This document shows positions 1 to 64,000 of a stretch of 64,000 bases of DNA, one piece after another. Source of the DNA: Chiloscyllium plagiosum (taxonomy: Eukaryota); assembly GCF_004010195.1 (NCBI RefSeq), contig NC_057756.1, positions 275,401 through 339,400 on the forward strand, in the 5' to 3' direction. Each line of letters opens with the position of its first letter. The first letter of the stretch is position 1. A program made the position numbers and the translations under genes. The notes below the pieces were generated by a model. The model had not been told where the DNA came from. It saw only the letters and a list, made by a program, of their open reading frames with translations, and ran no database searches.

Positions 1-250
1 CACACACACACACAGATATTCCTACACACACACTCTCACATACACACGGAGACAGGTACACACAGACGCGCACACAGACACCCGCACACAGCCTTATAGA
101 CACACACACTCCTACACTCACACATGCACCGCCTCACAGACTTAAGACACTCTGCACTCACTACACACACACACTTTCTCACACCCACAACCCCCACCCC
201 AGACAGACACACACACACAGACAGACAGACAAAGACTCACATGCACACAT
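1..250. repeat. Degenerate (CA)n / CAGACA-rich microsatellite
   Basis: Runs of CACACA and CAGACA are directly visible. The ORFs here are low-complexity artefacts. Confidence 0.9.
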
Positions 251-1025
251 ATATTTTGTGGGATGAATTTGTACTTGCAGAGTTACATTGCACTTTGCTC
301 AAAAACTGCAAACATTCATATAGAACTCTGAGCTCAAAAACTGCATGAATCTATGTAAAACTCTGTTATCTCACTTTTTAGATTAGAATCAATCTAAACA
401 TCAGGTCATAGAAAGAGAACACAGGGGGCTAACACCTTCAACATATTGTCTAGCTATCACCATTGTTAACAGCTAACCCGAGAATGCAACTTTTAAAAAA
501 AGGTTTTGAGATTTACACATGAAAGAAGTGAATCTATCACTGTATTCTAACAGATGAAAGGCTTAACAGACAATCAATTTTTCAATGTATAATTTCAGTT
601 ACATCACACTGCAAATTTTTGCTATAAATTCTGTGTTACGATCGAGCCCTCCACTATCACCTGATGAAGGAGCGTCGCTATGAAAACTAGTGTGCTTCCA
701 ATTAAACCTGTTGGACTATAACCTGGTGTTGTGTGATTTTTAGCTGAAAATGTGTTGCTGGAAAAGCACAGCAGGTCAGGCAGCATCCAAGGAGCAGGAG
801 AATCGACGTTTCGGGCATGAGCCCTTCTTCAGGAAAGTGATATCTTGAAGAAGGGCTCATGCCCGAAACGTCGATTCTCCTGCTCCTTGGATGCTGCCTG
901 ACCTGCTGCGCTTGTCCAGCAACACATTTTCAGCTCTGATCTCCAGCATCTGCAGTCCTCACTTTCTCCTTGTGTGATTTTTTAACTTTGTACACCCCAG
1001 TCCAACACCGGCATCTCCAAATCAT
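251..1025 (+). mobile_element. Penelope-like element terminal segment with a degenerate hammerhead core, interrupted at 743-969
   Basis: CTGATGAAGGAGCGTCGCTATGAAA at 661-685 is a CUGAUGA..GAAA core. The sequence resumes after the duplicated TTGTGTGATTTTTA. Confidence 0.5.
743..969. mobile_element. Short PLE-derived insertion made of an inverted pair of hammerhead-bearing termini
   Basis: 743-835 is the reverse complement of about 846-934. 14-bp TSD TTGTGTGATTTTTA at 729-742 and 970-983. Confidence 0.85.
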
Positions 1026-1223
1026 GTCTTAATGAAGAAATATGCAGGCAGATGAGAAATGGGCAGACATTCATCAAGTCATATTACCAGTGGATTATAG
1101 AAAGGATGTGATGCAGATAGTGCTTTTCCAGCACCATACTCATGACTCTGATCTCCAGCATTGGCAGACCTCACTTTCTCGGAGGTGATGCGGGTAACGC
1201 ATGAACTCCCAGTAGGAGGTCAG

Positions 1224-3705
1224 TTAGAACATAGAACAGTACAGCACAGAACAGGCCCTTCAGCCCATGATGTTGTGCCGACCATTGATCCTCATGTAAG
1301 GTAAACCTAATGTACGAACCCTCAACTTTCTGTGACCATATGCATGTCCAGCAGTCTCTTAAATATCCCCAATGACCTCGCTTCCACAACTACTGCTGGC
1401 AACTCATTCCACGCTCTCACAACTCTCTGTGTAATGAACCTGCCTCTGACATCCCATCTATACTTTCCGCCAAGCAGTTAAAAACTATGACCCCTCATGT
1501 TAACAATTTCTGTCCTGGGAAAAAGTCTCTGGCTATCAACTATCAATGCCTCTCATTATTTTGTACACCTCAATTAGGTCCCCTCTCTTCCTTCTTTTTT
1601 ACAATGAAAAAAGTCCGAGCTCAATCAACCTCTCTTCGTAAGATAAGCCAGGCAGCATCCTGGTAAACCTCCTCTGAACCCTCTCCAAAGCATCCACATC
1701 TTTCCTGTAATAGGGCAACCAGAACTGGACACAGTATTCCAAGTGTGGTCTAACCAAAGTTTTATAGAGCTGCAACAAGATCTCACAGCTCTTAAACTCA
1801 ATCTCCCTGTTAATGAAAGCCAAAACACCACATGCTTTCTTAACAACCCTGTCCACCTGGGTGGCAATTTTAAGGGATCTATGTACCTGCACACCAAGAT
1901 CCCGCTGTTCCTCCACACTGCCAAGAATCCTGTCTTGAATCCTGTACTCAACTTTCAAGTTCAACCTTCCAAAATGCATCACTTCGCATTTATCCAGGTT
2001 GAACTCCATCTGCCACCTCTCAGCCCATCTCTGCATCCTGTCAATGTCACGCTGCAGCCTACAACAGTCCTCTATACTGTCAACGTCATCTCCAACCTTT
2101 GTGTCGTCTGCAAACTTGCTAACCCATCCTTCAATCTCCTCATCCAAGTCATTAATAAAAATTACAAAGAGTAGAGGCCCAAGAACAGAGCCCTGTGGAA
2201 CACCACTCACCACTGACTTCCAGGAAGAATATTTTCTTTTCACTACCACTCGCTGTCTTCTGTCGACCAGCCAATTCTGTATCCAGACAGCTAAATGTCC
2301 CTGTATCCCATTCCTCCTGACCTTCTGAACGAGCCTACCATGGGGAGCCTTATCAAATGCCTTGCTGAAGTCGATATACACCACATCCACCGCTCAACCC
2401 TCATCAACTTGTCTAGTAACATCCTCAAAGAACTCAATAAGATTTGAGGCATGACCTGCCCCTCACAAAGCTGTGCTGACTGCATTTAATCAAGCCATGC
2501 TCTTCCAGATGATCATAAATCTAATCCCTCAGAATCCTTTCTAACACCTTGCAGACGACAGACGTTAGACTGACTGGTCTGTAATTGCCAGGGATTTCCC
2601 TATTTCTTTTCTTGAAGACAGGAATTACATTTGCCTCCCTCCAGTCTTCTGATACGACTCCAGTGGAGAGCGAGGATGCAAAGATCTTCGCAAGCAGCGA
2701 AACAATCATATTTCTCGCTTCCCAAAGCAGCCGAGGACAAATCTAGTCTGGCCCTGGCGACTTGTCAATCTTAATGTTTGTCAGAATTTTCAGCTTATCA
2801 GCTTCCTCAATCTCTATCCGTTCCAGCATGCTTACCTGCTCCTCAATGGTTTCATTCACTACAAGGTCCTTTTTGTTTAGTAAAGACAGAAGCAAAAAAT
2901 TCACTTAGGGCTCCCCCTACCTCCTCAGATTCTATACACAAGTTCCCTATGCTATCCCTGATCGGCCCTACTCTTTCTTTGATCATTCTCTTATTCCTCA
3001 CATACACGTAAAATGCCTTTGGATTCTCCCTAACCCTTCCTGCCAAGCCTTTTTTGTGCCCCCTCTTGGCTCTCCTCAGACCATTACTGAGCTCCTTCCT
3101 CACCTGCCTGTAATCCTCTAGAGCTGAGCAAGACCCTTGCTTCCTCCACCTTACGTAAGCTGCCTTCTTTCTTTTGATGAGAAGCCCCTCCGCTCTCGTC
3201 ATCCAAGGTTCCTTTATCTTACCCCTTCTTGTCTGTCTCAGAGGAACACATTTATGCATCACTCGCAACAACTGTTCCTTAAACAGTCTTCACATGTCTA
3301 TAGTGCTCTTTCCATGGAACAATTGCTCCCAGTCCATGCTTCCCAATTCACGTCTGATAGCATAGTTTCCTTTTTCCCAATTAAATATCCTCCCATTGTG
3401 CCTGCTTCTCTCCTTCTCCATAGCTATGTAGAATGTGAGGCAGTTGTGGTCACTATCACCAAAATGCTCTCCCACCGCAAGATCTGACACCTGCCCCAGC
3501 TCATTGTTGAGCACCAAATCCAAAATGGTCTCTCCCCTCGTCAGCCTGTCAACATACTAAGTTAGGAAACCCTCCTAAACACACCTTACAAAAAACAGCT
3601 CCTTCCAAACCATCTGCTCGAAGGAGGTTCCAATCAATATTGGGAAAGTTAAAGTCACCCATTACAACAACCCTACTACATTCACACTTTTCCAAAATCT
3701 GCCGA
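1224..3705 (-). mobile_element. CR1/HER1-type LINE, ORF2 (APE C-terminal part plus RT) and 3' tail, degenerate
   Basis: ORF 1599-2390 has DFSKAFD, GVPQGSVLGP, FADD and LVRPHLEY. EN motifs GDFNFPNIDW and DSDHN lie upstream. AGAACATAGAAC tail at about 1225. Confidence 0.95.
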
Positions 3706-3785
3706 TTAGGGGTAAGAAAAATGCAAAAATATTTTTTCCTGGTCTGGACTGTGCAAGGATGTAAGTGAATTTTGCCAGACATTGC

Positions 3786-4115
3786 CAGCAAGATGGCCTT
3801 TCACAGAAAGGATCTGGAGCACTGGGGATAGGGTTAGACACTTCAGTTAAAGGAAAGCTGAAAATGCATTGCAGGCAGTTCAGAGAAGGTTTACCAGACT
3901 CGTATCTGGAATGGGCAGGGGAAAGAATAGGGATAGCGAGAAATATTTTACATGGCATGTTATACTGATCAGGAATGCACCGACTAAAGGAAAAAAAAAT
4001 CCGACTTCACTTTCAAAAGAAAGCTGGATAACTAATTGAGGGACAAGAATTCACACAGCTGTTGGGAAAGGCTTAGGGACGGTGATGAGAGAAACTGGAA
4101 AGCTATTTCCTGGAG
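3786..4115 (+). mobile_element. Older CR1-like LINE fragment in opposite orientation
   Basis: GCAGTTCAGAGAAGGTTTACCAGA reads AVQRRFTR, a CR1 C-terminal motif. It is homologous to 57320-57468 on the minus strand. Confidence 0.6.
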
Positions 4116-5790
4116 GAACATAGAACATAGAACAGTACAGCCCCTTCAGCCTTCAATGTTGTTCCGGCCTTTTATTCTACTCTCAGATCAGACAAACCAA
4201 CACACCCTTCATAGTACTATCTTCCATATGCCTATCCAAGAGTTACATCCAACACCCATTCCTGCCCCTGTGATTTCCAAGTCTCTGTAATGGTCACAAC
4301 ATCACCACAGTTCCAAGTACTGATTCATGCTCGAAGTTCTTCACCCTTATTCCTGACACTTCTTGCATTAAAAATAGACACACTACTGACTGCAAATTTG
4401 TCCTATCAACTGTCTATCTTTTCTCACAGACTCTCTGCACACTGTATATGCCTGTTCACCAGCTACCCAATTCTCTGATCCAGAGCTCCAGTTCCCATCC
4501 CCCTTACTAGTTTAAACCCTCCTGAAGAGCTCTAGCAAACCTCCTGCCCAGGATATTGGGGCCCCTCCAGTTTAGGTACAACCCATCCTCCTTGTACAGG
4601 TCCCACCTTCCCAAGAAGGTATCCTAATGATCCACATATCTGAAGCCCTCCCTCCTACACTCGCTCTGGAGTGACGTGTTCAACTACACTCGCTCTCTAT
4701 TCCTGGCCTCACTAGCCTGTGGCACTGGTAGCATTCCTGACATTACTACGCTACTCTTCCTGCCTTTTAGCTTCCAACCTAACTCCCTATATTCACTTTG
4801 CAGGTCCACTTCCCTTTCCCTACCCATGTCATTGGTCCCGATGTATACCACGACTTCTGGTTGCTCTCTCTCCCCCTGAAGAATCCTGTAGACTCGATCA
4901 AAGACATCCCTGACCCTGGCACCCAGGAGGCAACATACCACCTGGGAGTCTCGTTCACGACCACAGAATCTCCTGTCTCTTCCTTGAATTATTGAATCTC
5001 CTATCACTATCGTTCTTCTATTCTCCCCTCTTCCCTTCTGAGCCACAGAGCCAGGTTCTGTGTCATAGATCTGGCTGCTGTAGCTTTATCCTGGAAGGTG
5101 CCCTACCTCCCAAATAGTATCCAAATAGTATACTTGTTATTGAGGGGAATGGCCACAGGAGATAAAACATAGAACAATACAGCACAGAACAGGCCCTTCG
5201 GCCCACGATGTTGTGCCGAACATTTGTCCTAGCTTAAGCACCCATCCATGTACCTATCCAATTGCCACTTAAAGCAGGCAACATCCTGGTAAATCTTCTC
5301 TGCACCTTCTCCAAAGCTTCCACATCTTTCCTAAAGTGAGGCGACCAGAACTGCACACAGTACTCCAAATGTGGCCTAACCAAAGTCCTGTACAGCTGCA
5401 ACATCACTTCACGACTCTTGAATTCAATCCCTCTGCTAATGAACGCTAATCCCTGCACTGTCTGCCTATTCCCTTTCCCTCTCCTGTCGGTCAACCAGTT
5501 ACCTTTATCCTGTAACCTAGGTGTGACTATTTCCCTATAACTTCTCTCAATCATTCCCTCAGCCTTCCGAATGATCAGAAGTACATCCGGCTTCAGCTCC
5601 AACTCCCTAACGCAGTCTGTGAGGAGCTGAAGTTGGGTACGCTTCCCGCAGGTGGTGAAGTCAGCAGAGACATCAGTGGGGACCCTTACCTCCCACATCC
5701 TACAAGACGAGCATGCAACTGCTCTAGCTTCCATCCCCTCTGCTCTAAATTGCCAAACAAGATTTTAAGAATCTTACCTTACCAAGTCTC
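4116..5790 (-). mobile_element. CR1 5' region: ORF1 (Cys-rich N-terminus plus SGNH esterase domain) and start of ORF2, with a CR1 3' tail fragment at 4116-4250
   Basis: ORF 4684-5046 has IVIGDSII...VVVYIGTND (GDSL/SGNH blocks typical of CR1 ORF1). MEARAVACSSCRMW starts at 5734. Confidence 0.85.
5163..5448 (-). mobile_element. Young internally deleted CR1 3' fragment inserted into CR1 ORF1
   Basis: AACATAGAACAATACAGC tail followed by RT C-terminus (LVRPHLEYCVQFWSP). The first ~110 bp are nearly identical to 49410-49520. Confidence 0.8.
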
Positions 5791-5814
5791 CACACACAGT
5801 GTTTTCTTTTGGTT

Positions 5815-6120
5815 CTCAAATGGAGTTCTCTAATTTCAAATAACTTTCCCACACATCCTCCAATTTTCTTTCCAGCCCTGCCTCCTCCCTTACATTCCCC
5901 CAATGACCAACTGGATTCATCCCTCTCATCGACCAACCAGGTCGTACCCCTACCTATCACTACCGTGCCATTCCACTACTCTCCCTACCCCACACCCCCC
6001 TCTTTATGTGTAGCTCTCCCGAGCCCCATAAGTAGTTCTGAAGAAGGCTTAATACGCATTATACTTCTCCACCCCCTCATGCTGCCTCACTTGATGTGCT
6101 CTTCCGGTCTCCTGTTTGTT
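5815..6120 (+). mobile_element. Degenerate PLE 3' terminal fragment
   Basis: C-rich tract followed by CTGAAGAAGG and a GCTGCCTCACTTGATGTG tail, the same layout as 35990-36307. Confidence 0.5.
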
Positions 6121-6121
6121 T

Positions 6122-6225
6122 AGGGCAGAGGAGGTGCCGCACTGCCTGAGGGTCAGGGCAGAGGGGGCGCCGAACTGTCTGAGGGTCCAGGTAGACTGGG
6201 TGCCGCACTGCCCGAGGGTCTGTAC
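6122..6225. repeat. ~35-bp minisatellite, 3 units (GGGCAGAGGRGGTGCCGCACTGCCTGAGGGTCA-like)
   Basis: Units start at about 6122, 6156 and 6190. Confidence 0.75.
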
Positions 6226-9200
6226 TCAGCTATTTAATATTTCACTGGCCACAGGTGAAGTGCCAGATGACTAGAAGATAGCTAATGTGGTTCCTTTGTT
6301 CAAGGAGAAGTGCGGGGGTAGGCCGGGTCATTACAGACTAGTTAGTCTGACACCAGTGCTCAGGATACTATTGGAAAATGTTCTGAAGAATGGGATTAAT
6401 CAATACCAGGATCAGCAGGAATAGATCTGGCATAATATGCCAGGATTTGTGAGAGGGTGATCTTGTCTAATTGAATTGAGTTTTTTGAAAAGATGACTAT
6501 ATCTATTGATGAGAGTATTGCAGTTGATGTGGTTTGCATGGACTTCAGTAAGGCCTTTGACAAAGTCCCACATGGAAGGCTGGTCCAAAAGGTAAAACCC
6601 ATGGGATCCAAGGCAAATTGGCAAACTGGGTCTAAAACTGGCTTCGAACTAGGAGGTAAAGGTGACAGTGAGGGGATGCTTTTGTGATTGGAAGCTTGTG
6701 ATCAGCAGTCTACCACAGGGCTTAGTGCTGGAAGACTTGCTATTTGTTATATACATTAATGACTTGGATGTGAATGTCAAAGGTATAATTATTAATTTTG
6801 CAGATGACACAAAAATTGGTGTTTGTTGAGAGGATGGTCTCAGGATGCAGGCTGATATTTATCAGCAAATAAATTCGGTAGAGCAGTATCAGATGGAATT
6901 TAGTTCCGATAAGAGTGAGGTAATGCATTTCGGAATGTCTACTAAGGGAAGGATGTACATAATGAAGAGTAGGTTTCCAGGGAGTACTAAGGAACTAAGT
7001 GCCCTTGGTGTCTTAGTCCATGAATTCCTGAAGGTGTCAGCACAGGTAGACAGGATGGCATACAGGAGGATTCTAAACTCCTGGGTATAGAACATGGGAG
7101 TGAGGAGGTATGGTTATATGTTTATAAAGCATTGGTTAGGCCACAGATGGAATACTCTGCAGTTTTGGTCACCTCACTATTGCAAGGATGTGATTGTACC
7201 GGAGAGGGTGCAGAAAAGGTTCACCAGGATGTTGCCGAGGATGAAAAGTCTCAGTTATGTGGAGACACTTGATAAGCTGGGTTTGAATTTCTCCTGCAAT
7301 TCCTGTCAGTCTTTGTTTCATACTGGAGAATTCCATACTCCTGGGCATAGAATACTGGAGCGAGGAAGTCTTGTTACATTTTTATAAAACACTTAGGCCA
7401 CAGATGGAATACTCTGCAGTTTTGGTCACCATGTGATTGCAAGGATGTGATTGTACTGGAGAGGGTGCAGAATAGATTCACCAGGATGTTGCCCAGGATG
7501 AAAAGCCTCAGTTAGTTATGTGAAGAGACTTGGTAGGCTGGGTTTGTTTTTCTGTGGAGCACAGGAGGATGAAGGGGGATCTGACTGAAGAACACAACAT
7601 TATGGGAGGCAGAGACAGAGTAGATTGTGAGAATCTTTTCCCCATGGCAGACATATCTGTGACCAGAGGGCATAGGTACATGATATGAGTAAATGGTCTA
7701 AAGGAGTTCTGAGACAAGATTTTTCACCCAGAGGGTGGTAGAAATATAGAACATGCTGCCTGAAAGAGTGGTACAGGCAGGTACTCTCATACCATTTTAG
7801 AAGCATCTGGACAAGTACTAGCCAAGGCATTGTCAGCTTTGGACCAAGCACAGGTAAATGGGATTTCTGTATTTTGGTGATTGTTGGTTAGCATAGACAT
7901 GCTGTATGACGCTGTCATTCCATGACACTAACATCCTGTTGGTTACCACTGATCAAAAACTGAACAGGACTCACCAAATAAATGCTGTGGCTACAAGAGC
8001 AGGTCAGAGGCTGGGAATCACCCCCTGACTCCCCAGACGCTGTCCACCATCTGCAAGGCACACGTCAGGATTCTGAGGGAATACTCCCTACTTACCTGGA
8101 TGGGTACAGCTCTAATACCGCTCAAGAAGCTTGACATCATCTTGATTGGTATCATATCCACAAACATTCACTCCCTCCAGCACCAATGCTCAGTTGCAGC
8201 AGTGTGTACCATCTTCAAGATGCACTGCAGTAACTCACCAAGGCTCCTCAGATAGCACCTTCCAAATCTATGACCACTACTGTCCAAAATGACCAGGGCA
8301 GTAGTGTTGGAGGGAATTAGATGAATCAAGTCTCTAATTTAAGTGGAACGTAACAAGGCTGCCTTTATTCAAACATGTACCGATACAGCGTGGGAGAGGC
8401 CTCAGAGTCAAACTCTAAGACACACTGCCGTCACTTACAGGTCAAAACAAGGTACTTGTAACCATTGTGATGCAGATATGTACATGTAGCATTGGTAATA
8501 AAATGAACTAAATATCAGTACTTTACTGTTGAAACAAAATGCAGCTCATTTACTTGCATGGTGCGGAGTCTCCTAATTCCAACAGAACAACTGTGTACAG
8601 TTCTGGTTGCCCTGCAATAGAAAGGATATTATTAAAATCGGAAAAGGTGCAGAAACGATTTGCAAGGACATTATAAGGAATGGAGGGTTTAAGTTATCAG
8701 GAGAGGCTAGGTGCACTGGCACTTTTTTTCCCCCCATTGGACAGATCTTTTCCCGAGGGTGACAGAGTTCAAAACTACAGGGCATATTTTTAAGGTGAGA
8801 TGAGAAAGATTTAAAAGGGGCCTGATGGCTTTCCTATCCAATACGGAGTCATGCATCCTCTACAGCTACTCAGAACCCAAAAACATGTTGTAAGTGCTAA
8901 GTCTGGTTTGTAAAAATGCAACAGGAATGGGAAGTGAATTTTTTTACAGAATCAGAGGCAGAAAAGTAGTGAGGGGAGAGAAGTGAAGTGAGATAACTTG
9001 GACTCTTGCTGCAGGAGCCCATTTTCTGTAAACTACTGATAAAAGGTCATTAGTTTCGTTTCTTGCCAAGTTTCATATTGAATTGGAACATTCCAGCATT
9101 GAGACACACTCTGTTTATGTATTTTCAGTGGCTCAGAGACTGGGAATGTTTCCAGGCAGTTGCTTGGCTCAGAAAAGGTTTTTTTTTCAAAACAACTGAG

Positions 9201-10650
9201 CTCTGGGAAATAAAAAGTACCTTGAACCAAACTCTGTCAACAATACCATCCTTCCTCTCTTAAGGCTGTTCCTAAGGTTCTTCTCTGAAAGACCTTAGAT
9301 GATCCAGGTGGATTATTCTGACAATCAACAACTCCCAGGGAGCAGGAGTCATCTCCTGAATTTAATTGATAGTTTTGTTTCCTCATTTGCCTCATCGTTC
9401 GATCTTTGTGACCCTTTCATCAGAATAGAAACTGGAACTTTAGCACTGTTTTCTCTCTCTCTCTCTCTCTCCACAGATGCTGAATTTCTCCAGCAATTCC
9501 TGTCTGTCTTCGTTTCATATCGCCACTGTCCCTTATAAAATTTTAAGAAATTGTTTCCTTTCGGTATGGACTTTCTAAATGAAAAGTCCACTGACCCCAC
9601 TCCAGTAGTTCTAACCAATCTAAGACTTGGGACAAACTCTACCCTGGTTTACAGTGGGAGAGATGGGAATAAAGAGGTGAATGTAAGTTTACATAGAAGT
9701 GTACCCCGTTCTTTTGAGCTTCTCACCAAGAGGAAGGGCATTCTGTCATCATCGATCCCATCAAAGCCCCTCTGCGATCTCACATTTTTCAGCTCTGTGG
9801 GGAAACGGGACATCACCACACCAAGAATGAGCCGAATAAAGCTTCTTTGAACTGCTTCTAACACAAGTTTATCCTTTCTTTAGGAAGGAGACCCAAACTG
9901 CAATGCAGAGCTTCAGGTGTAGGTTCACGAGAGGAGACCTGGCAGCATCAGCAGCGATAGTATCGGTGAGATGGGCCCAAAGTGGACTCATGATGGCAGT
10001 GCAGTTGGGTTTGGGCTGGTGCAGTACCTGGTACCATCTACATTGGTGAGGTCCATCGAGGAGTCAGTGTCAAGGGCATTGGTGGAGGTAAGGTGGCACA
10101 GACGAGTGGGCAACCTTCACTCCAGCAGCAGAGGGGACTCGTGCCTGACCAAGCCCATGGCCCAGCACTTAAGAAGAAGATCGGATCCCTTCTCGCAGAG
10201 CGCTTTAGAGAACAAAAACCTTCAACTTTACAATCCTTGTTAAGATGAATACCAGATCTTTATTTTCCTGCCTTTATAATCTTTATTTTGCTTTATTCCT
10301 CAGAGTTCTAAGAAGTCACGGGAACCACAGGGATACACTGAATAGGCTGAGGCTATTTTCCCTGGTGCATCAGACACCAACAAGTAACTTTATAGGAGGT
10401 TAATAAAATCATGAGGGGCATGGATAGGGTGAATAGCCCAGGTAGAGGAGCCCAGAACCAGAGGGCATGGCTTTAGGTGGAGCAGGGAACATTAGCAGTA
10501 CGTTTTTCACGCAGAGGGTGGCACGCGTATGGAGTGAGCAGCCAGAGGAAGTGGAGGAGGCTGGTACAATTACACTAGTTAAAAAGGAATTTGCATGGAT
10601 ATATTAACAGGAAGGGTTGAGGGGGGGGATGTAGGCCAAAAGATGGAAAA
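6190..10650 (+). repeat. Segmental duplication copy A (CR1 RT fragment plus anonymous sequence)
   Basis: Collinear with 25970-28880 and 36308-38101 across several unrelated repeat junctions. Confidence 0.9.
6226..7915 (+). mobile_element. Degenerate CR1 RT and 3' end, with an internal tandem duplication (~7060-7285 / ~7320-7545)
   Basis: MDFSKAFDKVPHGRL and FADDTK motifs. VQKRFTRMLP occurs twice. Confidence 0.85.
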
Positions 10651-11419
10651 TGGAACTAGATTAATGGAAAATCTGGTCAGCATAGACAAGTAGGACCAAA
10701 GGGTCGGTTTTCATGTCGTACATCTCCATAACTCTACTACTCTTCCCCAACATCCCTCAGTCAGGTCAGCCTGCTGCAGTACAGCTGCACTAGCTGGTAT
10801 TTGCCTGAGAAAGTGAAGTTACCCAGTTTTGGCCCAACAATCACATATGGCCCACATGTGTCGTAGAAACCAAAAGCAGCAAATTCCCACCGTAAAAGTA
10901 CATACTCTCAAGCATCAGCCACACACCAATTACTTGGCTCTCTGACATTTCGCGTGGATTCCACTAGCCCCAGGCATCTCCCAGCACAAATATGACAAAT
11001 TGAAGAGTGACTGCCCTTGACATCAAAGCAAAATCTCACTCACCATTTATCAAGGGCGGCTAATGAGCTCATCCACCTGCTCTGCCATTCAATGAGATCA
11101 AGGCTGATTTGATAATGATCATCTCAAAGCTGCATTCTGACCAATATAAGAACCAGCCCAGCAGATCCTGTAAACAGGAACCACCAAAACAGTTCCCCAG
11201 ACTTTCCCACCATTTATAACACCCACATTATTGTTTTCTTGTCAATGTCTGCTAATGTATGCCTGTCTGTCTGTGCACACACGAGTCTGTGTGGCTGCCT
11301 GTATGTGCACATGCATGAGTCTGCACACCTGTCTGTCTGTGAGCGTGCACACCCGAGTCTGTCTGTCTGCCTGCCTGTCTGTGTGCACACGGAGAGTCTG
11401 TAGACTTGTCTATCCATCT

Positions 11420-11665
11420 GCGGAGTTTGCATATTTGCCCTGTTCCTGCGTGGGTTTCCTCCGGATACTCTGGTCTCCTCCCACAACCCAAAGATATGCA
11501 GGTTAGGCGAATTGGCCATGTTAAATCGACCACAGTGTTCAGAGATGTGAGAGTTAGGTGTATTAGTTAGGGGTAAATATAGGGTATGGCAATGAGTCTC
11601 TTCAGAGGGCCAGTGTGGACTTGTTGGGTTAATTGACCTGTTTCCACACCGTAGGAATTCTAATT
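11420..11665 (+). mobile_element. HE1-like V-SINE, 5'-truncated
   Basis: GGAGTTTGCAT...GGGTTTCCTCCGG...CAAAGATATGCAGGTTAGG central domain. Confidence 0.8.
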
Positions 11666-12289
11666 TAGGGTTTTGACGAGCAGTTTAATAAGCCAATGCT
11701 TTTTCCTAGTTCTACTACAATGCATCACCTCACATTTCACTGCATTGAGGTTTAGCTGCCAGATGTCTGCCACTTTGGCCAACTTATCAATGCCCTCTGA
11801 AGTCGCTCAGCATCATCCTCACTTTTCACTATTCTCCCAGCTTACTGTCATCTGAAAATTTAGAGATTTTGCCCCGAACACCATTCCCTTGGTAACATCA
11901 CTTTCAACTTAGCTCCAGTTTGAGAAATGCCCATCTATACCTCTCCTCTGTTTCCTATAATTTAGCCATGCTGCCAAGGACCCAACAAACCCAAACATTT
12001 CAAATCTGCTCACAATCTGCCATGTGGCAGCATATCAAACATGGTGAAATAAATAAATAACTTGAAACTGGAAAATTTAAAAATCAGCATTGACAGAAGT
12101 AGGATTGGAGAAATCATAAAGTGAAAGCATGAATCGAAAGCTAACTTCAAGGCATTAGTTTCTGTTCAAACATGTTAAATCACAAACCAAAATCAACTGA
12201 ACTCTGTCCAAGTCACTCTTTAATCTTGTAATTAGTTTTTTGCTGCTCTACTGAAACCCCAAGCTGACTTACCAGCAGACGAAGTGAAT

Positions 12290-12930
12290 ACAGACTCACA
12301 GAAGTCTACAGCAAGGAAGGCAGTCCATCCAGTCTGTGCCAGTCAAAAGCAACCACCAAACTATTCTAATCCCATTTTCCAGCACTTGGGCTACAGTGTT
12401 GTCTGCCTAAACATCATAAGTGCATATCTAAATTCTTCTTCAAATGTGATGAGAGTTTCTGCCTCAACCATCCTTACAGGCAGTGAGGTACAGGCACCCA
12501 CCACCCTCGAGGTGGAAAAGGCTCCTCACATCCCTTCAAAATCTCTGCCTTGTACCTTAACTCCATGCACCCTGATCATTGATCTGTCCAAAGGGATAAG
12601 CTTCTTCCTCACTACCCTATCTATGCTCCTCCTGATGTTATACATCATATTCCCCCCTCATTCTCTTCTGCTCTAAAGGAAAACAACCCCAGTCTGTCCA
12701 ATCTCTCTTTATGACAAACTCTCCAGCCCAGGAAACATCCTGGTCAATCTCCATCTGCACAGTCTCCAGTGCTATCACATCCCTTCTGTAATGTGGATTT
12801 CTGAACTTCACACAATACACTCACTGTGCCAAACCAGCGTTTTATGTAGTTCCAGCATAACCACTCAGCTCCTAAACTCTGCCTTAACTGATAAAGGCAA
12901 GTATCCCATAAGCCTGCTGACTACATTATC
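12290..12930 (-). mobile_element. CR1 3' fragment
   Basis: YCV..RNPHYRRDVIALETVQ motif in ORF 12638-12820. Confidence 0.75.
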
Positions 12931-13863
12931 TATCTGCAAATTTGGAGAAGATTTGTACTTCAGATTGTGGATCAGGTTGCAAATTTACAAATCCCTACAG
13001 GCACAATATATTCATACTAGCCTGAAGGTGGAAAACCAATGCCATCCAACCAAGCACCACCCACCAAAAACTGTACTTCCTACGAGAATGTCTCAGGAAA
13101 TGATGTGTCAAATACAAACCACCACTCAATACCCCACAAGCCAGGAGAACAGCAGAACAGAACAGTTCCTGAATGGTATGAGAAAATGATAAATGATGCC
13201 CACAACCGACTCCAAATACAAACTGCAAATTTCGTGCCGACAAACTCTGGACACTAACACGACTGACCATGAATAGACAAGTACGCTAGAACGAGCCACC
13301 AACACTAAACATCAGACCAAGATAAAGAAAAGACCAGCTCTACAAGAAAAATGGGCCGAGCTCTCACACAACAATAATACAGACAATTCAGAGACTTGGA
13401 TAAAGCACCTGTCTGACCAACCACACTCAGACAAGGAAAAAGCCGTCCTAATACAGGGACGTGGATAAAAAAGGACTTCCTAGCAGCACTGGAATCCACT
13501 CCGAAAGACAACGGACTTACAAGAAACCCAGCAGACTGTCAGACAAACAGTAGCACCAACATTAAGCAGAAAGGACACTCTCAACATACTGGAAAAAGGA
13601 AAGCCCTGGAAGGACTCAAAAGACAGAAATATCATAATCATGCCAGCAGACAGAGGGCGCATGACTATCTTCTTGAACAAAACACAATACATTGAAAAAG
13701 CAAACACACTACTCACATATACTGATACCTACCAACAGGTGGCGATGGACCCAACTCCACAGCTAGAAAACAGCAATACAGCACTACTGAGAAAACTACA
13801 CAAGACAGGTGAGATTAACAAGATGGTCCTCCAAAGAATAAACTGCGAAGGATCCAACACACG

Positions 13864-14160
13864 GGCGGCACGGTGGCTCAGTGGTTAGCACTGCTGCCTC
13901 AGTGCCAGGGACCTAGGTTCGATCCCAGTCTTGGGAGAGTGTGTGGAGTTTGCACATTCTTCCCATGTTTGAGTGGGTTTTCTCTGGGTGCTCCAGTTTC
14001 ATCACACAGTCCAAAGATGTGCAAGTCAGGTGAATTGGCCATTCTAAATTGCCCATAGTGTTTAGGTGCATTACGTAGAGGGAAATAGGTCTGGGTGGGT
14101 TACTCTTCGAAGGGTCGGTGTGGTCAAAGCGCCTGTTTCCACACAGTAGGGAATCTAATC
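13864..14160 (+). mobile_element. HE1-like tRNA-derived V-SINE
   Basis: Box A TGGCTCAGTGG, box B GGTTCGATCCC, V domain and TCTAATCT tail. Confidence 0.9.
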
Positions 14161-14399
14161 TCATCTAGTTTCCGTGGATTACTAAAAAGGCACATAAACA
14201 AGGGCATCCCCCCCCCCCCCCTTCCCCCCCCCAGACCTATAGTTTCACTTCCTGGTACACCAACATACAGACCTGCAAAGGAACTGCAACGCGAACTGAA
14301 ACACCTAGTAGAAGCCTCAACCCATTCCATCCTCTCCAAACTCCAGGAATTCCTTAACATCAAAGACACCAAGGTAGCAGACAACGAGGTCATTGTTTC

Positions 14400-16476
14400 T
14401 GTAGGAAAAGGATCTGCCACTCTGCTTACCCATAGCGTGGCGACAAACACAGAAGCTGGCCTGTAAAACACAAACCAGGCCTGCCAACATATACAGAAAC
14501 TACCCAGAGTGCTCTAGTCTTGACCAAACAAGCTAACAAAAAAAACATACATGGCCAAGCCATTTCCTAGACCAGAGAATACACTCCCTATATCAGTCCC
14601 TTTCACAATAAATCCCCAGTTCAGATAAACACTGCAACACCCTAAGGACAGGCTCATTTCTCATTGATGAAAATGTGTTGCTGGAAAAGCGCAGCAGGTC
14701 AGGCAGCAGCCAGGGAACAGGAAAATCAACGTTTCGGGCATAAGCCCTTCTTCAGGAATGAGGAAAGTTTGTCCAGCAGGCTAAGATAAAAGGTAGGGAG
14801 GAGGGACTTGGGGGAGGGGTGTCAGAAATGTGATATGTGGAAAGAGGTCAAGGTGAGGGTGATAGGTCAGACTGGGGTGGGGGCGGAGAGGTCACGAAGA
14901 AGATTGCAGGTTAGGAAGGCGGTGCTGAATTTGATGGATTTGACTGAGACAGTAGGATCATAGTCTCCACCCTAAATAACCCCCTTACCCCATCAAGTAT
15001 GCCCTGTTACCGACTCACCCTGCCTCAAATATCCTCACCCCTCCTCCATCCAATTCCAATCCCTCCTCTTTCACACATCCTACCTCAGGGAAACGCTGAC
15101 CTGCTGAGAGGTGCGTTAGAATTTTATAACCTACCTGACTGGGGGGCTCCAGTGCATAAGTGTTGATGAGATAGGCCAACATGTTACAAAGCCATAAGGA
15201 AATCACATCACCCAGCAGTCGAGGAAACAGACCACTGCAAAGAGACACATAGCAATGAGCATGAGGTTCACACCAGCCTGTTTTACACTGGAACAACAGA
15301 TTCACACCAGGCTGCTCCAAACTGGGCTCAGAGAAAGATTCACACATGCCCAATCCACACTGGGACCAGACAGAGATTCACACCAAACTGCGCCACACTG
15401 AACTCAGTGATTCACACAGTCCTTCTCTACATTGGGCTCAGAGAGAGAAATTCACATTAGATTAAGTGACCAGACTACAGCGGAGATGGAAATGTGTTGC
15501 TGGAGAAGCGCAGGAGGTCAGGCAGCATCTAGGGAACAGGAGAATCGACGTTTCGGGCATTAGCCCTTCTTCAGGAATGGAAAGTTGGTCCAGCAGGCTA
15601 AGATAAAAGATAGGGAGGTGGGACTTGGGGGAGGGGCGTCGGAAATGTCTTAGGTGGAAAGAGGTCAAGGTGAGGGTGATAGGTCAGACTGGGGTGGGGG
15701 CGGAGAGGTCGGGAAGAAGATCTCAGGTTAGGAAGGCGGTGCTGAATTCGATGGAACCGGATTCAGCACCACCTTCCTAACCTGCAATCTTCTTCCTGAC
15801 CTCTCCGCCCCCACCTCAGTCTGACCTATCACCCTCACCTTGATCTCTTTCCACATATCACATTTCCGACACCCCTCCCCCAAGTCCCTCCTCCCTACCT
15901 TTTATCTTAGCCTGCTGGACAAACTTTCCTCATTCCTGAAGAAGGGCTTATGCCCGAAACGTCGATTCTCCTGTTCCCTGGCTGCTGTCTGACCTGCTGC
16001 GCTTTTCCAGCAACACATTTTCAGCTCTGATCTCCAGCATCTGCAGACCTCACTTTCTCCTCATTTCTCATTGAAATCAATACCACATACACAAAGAGGC
16101 AGAGCGAGAGGCCTCAGAAGAATTTGCTCACAGTAGGAACACAATGGACACACCTCATGCCAGGAGAAGGGACATTAGCACATATTCGCACCGACAAGAA
16201 ATACAATGAAGAATCCTCCAGAAGACATTGTCACCCACTCATGGAGATGGCTGGAATCTCCCTGTCAATTATAAATGAATTGCTACTGCTGGACACTTGA
16301 TTACCTGCATTTTCTGTTCTGGGAAGAGAGCATTTGGTCACCTGCGCAGAGAATCAGTTCTGTGTCAGCCCAGTTATTTGCTCTTCCTCTGTATCACTTT
16401 GTTCAATAAACGGCTTGTCTATTTCACTACAATCCATGTTTGTGGTCTCTGTTCAATTGGGCTCAATTCTCCAACA
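14400..16476 (+). mobile_element. ERV-1 5' LTR, interrupted by a PLE at 14668-16060
   Basis: TG...CA ends and AATAAA at 16405-16410. Followed by ATTTGGTG (PBS position). Homologous to 21276-22878. Confidence 0.88.
14668..16060. mobile_element. Composite PLE insertion: inverted termini with three hammerhead cores and ~520 bp of filler
   Basis: 15-bp TSD CTCATTTCTCATTGA (14653-14667, 16060-16074). Minus copies at 14668-14950 and ~15480-15755; plus copy at ~15756-16060. Confidence 0.85.
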
Positions 16477-17089
16477 ATTTGGTGTTAATCAGTCTCTCAA
16501 CAGGGTAAACGAACCTAACATTTTAAACTGTGCCCAGTTTGGACCTGGCAGCTAGCTTTGCCTCAACGGGTCGTACTTAGAAAGGGTTGGGCGTCTGGAG
16601 GAAGTAGCCATAATTCTAATCTACTGTGGCAGCATTTTGGCACTGAGCTGCTTTATCCTACTTGAACAGCAGGCCAGAGAGGTCCCAAATTGTACCCATT
16701 TAGGCAGACGTGTGAACTGACTTCAGTGGGAAGAGCAGCAGTATGCTTAATGCAGCCAGGAGAAAGACAGACCAGGAGGGGCTCCCAGCAAGATATGAGG
16801 AGAGAGTGCTATTAAATTCTCGCTGACTAAATCAACAGATTGGTGAAATGGACAAAGAGAAGCAGCTGCTGGCCTGTTTCTTTGTCTTCTGGTTTGCATT
16901 GTATGCTTGTGGTTTTCTTAAGTGTTTGTTTTGTGGTTTGTAAGTATTAGTTTGTGGCCTGTCATTGCATGCCTGAGTGATTTTCAAAGCATCCCTCTGC
17001 CTTGGGCTGTCTGGAGGCAGGTGCATTCGCTGAATTCCTCAAAGCTGCGTTCAAAGCCTGCAAGCTCAACTCAGAAGCCGTTTTACAGC

Positions 17090-18950
17090 ATGGGAGCACA
17101 GAAATATACCTACTGCCGGGGAGTGCCAATCACTGGCACATCAATGCCCGAGGTGAGAGGACAATGGGTCACGGCCACCAACAATGTACAAAAAGATGCT
17201 TAAAAGGCACGGTAAATATGTTACCTTCAAGACAAAGATAGGAGATCCTCGAACACCCAGGTCCCTGGCAGACACAGCGCTCAAAGAAACACAGGACAGC
17301 TGGTGCGTTATCCCCTTCACCTGGGACCTGCACACTTGGTCCAACGGAAATTGGTCACATGGGAGGGGCCTTTGAAATTTCAAGGAAATTGACTATTTGA
17401 CTACGGCCATTGTGGGAGGAAATGGGGACCCCTCCTGGGACACTGCCTACCTGCTGTAGTGTCTGGGGAAGTTCAAGGAAGTTGCAAAGTGGCACCAGCC
17501 CTCAAAGGCAAAGATCACAGCCAGAGCCCCCCTAAAACAGACCCCCGCCACAACCCCCAGTCACAGCCCCGCTGCCCTATGCTGCACAGTCCCCCAAACT
17601 ACCCCGACCATCTCCAGAATCAGACCCGCACGCTCGAGGAGGTATCTGCATTCATCACCACCCAGCGGCGGAGGGATCGCAGCGAGACACAAAGGCCATG
17701 GGGTGGCCCAATTCAGCACCGCTGTCAGACACCGCCAAAAACATAATTACCAGCAGCACAATTGCCGCTGCTGTCCAAAACCAACAGGACACAGACCATC
17801 AAATCACTCACAGTGATCAGCTCCACTCTGATGGACAAACTCTGGACAATGCTGAGGTTTGGACTATGCTGCAGGTTGCCCCAGACCCCTTATAAAGGCC
17901 AATGCCATTCCATAATTGGCTAGTGCAAATTTCAGCCATCTATAATTGCCTGCCCCAAGCTATAAAGACCCTGCTTCCAACTCTATTTTGATTTAGTCCC
18001 TACCCTCCCCTTCACTGTTTTGATCACACAGCACTGCACTTTGATGTGAAGGGCATTGCTTGTCACTGGCCACTCGGGTGTTTTCCTATCTTCCTGGTGG
18101 TGGAAATTGAATAAAGATTCGTGCACTTTGTGTCTTTCACTGTGTCTCACACCTGCACACACACACCATGGGTGCTGGGGGAAAAAAATAAGCACTACCG
18201 CACTTAGGTGGTAGTGTGGGGGTTAAAGGAAGAAAAAAAAAGTGAAAAAAAAATTAAAAAAAAGAAAAAAAAGAAAAAAAAAGACCCTGCTGCAACTAGC
18301 ATACGTATCCCACTCCCCCGTTCCTCCGTAGAATTCCCTCCCCGAGCCTGGGACTCCCCTTCATACAGGAGCTCTGGCTAAACAATACTGTAAGAGGCCA
18401 TAAAAACAGCTGCATGCTGATTTTGGTGCTGTGACCCTGTGTCTGCAAAACGCAGATGAATCCCTACCAGACTTCATACCCATTTTAAAGAAGTCTGGGA
18501 TTGTTCAGCAGACATCCCATTGCTAGAAAGCGAACAACTTGAAGTACAGACCCTTGTAAACTGCATGTTGCCAGCCTAGGCTCAAATATATAAGTCACAA
18601 CTTATCCTGGCAAGCAGTAGAAGGGAGGGACATATTAACAACACTGAATCACCTAGACAGAAATCAGCCAGCTCCCAGCCAGAAAGAGATGTTCCCTGAG
18701 ATTGCCCAACTGGACCACCGGTCACACAACATCGGGCCACCACAACGGCTCAGGGGACGCCAGAGAGGGCAATGCTGGAACTGTGGGAGAGTGGGACATT
18801 GGGCTAGGTAGTGAAGGTCAGGAGTTAGGCAGGGTCGCCCAGACACCCCTACACCTCCCCAGCCCCCTGCAGCATTGCTACAGACCACTGCCCCCCCAGA
18901 GGCAGCCTCGATCGGATACATCTACCCTGACAAACCCCTTTACCCATGAC
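17090..18950 (+). pseudogene. gag: ERV-1 gag (frameshifted, with stops)
   Basis: MG start at 17090. CWNCGRVGHWAR zinc knuckle from 18773. Confidence 0.65.
17976..18280 (+). mobile_element. 5'-truncated poly(A)-tailed retrocopy (L1/Tx1-type 3' end) inside ERV-1 gag
   Basis: AATAAA, a hairpin CACTACC...GGTAGTG, an A-rich tail at 18226-18282, and TSD AAAGACCCTGCT (17964-17975, 18280-18291). Confidence 0.8.
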
Positions 18951-20077
18951 CAGGAATCCAACTTGGGCTGGAGGGATCCAACTCAGAGGGAAACTCTGCA
19001 GTCTGTTTCAATACCCCTTCTCCCACTCTCCGTCTGAAAATCCCATGATGCATGTCGAGGTTGGGGGCATGGCTCATTTATTTCCTGGAGGGGTCCAGGG
19101 CCATGCATTCATCTGCACCTCGCTCAGCGGTACTCACCCCAAGCTCCAACACAGTCCAAACCATGGGGGCCTCAGGGATACCCATGGTATAACCGCTCTC
19201 CCATCCCGTGCAGTTCAGCGTTGGACCCGCAACAGTCCCAGATGCTGCAATCATCTCTGCCTCCTCTCCAGTAGCCCTCCTGGGTCACCAGACACTATGC
19301 AAGTTAAATGCCAGCATCCCCTGCTCTCTCCAAGGACTTCTGCTCAAGACCTCAGAAGCAAACTATTCTATGCTATGAGCAACCATCTCCCACAACCCTT
19401 AACCCATCGCCCCCCATCAGGCAAACCGCCACTCCGCCTGGTTGTGCCCACCAGAACCTATCTATGCCCTTCTTGACCCTCTCCTCTCCCAACTATGAAC
19501 CCCCACATTATTTTTCCTCCAGTGGTTGATATGACAGGCTGTTTTGACTGTCAATTTCACTGTGCAGCTTCTGGCCCACAGGAACCTGCCTCAACAAATG
19601 CTGCTCTCACAGACTCACATCTCCAGCTCACCTCCCCACTAACGATCATTGGTAGGTATTTTGTAGGACCGCAGGGTGTTGTAGCAGAAGGGCAACTCAG
19701 CTCAGAGTAGGCCGCGCTGGCCTGCAACGACCCAACGGCGGTCCTGCACATTCCCCTTATTGAAAGCCTGTGGCTCCCCAAAGATTTAGCAACAATGATA
19801 CTGCAGCCACCACTACATTCTACACCACTTTGGCAAGACAGAGACCCCTGAATAGAGATTGGACAGGACGACTTCTGTGCACGCTGCGCCCCCGCATTAC
19901 GACAAGCTCCTTTAATAAAACAGAGCCCAGGCACTGACCCCTCCTACAAGAGCCCCCTCTTATTAGCTGACCTCCCAAACTCACTGTGGGCACAGCACTC
20001 CAACCACACACGCCAGGTATTGTCTGCCCCACCACATTCAGTTTCACTCAGACAGGGAGCCATCCTCCCATCAGTGC

Positions 20078-20490
20078 AACAATACCCATTATCACACACA
20101 GCAGTAGAGGGGATCAAACCAGATATTCAGTCACTTCTGCAGCAGGAAATCCTAGTACTCACACCCAGCCCATGTAACATACCCATCTTACCATCCCAAA
20201 GCTCGGGAGACGCAGCAAATGGTGCTTTGGCATTCACAGCCCGGAGATCTTGCACATTGTTGATCCCTGCTCCCCAGTTGTCTTGGACACAAATACTATG
20301 CTGATCAGTATCCCCACCTCCACCATCTGCTTCTCTGTAATCAACCTATGTTCAGCCTTCTTTGCCATTAAATTGTCCCCTGAAAGCCAATACCTTTTTG
20401 CTTTTACATACGGCGGCTGCTAATATACATGGACCCAGCTTCCCCAAGGGTATGTGGACAGCCCCACAGTTTATGCTGCTGCAGTATATT
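20078..20490 (+). pseudogene. pol: ERV-1 RT N-terminal half (truncated before YxDD)
   Basis: QYPLS..VEGIKPDIQSLL..SPCNIPILP; FSVINLCSAFF..PESQYLFAFTY..YTWTQLPQGYVDSPTVY. Confidence 0.85.
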
Positions 20491-20859
20491 GCACCCTGTT
20501 CACCCTCCATCTACCATACCACTCCCAATCCTCTTCCTTCTGGAAGCTTACCACCTGCAGCAAATGTGCCCTCCCTGCCCTCAACAAGGTACTCCCCCTA
20601 TTTGTGCCCACTTATGCAACCCTGTGCCTGGACATAGGGGCACATCAGCTGGCCACCAAGCTACAGAAGATAAGGGAATGCCGCAGCTGAAGTGCTTGCC
20701 CAGCTGAATGCGGCAGCTATCACCTTTTGCACTGTCGCCCTACAAAAATCAAATGGCCACAGACTACTTGTTGGCCGAAAAAGAGGGCACATGCACCATC
20801 ATTGGCGTGGACTACTGCACCCTTACCCCAGCTAAAATATAACAAACCTGACGCACCAC

Positions 20860-21261
20860 ATCTGACAGGCTGCTGCTGTCCTCCATGGACAAGAGTCCAA
20901 CTGGGACTTGTGGAGCTGGGCAACCTCCTGGCTTGGCTCATGGGCCACAGCCCTGCTGGAGGGTCTGATGTCCCTTATTGCCATTCTTATGGGTATCATA
21001 GTCCTGATCATGCCCCCCCCCCCCCCCCCCCNNNNNNNNNNNNNNNNNNNNNNNNNNNNNNNNNNNTTGTGTACAACATTGTTACACCCTGCCCCTGTCA
21101 CTACCCAACTAATGCAAGTCCACTGCACTGACATTCCCACCCCTGACACAGCCTCCACCCTCTCAGGTTCAGACACTGACGACTACCTCTCTGACACCGA
21201 ACCCCCACCACTTGAACCTCCCTGGATCTGGCTACAGTACCCCTTTTCAATCTTCCCTTAA
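20860..21261 (+). pseudogene. env: ERV-1 env remnant (Trp-rich membrane-proximal region, TM helix, cytoplasmic tail)
   Basis: WSWATSWLGSWATALLEGLMSLIAILMGIIVLIM. The reading frame ends just before the PPT. Confidence 0.55.
21032..21066. other. Assembly gap (35 N) after a poly-C run
   Basis: N run. Confidence 1.
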
Positions 21262-21275
21262 AATGATAAAGGGAT

Positions 21276-22878
21276 TGTGAGAAAAAGACCTGCTACCCTG
21301 CTCATTCACAGCAAGGCCACACAAACAGAAGCTGACCTGTAAAACACAAACCAAGCCTGCCAACATATACAGAAACTACCCAGAGTGCACCAGTCTTTAC
21401 CAAACAGGCCAGCAAAAACCAGACATGGCCAAGCCCCTTCCTAGGCCAGAGAATACACTCCCTAAAACAGCTTTTCCCAATCAGTCTCCAGCCTAGATTA
21501 ACACTGCAGTCCCAACATCTAAGGGCAAGCTCATTTCCCACTGAGGTAAAAACAATGACTGCAGATGTTGGAAACCAGATTCTGGATTAGTCGTGCTGGA
21601 AGAGCACAGCAGTTCAGGCAGCATCCAAGGAGCAGCGAAATCGACGTTTCGGGCAAAAGCCCTTCATCATGCCCTGGGGTTGAAGTGTTCTGAGGCGGAA
21701 GATGAGGCGTTCTTCCTCCAGGCATCTGGTGGTAGGGGAGCGGCAGTGAAGGAGGCCCAGGACCTCCATGTCCTCGGCAGAGTGGGAGGGGGAGTTGAAA
21801 TGTTGGGCCACGGGGCGGTGTGGTTGAGTGGTGCGGGTGCCCCGGAGATGTTCCCTAAAGCGCTCTGCTAAGAGGCGCCCAGTCTCCCCAATGTAGAGGA
21901 GACCGCATCGGGAGCAACGGATACAATAAATGATATTAGTGGATGTGCAAGTAAAACCTTGATGGATGTGGAAGGCTCCTTTAGGGCCTTGGATAGAGGT
22001 GAGAGAGGAGGTGTGGGCGCAGGTTTTACAGTTCCTGCGATGGCAGGGGAAAGTGCCAGGATGGGAGGGTGGGTTGTACTGGGGCATGGACCTGACCAGG
22101 TAGTCACCGTTCCCTCCGTCCTACCTGCCTATCTCCTTTTCCACCTATCCACTCCATCCTCTCCTCCCTGACCTATCACCTTCATCCCCTCCCCCACTCA
22201 CCCATTGTACTCTATGCTACTTTCTCCCCACCCCCACCCTCCTCTAGCTTATCTCTCCACGCTTCAGGCTCTCTGCCTTTATTCCTGATGAAGGGTTTTT
22301 GCCCGAAACGTCAATTTCGCTGCTCCTTGGATGCTGCCTGAACTGCTGTGCTCTTCCAGCACCACTAATCCAGAATCATTTCCCATTGAAACTGATACCA
22401 TATACACAAACAGGCAGACCAAAATGCCCCAGAAGACTTCGCTCACAGGAGGAACACAATGGACACATCTGAATATCAGGAGAAGGGACACTTGCACATA
22501 TTCACACGGACAGGAAATACAATTAAGAATCCTCCAGAAGACGTTCTCACCCACTCATGGCGATGGCTGGAATCTCCTGTGTCAATTATAAATGAATTGC
22601 TACTGCTGGACACTTAAAAAACATAATGGAAATTAATCATTGTTTTAACTTCTTTACAAGTTTCAACATTGTACGATAACTGCTTCACAATTATCATATT
22701 TGTGTTATATCCCTATAAAGCATGCCTACACTTTCTGTTCGGTAAGCGCATTTGTCTATGTGCAGAGAATCAGTTCTAATTTCTCTCCCGCGATATCGCT
22801 TTGTGTAATAAACCGCTTGTCAATTTCACTACAATCCTCGTTTGCGGCCTCTGATCCATTGGGCTCAATTCTCCGAAG
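21276..22878 (+). mobile_element. ERV-1 3' LTR, interrupted by a PLE at ~21545-22375
   Basis: Starts TGTGAGA after the PPT; AATAAA at 22807-22812; ends GGGCTCAATTCTCC like the 5' LTR. Confidence 0.88.
21545..22375 (-). mobile_element. Neptune-type PLE fragment (GIY-YIG endonuclease) with an inverted terminus
   Basis: ORF 21614-22087 reads CHRRNCKTC..FTCTSTNIIYCIRCSRCGLLYIGETGRLLAERFREH. TSD TCATTTCCCA(C/T)TGA at 21531-21544 and 22376-22389. Confidence 0.88.
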
Positions 22879-22949
22879 GTTTCGTTCGGCTTCATGACTG
22901 CCTGATTCACGTCAATAAGTTTGGCCAAAGACACACTGGCCTCACCGCC

Positions 22950-23525
22950 AGTCAGGTTCTTTCCCAAGGTTTCACACACGGGATGCAATTCGCACAAACC
23001 AAGTTCTGCATTCAGTTAAAGTTTATTAAAGCTTCTACAAGCTAGCTGACCTTTTGACCTGCCCTCGCAGGCGTGCGAGTTTGAGTCAAAGTGAGGCCTT
23101 GAACAAAGAAAACACATCCCCTTTATATAGGTCAATGGCAATGCTCCCAGATGTTCTGGCCAGCCTACACAGTCACATGCCACCCAAGACAACCTCTAGT
23201 CATTCAGAGTCGCATGTTACCCCAGGTACAATGCCAGGGTGAGATCATCCTCAGAGATAATGCAAATGCTAATGCTCGAATCCTGGGGAATGGTGCTGCA
23301 GATGATTTCCTGACTCAGTGACTCCCCAAGACAATGTAGGTGGGACACATCTGTCCAGAAAGCATTTCTGAATGGAAGAGATTGAATGATAGTTTAACTT
23401 GACAATAGCAAGGGGTAGCAGCAGCAGCAGCAAGTGACAGTCTAATTGTAGTGGGGGCAATTAGCAATCCTTCATTGCCTTTAATATTAACGTCCAGAGA
23501 GATAGTACAATTTAATCTTTTAACA
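22950..23525 (-). mobile_element. Probable solo LTR inserted into the Penelope RT
   Basis: Interrupts collinear PLE RT. The minus strand starts TGTTAAAAG, with TATATAAA (~23122) followed by AATAAA (~23022). Left boundary approximate. Confidence 0.55.
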
Positions 23526-24097
23526 TTACAAAAGCACCAACTGTCAACACAGACAGCATCCACAAACTAGTAGACTTGTGCCTCACAACCCACTTCACCT
23601 TCAATGGCAAGATCTACAAACAAGTCAATGGGAGGCCTAAGGGGATCACCAAAAATCAGGACTTTTAGCAGAAGCAGTTATGCAGAGGTTAGAATAAACA
23701 GCCCTTCCACGATCCACACAGTAAACCCAAAGGTTGGGCTGGATGAGACCTTTGTCATCGTGAAACACAACAAATGAGAAGAAACCTACCGAAAATAAAA
23801 TCCTTAACGGTATAAAGTTCACCAAAGAGGAAGAGAACAATAACAGACTCCCCTTCCAGGCTGTCACAGTAGAACAAAAAGCCATTCGAAAACTGCAGAT
23901 CAGCATCTACGGGAAAGACAAAGACACACACACACACACATGATACTTGATTACAGGAGCAACCATCCCAACATCCATAAACAGAGCTGCATCTGGTCAT
24001 TACTCAAATGAGCCATGACACACTGCAGTACCTTAGAACTATGAAAAGTGGAGGAAAAACATCTACACAACGTATTCAGGAACAACAGGTACCCAGT

Positions 24098-24411
24098 GGG
24101 CGGCACAGTGGCACAGTGGTTAGCACTACTGCCTCACAGCGCCTGAGACCCGGGTTCAATTCCCGCCTCAGGCGACTGACTGTGTGGAGTTTGCACGTTC
24201 TCCCCATGTCTGCGTGGGTTTCCTCCGGATGCTCCGATTTCGTCCCACAGTCCAAAGATGTGCAGGTCAGGTGAATTGGCCATGCTAAATTGCCCGTAGT
24301 GTTAGGTATGGGGTAAATGTAGGGGCATGGGTGGGTTGCGCTTCGGCGGGGCAGTGTGGACTTGTTGGGCCGAAGGGCCTGTTTCCACGCTGTAATCTAA
24401 TCTAATCTAAT
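24098..24411 (+). mobile_element. HE1-like V-SINE, full length
   Basis: Boxes A and B, V domain and (TAATC)n tail. Confidence 0.92.
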
Positions 24412-25439
24412 AGGCGCAGTCCGCCAACTCCTGCACAACAGACCGAAACAAGATGACAAAACACACCCAGAGACTCTAGCCACCCTACCATACAAAGGCA
24501 GAGATATTAGATTACTCTGGCCCTTTGGCTTCATAATAGCCACAAACCTACCACCCCACCAAAACAGCTCCTGATGAATTTAAAAAGAACTCTGTACCAT
24601 CAACCCGCAGAATGAATGACATATACAAAATACCCTGCAAGGACTGCAACAAACATTACATTGGACAAAGGGGCAGGAAGCTAGCCACCAGGATACATGA
24701 GCACCAATTAGCCACCAAAAGACATGACCAACAATCACTGGTATCTGCACACAAATGAAGAGAGGCACCAGTTCAACTGGGACAATACATCCATCCTGGA
24801 ACAGGCTAAACAACGAAACACACGGGAATTCCTGGAGGCCTGGCATTCAAATCTGAACTCCAGAAACAAGCGTAGATTTGGACCCCATTTACCAACTCCT
24901 CAGAAACAGCACCAGAAATGATATCACCTGCCACAACAAACCAAGACAGATAAATAGCAAGTAGGGCAGAAGACCAACACTTCACCAGAGGCTCACAGAT
25001 GATTTTACCTAGTGTCGGAGAACAAATCTCCCAGCTCAGCTAGCAAATTTACAACCCAACTTTATCTTCCTGTCCTGATACATCAAGCGACAACATTCAA
25101 ACCGAATGATAAGCAATCCCTTGAAATAATGGCATTGCTTATCGCAGAGTGCTACAAGAACTTTGCCAAGAGATCTTTTATGTCGGGTAATGACTGTAAT
25201 TCATTAGGTTGGTGACGCAGGCAATTTTCTGGCTGTGGGGGAGTAGAAACAATGTTTAGTTTCATGTGATATCACTTCCAAAATCAGAAAGGTTGACAAA
25301 AAAAAGGGGACTTTGCGACGTCCACAAGGACTCTTACCAGTTTTTAAATCAAAAGCATCCTATCCAGATACAACAGTGTGGTTTGGCAACTGATGCTCCC
25401 AAGACCACAAAAACAAATACAAATACACAGTAGTAAGCA

Positions 25440-25640
25440 CAGCCCTGTAATAATGCAAACTAATCTTCTGTCCATCGACTCAATCTATATGTCCCACTGT
25501 CTTGGGAAGCAAGTAATAAAGAAATCCCTTCCCACCCGATTAAACTTTCTTCCACCATCTCCCGTCGGGCAGAAGATATAAAAGTTTGAGTACACATGCA
25601 CATCGATTGAAGAACAGCTTTGTCTCTGCTTTTATCAGAC
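25440..25640 (+). mobile_element. Rex1/Babar-like LINE 3' fragment
   Basis: LLSIDSIYMSHCLGK..PSHP..PSGRRY..HRLKNSF-like degenerate C-terminus. Confidence 0.55.
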
Positions 25641-26470
25641 TTTACAGATCTTTCTCACTCTCTGCAATAACACTGTATTACACATTCTTACTGTACTTTG
25701 TCTGGTATGATCTGACCGAAAAGCTACCCTGTTCACTGTTTCTCTATGCGTGCAACAATAATACAACAAAGCAAAAAAAATTGTAAGAATACAAGGTATG
25801 GTTGAGAAAATTACAGACCACACAAAGCACGGGTAGGAAAGAAATTTCTGATGAAGGCCAAGGGGACTGCTAAAAGGGATGCAGATAAATCGTGAGAGAG
25901 CACAAAGGTGCTGAAAATGTGCAACTTCCCATTCTGGTAGAAGGACATGTTAACAAAGTGCCAGAGGGGATGGCAGACTGGGCGCTGCACTGCCTTAGGG
26001 TCTGTACTCAGCTCTTTAATAATTCACTGGCCACAGGTGAAGTGCCAGATGACTGGAAGATAGCTAATGTAGTTCCTTTGTTCAATAAGAACTGCAGGGT
26101 TAGGCTGGGTCATTACAGACTAGTTAGTCTGACACCAGTGCTCAGGAAACTATTGGAAAGTGTTCTGAAGAATGGGATTAATCAATACCAGGATAGGCAG
26201 GAATAGATCTGGAATAATATGCCAGGATTTGCGAGAGGGTGATCTTGAATTTAGTTTTTTGAAAAGATGACTGTATCTATTGATGGGAGTATTGCAGTTG
26301 ATGAGGCTTGCATAGACTTCAGTAAGGCCTTGGACAAGGTCCCACTTGAAAGGGCTGGTTCAAAAGGTAAAACGCATGGGATCCAAGGCAAATTGGCAAA
26401 CCAGGTCTAAAACTGGCTTCGAAGTGGGAGGTAAAGCTGACAGTGATGGGATGCTTTTGTGATTGGAATC

Positions 26471-26813
26471 CTAGCTTCTAACCTCCAGTAACTCGATCCC
26501 CTGATCTGTCCGGACTTGTCCGACCTGCCCAGCTCCTTTTCCACCTATCCACTCCACCCTCTCCTCCCTGACCTATCACCTTCATCTCCTTCCCCACTGA
26601 CCTATTGTACTCTATGCCACTCTCTCCCCACCCCCACCCTCCTCTAGCTTATCTCTCCACGCTTCAGGCTCTCTGCCTTTATTCCTGATGAAGGGCTTTT
26701 GCCCGAAACGTCGATTTTGCCTGTCCTCGGATGCTGCCTGAATTGCTGTGCTCTTCCAGCACCACTGATCCAGAATCTGGTTTCCAGCATCTGCAGTCAT
26801 TGTTTTTACCTCA
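26471..26813 (+). mobile_element. PLE terminal fragment with hammerhead core
   Basis: CCTGATGAAGGGCTTTTGCCCGAAACGTCGA at 26684-26714. Absent from the paralog at ~6695. Confidence 0.85.
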
Positions 26814-27035
26814 CCTTTTAGCCTGCGACCAGCAGTCTACCACAGGGCTCAGTGCTGGAACACTTACTATTTGTCATGCACATTAATGACTTGGATGTGA
26901 ATGTCGAAGGTATAATTACTAATTTTACAGATGACATAAAAATAGGTGTTTGTGAGGAGGATGGTCTCAGAATATTTATCAGCAAGTAAATTGGGCAGAG
27001 GAATATCAGATGGAATTTAATTCAGATAAGAGTGA

Positions 27036-27758
27036 TGTGAGAATGAAGCTCATTCACTTCAGTAATTTCAGTCAGAGACAAGATCTGAATCAGTAGTGTC
27101 ATTTATTTCACTCTTGCAAGAGGGGTGTGGTGTCTACTGTGTACAAAGGCAGTCACACACACACACACACAGAGTTCAACTAGTACATAATTTATGTAAT
27201 TTGTTTCCCTTCTCTTCTCCCATTGCTCCTCCCCTGTTTACAACTCCCACTTCTCTAAGACCGGCGCCCATTACTCTTGTTTATCTCTTGGCTTACCCGG
27301 CCCTGTCTGTGACAAAATGCTTATGCCTGGCCTCACAAGGCCGTTTGACCACCTCCCTCTGTGGTACATTGTTAGGTATATCCTCCTTCATGATCATCCA
27401 TTTCCCTTACTTATTATGACCTTATGACCTCATGACTTCTTGATTGTGGTTTGTTCTTGTTTTTGCAGAAGCAGGAACTAGATGCTTATAACTACTGTTT
27501 GTACAAGCATATCTAGCTTAACCCCCCCTCCCCTCACAGCACCTATTTGTCTGTAACATCTACCTTTGTTTGCAGGCACATTGCATTCTTGCATGCACAT
27601 TTTAGCTAATACAAAAACAATTATGTATTTCCTTCACATTGTTTTCATTCTTGTTGACTCAGCTCTTGGCTGAAACAATTACACACTGGTGTGAGTTCAT
27701 TTACCTTGCATAAGTCATTATGATTGCAGAAGTAACACTACTTTACCTATATCCCACA
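27036..27758 (-). mobile_element. Solo LTR
   Basis: TGTGAGA...TCCCACA ends; 4-bp TSD GTGA (27032-27035, 27759-27762); empty site in the paralog at ~6915; minus-strand AATAAA at ~27102. Confidence 0.85.
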
Positions 27759-29869
27759 GTGAGATGATGCATTTTGGAATGTCTACTAAGGGAAGTATGT
27801 ACATAATGAACAGTAGGTTCCCAGGGAGTACTAAGAAACAAAGTGCCCTTGGTGTCTTAGTCCATGAATTCCTGATGTGTCAATGCAGGTAGACAGGATG
27901 GCATACAGAAGGATTCTATACTGCTGGGCATAGAACACAGGAGTGAGGAAGCCTTGTTACATTTTTATAAAGCATTAGTTAGGCCACAGATGGAATACTG
28001 TGCAGTGGTGGTCACCATACATTGCAAGAATGTGATTGTACTGGAGAGGGTGCAGAAAAGGTTCACCAGGATGTTGCCGAGGATGAAAAGCTTCAGTTAT
28101 GTGGAGAGACTTGGTAGGCTGGGTTTGTTTTTCTGTGGAGCATAGGAGGATGGGTGCAGCTCTAACAACACTCAGCAATCTTGATATCAACTTGATGGGT
28201 ATCACATCCACAAACATTCATTCCTCTAGCACCAATGCTCAGTTGCAGCAGTGTGTACCATCTTCAAGATGCACTGCAGTAACTCACCAAGGTTCCTCAT
28301 ATAGCACCTTGCAAACCTATGACCACTACTGCCCAAAATGACCACAGCAGTGCTGTTGGAGGGAATTAGATGAATCAAGTCTCCAATCTAAGTGGAACAT
28401 AACAAGGCAGCCTTTATTCAAATGTGTATCGATACAGCGTGGGAGAGGCCACAGAGTCAAACTCCAAGACACACTGTCCCCACTTACAGGTCAAAACAAG
28501 GTACTTGTAACCATTGCGATGCAGATATGTACATATGGCATTGGTATAAAATGAACTAAATATCAGTACTTCACTGTTGAAACAAAATGCAGTCATTTAC
28601 TTGCATGGTGCTGAGTCTCCTAATTCCAACAGGACAACTGTGGACAGTTCTGGCTGCCCTGCAATAGGAAGGATATTATTAAAATCAGAAAAAGGTGCAG
28701 AAAAGATTTGCAAGGATGTTATAAGGACTGGAGGGTTTAAGTTATAAGCAGAGGCTAGATGCACTGGCACTTTCACCCCCCCCCCCCCCACTGGACAGAT
28801 CTTTTCCTGAGGGTGACAGAGTTCAAAACTACAGGGCATATTTTTAAGGTGAGAGGGGAAAGATTCAAAAGGGGCCTGAGGGGCAACTGTTTTCACAAAG
28901 ACAATGGGTCATCTGTGGGTTAAACTGCTGAGGAAGTGATGGATGCAGGTAGAGTTACAACATTTCAAAGAGCTTTGGACCAGCTTGGATATTTTTGGAC
29001 ACCAATAGGAAAGGCTTCGAGGGACGTGGGCCAAACATAGGCAAATGGGACTAGTTTAGTTTGGCAAACCGTTGGATTGAAGGGACTGTTTCCATGTTGT
29101 ATGACTCTGACTTGATGACTCTGTCTTCAGAGCTTATCTGCCCCCACCATCTGCTCATAACGCCCAAGCCTTTCCTTATGATCAATACTTGTAAGACCAC
29201 AAATATAAAGTATTTAAATTATTTCAATGATAATATAGAAGACATGGACAGTAAGTTTGCAGACCACACCAAATTTGGTGGTATTGTGAACAGTGAAAAA
29301 GGTTATCAAAGATTACAAAGACATCTTGATCAATTGGGTCAATGTGCTGAGGATAGAATTTAATTGGTTATGTATTTTGATAAAACACACAAAGGCAAGA
29401 CTTATACAACCAGTCCACGCTGACCATATTCCCAAACTAAACTACTCTCACCTGCTTGCACTTGACCCAAACCTTTCCTATTCATGAACTTATTTCAATG
29501 TCTTTTAAATGTTCTAACTGTTCTAACATCCACCACTTACCATAGCAGTTCCTTCCACTTCTGTGGAAAAATGTGCCTCCATTTCCCTTCTAAATCTTTC
29601 TCCTCACACCTTCCAACATATGCTCCCTTGTCTTGAAATCCCGCACCCTAGTGAAAAGATACCTGCCATTCACCCTCTCTAAAAAGGTCACCCCTCAACC
29701 TCCAATGCTCCAGTGAAGAAAATCCCAGCCAATCCAGGCTCTCCTTATGACTCAAACCCTCCATTCCCAGCAATATCCTGGCAAATCTTTTCTGAACCCT
29801 CTCCAGCTTGAGCATATCCTTCCTACAACAAGGTGATGTGCAATACTAATGATATTTTACAGCTACTAT

Positions 29870-30160
29870 GCCCTCAGGAGACTGACTGGGTGGATTTTGC
29901 ACAGTCTCCCTGCATCTGCATGGACTTCCTCAGGGTGCTCCAGTTTCCTCCCACAGTCCAAAGCTGTATAGATTAGGTGGATCGGCCATGATAAGTTGAC
30001 CCTTTGCGTCCCAGGTACATGCAGGCTATATGGATTAGCCATGGGAAGTTTAGGGATAAAGGAATAGGGTGGGGATGTGGGTCTGAGGGGATTGCTTGTC
30101 AGAGGGGCAGTATGGACTTGATGGGTCACATAGCCTGCTTCCAGACTGTAGGAATTCAAC
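29870..30160 (+). mobile_element. Degenerate HE1-like SINE
   Basis: TTTGCACAGTCTCCC..GGGTGCTCCAGTTTCCTCCCACAGTCCAAAG core. Confidence 0.7.
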
Positions 30161-30775
30161 GATTCAGAAGCTCTTCACCTGTTTAATTCCAGCTTCTCAA
30201 TGCCTTAGGTAACCCATTGATCATCAATCCTTTAATGTTTAGCTAATCAATTAGCATATTAAAGCCAACCTCCCGACTATCATTTCTACCAACCCTCCAC
30301 GGTTTACCATGCTGTCCTGTAAGATTCTCCCCAAATTTTCTCTAAAGGTTTTTGTCATCTGAGTTAGTACCTCATCATGTGGTTCAGTGGCACACTTTAC
30401 ATTATCATGCTAAAGTGAATTGTTTTGGGGTGTTTCATTCAGCTAAATTCCTCCCTGCTATTTCAACTGAAACAGAACCATATGGAAACAGAAGGTGTCA
30501 CCTTGAGCTGAGTATTGTAATTCCTGGCCAAGGTGACAGAATCAATGATACGCAACCAGTCTTTATTGCATATGCCAACACGAGTGCCCACCGTCGACAC
30601 TGGCCTGCATTCACTGGCTGGTACCATGACTGCTCTGTGCCCACAATGGTGTAGGTAACCAAAGGTGACACTGAGCTCCACCCAATTGGATGACGCCGAC
30701 ATGTCTCACGGTGTGGAGCCATGAGGAAAGCAGCTGACCCTCAATTTGAAAGTAGTTCTCCCAGATACTCATACA

Positions 30776-33700
30776 TATGTACAGCACAGAAACAGACCCT
30801 TCGGTCCAACCTGTCCATGCCGACCAGATATCCCAACCCAATCTATTCCCACCTGCCAGTAACCGCCCATATCCATCCAAACCCTTCCTAATCATATACC
30901 CATCCAAATGCTTCTTAAAATGTTGCAATTGTACCAGCCTCCACCACTCCTCTGGCAGCTCATTTCATACACGTGCCACCCTCTGCATGAAAATGTTGCC
31001 CCTTAGGTCTCTTTTGTATCTTTCCCCTCTCACCCTAAACCTATGCCCTCTAGTTCTGGACTCGCCAACCCCAGGGAGAAGACTTTGCCAATTTACCCTA
31101 TCCATGCCCCTCAATTTCGTAAACCCCTCAGCCTCCGACACTCCAGGGAAAATAGCCCCAGCTTGTTCAGCCTCTCCCTATAGCTCAAACCCTCCAACCC
31201 TGGCAACTTCCTTGTAAATCTCCTCTGAAACCTTTCAGGTTTCACAACATCTTTCCGATAGGAAGGAGACCAAAATTGCCCGCAATATTCCAACAGTGGC
31301 CTAACCAATGTCCTGTACAGCCGCAACATAACCTCCCAACTCCTGTACTCAATACTCTGACCAATAAAGGAAAGCATACCAAACGCCGCCTTCACTATCC
31401 TATCTACCTAACGACGCCACTTTCAAGGAGCTATGAACCTGCTCACCAAAGATCTCTTTATTGAAGAACACTCCCTCGGACCTTACATTAAGGTGTATAA
31501 GTCCTGTTAAGATTTGCTTTCCCAAAATGCAGGACCTCACATTTATCTCAATTGAACTCCATCTGCCACTTCTCAGCCCATTGGTCCATCTGATCAAGAT
31601 CCTGTTGTAATCGGAGGTCACTGTCCACTACACCTCCAATTTCAGTGTCATCTGCAAAGTTACTAACTGTACCTCTTATGCTTGCATCCAAATCATTTAT
31701 GTAAATGACAAAAAGTAGAGGACCCAGCACTGATCTTTGTCTGAAAAACAACCCTCCACCACCATCACCCTCTCTTCTACCTTTGAGCCAGTTCTGTATC
31801 CAAATGGCTAGTTCTCTCTGTATTCCATAAGATCTAACCTTGCTAATCAGTATCCCATGGGGAACCTTGTCAAACACCTTACTGAAGTCCATATAGATCA
31901 CATCTACCGCTCTGCCCTCATCAATCCTCTTTGTTACTTCCTCAAAAAACTCAACCAAGTTTGTGAGACATGATTTCCTATGCACAAAACCATGTTAACT
32001 ATCCCTAATCAGTCCTTGCCTTTCCAAATGAATGTACATCCCATCCCTCAGGATTCCCTCCAAACTTGCCCACCACCGACAACAGGCTCACAGGTCTAAA
32101 ACTCCCTGGCTTGTCCTTACCACCCTTCTTAAACAGTGGCACCACGTTAGCCAACCTCCAGTCTTCTGGCATCTCACCTGTGACTATCAATGATACAAAT
32201 ATCACAGCAAGAGGCCCAGCAACCACTTCTTTAGCTTCCCACAGAGTTCTTGGGTGCCACCTGATCAGGTCCTAGGGATTTATCCATCTTTATGCATTTC
32301 AAGACATCCAGCACTTCCTCCTCTGTAATATGGACATTTTGCAAGATGTCACCATCTATTTCCCTACAGTCTATATCTTCCATATCCTTTTCCACATTAA
32401 ATACTAATAGCAAAATACTCGTGTAGTATCCCCCCCATTTTCTGTGGCATCACACAAAGGACGTCTTGCTGATCTTTCAGGAGCCCTATTCTCCCCCTAG
32501 TTACCCTTTTGTCCTTAATATATTTGTTAAAGCTCTTTGGATTCTTCTTAATTCTATTTGCCAAAGCTATCTCATGTCCCTTTTTGCCCTCCTGATTTTC
32601 CTCTTAAGTATACACCTACTTCCTTTATATTCTTCTAAGGATTCACTCGATCTATCCTGTCTGTACCTTACATATGCTTCCTTCTTTTTCGTAATCAAAC
32701 CCTCAATTTCTTTAGTCTTCCAGCATTCCCTATACCTACCAGCCTTTCCTTTCACCCTAACAGGAATATACTTTCTCTGAATTCTTGTTATCTCTTTTCT
32801 GAAGGCTTCCCATTTTCCAGCCGTCCCTTTACCTGTGAACATCTGCCCCAATCAGCTTTCGAAAGTTCTTGTCAAATACCGTCAAAATTAGCCTTTCTCC
32901 AATTTCAAACTTCAACTTTTAGATCTGGTCTATCCTTTCCCATCATTATTTTAAATCTAATAGAATTATGTTGCTGACCCCAAAGTGCTCCCCCACTGAC
33001 ACCTCCTCAGTCACCTGCCCTGCCTTATTTCCCCAAGATTAGGTCAAGTTTTGCACCTTCTCAAGTTGATACATCCACATACTGAATCAGAAACCTTTCT
33101 TGTACTCACTTGACAAATTCCTCTCCATCTGAACCCTTAACACTATGGCAGTCCCAGTTGATGTTTGGAAAGTTAAAATCCCCTACCATAACTATCCTAT
33201 TATTCTTACAGATAGCTGAGATCTCCTTACAAGTTTGTTTCTCAATTTCCCTCTGACTATTAGAGGGTCTATAATACAATCCCAATAAGGTGATCATCCC
33301 TTTCTTATTTCTCAGCTCCACCCAAATAACTTCCCTGGATGTATTTCCAGGAATGTCCTCCCTCAGCACAGTTGTAATGCTATCCCTTATCAAAAATGCC
33401 ACTCCCCCTCGTCTCTTGCCTCCCTTTCTATCCTACCTGTAGCATTTGTTTCCTGGAACATTAAGCTGCCAATCCTGCCCAACCCTGAGCCATGTTCCTG
33501 TAATTGCTATGATATCCCAGTCCCATGTTCCTAACCATAACCTGAGTTCATCTGCCTTCCCTGTTAGGCCCCTTGTATTGAAATAAATGCAGTTTAATTT
33601 ATTAGTCCTACCTTGTCCCTGCCTGCCNNNNNNNNNNNNNNNNNNNNNNNNNNNNNNNNNNNNNNNNNNNNNNNNNNNNNNNNNNNNNNNNNNNNNNNNN

Positions 33701-35570
33701 NNNNNNNNNNNNNNNNNNNNNNNNNNNNNNNNNNNNNNNNNNNNNNNNNNNNNNNNNNNNNNNNNNNNNNNNNNNNNNNNNNNNNNNNNNNNNNNNNNNN
33801 NNNNNNNNNNNNNNNNNNNNNNNNNNNNNNNNNNNNNNNNNNNNNNNNNNNNNNNNNNNNNNNNNNNNNNNNNNNNNNNNNNNNNNNNNNNNNNNNNNNN
33901 NNNNNNNNNNNNNNNNNNNNNNNNNNNNNNNNNNNNNNNNNNNNNNNNNNNNNNNNNNNNNNNNNNNNNNNNNNNNNNNNNNNNNNNNNNNNNNNNNNNN
34001 NNNNNNNNNNNNNNNNNNNNNNNNNNNNNNNNNNNNNNNNNNNNNNNNNNNNNNNNNNNNNNNNCCCCCCACCTTACTAGTTTAAATCCTCCCAAGCAGT
34101 TCTAGCAAATTTCCCTGCCAGTATATTAGTCCCCTTCCAATTTAGGTGCAATTCATCCTTCCTGTAGAGGTCACTTCTTCCCCAAAAGAGGTTCCAATGA
34201 TCCAAATATGTGAATCCTTCTCCCATACACCAGCTCCTCAGCCATGCATTCATCTGCTCTATCCTCCTATTCCTGCCCTCACTAGCTCGTAGCACTGGGA
34301 GTAATCCAGATATTACTACCCTTGAGGACCTCCTTTTTAAATTTCTGCCTAACTCTAATCTCCCTTCAGAATCTCAACCTTTTCCCTTCCTAAGTCGTTG
34401 GTTCCAAAGTGGACAATGACTACTTGCTGGCCCCTCTCCCCCGTGAGAACATTCGGCACCCTCTGAGACATCCTTGATCCTGGCACCAGCAAAGCAACAC
34501 ACCATTCTGCTTTTCCTCTGCTGGCCACAGAAACATCTGTCTATACCTCAGACTACAGGATCCCCTAACACAATTGATCTCTTGGAACCAGGCATACCCC
34601 TCATTGCATTAGAGCCAGACTCCATACTAGAAACTTGACTTTTCGAGCAACGTTCCCCTGAGAATCCATCACCCCTGACATTTTCTAAAAGCAGCATACC
34701 TGTTTGAAGTGGGTGTATCCACAAAAGACTCTTGCACTAGCTGCCTACCTCTCTTACCATACATCTATATGACTGTATCTGAGACTGCCCCCCCTTCCTA
34801 TAACTGCCATCCATCACATTCTGTTGCTGTTGCAAATTCCTCATTGCTTCTAACTGTCTCTCCAATCAATCCATTCGATCTGATAAGATTCGCAGCCAGC
34901 AGCATTTATGCCTGATATAATCCGCAGTAACCCTTAAACTCTCTAAACTCCCACATCTGACAAGAAGTACATATCACTGTACTCAAGGCCATTTTTGCTC
35001 CTTCACAATCTACAGACCCAGAAAATAACACCGTCTTATTCCTCTACAAAACACTGCCCTAGGTTAAATTAACAGTTATGGCTTAAGTTTAATCAAGAGA
35101 CATATCTCCAAAAACACAATCAAGAAAGAACCTACTCTACTTACTACTGCAGATTCTCTGTAGGCCACACTTAAAGCAACGATCAACTTATCTGATTCTG
35201 TGCTGTGAACTTCGCCCAACAGTTCCTCCAAGATCAGTTGTAAATTTCACTGTTTGAAAGCTTTCCCAGACGCACTCCGATGTCCAGCAATACACTAATT
35301 AAAACAAAGGCAGCAACTGTGCAGGTTCTCTCTCTCTTCTGCAATGACCTCACCATGCGCTTCCTTTGTCTGTTCTTCTCCATTTTAAAACTGCTGTTGT
35401 TTTGACTTTATTTTTTCAAAGGTCGAAAACAATACAACAGCATATAAAACAGTCATTGCTGCTCCTGCAATTCGAGGAAATCACCTCCAACACCTAAAAT
35501 ACCTCAAAAAAAAATCAGCTGTTACAGCCAGAAATTTTTCCCGTCCTCAAACTTGGATTACCCAGAATCC
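30776..35570 (-). mobile_element. Near full-length CR1/HER1 LINE (5'UTR, ORF1 esterase, APE, RT, 3' end), degenerate
   Basis: ELHLNWKGTNILA (ORF1), CIYFNTRG..AITGTWL and GDFNFPNINW (APE), YMDFSKVFD and FADD (RT). 5'UTR homologous to 38470-39290. Confidence 0.95.
33628..34064. other. Assembly gap (437 N)
   Basis: N run. Confidence 1.
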
Positions 35571-35696
35571 TTTTCCCTCTCCAATGATTTGATATTACAA
35601 TATCTATCCAATGGATGTCATTCATACGAAGCTTCTCATCACATGCCTTGTTTATGTCAAGGGTCGATTTTAATTAGACTGTCTGATGGCTTTCCT

Positions 35697-36307
35697 GCAC
35701 CTCCACACACATCATTTATTGCATCCGCTGCACCCGATGTGGCCTCCTCTATATTGGGGAGACAGGCCGCCTACTTGCGGAACGTTTCAAAGAACACCTC
35801 TGGGACACCCGGACCAACCAACCCAACCACCCCGTGGCTCAACACTTCAACTCCCCCTCCCACTCCACCAAGGACATGCAGGTCCTTGGACTCCTCCATC
35901 GCCAGACCATAGCAACATGATGTTTGGAGGAAGAGCGCTTCATCTTCCGCCTAGGAACCCTCCAACCACCAGGGATGAACTCAGATTTCTCCAGTTTCCT
36001 CATTTCCCCTCCCCCCACCATGTCTCAGTCAAATCCCTCGAACTCAGCACCGCCTTCCTAATCTGCAATCTTCTTCCTGACATCTCCGCCCCCACCCCCA
36101 CTCCGGCCAATCACCCTCACCTCGATCTCCTTCCACCTATCACATTTCCAACGCCCCTCCCCCAAGTCCCTCCTCCCTACCTTTTATCTTAGCCTGCTTG
36201 GCACACTTTCCTCATTCCTGAAGAAAGGCTCATGCCCGAAACGTCGATTCTCCTGCTCCTTGGATGCTGCCTGACCTGCTGCGCTTTTCCAGCAACACAT
36301 TTTCAGC
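35697..36307 (+). mobile_element. Neptune-type PLE fragment (GIY-YIG plus terminus with hammerhead core)
   Basis: CTSTHIIYCIRCTRCGLLYIGETGRLLAERF. 15-bp TSD TCTGATGGCTTTCCT at 35682-35696 and 36308-36322. Confidence 0.88.
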
Positions 36308-38101
36308 TCTGATGGCTTTCCTATCCAATACAAAGTCGAGCTATTCAGAACATGTACCTAAAAACACGTTGTAAGTGCGAAGTCTGGTTTGTAAAAATAC
36401 AACAGGAATGGGAAGTGAATTTTTTTACTGAATTGGAGGCAGAAACATTGTGAGAAGAGGGAAGTGAAGTGAGATAACTTGGACTCTTGCTGCAGGAGCC
36501 CATTTTCTGTGAACTACTGATAAGGGTCATTAGTTTCGTTTCTTGCCAAGTTTCATGTTGAGTTGGAACATTCCAGCATTGAGACACACCCTGTTTATGT
36601 ATTTTCAGTGGCTCGGAGATGAGGAATGTTCCCAGGCAGTTGCTTGGCTCAGAAAAGGTTTTTTTTTTAAAAACAAACTGAGCTCTGGGAAATAAAAAGT
36701 ACCTTGAACCAAACTCTGTCAACAATACCATCCTTCCTCTCTTAAGGCTGTTCCTAAGGTTTTTCTCTGAAAGACCTTAGGTGATCCACGTGGATTATTC
36801 TGACAATCAACAACAGCTCTCATTTACTCCCAGGGAGCAGGAGTCATTTCCTGAAATGAATCGATGGTTTTGTTTCCTTGTTTGCCTCATTGTTCAATCC
36901 TTGTGACTCTTTCGTCAGATTAAAAACTGGAACTTCAGCACTGTTTTCTCACTCTCTCCACAGATGCTGAATTGCTCCAGCAAATCCTGTCTGTCTTCGT
37001 TTCATATCGCCACTGTCCCTTATAAAATTTTAAGAAATTGTTTCCTTTGCGTATGGGGCTTTCTAAATGAAAAGTCCACTGACCCCACTCTCCAGCAGTT
37101 CTAACCAATCTAAGACTTGGGACAAATTCTACCCTGGTTTAGAGTGGGAGAAATGGGAATAAAGAGGTGAATGTAAGTTTACATAGAAGCGTACCCCATT
37201 CTTTTGAGCTTCTCACCAAGAGGAAGGGCATTCTGTCATCATCGATCCCATCAAGGCATTTGTTTCAGCTCTGTGGGGAAACAGGTCATCACCACACCAA
37301 GAGTCAACCAAATAAAGCTCCTCTGAACTGCTTCTAACACAAGAATATCCTTTCTTTAGAAAGGAGACCCAAACTGCAATGCAGAGCCTCAAGTGTAGGT
37401 TCACGAGAGGAGACCTGGCAGCATCAGCAGTATCAGTGATATGGGCCCAAAGTGGACTCCTGCAGCAGCGGAGTCGGGTTTGGGCTGGTGCGGTACCATC
37501 TACATTGGTGAGGTCCATCGAGGAATCAGTGTCAAGGGCATCGATGGAGGTGAGATGGCACAGAAGAGTGGGCAATCTTCACTCCAGCAGCAGAGGGGAC
37601 TCATGCCTGACCACCAGGCCCATGGCCCAGTACTTAACAAGGAGATTGGACCCCTTCTCGCAGAGTCCTTTAAAGAACAAAAACTTTCAACTTAACAAGG
37701 ACTATAAAGATGAACACCAGGTCTTTATTTTTCTGCCTTTATACTCTTTATTTTGCTTTATTTCTCAGAGTTCTAAGAAGTCACGGAAGCCACATGGAGG
37801 CACTGAATAGGCTGAGGCTATTTTCTCTGGAGCATCAGACGCCAGAGGAGGTTTATAAAATCATGAGGTGCATGGATAGGGTGAATAGCCCAGGTAGAGG
37901 AGCCCAGAACCAGAGGGCATGGCTTTAGGTGGAGCAGGGAACATTAGCAGTAAGCTTTTCATGCAGAGGGTGGCACGCGTATGGAGTGAGCAGCCAGAGG
38001 AAGTGGACGAGGCTGGTACAATTACACTAGTTAGAAAGAAATTTGGATGGGTATATGAACAGGAAGGGTTGAGGGGGGATGTAGGCCAAAAGCTGGAAAA
38101 T
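36308..38101 (+). repeat. Segmental duplication copy B, part 2 (paralog of 8822-10650)
   Basis: Collinear high similarity, e.g. CTGATGGCTTTCCTATCCAATAC and CATTGAGACACAC blocks. Confidence 0.9.
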
Positions 38102-38469
38102 GTATTCATGTACTTGAGTCCAAATCTAAATCCAACCCAAAAAAGAAACAAACAGAAAGGATGGCGCTGACAACTTTTGTAGCAGTGCCATACAGGAATT
38201 AATGCAGTGTCGTTATCAATTAACATTGGACAGAATGGTTTTGATTCATTGTCATGACTGAAAGAAGTCAAAAGATAACTTCTTCATCATCACCAAACAT
38301 CTTCATCACCCACAAGAAACCACTGGAGAAACTCAGCAGGTTAGGCAGTGTCTCTCTGGTACAGAGAGAAACAGAATTAATGTTTCAAATCCAGCATCTC
38401 ATCTTCAGAATGCCACCCTGATTTGGAAATATATTGCTGTTCCTTCACCGTGACTGGGCCAAAATCACA

Positions 38470-39290
38470 TACTGTTGCTGTTGCAAATTCCTCATCACTT
38501 CTCTCTGGTCTCTCCAACCGATCCAGGTCAATCTGATAAGATTTGCATCCAACAGCATTTATTGCAGTGATAATCCGCTGTAAGTTTTAAACTCTCTTTA
38601 AACTCCCACATCTGACAAGAAGTACATATCACTGCAAAGGCCATTTTTGCTCCTTCACAATCTACAGACCCAGGAATAACACCATCTTATTCCTCTACAA
38701 AACACTGACCCAGGTTAAATTAATAGCTATGGCTCATATTTTAAGTTTAATCAAGAGACTTATCTCCAAAAACATATAATCAAGAAAGAACCCACTGTAC
38801 TCACTAATACAGTCTTTCTCTTGGTCAGACTTAAAACAACAATTAACTTATCTGATTCTGTGTTGTGAACTTCGCCCAAACCGGATCCTTCAAGATTAGT
38901 TGTGAAATTCACTGTTTGTTAATTTTCCCAGACGCACTCCGACGTCCAGCGACACATGAATTCAAAAACAGCAAAGGCAGTAACTGTGCAGGTGTTCTCT
39001 CTCTCTCTGTCTCTGTCTCCATCTCTGTCTCTCTCTGTCTCTCTCTCTGTCTCTCTCTCCTGCACTGTCCTCACCATGTGCTTCCTTTGTCTGCTCTTCT
39101 CCCTTTTAAAACTGCTGTTGTTTTGACTTTTTTTTCCCAAAGTTCCAAAACAATGCAACAGCATATAAAACAGTAATTGCTGCTCCTGGAATTCGAGGAA
39201 GTCACCTCCAACACCTAAAATACCTCAAAACAAGGAGCAGCTCTTACAGCCAGAAATTTTTCCCATCCTCCATCTTGGATTACCCAGAAT
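38470..39290 (-). mobile_element. CR1 5'UTR / ORF1-start fragment
   Basis: Homologous to 34820-35570, including the terminal GGATTCTGGGTAATCCAAG. Confidence 0.85.
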
Positions 39291-39299
39291 CCTCATTTC

Positions 39300-40480
39300 T
39301 CCACAGTCCCCCCAGCAGTTTGTGGCCGTTCCTCCTCTATGCCAACAAGCTTGAGTAGGGAGTTGGGTTCTCTTGTAGCTACAGGATGTTGTGAGATGCT
39401 GAGACAAGTTTGGGCTGAAGGAGACTGTGCCAGACTTTGTGACTAATTCGACGGCATTCGCCTTGAGTTGTTGGCCAGGATCCCAAATTCTCTTGTCTGT
39501 TTCTGCTTCTCTGTTGTTGGCTTCACTTGTCTTGCTTTGCTGCTTTGTCTTGTTTGTCTGCTAGGTTTTGTTCTGTTTGTTTTGGTGGTTGTTCTTTGCT
39601 TCTTGTTTGTTTGCTTCCAGGGTAGTGGGATTGCTGAATTCTCAATGCAAGAGAAGGGCTATTGCAGGGGACAAATAAATCTTGTCTCACTGAGCTGGGC
39701 GGCCCACGTCTGGTTGCTTTCTCGATGGAAACACAGATCGCTGTGTTAAATATGTTTGCATCAAGAGTAAAGCAGGAGATACCCTGTTCCTGCCAGGGAT
39801 GAAATATAGACAGTGATTGTTGCTTTTGTCGCATCCAAAATAAAAGGAAAACTGGCGAGGGACAAAATGCTGTTCAAAACGCTGATACAATTCTCGTTAG
39901 CTGGCCACAAGACACAAGTGTGTGTACTCAACAGGGTCCCAGTGTCTGGATGGAAAGTGATGCTGAAGGCATCTTATGCTTTACAAAATTAATAATACAG
40001 AATTTGCTTGCCCCAGGGTTATGACAGGTGAAACCCCATTTGATGAGCTTTGGACCCATGCTAAGGTCCATGGCGTGCTTCAAGACACCCACGATCTGTT
40101 CGAGTGCCAACATTATTTTTTTAATTGGCGAGTACAAATCTGCTGTAATTTTAGTTGCTAACTTCAGGACAACCAGACTTTAATGAATTTGGCATATGGG
40201 ACACATTGGGCAACTATTAAAGACTCCGTTGTGCTTCACCTGGGTCATGGACTAGTGCAGACGCATGAACAACTTGCCTTGAAAATATTGTTAGAATTGC
40301 AAATGGAACGGCTGAGAGGTATTTAGATTTTGCCCACTTGGTTAAGCAGCCATATGTCACAGACAGGATTTATGAGGCTAAATTCCCTAACTTTGACTGT
40401 TCTGGAATATGAGTGCCTTGTTACCCTTACAAGCAAGGAATAAACAAAAGTGAAAAACTGAGATATGAAGAAAGTTGGAA
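39300..40480 (+). pseudogene. Endogenous viral element: bornavirus-like (Mononegavirales) nucleoprotein fossil, EBLN-like
   Basis: Collinear translated blocks VTNSTAFALSCWPG (39439), SKIKGKLARDKMLFKT (39834), AYGTHWATIKD (40192) and YLDFAHLVKQP..KFPN (40320) resemble bornavirus N motifs by eye. Stops and frameshifts are present. Confidence 0.62.
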
Positions 40481-41899
40481 AATGTTCATGTGTGTGAGAG
40501 TGAGTGAGAGAGACAGAAAGAGAGATAGAGACTGACTCAGCACTGATTCACTGAAGCTTGCAGAAGTTTCACCCTTTATGGTCTGGTTTGAATGCCCATT
40601 TGCTTGTCGGTGATTAAGTGTTTGTATTCTGTTCCTTGGAGCTCAAGAGCCGAGACTGTTTGATTTAATTTGATTTTTTGGAGGGAATTTAAGATGATTT
40701 CTTTTAAGATTAAGGAATCATCAGTGATTGTGAAATTAAATATTAACCCTCAACCAGCCCCCGCCACCTCCATTCTTTTACAAGCTATGACTGCCCGCCT
40801 GTCAATTTCTAACTGATCACTTTTATGCTTACATGAAAACCAATTTTATTTAATTTCAAATCAGTTTAATATGGAGGAAGACGACATTACAATCTTTTCA
40901 AAAAAAGTCTTCTCCTTTGATTCCGCACCATTTGACCTCAGTATAAATTTCCTCTCAAATTCCCCATAATCTCATGCTACTGCCAAAGATTATTTTCACC
41001 CCCTCACCCCGACGTGTTGGACTAATGAAAGAATTGACTAAAGGAAGTAAAGCAGGAGCACTAAATCTGGGCCTCAGCTGCAGAATCATTCTGTTCCAGG
41101 ATGAGAGCAGGTCTCTGCTCAATCTTAATCTAAACCTTACATTGAGGAAAATCACTTCAGACTTCAACATTTGCTCAGTGAGTGGAGGAACTGCATGAAC
41201 TTTGTTTCATTTAGTTAAATATTGTAAAACTGGAAGTAGAAAGATAGATCTAAAATATCCCAAACCAATAGCATTGTTTTCAGAAAATGATATTAGCAGA
41301 TTTAAGTCTTGTTTCAGACTAGTTTGTTTCCATTTAATTTTAAGACTGCTGCATCTCATTGTTGATTATGGAGTGCCAGTCGTAGATTTATTCCATATCA
41401 ACCTCCCTCCCTCATTGACAATTGAAGTTTCAGTTCAACATTATGTTGTGATAAATCATGTAACAACATTAATTGTTAATATCTGTGTCTTTGGATTCAG
41501 CCATTATTTGTACATGAGAAGTATTTTGTTACCATGTGAGTAGACAAGACCTTTTAAGGCAGCTGCAGTCATTTCACAGCCGATAGCATTGTAAATAAGC
41601 ACTGACCGGTCAGAACCACTTACAGAACCTAATCTGGGATTTAAATTAAGGGACTAGAATCAGGTAACTATAAAGGATTTCAGAGTTGGAAACTGTGTAC
41701 ATTTTACATTTTAAATATTGAATTTTGAATAAGTGATTTTCCAGTTCATATTGATGATTTTTAAAATGTCTTTGTCACTTGCTCAGTTTCCACCTCTGAA
41801 TTACATATAATGATTATTTTAGTTATTATTTTTGAATCACCAATTGTATTAGCCCTGATCACAAAATCAGAAATTAATTGGCAGGATTGCTTGGTTTTA

Positions 41900-44340
41900 T
41901 TCCTTTACACATTGTCAGTGACCTTTCTCATTGCCTCATGGTTAATTTGAATGGAAAGATACCTGACTGGCCAGTTGAAGGAATTCTGCATGTGATTGGA
42001 TGATAGAGGTATGTACAGCAGATGGAACTCCCAAATGCTGACTGTGAATTCGTAGATGAAAAAACAAAGGGAACATGAGAAACAGTGCAAGGCCACTAAG
42101 GCTGAGCATGTACAAACAGGGTTAAAGCAACAACGCTGTAAAATAAAGAACTTAGACTTGGGATTCTGAGTGGAATCTTTAACTGGCATACTGACCCTAT
42201 TTGAGGATGAGGATGACACTGATCGGGATGGGGATATTATTCCTGGATACCTGCTGAGCCTCTAACATCTCCTAACTGTCTCCAGCACAACCCCCGTTAT
42301 GACAAACCTTTCCTTCATTTGAAAATGAAGCGTCCAGTTTTCATAGCTGATATCATGGGGATAAACGGCCTGAGCAATCCGAAGCCAGGGGCCATCCTGG
42401 GAATCAGCCATTTTAATGAAGCATGCCCCTGACCGCAATAACAAACCAGCCCAATTTGTTCAATATGTCCAAAAGGATGACACAGATGTAAACGCAACAA
42501 AATTCTCAGAGTGGCCTGAATACGAATGGCTTGTGTTATAAGACTGAAATATGTCGCCGTCTGTCTGAAAATTGAAAAATAATCAAGAAGTTGATTCACC
42601 TTTGTTTGACCCTATGTTTTTGCAATGTTTTCCTCCTGGTGTCACTGACATGATTCGGAGAAACAATATGAACGAGTCCAGGAATTTCCAGTCGCAAATG
42701 AGGTGAGCAGTGGTTTTCTATTGGGATGGCCAGAACCAGACTGAACCACGATCCAAGTTACAGGTAAAACCGATTATATCCAGCGCCCTCGAGGTCCCAA
42801 ATGCCCTGAGCCAGCCCTGACAGGGTTGATTGGGACCAGGATACACACTGGGGGCAGAACCTACCTCAGATGCCCGCTCAGCAATGACTGATGAGCAACC
42901 CTTTCCTGAGGGGACCATGGAAGTGGGGACAGGTGGATCCCCAGAACAACACCTTTGAGACTGGGAACAGAACTGCAAAATCCCGAGGGACAAATGGCGG
43001 GCCCTTGCATTAACTGTGGAAATGTGGCCACTGGGCAGCGGCGTGTCCTTATCATTACATTGGAGCTAATGTGGGGATCGACTTGCTTGCATCCTAGCAG
43101 AAGGATAATCTGTAAATATATACATTGACCTTTGTTGTGCTTTTGGTGTGACATACGATTACAGAGCCTTATGAGAACATAGAGAACTTAACCTACACAG
43201 GACAATCTATTAGTAATGTTGCTTTGATCAGATTAGATTACCCACAGTGTGGAAACAGGCTCTTCGGCCCAACAAGTACAGACTGACACTCCGAAGAGCA
43301 ACCCACCCAGACCCATTCCCCTTCACCTAACACTACAGGCAATTTAGCATGGCCAATTCACCTGACCTGCACATTTTTGGATGGAAACCACAGCACAGCA
43401 AAAACAGGGAGAATGTACAAAGTCCACACAGACAGTTGCCTGAGGCAGGAATTGAACCCGGGTCTCTGGCGCTGTGAGGCAGCAGTGCAAACCACTAGTC
43501 TGGCAGTAATTAAAATGTTCAGCTCACACTAGGTAAATGATACAGTCTCCAAAGAAAATGAGTGAGTAGATGCTGCTGCCAGGCAGGCAGCTTTACACCC
43601 CAAACTTCTGGTCCCATTGGGTCCGCAGCAAAACCTGGTTACAGACAATATAGGAACGGGTATGCCAGACCTGAGTAAGGTACAGAACTCACAGGGGAAG
43701 CCCCTGCTGAAGAGCACAAACTATGGAATCAAATGGGGTGCTCCCTCGATACTCAAACTAAAACGTGGGTGACCCCTGCTGGACAGGTTTATATTCCTCC
43801 TTTGCTGCTGCCTATTTTAGTTGATTATGTGCATTATTGTACACCGTTGGGCAAGGAGGGAGTAGTTAATACTCTATTACAAACTTGGTGGCACCCAGAT
43901 TTTCAGAAAGCAGCAAAGAAAAGAGCTGAAGCATGTTTAACTTGTAAATAAGCAAGACACATGCTGTAAAAGGGCTACCTTGAGGTTGTTCACCACTTCC
44001 TTGCCTGGTGGACCTTTTACTTGTCTACAATTTGCTTTTATACAATCACCTCACGCACATTGTTATGAATATTGTCTAACAATAATAGATGTATTTAGTA
44101 GATGAATCAAAACCATCCCAAAGACTGATACAGCTGCCATTATAGCGTTGGACAAGTGGGAAATATCTGCATCAGTTAACCAAAACTCTTCAAAGCTGAC
44201 ATTCACAGGTACGCCAAGCCTAAGAATTAGGACTGGGGCAAATTGGAGCCGAGATGGAAAGGCCCGTTCCTTGTCCTGCAGGGCACCCATTCAGTAGTCA
44301 AGGTGAAGGGGAGGGCCAAATGGATGCACACAACACAATT
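41900..44340 (+). mobile_element. ERV-3: heavily deleted class I-like provirus (gag, RNase H, integrase remnants)
   Basis: WPVEGIL (MA-like); CINCGN-GHWAAAC knuckle (~43007); VNIYIDL..AFG and AVIK-CSAHT (RNase H, one frameshift); HYCTPLG..WWHP..CLTCK; IIDVFSR; WKGPFLVL. Confidence 0.78.
43230..43494 (-). mobile_element. HE1-like V-SINE inserted into ERV-3 RNase H
   Basis: Reverse complement of the SINE head and core, with GATTAGATTA tail. Confidence 0.9.
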
Positions 44341-44359
44341 ACAGCAGAGCCCTACAGTA

Positions 44360-46400
44360 GCTCCTTACAGCAGACTTTAAACACCCGAGGCCCACACAGA
44401 ATACCAGCATGAGTGCAATGAGGAGAACTATCCCATGTGCCAAATAGGGTCCCCAACATTTGGCTATCAACCAATTTAATCAGCTGTCTGTAATTGTAGC
44501 TCCCTGTCAAAAATTATCTAGCTGGTCTTGATATTCTTGATGGCTTCTGTAATATTATAAGAGTCATCAACAACATGGGTAATACAATTGTCAGCAATAA
44601 TTGTACAAACTCCCCCTTGCTGTGCTAATTGATAATCCACCATGTAACTTTGTCTGCTGTGTGTAGAGTCTGAATTCAGCCAACTCTCTATTAATTGCTT
44701 CCAGAGCTTTTGAGGTATTATTGCCTAAGATAGTCAGAGCACATATGGAGGAACCTCAATTATCCAAACGAGATGGGTGGGCATTGTATCGTTTGGATAG
44801 TTGATTATTCAGCTAATTGATTCAATGGCTCTCCTCTGGGGTTGGAATTTTCTGAAGTTTCCTTTTTCCTTGCTCTGCCTGCCTTTCTCCCTCTTTGTCT
44901 CAGGGTTTGTATCTGAGCAGACACATGACCTGCAGCATTGCTGAAGCCTCCCCCCCCCCACTTCCCTAATCAGCTCAATGGGATTAACACAATGAACGCT
45001 TGGTAAATCTGCTCCCCATTTTGGAGACTGGGCAGCAGCACATTGCATGCAAACCCCCACACCCTCCCCTCCCATCTGCGTCCCCCTCCAGGGCTGCTGG
45101 ACTGGACACCAACAGTAAGACTGCTGCTATCTTTGGGAGGGTGATTCTCAAACACACACACACCTTTTTACTGCAACTTTGTGACAAGTTTCACCTTTTG
45201 CCCTGTACAGGAAAATGTTGGAGAGATTATCTGGAAAAGAGGGATTTAGGGTACACGTGAGGAGAAAGAGAGGGCGGTTGGTCAATCATTTGGAGACAGT
45301 GCCTGGGCTCCCATCAATGTCCAGGACTGTTCTCAGCAGCATTTCAGGAAGCTGAATTCATTTTAATCATTGCAAACAAGAGACATGCTCAGTTTTAGAA
45401 ACACCTCTTTGATGTATCGTTTGTATTGGGACCTTGAGATCTTCTTTGGATAATCCGAAATTCGGATAATTGACATTCAGATAAATGAGGTTCCTCTGTA
45501 CAAGGTAATTTCAGTTTTTAGCACTGACGACCCCTGCTGCGCCTCCAAAGATAGAGATCCCAAGAATCTGTATCCCAATGATGACCCCAAAGTGGTGAGA
45601 ACCTGCCAGTCAGCACAGAACCCCTGACTGATGGAGTAGGTCACTATCCTTCTCCGAACATATCCCCCACTGGGGCATGGGACAGTAAAGGGTGCAATCA
45701 TCCCTACTGCAAACAGATTTGGGAGGGCTGGGGCGCCTGTCACATTTGTCCCCTTAAATAGCAAAACAAATCCCTTCGTCGCTGGGTAACAGACATTGTC
45801 CTGTCCTTCCAATTGTCTGCCCACCCGTGTCGCCCCCTGATCCCGAGTGCTCCCCCTCCAGCCCCAGCTGGGAAATATTGAACGGGTATGTCCATGTGGC
45901 AGAGCTGACATTGGTGCCATTACACTGACCACATATGAATTGTCTGCCCGCGGTCACATTTAAGCATGCCTGCTTGCTGCAGGTGCAGGTAAACTGTCCC
46001 CTAGTGACTGTACAGTGCACTGTGTCTGGATGCATGAGTCGGTTTTGGGAACCAAGGCATAAATGCATCCCCATCCCTGTCCTGTGAAGCAGAGTGGGTA
46101 ATTACTGGGTTTTAAATTAGTCTTCCCTTCCCTCAGCTGGGGGACCCGGCCCCATGGACCGGTAGTCCTGCCCACATGCACACATCTACCCTGGAGTACC
46201 TATTTGAATTTCCCTATCTGCCCCTTACATAGTGCTCCCAAGGTGTCTACTGTATATAGCTCGCAAGAGGACCTCACTAGGGTGGCCACAAATAGGGATC
46301 CTACTGATCACACCAGTGGGTAGCAGACATTGCGGTTGCATATAAACTTAGGTGGGTTTTATAGAAGAGGTTATCTTCAAATCCTGACATGCTCCCGACA
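44360..46400 (-). pseudogene. env: ERV-2 env (SU plus TM), split by a MITE
   Basis: After removing the MITE: NYLVCALTILGNNTSKAL..RLYTQQ..YMVDYQLAQQGGVCTIIADNCITHV..NIT, then a TM helix GIVLLIALMLVFCVGLG. Cys-rich SU upstream. Confidence 0.85.
44746..45498. mobile_element. Non-autonomous Tc1/mariner (Tigger/pogo-like) MITE
   Basis: TIRs (TG)GAGGAACCTCAATTATC / GATAAATGAGGTTCCTCTG; TA at 44744-44745 and 45499-45500. Excision restores the env frame. Confidence 0.85.
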
Positions 46401-46486
46401 GTCACAACAGTTAAACACAGTAAAGTACAGACAAGTACATACGTATTGCAGTTAAATAAAGTTATCAGTCAAGGTCTTTGTTTTCG

Positions 46487-49400
46487 TCAGGAGGTGTAGT
46501 CATGCTTCTGTGTGGTTTGTTCTGTTGTGTTTTCAGTACTCCCCCCGGGATGACCGTCTTGTCTGCCGTTCCCGTTTGAACCTGGGGAGTCTTTAAACGG
46601 TTTTAGATGGGTCCAATGCTTCCATGTACCTTTTCCTTTAATATCTATACAGGCACAGGTGTCCCCACTTATCACCACGTCATATGGCCCCTTCCATTTT
46701 GGGACAAAGCCTGGTTTGTCAGGCAGTGCTCACCAGGATGCGGTTCCTGCTGCTGGGACCTCAAGGAAGATTTTGAGTTCCCCTGCCTTGTCCTTTTTGC
46801 CCTGTCTGTCGATTACAGATTTCCACATCCCTTTCAATTGGGTCCTTAATTCTATCACATACTGCCGAATTCTGTCTTTTAGTGGACCACATCGGTGCCA
46901 CCTGTGATTATTGTCTCTGACAATTGCATTGCTCGCCCGGTCATTAACTCATATGGTGTTAACCCGGTTGCCTGATTCGTGGTAGCTCTTAATGTCATTA
47001 GTATGGCAAGCAGCACTTCAGCCATGTTCTGCCTGAAGTTCTGCATAGCCTTAGCTAAAGTATTTTTGTGCATTCTATCCATTCTCTCTCCCATGCTCTA
47101 GGGGAGATAGGGAATGTGAAATTTTTGTCTAATGCCGAGTATTTGGCAGAGTCTTCATGACTTTTCCTGTAAAATGCGTCCCTTGGTCAGAGTTGATCTG
47201 GAGAGGCATCCCCCCACCTCAGGATTACCTCCTCTGCTAATATTCGGGCCACATTGATCGCAGTGCAGCTTTTGGTCGGGAATGCCTCTACCCGCCGGGT
47301 GAATTAGTCTATGATGACCAGGCAGTATGTTTTCCCACAAGACATGGTAGTGACCCTGTAAAATCTACCTGAAGGTGTTTCCAGGGTCCCCTTGGTCTGG
47401 GCTGGTGTCCCATCCTAACTTTTATGGGTCTCCCTGGGTTATGTTGTGCACAAACCATGCATCTGTGGCAGTATTTGGCCACATCTCTTCCCATTCACTT
47501 CCACCACCACTCTCTCCCTAGGCTTGCTATCATGGCCTCTCTACTTGTATGGGAGAGCCTGTGGTGTAGTTCAAGCAATATGTTCTGTATTCACATTGGC
47601 GCTACCACCGTGTCTGCTCACCTCCAGACACCATCCTCCCCTTTGAATGCCCCCTGCACTTCCCATTTCTCTCTCTCTTCCTGTGGGGTGTCCTCCTGTA
47701 GATGCTGAATTTGGATCGTGTCTTTTGCTCATTCAATGGTGGCTATTGCAGCCTCGTCAATGGCTTGTTGTTCTAGGGCATTCTCAGCTGCTCAGTCTGC
47801 TGCCTGGTTTCCTTTGAATTTTAGCCAACCTGGACTCTCCTTTGCTGGCTCTTTTCAATGGGCCATTATTTTAATTACTGCAGCCTGTTTTGGCTGTTCA
47901 CTGGTATGCAATAGTGCCTGAATTCTTAATTGGTGTCTGATAGTGGTTCCTCCTGCAGTCATGAACCCTCTTCCACCCCCATGCCACCACCTAGTCATGG
48001 ACTACACTGAAGACATATTGACTGTCCGTATATATATATATTCACCATTTTTCCATTTGCTAGTTTCAGTGCTTTGGTGAGTGCCACCAGATCTACTACC
48101 TGTGCAGACTGACTTCCGTCAATCCTCCCAAACATAACTGTTTCTAACTTATCATTTACCACAGCCCATCCTGTTTGGGGAGACCCAGCTACGTATTTTT
48201 GTGACCGTCCATGAAGAGGGTTTCCTCAGCTGTGTCTAGGAGGGTATCTTTTACTCTCCCACCAATCATCATCCCCATCTATATCGCCACAGCTGTGCGG
48301 TTCCCCGTGTCTAGAATTCCCTCAGCTGGGTTTTCTCCCATATCCCTGACTATTACCACGGACCAACTTGAAGGTAAAAGAACTGCTTCCCACTTTGCCC
48401 TTCTCATATTGGAAATGGCACTCAGTTTCCCTGTGTTTAGCATCTCTACTCGGATGTGTTTAGTGTGGAGGGTGACATTCTCTGTCATTAATATGGGCTT
48501 GCTAATCCTAACTGCCCAAGCAGCACAGTCTAAGGCTGCTTTGCACCTGCGCAACCCGGTCACTACTGGCCCTCCTGTAGTTGAGTAGTACCCTATGGCC
48601 TTCCCCTGCTACCGTGGTTTTGGGTGACCACTGTGGAGTAAAATCTTCTCTCATTACTACAGTGGATGTGAAAATCCTTGCTGGGATCTGGCAGCCCTAT
48701 CCCAGGGGCCGATATGAGTCGAGACTTCAGCTGACTGTATGCCTCTTCCTGTTCCGGCCCCCAGGTCACAGGTTCCAAGGCGGGTTTGCCTCCTTTAATT
48801 AGTCTCTGGATCGGTTCAGCCAATTTTGCGAATTCTGGTATAATGCTCCTTCTGTAATTAAATAGCCCCAAGACCGTTCTGACTCCACTGACTGTCGCAG
48901 GTCGTGGCATCTGCTGGAGTGCTTTCTAACAGTCATTGGGCATTTCTTTGGGTTCCTAGGATATGAGGTGTCCCAGGTATAAGACTTTGTCTTCTGCCAA
49001 TTTGTGCCCTTGTGGGGCCATCTTTTAACCCTGCAGTTGTCAATTCCTATAACACTAGACATAAAACTTCCTGCTGTCCTGACTTGGACTCTGAGGCAAT
49101 TAGCATATCATCTACATATTGGAGGGCAGTGCTACCCTCTGGTAAATCTAGTCTGTTCAGAATGTCACTCATCACCCTATGAAAAATAGTGGGGCTGTTG
49201 TGGAACCCTTGTGGCAGGCGAGTCCACATATACTGCCTGTCCCTTACTGTAAAGCAAATTTATTCTGGGACTCTGGGTGTAAGGGGATAGACCAGAGCCA
49301 GTTGGCTATGTCTAAAACAGTAAAAATCTTGTGCTCGGCAGCCAAATCATTTAAAATGGTGGAGGGATCTGCTACAATGGGGTGCAATTTGGGGGTGAAA

Positions 49401-51190
49401 ATAGAACATAGAACATAGAACAATACAGCACAGAACAGGCCCTTCGGCCCACGATGTTGTGCCGAACATTTGTCCTAGCTTAAGCACCCATCCATGTACC
49501 TATCCAATTGCCGCTTAAAGGTCACCAAAGATTCTGACTTTACCACTCCCACAGGCAGCGCATTCCATGCCCCCACCACTCGCTGAGTAAAGAACCTACC
49601 CCTAACATCTGTCCTATACCTACACAACCTTAATTTAAAGCTATTATCCTCTGTGAGAAGAAATGCACCGTCACCTATTGATATGAACAAGAGTTGAACA
49701 TAGGGGCTCAGGGAAGAGTGAATGGCCACGATATAAAGGCAATATTTGACTGAGGGTGTCATCGGGACAACCTATATATTTGAGCTGAATGGGAATTAGG
49801 TGTAACCTCCCGACTCGTTGGGGTCTTTCAGAGTACAAAGAAAGATGCTTGAGATCAATGGTCGACAGTCTTCTCAGTCCCCGGACATTTCTTCAGGAGA
49901 TCCTTAGGTTAGTTCCTTAGCACAAACACCTTCAGCTGTTTCATCAATGTCTTTCGCCATCACAAGATCAGAAGTTGGGAGGGTTACTGAAGATCACACA
50001 ATGTTCAGAACAATGTGCCCCTCACCCCCTCAGCTCCTGAACCAATCTGTGTCCATGTGCAGCAAAACCTGGACAAAATTCAGTCATGTGCTGTTAAAGT
50101 GCCTGTGACATTCATACAACAGCACGGACAGATACTGTACATTTCCACAGTTAAAAGAGAAGCTCATTCAGCATCTCAAGCTTGTTACGCACTGATATTT
50201 GGAAGCTATTCAGCCCATCGAAATTACTGATCAAGAAGAGGGACAACACATTCAATTCTCCTGCCTGTTCCAAGGAAGAGGTTGGGTCTGGTCAGCACAT
50301 CGAGCTGTTAAATAGGAGCAGGCAGAGCCCAATCAGGCGCTTGAACCTATTCCATGTAACCAAGTGCTGGCTGTCCCTAATCAAGCAGTGTCTTTCCAGA
50401 TACTCATAAATCCTATTCCTCAGTACCCTTTCCATTACTTTACCTACCACCGAAGTAAGACTTACTGGCCTGTAATTCCCGGGGTTATCCCTATTCCCTT
50501 TTTTGAACAGGGGCACAACATTCGCCACTCTCCAGTCCCCTGGTACCACCCCCGTTGACAGTGAAGATGAAAAGATCATTGCCAACGGTACTGCAATTTC
50601 CTCTCTTGTTTCCCACATAATCCTAGGATATATCCCATCAGGCCCGGGGGACTTGTCTATCCTCAAGTTGTTCAAAATGTCCAACACATTTGGACCTACC
50701 CTCGTTCTCGTCATTAACATTTCGGGCATAAGCCCTTCTTCAGGAATGATTCCTGAAGAAGGGCTTATGCCCGAAACGTCAATTCTCCTGCTCCTTGGAT
50801 GCTGCCTGACATGCTGCACTTTTCCAGCAACACATTTTCAGCTCTGATCTCCAGCATCTGCAGTCCTCACTTTCTCCTCTGCAATTTGGGTGTGACCTTA
50901 TTTCGTCCTGTATAATCAATGGTGAGCTTGTAGCTCCCATCAGGCTTTAGTACTGGCCACATCGGGGAATTAATTGTACTTGTAGTTTCTTTCAGGTTTC
51001 CCGGTTTCATTAGTCCTTTCACTATCTCCACAACTGCGTGTTCTGCTTTGGGTTTTATTGAGTTTTGCCGGTGGGGCTTATGCTTCACTCCGGGAACCCT
51101 TATAGGGTCTATGTTAACTATACCTTTTAACATTTGGGGGTGAAAATGTGTTGCTGGAAAAGCGCAGCAGGTCAGAAACTTTGTTTCCAT
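46487..51190 (-). pseudogene. pol: ERV-2 pol (RT, tether, RNase H, integrase)
   Basis: NSPMWPVLKPDGSYKLTIDY; LDIANWLWSIPL; WTRLPQGFHNSPTIF; LQYVDD; LGLFNY; integrase CHRCMVC, GPWKHLQVDF, TPYELMTGR and GPY. Confidence 0.92.
49399..50879. mobile_element. Composite insertion in ERV-2 RT: PLE terminus pair plus nested CR1 fragments
   Basis: Duplicated TGCAATTTGGG(G/T)GTGA at 49383-49398 and 50880-50895. RT reads through (NKVTPKL|HPIV) when the insertion is removed. Palindromic hammerhead pair at 50716-50781. Confidence 0.8.
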
Positions 51191-51375
51191 CCAGGCTGCA
51201 GGGATTGAGGGGCAGATGAATCTGAATCCCCCCCTTTGAGGTTCCAGTCCCTACTGTAACCACTTTAATACTTTCAAGGTGACTTGCAAGTTTCCCAATT
51301 TCGGTCTCTCGACCATCAATTTCCCTTTTGCACAAGTCATTAGAACATTATATTCTTTCATGAGATCATTGCTCA

Positions 51376-51660
51376 TTATGGTGCCCTCATTATTTTGGCA
51401 TACATAGAATTTAATGGGGATATATATATATTGTTTATTTCTACGAGGGTAGTTTTGCTTAGGTAAGCTGGTGTTTTATCCCCTCCTACCTCCATTAAGT
51501 GAATCATTTCATTTGTGTGGGGTAAGGGTAAGTTTGTGATAGATATGGCCACTCCTGTGTCCATTAGCATTTCACATTCCCTCCGTCCTATTATTGCAGG
51601 CGTGTAAATTCTCCCATCTCCCTTCCCCTCACGAATGGGAGGAGCCAGTTGACAGCTCTG
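51376..51660 (-). pseudogene. pro: ERV-2 aspartic protease
   Basis: EMLMDTGVAISIT..MEVGG. Confidence 0.8.
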
Positions 51661-51699
51661 CTGACCTCTTAACTCCTGCAGTTCCACGGTCTTCCTGGT

Positions 51700-52890
51700 G
51701 GTATTTGGGGGTGCCCTATGCTTTTCCCAGCACACTGAATCTATGTGTCCTATTTTGTTGCAGTGGCTGCAGTATTTTACATTGTTCCCTGCTCTATTCC
51801 CCGCTCATGGAGCCCTACATTCTCTAGCAAAGTGTCCCTGTTGGCCACAGTTGCAGCAGGATAGTTTTATTCTGCTCTCTCCTCCATTCTGGTAGGCTGC
51901 TTTGTCAGGTCTTGCCCTTATCACAGGAGCTTCTGCCTCCTGCACCCTGCTAGCCCACTCAACTAGATCATCGTAATCCGGGGACATTATTCCTCCCATT
52001 TTCAGGAGGGCTTGGTGTGCAGTAGAAAGCCCGTCTTTAAAAGCTTGGATGTTCCCCCGATCTAGATTCGCTTGCACTGAGCATTCCTGATAGATCCTAA
52101 ATAATTGTTCTCCATACTCAGAGGCTCCTTCCTCTTTAAGTTGCCGAGTGGATGGGAACTTCTCTACCCCCTGACCAATAATACTGTCCCAGTACCGTCT
52201 GTACGGCTGTAGCAGCCTCCAAGCATGTTGTACTCTCTACCGGTGGGACCTCTCTACCCACCTGGCCACCACTACCAGTTGGTACTTACCGGTCAGTTGG
52301 GAATGCTGGTTCAATAGGGTGTGCTCTCTACCGGGGCCTCCTCTGCCCTCCCAGCCACCTCTACTGACCTGATGCCTCCCGATAGGCCCAGAAACCTACC
52401 TCTAGCCTGGTGTGTTCTCTACCGGTGGGACTCTTTACCCTTCCGGATGCCATTATTCTGTCTTTCTACTATGGACTGACAGAGTGTCACAGTTTCTCAG
52501 TGTCCATGCTCCCTGCTTTGGTAACGTGCGCCCCACTGAGGTTTCGCTCTTGGTCGGAATGATCAGCTCCTCTTCCTCACCACATTGGAAATTATAAATA
52601 CAATCAGCACCCAACTTTTAAATTAAACTCTAACTGGACTCTGCTTTGTTCGCCCCTACAGAGTCCAATTTTACTTGACTTTGCCACTTGTGCTTCACAG
52701 CCCTCGGTGCCTCAATTCCCACTTCAAATCCTGACCTTCGTGTGAGGGGGGCTACCCCTCTGAACAACTGGTTTAGGGCAGGGTCTTTGAGACATGCACG
52801 TACTTGTCCATTGGTTGTTTCAGCACAAGCAGTAGGTTCTCACAGCAGTTAATACGGTTAACACTTATTCTCCACAGACATGCACATATT
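51700..52890 (-). pseudogene. gag: ERV-2 gag
   Basis: CCNCGQQGHFAREC CCHC knuckle; capsid-like IQAFKDGLS. Interrupted by a C-rich repeat at ~52160-52450. Confidence 0.8.
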
Positions 52891-53044
52891 TTGTTTTTTA
52901 TCTCAGTACTGCAGCAAATTAGATATTACAATTGGTATACCTTTTAAACTGTGTCTTTGGCCTGGTCTGACTCTTCCCGTTTGCAGGTACAAATTGGTTC
53001 TTACACCGGCTCCCCAATCGTGGCCTAATAAGAACAGCACCAAT

Positions 53045-53726
53045 TGTTGCAGGGAGAATCACCAGCCTCGGAGTCAGAGTCGGGGTTCAACAACAGTTTA
53101 TTGTACAAGGAAATACCGGACTCTAGGGAGAGAAAGACACCAACAGCACAGGGGTCAACTGCGATTCTTCTCTCGACCCAGAGCACATGTCAAGATACTT
53201 TTATACATTTTCTAATATAATAGCTCAGTGATGAGGTTATTCTGTCTGTAACATAGTTTGTTTATTGTAAACATTGCAGAATCGTTGATAGTTTCGGTGC
53301 AGTCATTGTCAGTTCTAGCACATACTTTGTTAATTTCCACATGGTCATTGTTAGTTTCAGTGTACACATTGTCAGTTTCAATGCCTGCATGGAAGTCCAT
53401 TGCTGTAGTAATGGGCGCTAATTGCTCTTCCTGAGAAAGACGATTACTGCAGCCCTGGCTATTAGCACTTTCTATTGAGTCTATATCAAACTGTTAGCAT
53501 TTCTATCAAAGGTGTTGGCTGGATCCACTTCGGCCGGCAGTGTACGTTACTCATGTGTATTCACTCCCCCACCCACCTTAAACTTATCAACGGGGCTGTG
53601 GGTGCATTGTGTTGGCACTCTGGTGGCCCCAGGCAGTGCCTGTATTTGCTCTGCTGTTTCTCTCCATATTGTGGTCCGGCAGCCAACTTGTGTGCCAAGT
53701 GGCCAACTTTGGCCAAAAAAAATACA
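53045..53726 (-). mobile_element. ERV-2 5' LTR
   Basis: Minus strand: TATAAAA (~53200), AATAAA (~53097), ends CAACA followed by ATTGGTGCTG (PBS position). Upstream boundary approximate. Confidence 0.7.
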
Positions 53727-53773
53727 TTCTAGATCACTAAAGTCCCTTAGGGTCTGGCTTAGATGTGACAGTG

Positions 53774-54080
53774 GGTGGCATGGTGGCACAGTGGTTAGCA
53801 CTGCTGCCTCACAGCGCCAGAGACCCTGGTTCAATTCCTGACTCAGGTGACTGACTATGTGGAGTTTGCACATTCTCCCCGTGTCTGCGTGGGTTTTCTC
53901 CGGGTGCTCTGGTTTCCTCCCATAATCCAAAGATGTGCAGGTCAGGTGAATTGGCCATGCTAAATTGCCTGTAGTGTTAGGTAAAGGGGTAAATGTAGGG
54001 GAATGGGTGGGTGGTGGGTCGGTGTGGACTTGTTGGGCCGAAGGGCCTGTTTACACACTGTAAGTAATCTAATCTAATCT
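53774..54080 (+). mobile_element. HE1-like V-SINE
   Basis: Boxes A and B, V domain and (TAATC)n tail. Confidence 0.92.
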
Positions 54081-54184
54081 TATGGCTCAGCAGCCATCTT
54101 GTGTGTCTGTGTGCCAAGAGTCACCCTGGCCCATGCCACCTCCCACTTCACTGGTTCCTTTTGATTCATGAATGTCTTGAGGGA

Positions 54185-57100
54185 TAGTGTAGGAGGAAGG
54201 GGTTCAGATTTGTTGGACATTGGGACCGGTTCTGGGGAAGGTGGGTCTATTACAAACTGGACGGTCTACATCCAAACCAGACCGGAACCAATATCCTTGG
54301 GGAAGATTTTGCTACTGCTGCTGGGGAAATTTTAAACTAATATGGCAGGGGACTGGGAACCAGAAGAGAAAACAAATAGGCAGCAAGGTGGAGACTGGAG
54401 ACTGTAAGAATTATGAAGATAGCATTAATAAAGGGAAGAGTAGGCAGATAGCAGATGAGTGCAAAACAACTGGTGGCCTGAAATGCATCTACTTTTAATG
54501 AAAGGAAGATAGTGTGTAAGGCAGATGAACTTAGTGCTTGGATTGGTGCCTGGGAGTATGACAATGTTGCGATCACAGAGACTTGGTTGAAGGACGGGCA
54601 TGATGATTGGCAACTAAATATTCCAAGATATTTACGCTTTAGGCAGGACAGGGAGGGAAGTAAAAGGGGGGGGTGGAGTTGCATTGCTAGTCAGGGATGA
54701 TATCACGGCTGTGCTAAAGGGGGACACTATGGAGGTCTTGGGTAGTGAAGGCATTATGGGTGTAGCTGACAAATAAGAAGGGTGCAGTTACATTGTTGGG
54801 GCTGTATTACAGGCCTCCCAACAGTGAGTGTGAGGTAGAAGAACAAAAGGTAAACAGATTATGGAAAGATGTAGAGGCAATAGGGTAGTAGTGATAGGAG
54901 ATTTTAATTTTCCCAACATTGACTGGGATACACTTCGCGTCAGAGGTCTGGGTGGGGTGGAATTTGTAAGAAGCGTCCAGGAGAGTTTTCTCGAGCAATA
55001 TGTCAATAGTCCGACGAGGGAAGGGGCCATATTGGAACTGGTACTGGGGAACGAGCCAGGACAGGTGGTAGAAGTTGTGGTAGGGGATTTCTTTGGGAAC
55101 AGTGACCACAATTCTGTAAGTTTCAGAATATTTGTAGATAAAGATGACACTGGTCCGAAGGGAAGAGTTCTAAACTGGGCCAAGGCCAATTATATCAAAA
55201 TTAGGCAGGAGCTCAGAAATGTGGATTGGTCACAACTATTTGAAGGAAAGTCCACATTTGGTATTTGGGAGGCTTTCAAAGATAGTGCAGGATAGGCATG
55301 TCCCGTTGAAGGCAAAGGATAGGAAGGGCAAGATTTGTGAACCATGGATGACAGGAGAAATCGTAGGACTAGCCAAGGGGAAAAGGGAAGTGTACATAGG
55401 TCCAGGCAGCTAAGAACAGAATGGGCCCTGGAGGAATATCAGCAGAGAAGGACCAGTCTTAAGCGAGGAATCAAGCGGGCTAAAAGGGTTCATGAAATGG
55501 CTTTAGCGAGCAGAATTAAGGAGAATCCCAAAGCATTTTATTCTTATATAAGAAGCAAGCAGGTAACTAGAGAAAGGATTGGTTCACTAAAGAATAATGA
55601 ACCTGAGAGAATGGGTGAGATTCTGAATGATTACTTTGCAGCAGTGTTCACTGAAGAGAAGAACATGATGAATCTTGAGATTAGAGATAGAAGTTTGAAG
55701 TTGGATCACGTTGACATAAGTAGGGAAGATGTGTTGGGTAGGCTGGAGGTTATTAAGGTGAACAAATCCCCAGGACCGGATGGGATCTATCCCAGGTTGC
55801 TGAGGGAGGCGAGAGAGGAAATAGCTGAGGCCTTGACAGATATCTTTGTGGCCTCCTTAAACACAGGTGAGGTACCAGAGGACTGAAATCTTGCTCATGT
55901 TGTCCCCCTGCACAAGAAGGGTAGTAGGGATATTTTAGGTAACTACAGACCAGTGAACCTGACGTCAGTGGTGAGGAAGTTGCTGGAGAGCGTACTGAGG
56001 GATAGGATCTATTTAAATTGAGAAAAGAATGGGTTTAGCAGTGATAGGCAACATGGTTTTGTGTGGGATAGATCGTGCCTTACCAACTTAATAAAGTTCT
56101 TCGAGGAAGTGACCAAGTTGATAGATGAAGGAAGGGCTGTTGATGTCATATACATGGACTTCAGTAAGGCGTTTGATAAGGTTCCCCATTGTAGACTAAT
56201 GAAGAAAGTGAAATCACATGGTGTGCAGGGTGTTCTAGCTAGGTGGATAAAGAACTGGTTGAGCAACAGGAGACAAAGAGTAGTAGCTGAAGGGAGTTTC
56301 TCAAAATGGAGAAAGGTGACCAGTGGTGCTCCACAGGGATCAGTGCTGGGGCTGCTGTTGTTTGTGATATACATAAATGATCTGGAAGAGGGCACTATTG
56401 ACATGATCAGCAAGTCTGCAGGTGACACGAAGATTTGTGGAGTAGCAGAAAGCAAAAGGGACTGTCAAAGAATACAGGAGGATATAGATAGATTGGAGAG
56501 TTGGACAGAAAAGTGGCAGATGGATTTTAATCCAGACAAATGTGAGGTGGTGCATTTAGGCAAGACTAATTCGAGAGCGAAACATTCAATGAACGGAAGA
56601 GCCTTGGGAAAAGATGATGGGCAGAGAGATCTGGGAGTGCAGGTCCATTGTACCCTGAAGGTTGCTGCACAGGTTGGTTGAGTTGTCAAGAAGGGATATA
56701 GTATGCTTGCCTTTATTGGCCGGTGTATTGAGTATAAGAGATGGCAAGTCATATTAAAATTGTACAAGACATTGGTTCGGCTGCATTTAGAATACTGTGT
56801 ACAACTCTGGTCACTACATTACCAAAAGGATGTGGACGCTTTGGAGAGTGTGCAGAGAAGATTTACGAGGATGTTGCCTGGTATGGAAGGTGCGAGCTAT
56901 GAAGAGAGGTTGAGTAGGTTAGGTTTGTTTTCATTAGAAAAAAGGAGATTGACGGGGGACCTGATTGAGGTTTACAAAATCATGAAGGATATAGACAGGA
57001 TGGATAGAGACAAGCTTTTTCCCCAGGGTGAAGGGTTCAATAACAAGAGGTCACACTTTAAACGCGAGTGGTGAAAAGTTTAAGGGGGATGCACAGAGGG

Positions 57101-57300
57101 TGGTAGGCGTCTGGAACCCGTTGCCAGCAGAGGTCGTAGAGGCAGGCACGGTAGATTCATTTAAGATGTGTCTGGACAGATACATGAGTAGGTGGGGAAC
57201 AGAGGGATACAGATGCTGAGGAATTGGGCGACAGGTTTAGACAGTAGATTTGGATCGGCATGGGCCTGGAGGGCCGAAGGGCCTGTTCCTGGGCTGTAAA
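54185..57300 (+). mobile_element. CR1/HER1 LINE (ORF1 end, complete degenerate ORF2, 3' end)
   Basis: AITETWL, GDFNFPNIDW, SDHN, KSPGPDG, DFSKAFD, PQGSVLG and LVRLHLEY. Confidence 0.95.
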
Positions 57301-57479
57301 TTTTCTTTATTCTTTCTTTATCCTGACTCTTTCCCCTGCCCACTCCAGATGGGAGTCTGGTAAACCTTCTCTAAACTGGCTCCAATGCATTTTCTGCTTT
57401 CCTTTAACTGAAGTGTCCAATCCTGTAACCAGTGCTCCAAATCCTTTATGCGAAAGGCCATCTTGCTGCTGTGGAGAAG

Positions 57480-57700
57480 CTTGCTTGTTCCTTAGGTATA
57501 AGGCAGTCATCCACCCGACTTTCCGATATGGTCCAAAACTTGCACTGTGTATAGACACCACTTTAAGACCCTTGAGAAATACCATCAACGTTGCTTGAGA
57601 TGAATAGGTATATTAATACGAGCATCCTTGAAGCAGCTAACAGCAGCAGCATCGATACCATGATCACCCAAAACCTACTCCCCATACCACTGACCCCGCA
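57480..57700 (+). mobile_element. RTE-clade LINE fragment
   Basis: TVYRHHFKTLEKYHQRCLR..NTSILEAANSSSIDTMITQN matches the RTE RT C-terminal pattern. Confidence 0.7.
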
Positions 57701-59451
57701 GGCCTTTTCTGTTGCTACTTGGAAGGATTGACAGATGAATTGTCGATGAGGAAGTGAAACAGCCTTGTCACGTCTCCTGACATATTCCTAGGAATCAAGT
57801 CTTTGTTTAATGATCTAATGTTTGATTTCTTCATACACATCTGTTCAATTTTGTAGAAACAAACTCATGTCCATTTGTACAATAGTCGTGATAAATTATA
57901 AATATGGTGTGTTCATTTGTTTAAATCTCAAACTCATTAAGAGTTGTCAGTTTTAGTTTCATTAAATTTGTGCAAAAAATGTTGTGCACAGTTGTAAAAG
58001 AACTTTGTGCTCATTTGTGTAATAAACCTGTGTTCATTCGTGCAAAATTCTTGTGTTCATTTATGCAGTTTGTTCATTGAATGACTTAGCCTTCATTGTC
58101 ACGTGCACTCAAATGATTGCAGTGAAATGTTTATAATATTGCCTCTTGGCACCATCTTAGGAACAGGGTACTGAGGTACAGAATACTTACGTATGTGTTA
58201 CAGAATTGAGCAAATCATAAACAAAGTTCAATGTGAGAATAAAGGATAAAGAAGCTGTCTTTAAGAAGTACTCACACTTTAGTCTTTTAACCAAGTCCAT
58301 GCCAGTTTTCAGACTACCAGGCTTTGTGTACAGGAGATGCTGGGCATCAATCCTGGAGGCCTCACTTGCAGTTCACCTCCGTGCTAGACTCCACTCCACC
58401 CCACTCACCTCTGGGATTCACCTGGACATCTCGCCCTCTATGCGGGCCTGGCCTTAGACTTGCCTCCGAGACTGACCTTGATCTGCTGCCTCTGTCCTGA
58501 TTTGTGTTCATTTATACAAAACGCTTGTGTCTATTTGAGAAATAAACTTGTGTTTCTGTGGTTTTATTACTGAGCTTTCTCTCTCTGTCTTGTGAACACA
58601 TCCATGCACCTCTGCAGACTAGTGTCCCGGCTGGGTTGTTACCCTCAGACCAGGAGAACAGGGTTCAAATCATCTCCTCCAGGCATGTGTTCTAACATCG
58701 CTGAGCAGGTTGATTGTGGAAGCTGTCTCATGGGCACCTAGCAGAAACTGGGCAGGCAGTGGTTACAGAAATGTGTTGTAAGATTGGAGAAGGTCTGGAG
58801 TCTTGCATGGGCTGGCTGAGGAATGGAAGGAGACATGTTAATACTATCCACAGCTGAGCTGGTGCAGGTTGTACCGATAAAGGAAGGATGGACAGGCTTA
58901 GGGGAGTCAGGAAGTGAATTACTCACTGTGGTATTCTCAGCCTTTTGACTGCTCTTTTAGCCATTGTATTTATATGTTGAATCCAGTCAGGTTTATCGTC
59001 AATACTAACCCCCAGGACGTGGAGAATTCAGTTCCAATGATGCAACAAATAGGTGAACATATTTTAGGGAAAAAGGTGCAATTTCATTACAGTAGCTGCA
59101 GTTTCCAGTCCAAATACATTGCGGTGTACTTTTACAGATATTCTGAATCAAGTAAAACTGTGAAAAAGCACTCACTACAACAGCTGTTTAACCGCAAAGA
59201 TGGAGTTTTACTGATGGAGCAAACTCTTTGATGTAATTGTAATTCAGGGCATTGAAGAAGGTAAAGTCCCCAAAGTCCTCAGTAAACAGAGGCAACTGGT
59301 GGTGGTTTAACCTGAGGGTCACCTTGCCCAGCCACAGGGAGAGGGTGAGGAAAGTCCTTGTTGGTGAGTAGGGAAGGTTAAAGCAGGGAGTTGTTGGACT
59401 GAACTGGTATTTGCTGATGCTGACACCCTGCCATTGCTCAGCAAAGCATGA

Positions 59452-59582
59452 GATTCCTGAAGAAGGGCTTATGCCTGAAAGGTCGATTCTCCTGCTCCTC
59501 GGATGCTGCCTGGCCTGCTGTGTTTTTCCAGCACCACATTTTTCAACTCTGGTCTCCAGCATCTGCAGTCCTCACTTTCTCC
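59452..59582 (+). mobile_element. PLE terminus with degenerate hammerhead core
   Basis: CCTGAAGAAGGGCTTATGCCTGAAAGGTCGA followed by the shared tail ending CTCACTTTCTCC. Confidence 0.85.
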
Positions 59583-59611
59583 TATGAGATCTATTGGTCA
59601 GATTCAGCTGA

Positions 59612-60005
59612 CTTTTTTTATTTCAAAAATGTACTTTATTTGTAAAAGTCTCTTTGCGTTTATACATTGTCACAAATGCAGTTCAATTTTGTACAGTAGC
59701 ATATCAAGGAAACAAACCAAAGTCATCGGCATCTCTTACACATGCAAGACTGCACTTACATGCATTTCAGGTAATAGGAGGCTCAATAACTGAATGGGCC
59801 CCCAATTACCTTCAACAGGAAGACCTCAGACAGTGATCTTTCCCCACTGCCCCTTGGTAGGAGCTGCCCCACTCTTTAGTGCATCCCCCAGCACGAGTCC
59901 TGGACCTTGGAATGTGCCAGATTTCAACACTCAGTCAGCATCAACTCCTTGTTCTGGAAGATCAACAAATGTCAGGCATACCAAAGAATGCCTTTCACCG
60001 AGTTG
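59612..60005 (-). mobile_element. L1/Tx1-type LINE 3' end
   Basis: Minus strand NSVKGILW..LLIFQNKELMLTEC..LAHSKVQD, then AATAAA and an A-rich tail. Confidence 0.7.
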
Positions 60006-60224
60006 TATTTTTGTATGCTCTCAGCTGCTGAATTCATTTAATTCTCACAATGTTCAGTGTTCAGTTAGAATCTGATAACTGGTACATCAGGGATTATGTG
60101 ACTTGATTTATTACTGTCACATGTACCTAGGTACAATGAAATAAAATTGTGATTAGTGGAGTGTGGGGCAGTATTTTTCAGATAAATAAACTCATGCGTA
60201 CATCATTATGACTTGATGTACCTC

Positions 60225-60468
60225 CAGGCTCACCATTTTTTGAGGGGTTATTGAGAGTACCTTGAGCTGCTACATCAATGCCTGGTTTGGGAATTCCATC
60301 GTCTCAGATTATAAACACCCTGCAATGGATAGTGAGGACAGCTGAGAAGATCATCAGGGTCTCTCTTTCCTCCTTTATAGACATTTATACCACACGCTGC
60401 ATCTGTAAGGCCAACAGCATGGTGGATGACCCCACACATCCCTCATTCAAACTCTTCTCCCTCCATTG
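60225..60468 (+). mobile_element. Rex1/Babar LINE fragment
   Basis: IESTLSCYINAWFGN..LQWIVRTAEKII..IYTTRCICKANSMVDDPTHPS. Confidence 0.8.
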
Positions 60469-60961
60469 AACAACCTGAGAGAATCTGAGGCTGTTCACTG
60501 ATGGTATTTGTTGAGTTCAGCAGAATCCAGCCTCCCAGTGGTGACACTCCATCTCAGCCTCTGAGTGGGAGCACCTTCCACATTCAAGTATTCCAGGCCG
60601 GAAGAGGCCTTACAGCCAATCTTACTGCATAGTAAACTGCCTTCTGTATTTCCAAAGAATGTCTTTGTGCCAATTACATGATGATGACTCTGTGGTCTTT
60701 CTCAGAAACAGAAACATCTAGTTCCTCAGTTTTCAAACCTCAACTTCCCTTTAAAAGAGACCAGCTCTCAGATTAGAACAGGGAATGTAGATTGCTCTTC
60801 TCTTTGTTATGTGGGTGACTACAAAGAACGGTTTCCTTTTCTACTACACGGCTGTACCTGTATTGTTGGAGAGAGATGAAGATCAAAGAGGGAGAAGGAT
60901 TTTAAGGAGCTGAAAAACTGGCATCAAGAAGATAGACCAAACAACCAGCTAATTCGCACAA

Positions 60962-62000
60962 AGTCATAGCACAGAAACAGACCCTTCGGTGCAACCAGTC
61001 CATGCTAAACATAATCGTAAACTAAACTGGCCCCACTTGCCTGCTCATGGCCCATGTCCCTCCAAACCTTTCCTAATCACGGATCTATCCAAATGTCTTT
61101 CAAACGTTGTAACCACATCCACCACCTCCTCAGGAAGTTCATTCCACATGCGAACTCTGTGTAAAACAAAATTGCTACATCTTTTTAAAATCTCTCTCCT
61201 CTCACCTTAAAAATGTGCCCCCCCCCCCCCAGTCTTGAAACTCACAATCCTTGGGAAAAGACAATTAACTCTATCTGTAACTCTCATTATTTTATAGACT
61301 TCTGTGAGATTGCCTCTCAACCTCCTACGCTCCAGTGGATTAAGTCCCAGCCAACTAGTCTTTCTTTCTAACTCAAACATACCCAGCAACGTTCTGGTAA
61401 ATCTCTTCTAAACCCTTTCCAGCTTGATAAGACCATAAGACATAGAAGCAGAAATTCGGCCATTCAGCCCTATTGAGTCTGCTCCACCATTCAATCATGG
61501 CTAACAACTTTCTCAACCCCGTTGTCCCACTTTCTCCCCATAACCCTTGGTACTCAAAAACGTATCTTTCTCAGTCTTAAATAGCGTTCCTTAAAACTGG
61601 GTGACCTGAACTGGACACAGTATTCCAAAAGAGGCCTCACCAATGTCCTGTACAACCTCAACATGACATCCCAACTCCTATACTCAAAGGACTGAGCAAT
61701 GAAGGCAAGCATGCTGAATGTCTTCAGGGCTTTTGCCCAAAACATCAATTTTCCTGCTCCTAGGATGCTGCCTGACCTGCTGCACTTTTCCAGCTACCAC
61801 TCTAATAGAGACTCTGATTTCCAGCACCTGCAGTCCTCACTTTTGCCTTTTTAATCAATCACCCTGTCTACGTGTGAGGCAAACTCTGAGGAATTATGTA
61901 CCTGCACCCCGGGTTCCTTTATTAGAAAACACTCCCCAAGACGCTACCATCAATTGTATAAGCCCTGTCCTTGTTTATCGTACTAAAATGCAATACTTCA
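60962..62000 (-). mobile_element. CR1 3' fragments with a nested second CR1 tail and a PLE terminus (61724-61848)
   Basis: LERRRLRGNLTEVYKIM; LVRPLLEYCVQF. Confidence 0.8.
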
Positions 62001-62693
62001 TATTTCAACAGGATACTGAAAGACTTAAACAAAATCAACTGCGTCATACATCTGGATGGTGGAATAACCTCGACCAGATCTAAAAGAGGATTAATAGTAC
62101 TGAAACACCTGAATTCAGGAGGTTATAGGGACCGTGCCCAGATCTAGGAGTGTGAGAGAATGGGATTCTGTCACTAAAGAGGGCAGTTGGATAGACAAGC
62201 AATGCAGAATTAAACTGGATGGGATTCACTTTATTGTCACATGTACTTGCAGTACAGTGAAAAATTTACAAATTGCCACTTACTGCGCCATCTTAGGTAC
62301 AAAGCAGCCTAGGTACAGCTTCTTCAGTACAAATTCTTTGGGGTGGGTGGGGGGGTGGGATGGGGGAGGGGGAAATTGCAAATTAAAGGAATATTAAGTC
62401 CAGCATTACAGACCTCAAAGTACAAAATCTGTATAATAAAAAAACCTCAAGGTAAAGTGATGAAACAAACTAATCACTTTCATGTGAAGATCAAAATGAA
62501 GCTGGATGTTGCAGTATGCTACTATCACAAATTTCTGTCTCTTTCCATTCTGGTAGAATTTACATATTTTCCCCTAATAATGACTTATACCCACCCTCTG
62601 TGTGGGAATATGTCACGTTATTGATGCCACATTGTAAAAGAGCTGGTGTAACGTGTGATATCGAAATATTCATATGTATTTTAATGTGAACAG

Positions 62694-62861
62694 GAATGTG
62701 GCGCTACCCTTCTTACCATGCAGAGACATGCCTGAGTATCCAGCAAGGTTAGATCTAGCGCTGAACTGTTCAGAATGGTCATGGAAATCCTCCAGAATAA
62801 GGCAGGGCATGCCAGAAAAGTGTACAGTCTTCGCGAGAAGATGCATGGACGTGATCATAAG
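62694..62861 (+). other. Candidate host exon (168 bp), gene unidentified
   Basis: CAG| acceptor and AAG|GTGAGG donor; length is a multiple of 3; one frame is open; sequence is non-repetitive. Confidence 0.35.
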
Positions 62862-63548
62862 GTGAGGGGGTGGGATACATTCGATAAATCATCTCACGTC
62901 ACCATTAGCTGGATATAACAGAATTTAATGCATTCATATAGTCCATGCTCACAATGTCAGGACGCTCCTAATCACTTCAACAGCTTGTCAAACCTTTTAA
63001 TTCTGTACCCAAGAGGAATTTGAGCCATTTCTGAGCCAGCTTGGGACAGGGTTATCAATTTCCTGTAATACCTCCTTACCTGAGAGTGTCTATTGGCTGT
63101 TAATATCTGGGATACAGACACAGAAATTCAGTTCAGTCAATCACCAGTGATAACAAAATGAAATGATCAAGATCTGCTTTAAACAAAAAGAGACAATTTA
63201 ATCTTAATACTGTGCTTTCAAAGCAGGACCAGGAGTTTAAATGACAAAGTGTGCATTTGTCAGGCAAATGCAACATGCCTACGTATATTCAGTTATTTTT
63301 GAGAGGAGGACGACAGGGGAAAGTACATTCACCCTTCATTCATTTCCATGGCCTGGCCATCTCCATAATGATCCAGTTCCACCCACTGAACTTAATAGTT
63401 TATTGACTACCAAGTGAATAAAGGATCAGGAACAATAAAAGAGATGTTCTATTAACAGAATGGATAAGCATTTGTTCTGATTGACTCATCACTCTGAGGA
63501 GTGGCAGAGATAAGGGCGTAACTGTGGGAATTCTATTTTTCTTCATAG

Positions 63549-64000
63549 ATTGAACATCCATCCTTCTGTTGTCAATTGGAATGCATCCTTCAACAAACTC
63601 AAACTGCTCATTCCGGAAAACTAGAGCATCTGATTCACCCAGATTCCCACTACTTATCCATCTCCCAGGTTTGAGCTGGCCTGGACTCAATAAAGAGTGT
63701 CCAGTGAAAAGTACAGAAGCAGTGGGAGAACTGGACAAACTCTCGACTCCAGGAATACAACTTGTCCTTGCTAGTGATATAGCCGGGTCACAGGTAGGAG
63801 TGCTGTCTACTGTGTTCAAAAAGCCAGTGGAATGTCAGATAACTGGAAACATACCCTGGGATTTTTCCTTACTGTGTGGTAACAAGGTCACAAAGTCACC
63901 AGTTGAAACAGGAGGAGAAATCAAAGACTACTGGTAAGAAAGTTGAAGCAGAACTATCAGAAACAGTGATTGATCGAATGGTTGAGGCAAAACAGGAACA
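63549..64000 (+). other. Candidate host exon or pseudo-exon, unidentified
   Basis: TTTTTCTTCATAG acceptor and coding-like composition (ORF 63569-63937), but the frames have stops. Confidence 0.25.

Follow-up and report, generated by a model that had tools for sequence, protein, structure and literature searches.

The presence of Penelope-like elements (PLEs) of two different families in the two LTRs of one provirus of Chiloscyllium plagiosum raises the question of how both insertions came to occupy the same position. The provirus is located in a stretch of 64,000 nucleotides (contig NC_057756.1, positions 275,401 to 339,400), which is referred to as the window and provides all coordinates given below. 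According to the reading favoured here, to which a probability of roughly 0.6 is assigned, the two families hit the same 14-bp site separately, owing to a modest cutting-and-priming bias for the symmetric sequence TCA-N8-TGA and by means of the same two nicks.

Both PLE inserts are hosted by a single degraded endogenous retrovirus, with one insert per LTR. Alignment of the LTRs delimited the 5' LTR (14400..16476, plus strand), which has the termini TG...CA and is split by insertion 1, and the 3' LTR (21276..22878, plus strand), which is split by insertion 2 and has decayed terminal bases. The retroviral interior (16477..21275, plus strand) was recognized by domain remnants and is broken throughout; it contains a zinc knuckle (18560-18808), MMLV-like reverse transcriptase (RT) pieces (19852-20420; E-values of 5e-4 and 7e-6), an env-like membrane anchor that was judged by eye (about 20866-21030), a polypurine tract (21260-21275) and a very high-copy short repeat (about 17976-18290). 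No primer-binding site of the provirus was identified. The provirus is bordered on the left by the target duplication GTTTC (14395..14399, plus strand) and by the degraded RT region of an older PLE (13484..14399, plus strand), the best match of which, P0011, carries the RVT_1 domain. This host RT region is itself broken by a short repeat near 13860-14160.

A comparison with homologues indicated that the host RT frame is interrupted by the provirus and picks up directly after the 3' LTR, where the right copy of the duplication (22879-22883) is followed by the resuming frame (22879..22953, plus strand). The continuity was evaluated with 22 homologues, of which 4 were too short, and with 2000 random pieces as the null. 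Among the 18 usable homologues, 13 yielded p<0.01, including 6 that scored above all 2000 random pieces, and 5 gave no signal; the continuation was not seen with three distant reference proteins, and a word-index search for it returned no match. Since the GTTTC duplication flanks the pair and the host RT frame resumes past the 3' LTR, both LTRs are attributed to one integration. The locus has the features of a single provirus, namely two LTRs, a short flanking duplication, a polypurine tract, remnants of retroviral genes and continuous host flanks.

Insertion 1 is flanked by the 14-bp target duplication TCATTTCTCATTGA, the left copy (14654..14667) and the right copy (16061..16074) of which are identical at 14 of 14 positions, whereas the left copy TCATTTCCCACTGA (21531..21544) and the right copy TCATTTCCCATTGA (22376..22389) that flank insertion 2 agree at 13 of 14 positions (all on the plus strand). 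The duplications start at LTR position 255 in the 5' LTR and 256 in the 3' LTR, and the base-for-base alignment identified the two targets as the homologous site. The strings and coordinates given in the original prediction were reproduced, with the exception of the 5' duplication, which had been taken to include position 16060. A length of 14 bp is preferable here, since position 16060 (C) is regarded as the last base of the element itself: CTCC terminates four of four family A tails in the window. Junction microhomologies of 1-2 bases leave an ambiguity of at most 2 bases in the length of each duplication. The target represents a pseudo-palindrome, TCA-N8-TGA, with TCA at the edge of the duplication on both strands, and this motif occurs only twice per LTR. 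At position 8, both copies of one duplication pair have T and both copies of the other have C.

With respect to the elements themselves, both inserts share the build of EN+ PLEs that is described in the available text of PMC3846280 and PMC8557442, in which an inverted tailless pLTR is combined with a pLTR carrying a 30-40-bp tail and the unit is flanked by a duplication. Insertion 1 starts with an inverted tailless pLTR arm of family A (14668..14952, minus strand; 97% identical to the tailed arm), followed by 530 bp of captured non-PLE DNA (14953..15482) that has no other match in the window and holds a 38-bp unit three times at 15293-15407. Next come a second inverted arm (15483..15755, minus strand), an older copy with 92% identity to the other two arms, and the tailed family A pLTR (15761..16060, plus strand) with a hammerhead-like motif (core at 15936) and a complete tail ending in CTCACTTTCTCC. 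The capture of non-PLE DNA is also described for Adineta copies in the parts consulted of PMC3846280 and PMC8557442. Insertion 1 is devoid of a coding piece, and its sister at 35687-35989 showed 74% protein identity. The end of the family A ORF (35999) displays a 10-base match to the 3' target.

Insertion 2 begins on the left with the family B hammerhead-like motif and a complete tail ending in CATTGTTTTTACC (21545..21669, minus strand), to which a GIY-YIG endonuclease coding piece with a CX4CXXC linker motif (21670..22117, minus strand; PF01541, E-value of 1.1e-5) is joined directly, and ends with an inverted tailless family B arm (22118..22375, plus strand; 97% identity with the tailed arm across 92 nt). 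The homologues of insertion 2 carry an RT in addition to GIY-YIG, and RT sequence is absent from both inserts and present in the homologous proteins only. The nearest named relatives of the encoded protein belong to sharks and skates, with a best identity of 89%. Upstream of GIY-YIG the linker reads CHRRNCKTC, and because this CX4CXXC arrangement fits the CX2-5CxxC definition in the available text of PMC8557442, insertion 2 is classified by sequence as Neptune/Nematis type, a clade call that refers to the linker of insertion 2 alone, the family A copy in the window being cut downstream of the linker. A Poseidon identity was rejected, since the Penelope/Poseidon clade is without the Cys linker. 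The pLTRs contain the hammerhead-like core motif together with a 4-bp stem II, and their folding was no better than that of shuffled sequences; Rfam gave no hammerhead match at the gathering score, and scans with a PLE-end pattern detected 0 loci in metagenome contigs and 0 in viral contigs.

The original prediction held that the inserts are not one insertion copied by LTR duplication, and the divergence data agree with it. The LTRs differ by about 16-20% (K2P of 0.204 and 0.163 for the LTR halves), whereas the inverted arm pairs, which are taken as made at insertion, yielded K2P values of 0.031 (263 nt, insertion 1) and 0.033 (92 nt, insertion 2), and the duplications retain their own position-8 letter. 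The predicted differences in subfamily, comprising the hammerhead core, the loop and the tail ends, were likewise found in the sequence, as was the location of the complete tail on opposite sides of the target. Since the arms have diverged by only about 3%, the insertions are much younger than the provirus, and both took place long after the divergence of the LTRs and at about the same time. An origin by two independent insertion events is thus well supported.

A single insertion that reached the other LTR through LTR duplication or gene conversion, to be altered by later divergence or replaced, or alternatively an assembly error, can be given very little weight. The terminal modules of families A and B are 77% alike, which is near the LTR identity of 82-86%, and no read or contig spanning a PLE-LTR junction was found among the matches listed for four read runs compared with positions 16030-21575. 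However, each insert has sisters with 93-94% identity elsewhere in the window, the arms differ by 3%, the duplications of each insertion have the variant of the LTR in which they lie, and the inserts differ in content as well as in the side of the tail; moreover, contigs of run X1 matched the provirus interior at 99-100%. Precise parallel insertions are defined in PMC10531181 by independent elements at homologous sites, with duplications shifted by no more than 1 base. The present case fits this definition, with a microhomology doubt of at most 2 bases per junction, and two PLE families have here produced a genuine and clear-cut precise parallel insertion.

The target preference of the elements was assessed by comparing positions 16030-21575 with 4 of 21 sequencing runs (12.9 million raw reads). 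Among the matches listed, loose ends of the family A tail accumulated at 16060 (5050), 16061 (13073), 16062 (6589) and 16063 (3724). For the letters following this tail, P(T) was at least 0.82, P(C|T) at least 0.44 and P(A|TC) at least 0.36; accordingly, TCA follows the tail in at least 13% of cases against about 1.8% expected from the base composition of the window, which corresponds to about 7 times chance. When 10-15% of the reads were removed as read-through, P(C|T) fell to 0.36-0.32. The enriched letters may originate from the element, either templated or paired, rather than from the target, and the faint loose-end consensus suggests that the element itself continues with T and then C or A. 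Since the bias weights cover only the letters T, C and A of the focal site, the rank of the motif is circular and the enrichment alone is independent.

Within the window, T follows the tail in 7 of 7 tail ends of families A to C, and the target-side copies start with T in two of three non-focal cases (729 and 35682, but not 59447). The third fold-back (729-983) has a 13-14-bp duplication with a T start on both strands, and in the insertion at 35682-36322 the element matches its target over 6 bases at the junction. The other insertions include three tail ends without a visible duplication and one with a possible 8-bp duplication, the left copy of which begins with C and not with T.

Beyond the first 1-3 bases, the flanks of family A and B tails were near random, with an agreement of 0.33-0.36 over 30 letters, a figure that for family A is based on about 28,000 junction reads. 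Site-specific retroelements of the R2-like kind have a long conserved target at most insertions, and such a target was not found for the family A and B tails at this level of flank agreement. The strong sequence preference invoked in the original prediction was not borne out, as genome-wide junctions displayed a bias of only 1-3 bases, and the structure preference proposed along with it gained no support: a hairpin or cruciform was rejected, as all eight stretches (8/8) gave z-scores of -0.7 to +1.1 and folded no better than shuffled sequences. Additionally, a resemblance of the target to the family A tail, suggested by a tandem-repeat hit, was rejected, since 5.7% of background 18-mers attain its score of 8; several other LTR positions reach it as well. 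Read depth pointed very roughly to 20-35 LTR copies and about 100 for the TATA-side segment 16215-16399, depth being not equal to copy number, and the rough density of tails amounted to one per 47 kb for family A and one per 185 kb for family B.

To what extent such a bias eases the coincidence can be expressed in rates. With 9 PLE events in the 64-kb window, both LTRs would be hit about 1% of the time. Given that both are hit, uniform choice would place them at the same site with a probability of 0.0015. This value rises to 0.003-0.0045 if the T,C,A bias acts at a single nick, and to 0.017-0.06 if the read weights are applied to two nicks separated by 14 bases; the latter calculation takes the 14-bp spacing as constant on the basis of three fold-backs, two of them focal. 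With two-nick weights the focal site takes 6-16% of the LTR insertions. The overall rates per provirus are 1.6e-5 (uniform), 3e-5 (one nick) and 2-6e-4 (both nicks). Thus, a modest symmetric bias eases the coincidence 10-40 times, yet leaves the event uncommon. At an expected rate of only 2-6e-4 per provirus, this single coincidence calls for luck or for a stronger local preference on top of the modest bias. Pure coincidence in a PLE-dense region, selected from very many windows and repeat pairs, draws on the number of PLE events and on the large scan, but the low uniform rate, which applies even at a fixed length, and the read-enriched junction letters that the site bears on both strands make this explanation quite improbable.

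The rarity that persists under a modest bias, together with the coincidence of both boundaries in two families, would suit a strong hotspot, and thus the original prediction of a recurrent target. In this reading, a longer sequence or a shape would be recognized by a Neptune-type endonuclease, perhaps with the aid of its Cys linker, and this position would be a repeated target throughout the LTR family. The linker was proposed as a targeting aid in Neptune PLEs (available text of PMC8557442), and Alu elements have single-position hotspots within other repeats (excerpts of PMC2836564). In the same direction, the second TCA-N8-TGA site (16265 and 22582) is empty in both LTRs, so that context beyond six bases may matter. 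The near-random flanks of the junction reads, the absence of both tail mimicry and a stable hairpin, and one related LTR contig with an empty site argue against this explanation, which is regarded as unlikely. This contig came from run X9, in which a related species is about 94-96% alike, and stood among listed matches dominated by PLE tails and a short repeat.

A feature of the LTRs other than their sequence, such as accessible chromatin or fragile DNA on the upstream side of the promoter, might also expose the same position in both LTRs. A partial parallel is provided by nested LTR elements of plants, which track nucleosome patterns and show a weak preference for palindromes according to the text seen of PMC6911290. 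Base-exact boundaries are, however, not expected from such a feature alone, the provirus was old and already degraded at the time of insertion, and folding near the site was no better than that of shuffles; this origin is considered highly improbable.

Under the preferred reading of two separate insertions guided by a modest symmetric bias, both PLEs would nick TCA-N8-TGA at identical positions separated by 14 bases, in the bottom strand at the left edge and in the top strand at the right edge, with both primers ending in TGA-3'. On the RNA template, one primer would be extended from the tail start and the other from the tailless start, about 34 bases away, and the two extension products would then join in the middle. 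Template jumps would lead to the captured DNA in insertion 1 and to the direct endonuclease-hammerhead join in insertion 2. The pairing of primer and start would set the apparent orientation, and the opposite orientation would be possible from identical cuts. The original prediction ascribed the preference to the GIY-YIG endonuclease, which probably accounts for part of it, and another part may stem from the reverse transcriptase, through pairing between the RNA and the last 1-2 bases of the primer. The high PLE density of 9 events in 64 kb would have allowed repeated tries. The fixed 14-base spacing is an extrapolation from three insertions. More tentatively, a Neptune-type dimer might nick the strands at a preferred distance of 14 bases, each after (T)GA, in which case TCA-N8-TGA sites could form base-exact and orientation-free hotspots that are shared by diverged families.

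The proposed double nick and the two RT starts resemble the mechanism of the Anolis Poseidon (PAc) protein, which cleaves and extends both strands in vitro, was modelled as a dimer and uses two RT start sites on the RNA that define the tail and thereby the tailed and tailless ends (available text of PMC11167929). An AT-rich target with ATT is a further shared feature. PAc belongs to another clade, and, unlike the 14 bases proposed here, no fixed nick spacing is given in the published text consulted; its RT start was called non-homologous to the cut DNA, whereas the junctions described here comprise 0-6 matching bases. PLE duplications were reported as 8-10 bp in rotifers (PMC3846280, in part) or as variable (PMC8557442, in part), compared with 14 bp twice at one site in the present case; a repeated use of one site is not described in the parts consulted, and the targeting discussed for Neptune/Nematis elements in the latter text concerns microsatellites, whereas the present target is not a microsatellite.

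Precise parallel insertions constitute 0.18-0.29% of cases in toothed whales (excerpts of PMC10531181), and human repeats contain insertion hotspots at fixed positions, some of them in both orientations (excerpts of PMC2836564). As in the toothed-whale cases, homologous sequences were here hit independently at an identical base. The mammalian cases involve SINE, LINE, LTR and DNA elements at orthologous loci or in many repeat copies, as far as these sources were seen, whereas the present observation is a single case, in which members of two PLE families entered the paralogous LTR pair of one provirus. A literature search, which covered few subscription papers and is therefore weak evidence of absence, revealed no report of same-site PLE insertions or of shark PLE targets.

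Target choice and cutting by PLEs are little known, the published descriptions, in the parts available, being confined to preferences called 'moderate', a microsatellite bias and, in vitro, an ATT motif. A symmetric double nick predicts what is seen here, namely that two families reuse both boundaries while their tails lie on opposite sides. If a dimer with a 14-base nick spacing was indeed at work, the LTR pair would represent a natural replicate of one cut. As the genome contains tens of thousands of PLE copies, the double-nick prediction could quickly be checked by computation. As it stands, this is one case, and it serves as a warning that PLE insertions can be homoplastic markers.

The degraded endogenous retrovirus of the window is part of a nesting that is three layers deep (14395-22953), in which the reading frame of an older Penelope-like element (PLE) reverse transcriptase is split by the provirus, and the provirus in turn carries PLEs within both of its LTRs. 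The proviral interior also holds a very high-copy short repeat at about 17976-18290. Additionally, the 3' LTR includes approximately 105 bp of AT-rich sequence (about 22617-22720) that is without counterpart in the 5' LTR and gave no second match within the window.

The insertion in the 5' LTR, a family A element, contains 530 bp of non-PLE DNA (within 14953-15755) adjoining an older copy of the pLTR, the terminal module with a hammerhead-like motif. This foreign segment looks as if the reverse transcriptase had jumped onto read-through RNA of another locus. In the family B insertion of the 3' LTR, the hammerhead directly abuts a piece of endonuclease coding sequence at about 21670, with ATGA common to both, and lacks the intervening stretch that separates these two parts in other copies.

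Family A is represented elsewhere in the window by a fold-back, an inverted tailless arm joined to a tailed arm, at 729-983, which is flanked by a target duplication of 13-14 bp and lies within the end module of a different repeat that also bears a hammerhead, with its core near 660. A further family A insertion, without a tail (35682-36322), shows a 15-bp duplication, the first six bases of which (TCTGAT) are identical to the element's own continuation, a match that suggests pairing between primer and RNA. Ten bases at the ORF end of family A (35999-36008) also open the target in the 3' LTR (21530-21539), an identity that may be due to chance.

In contigs of X1, one of four sequencing runs compared with positions 16030-21575, the tail (16061 back to 16030) occurs in tandem copies. 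These resemble the 34-37-bp repeats, one or two in number, that Drosophila Penelope is described as having (PMC2377424). In at least 10 raw reads, tails of family A and of a family B-like element face each other no more than 150 bases apart (16056-16062 to 21544-21545), about 4 such reads being expected by chance according to a hand estimate. These reads could reflect reuse of insertion sites or only regional clustering.
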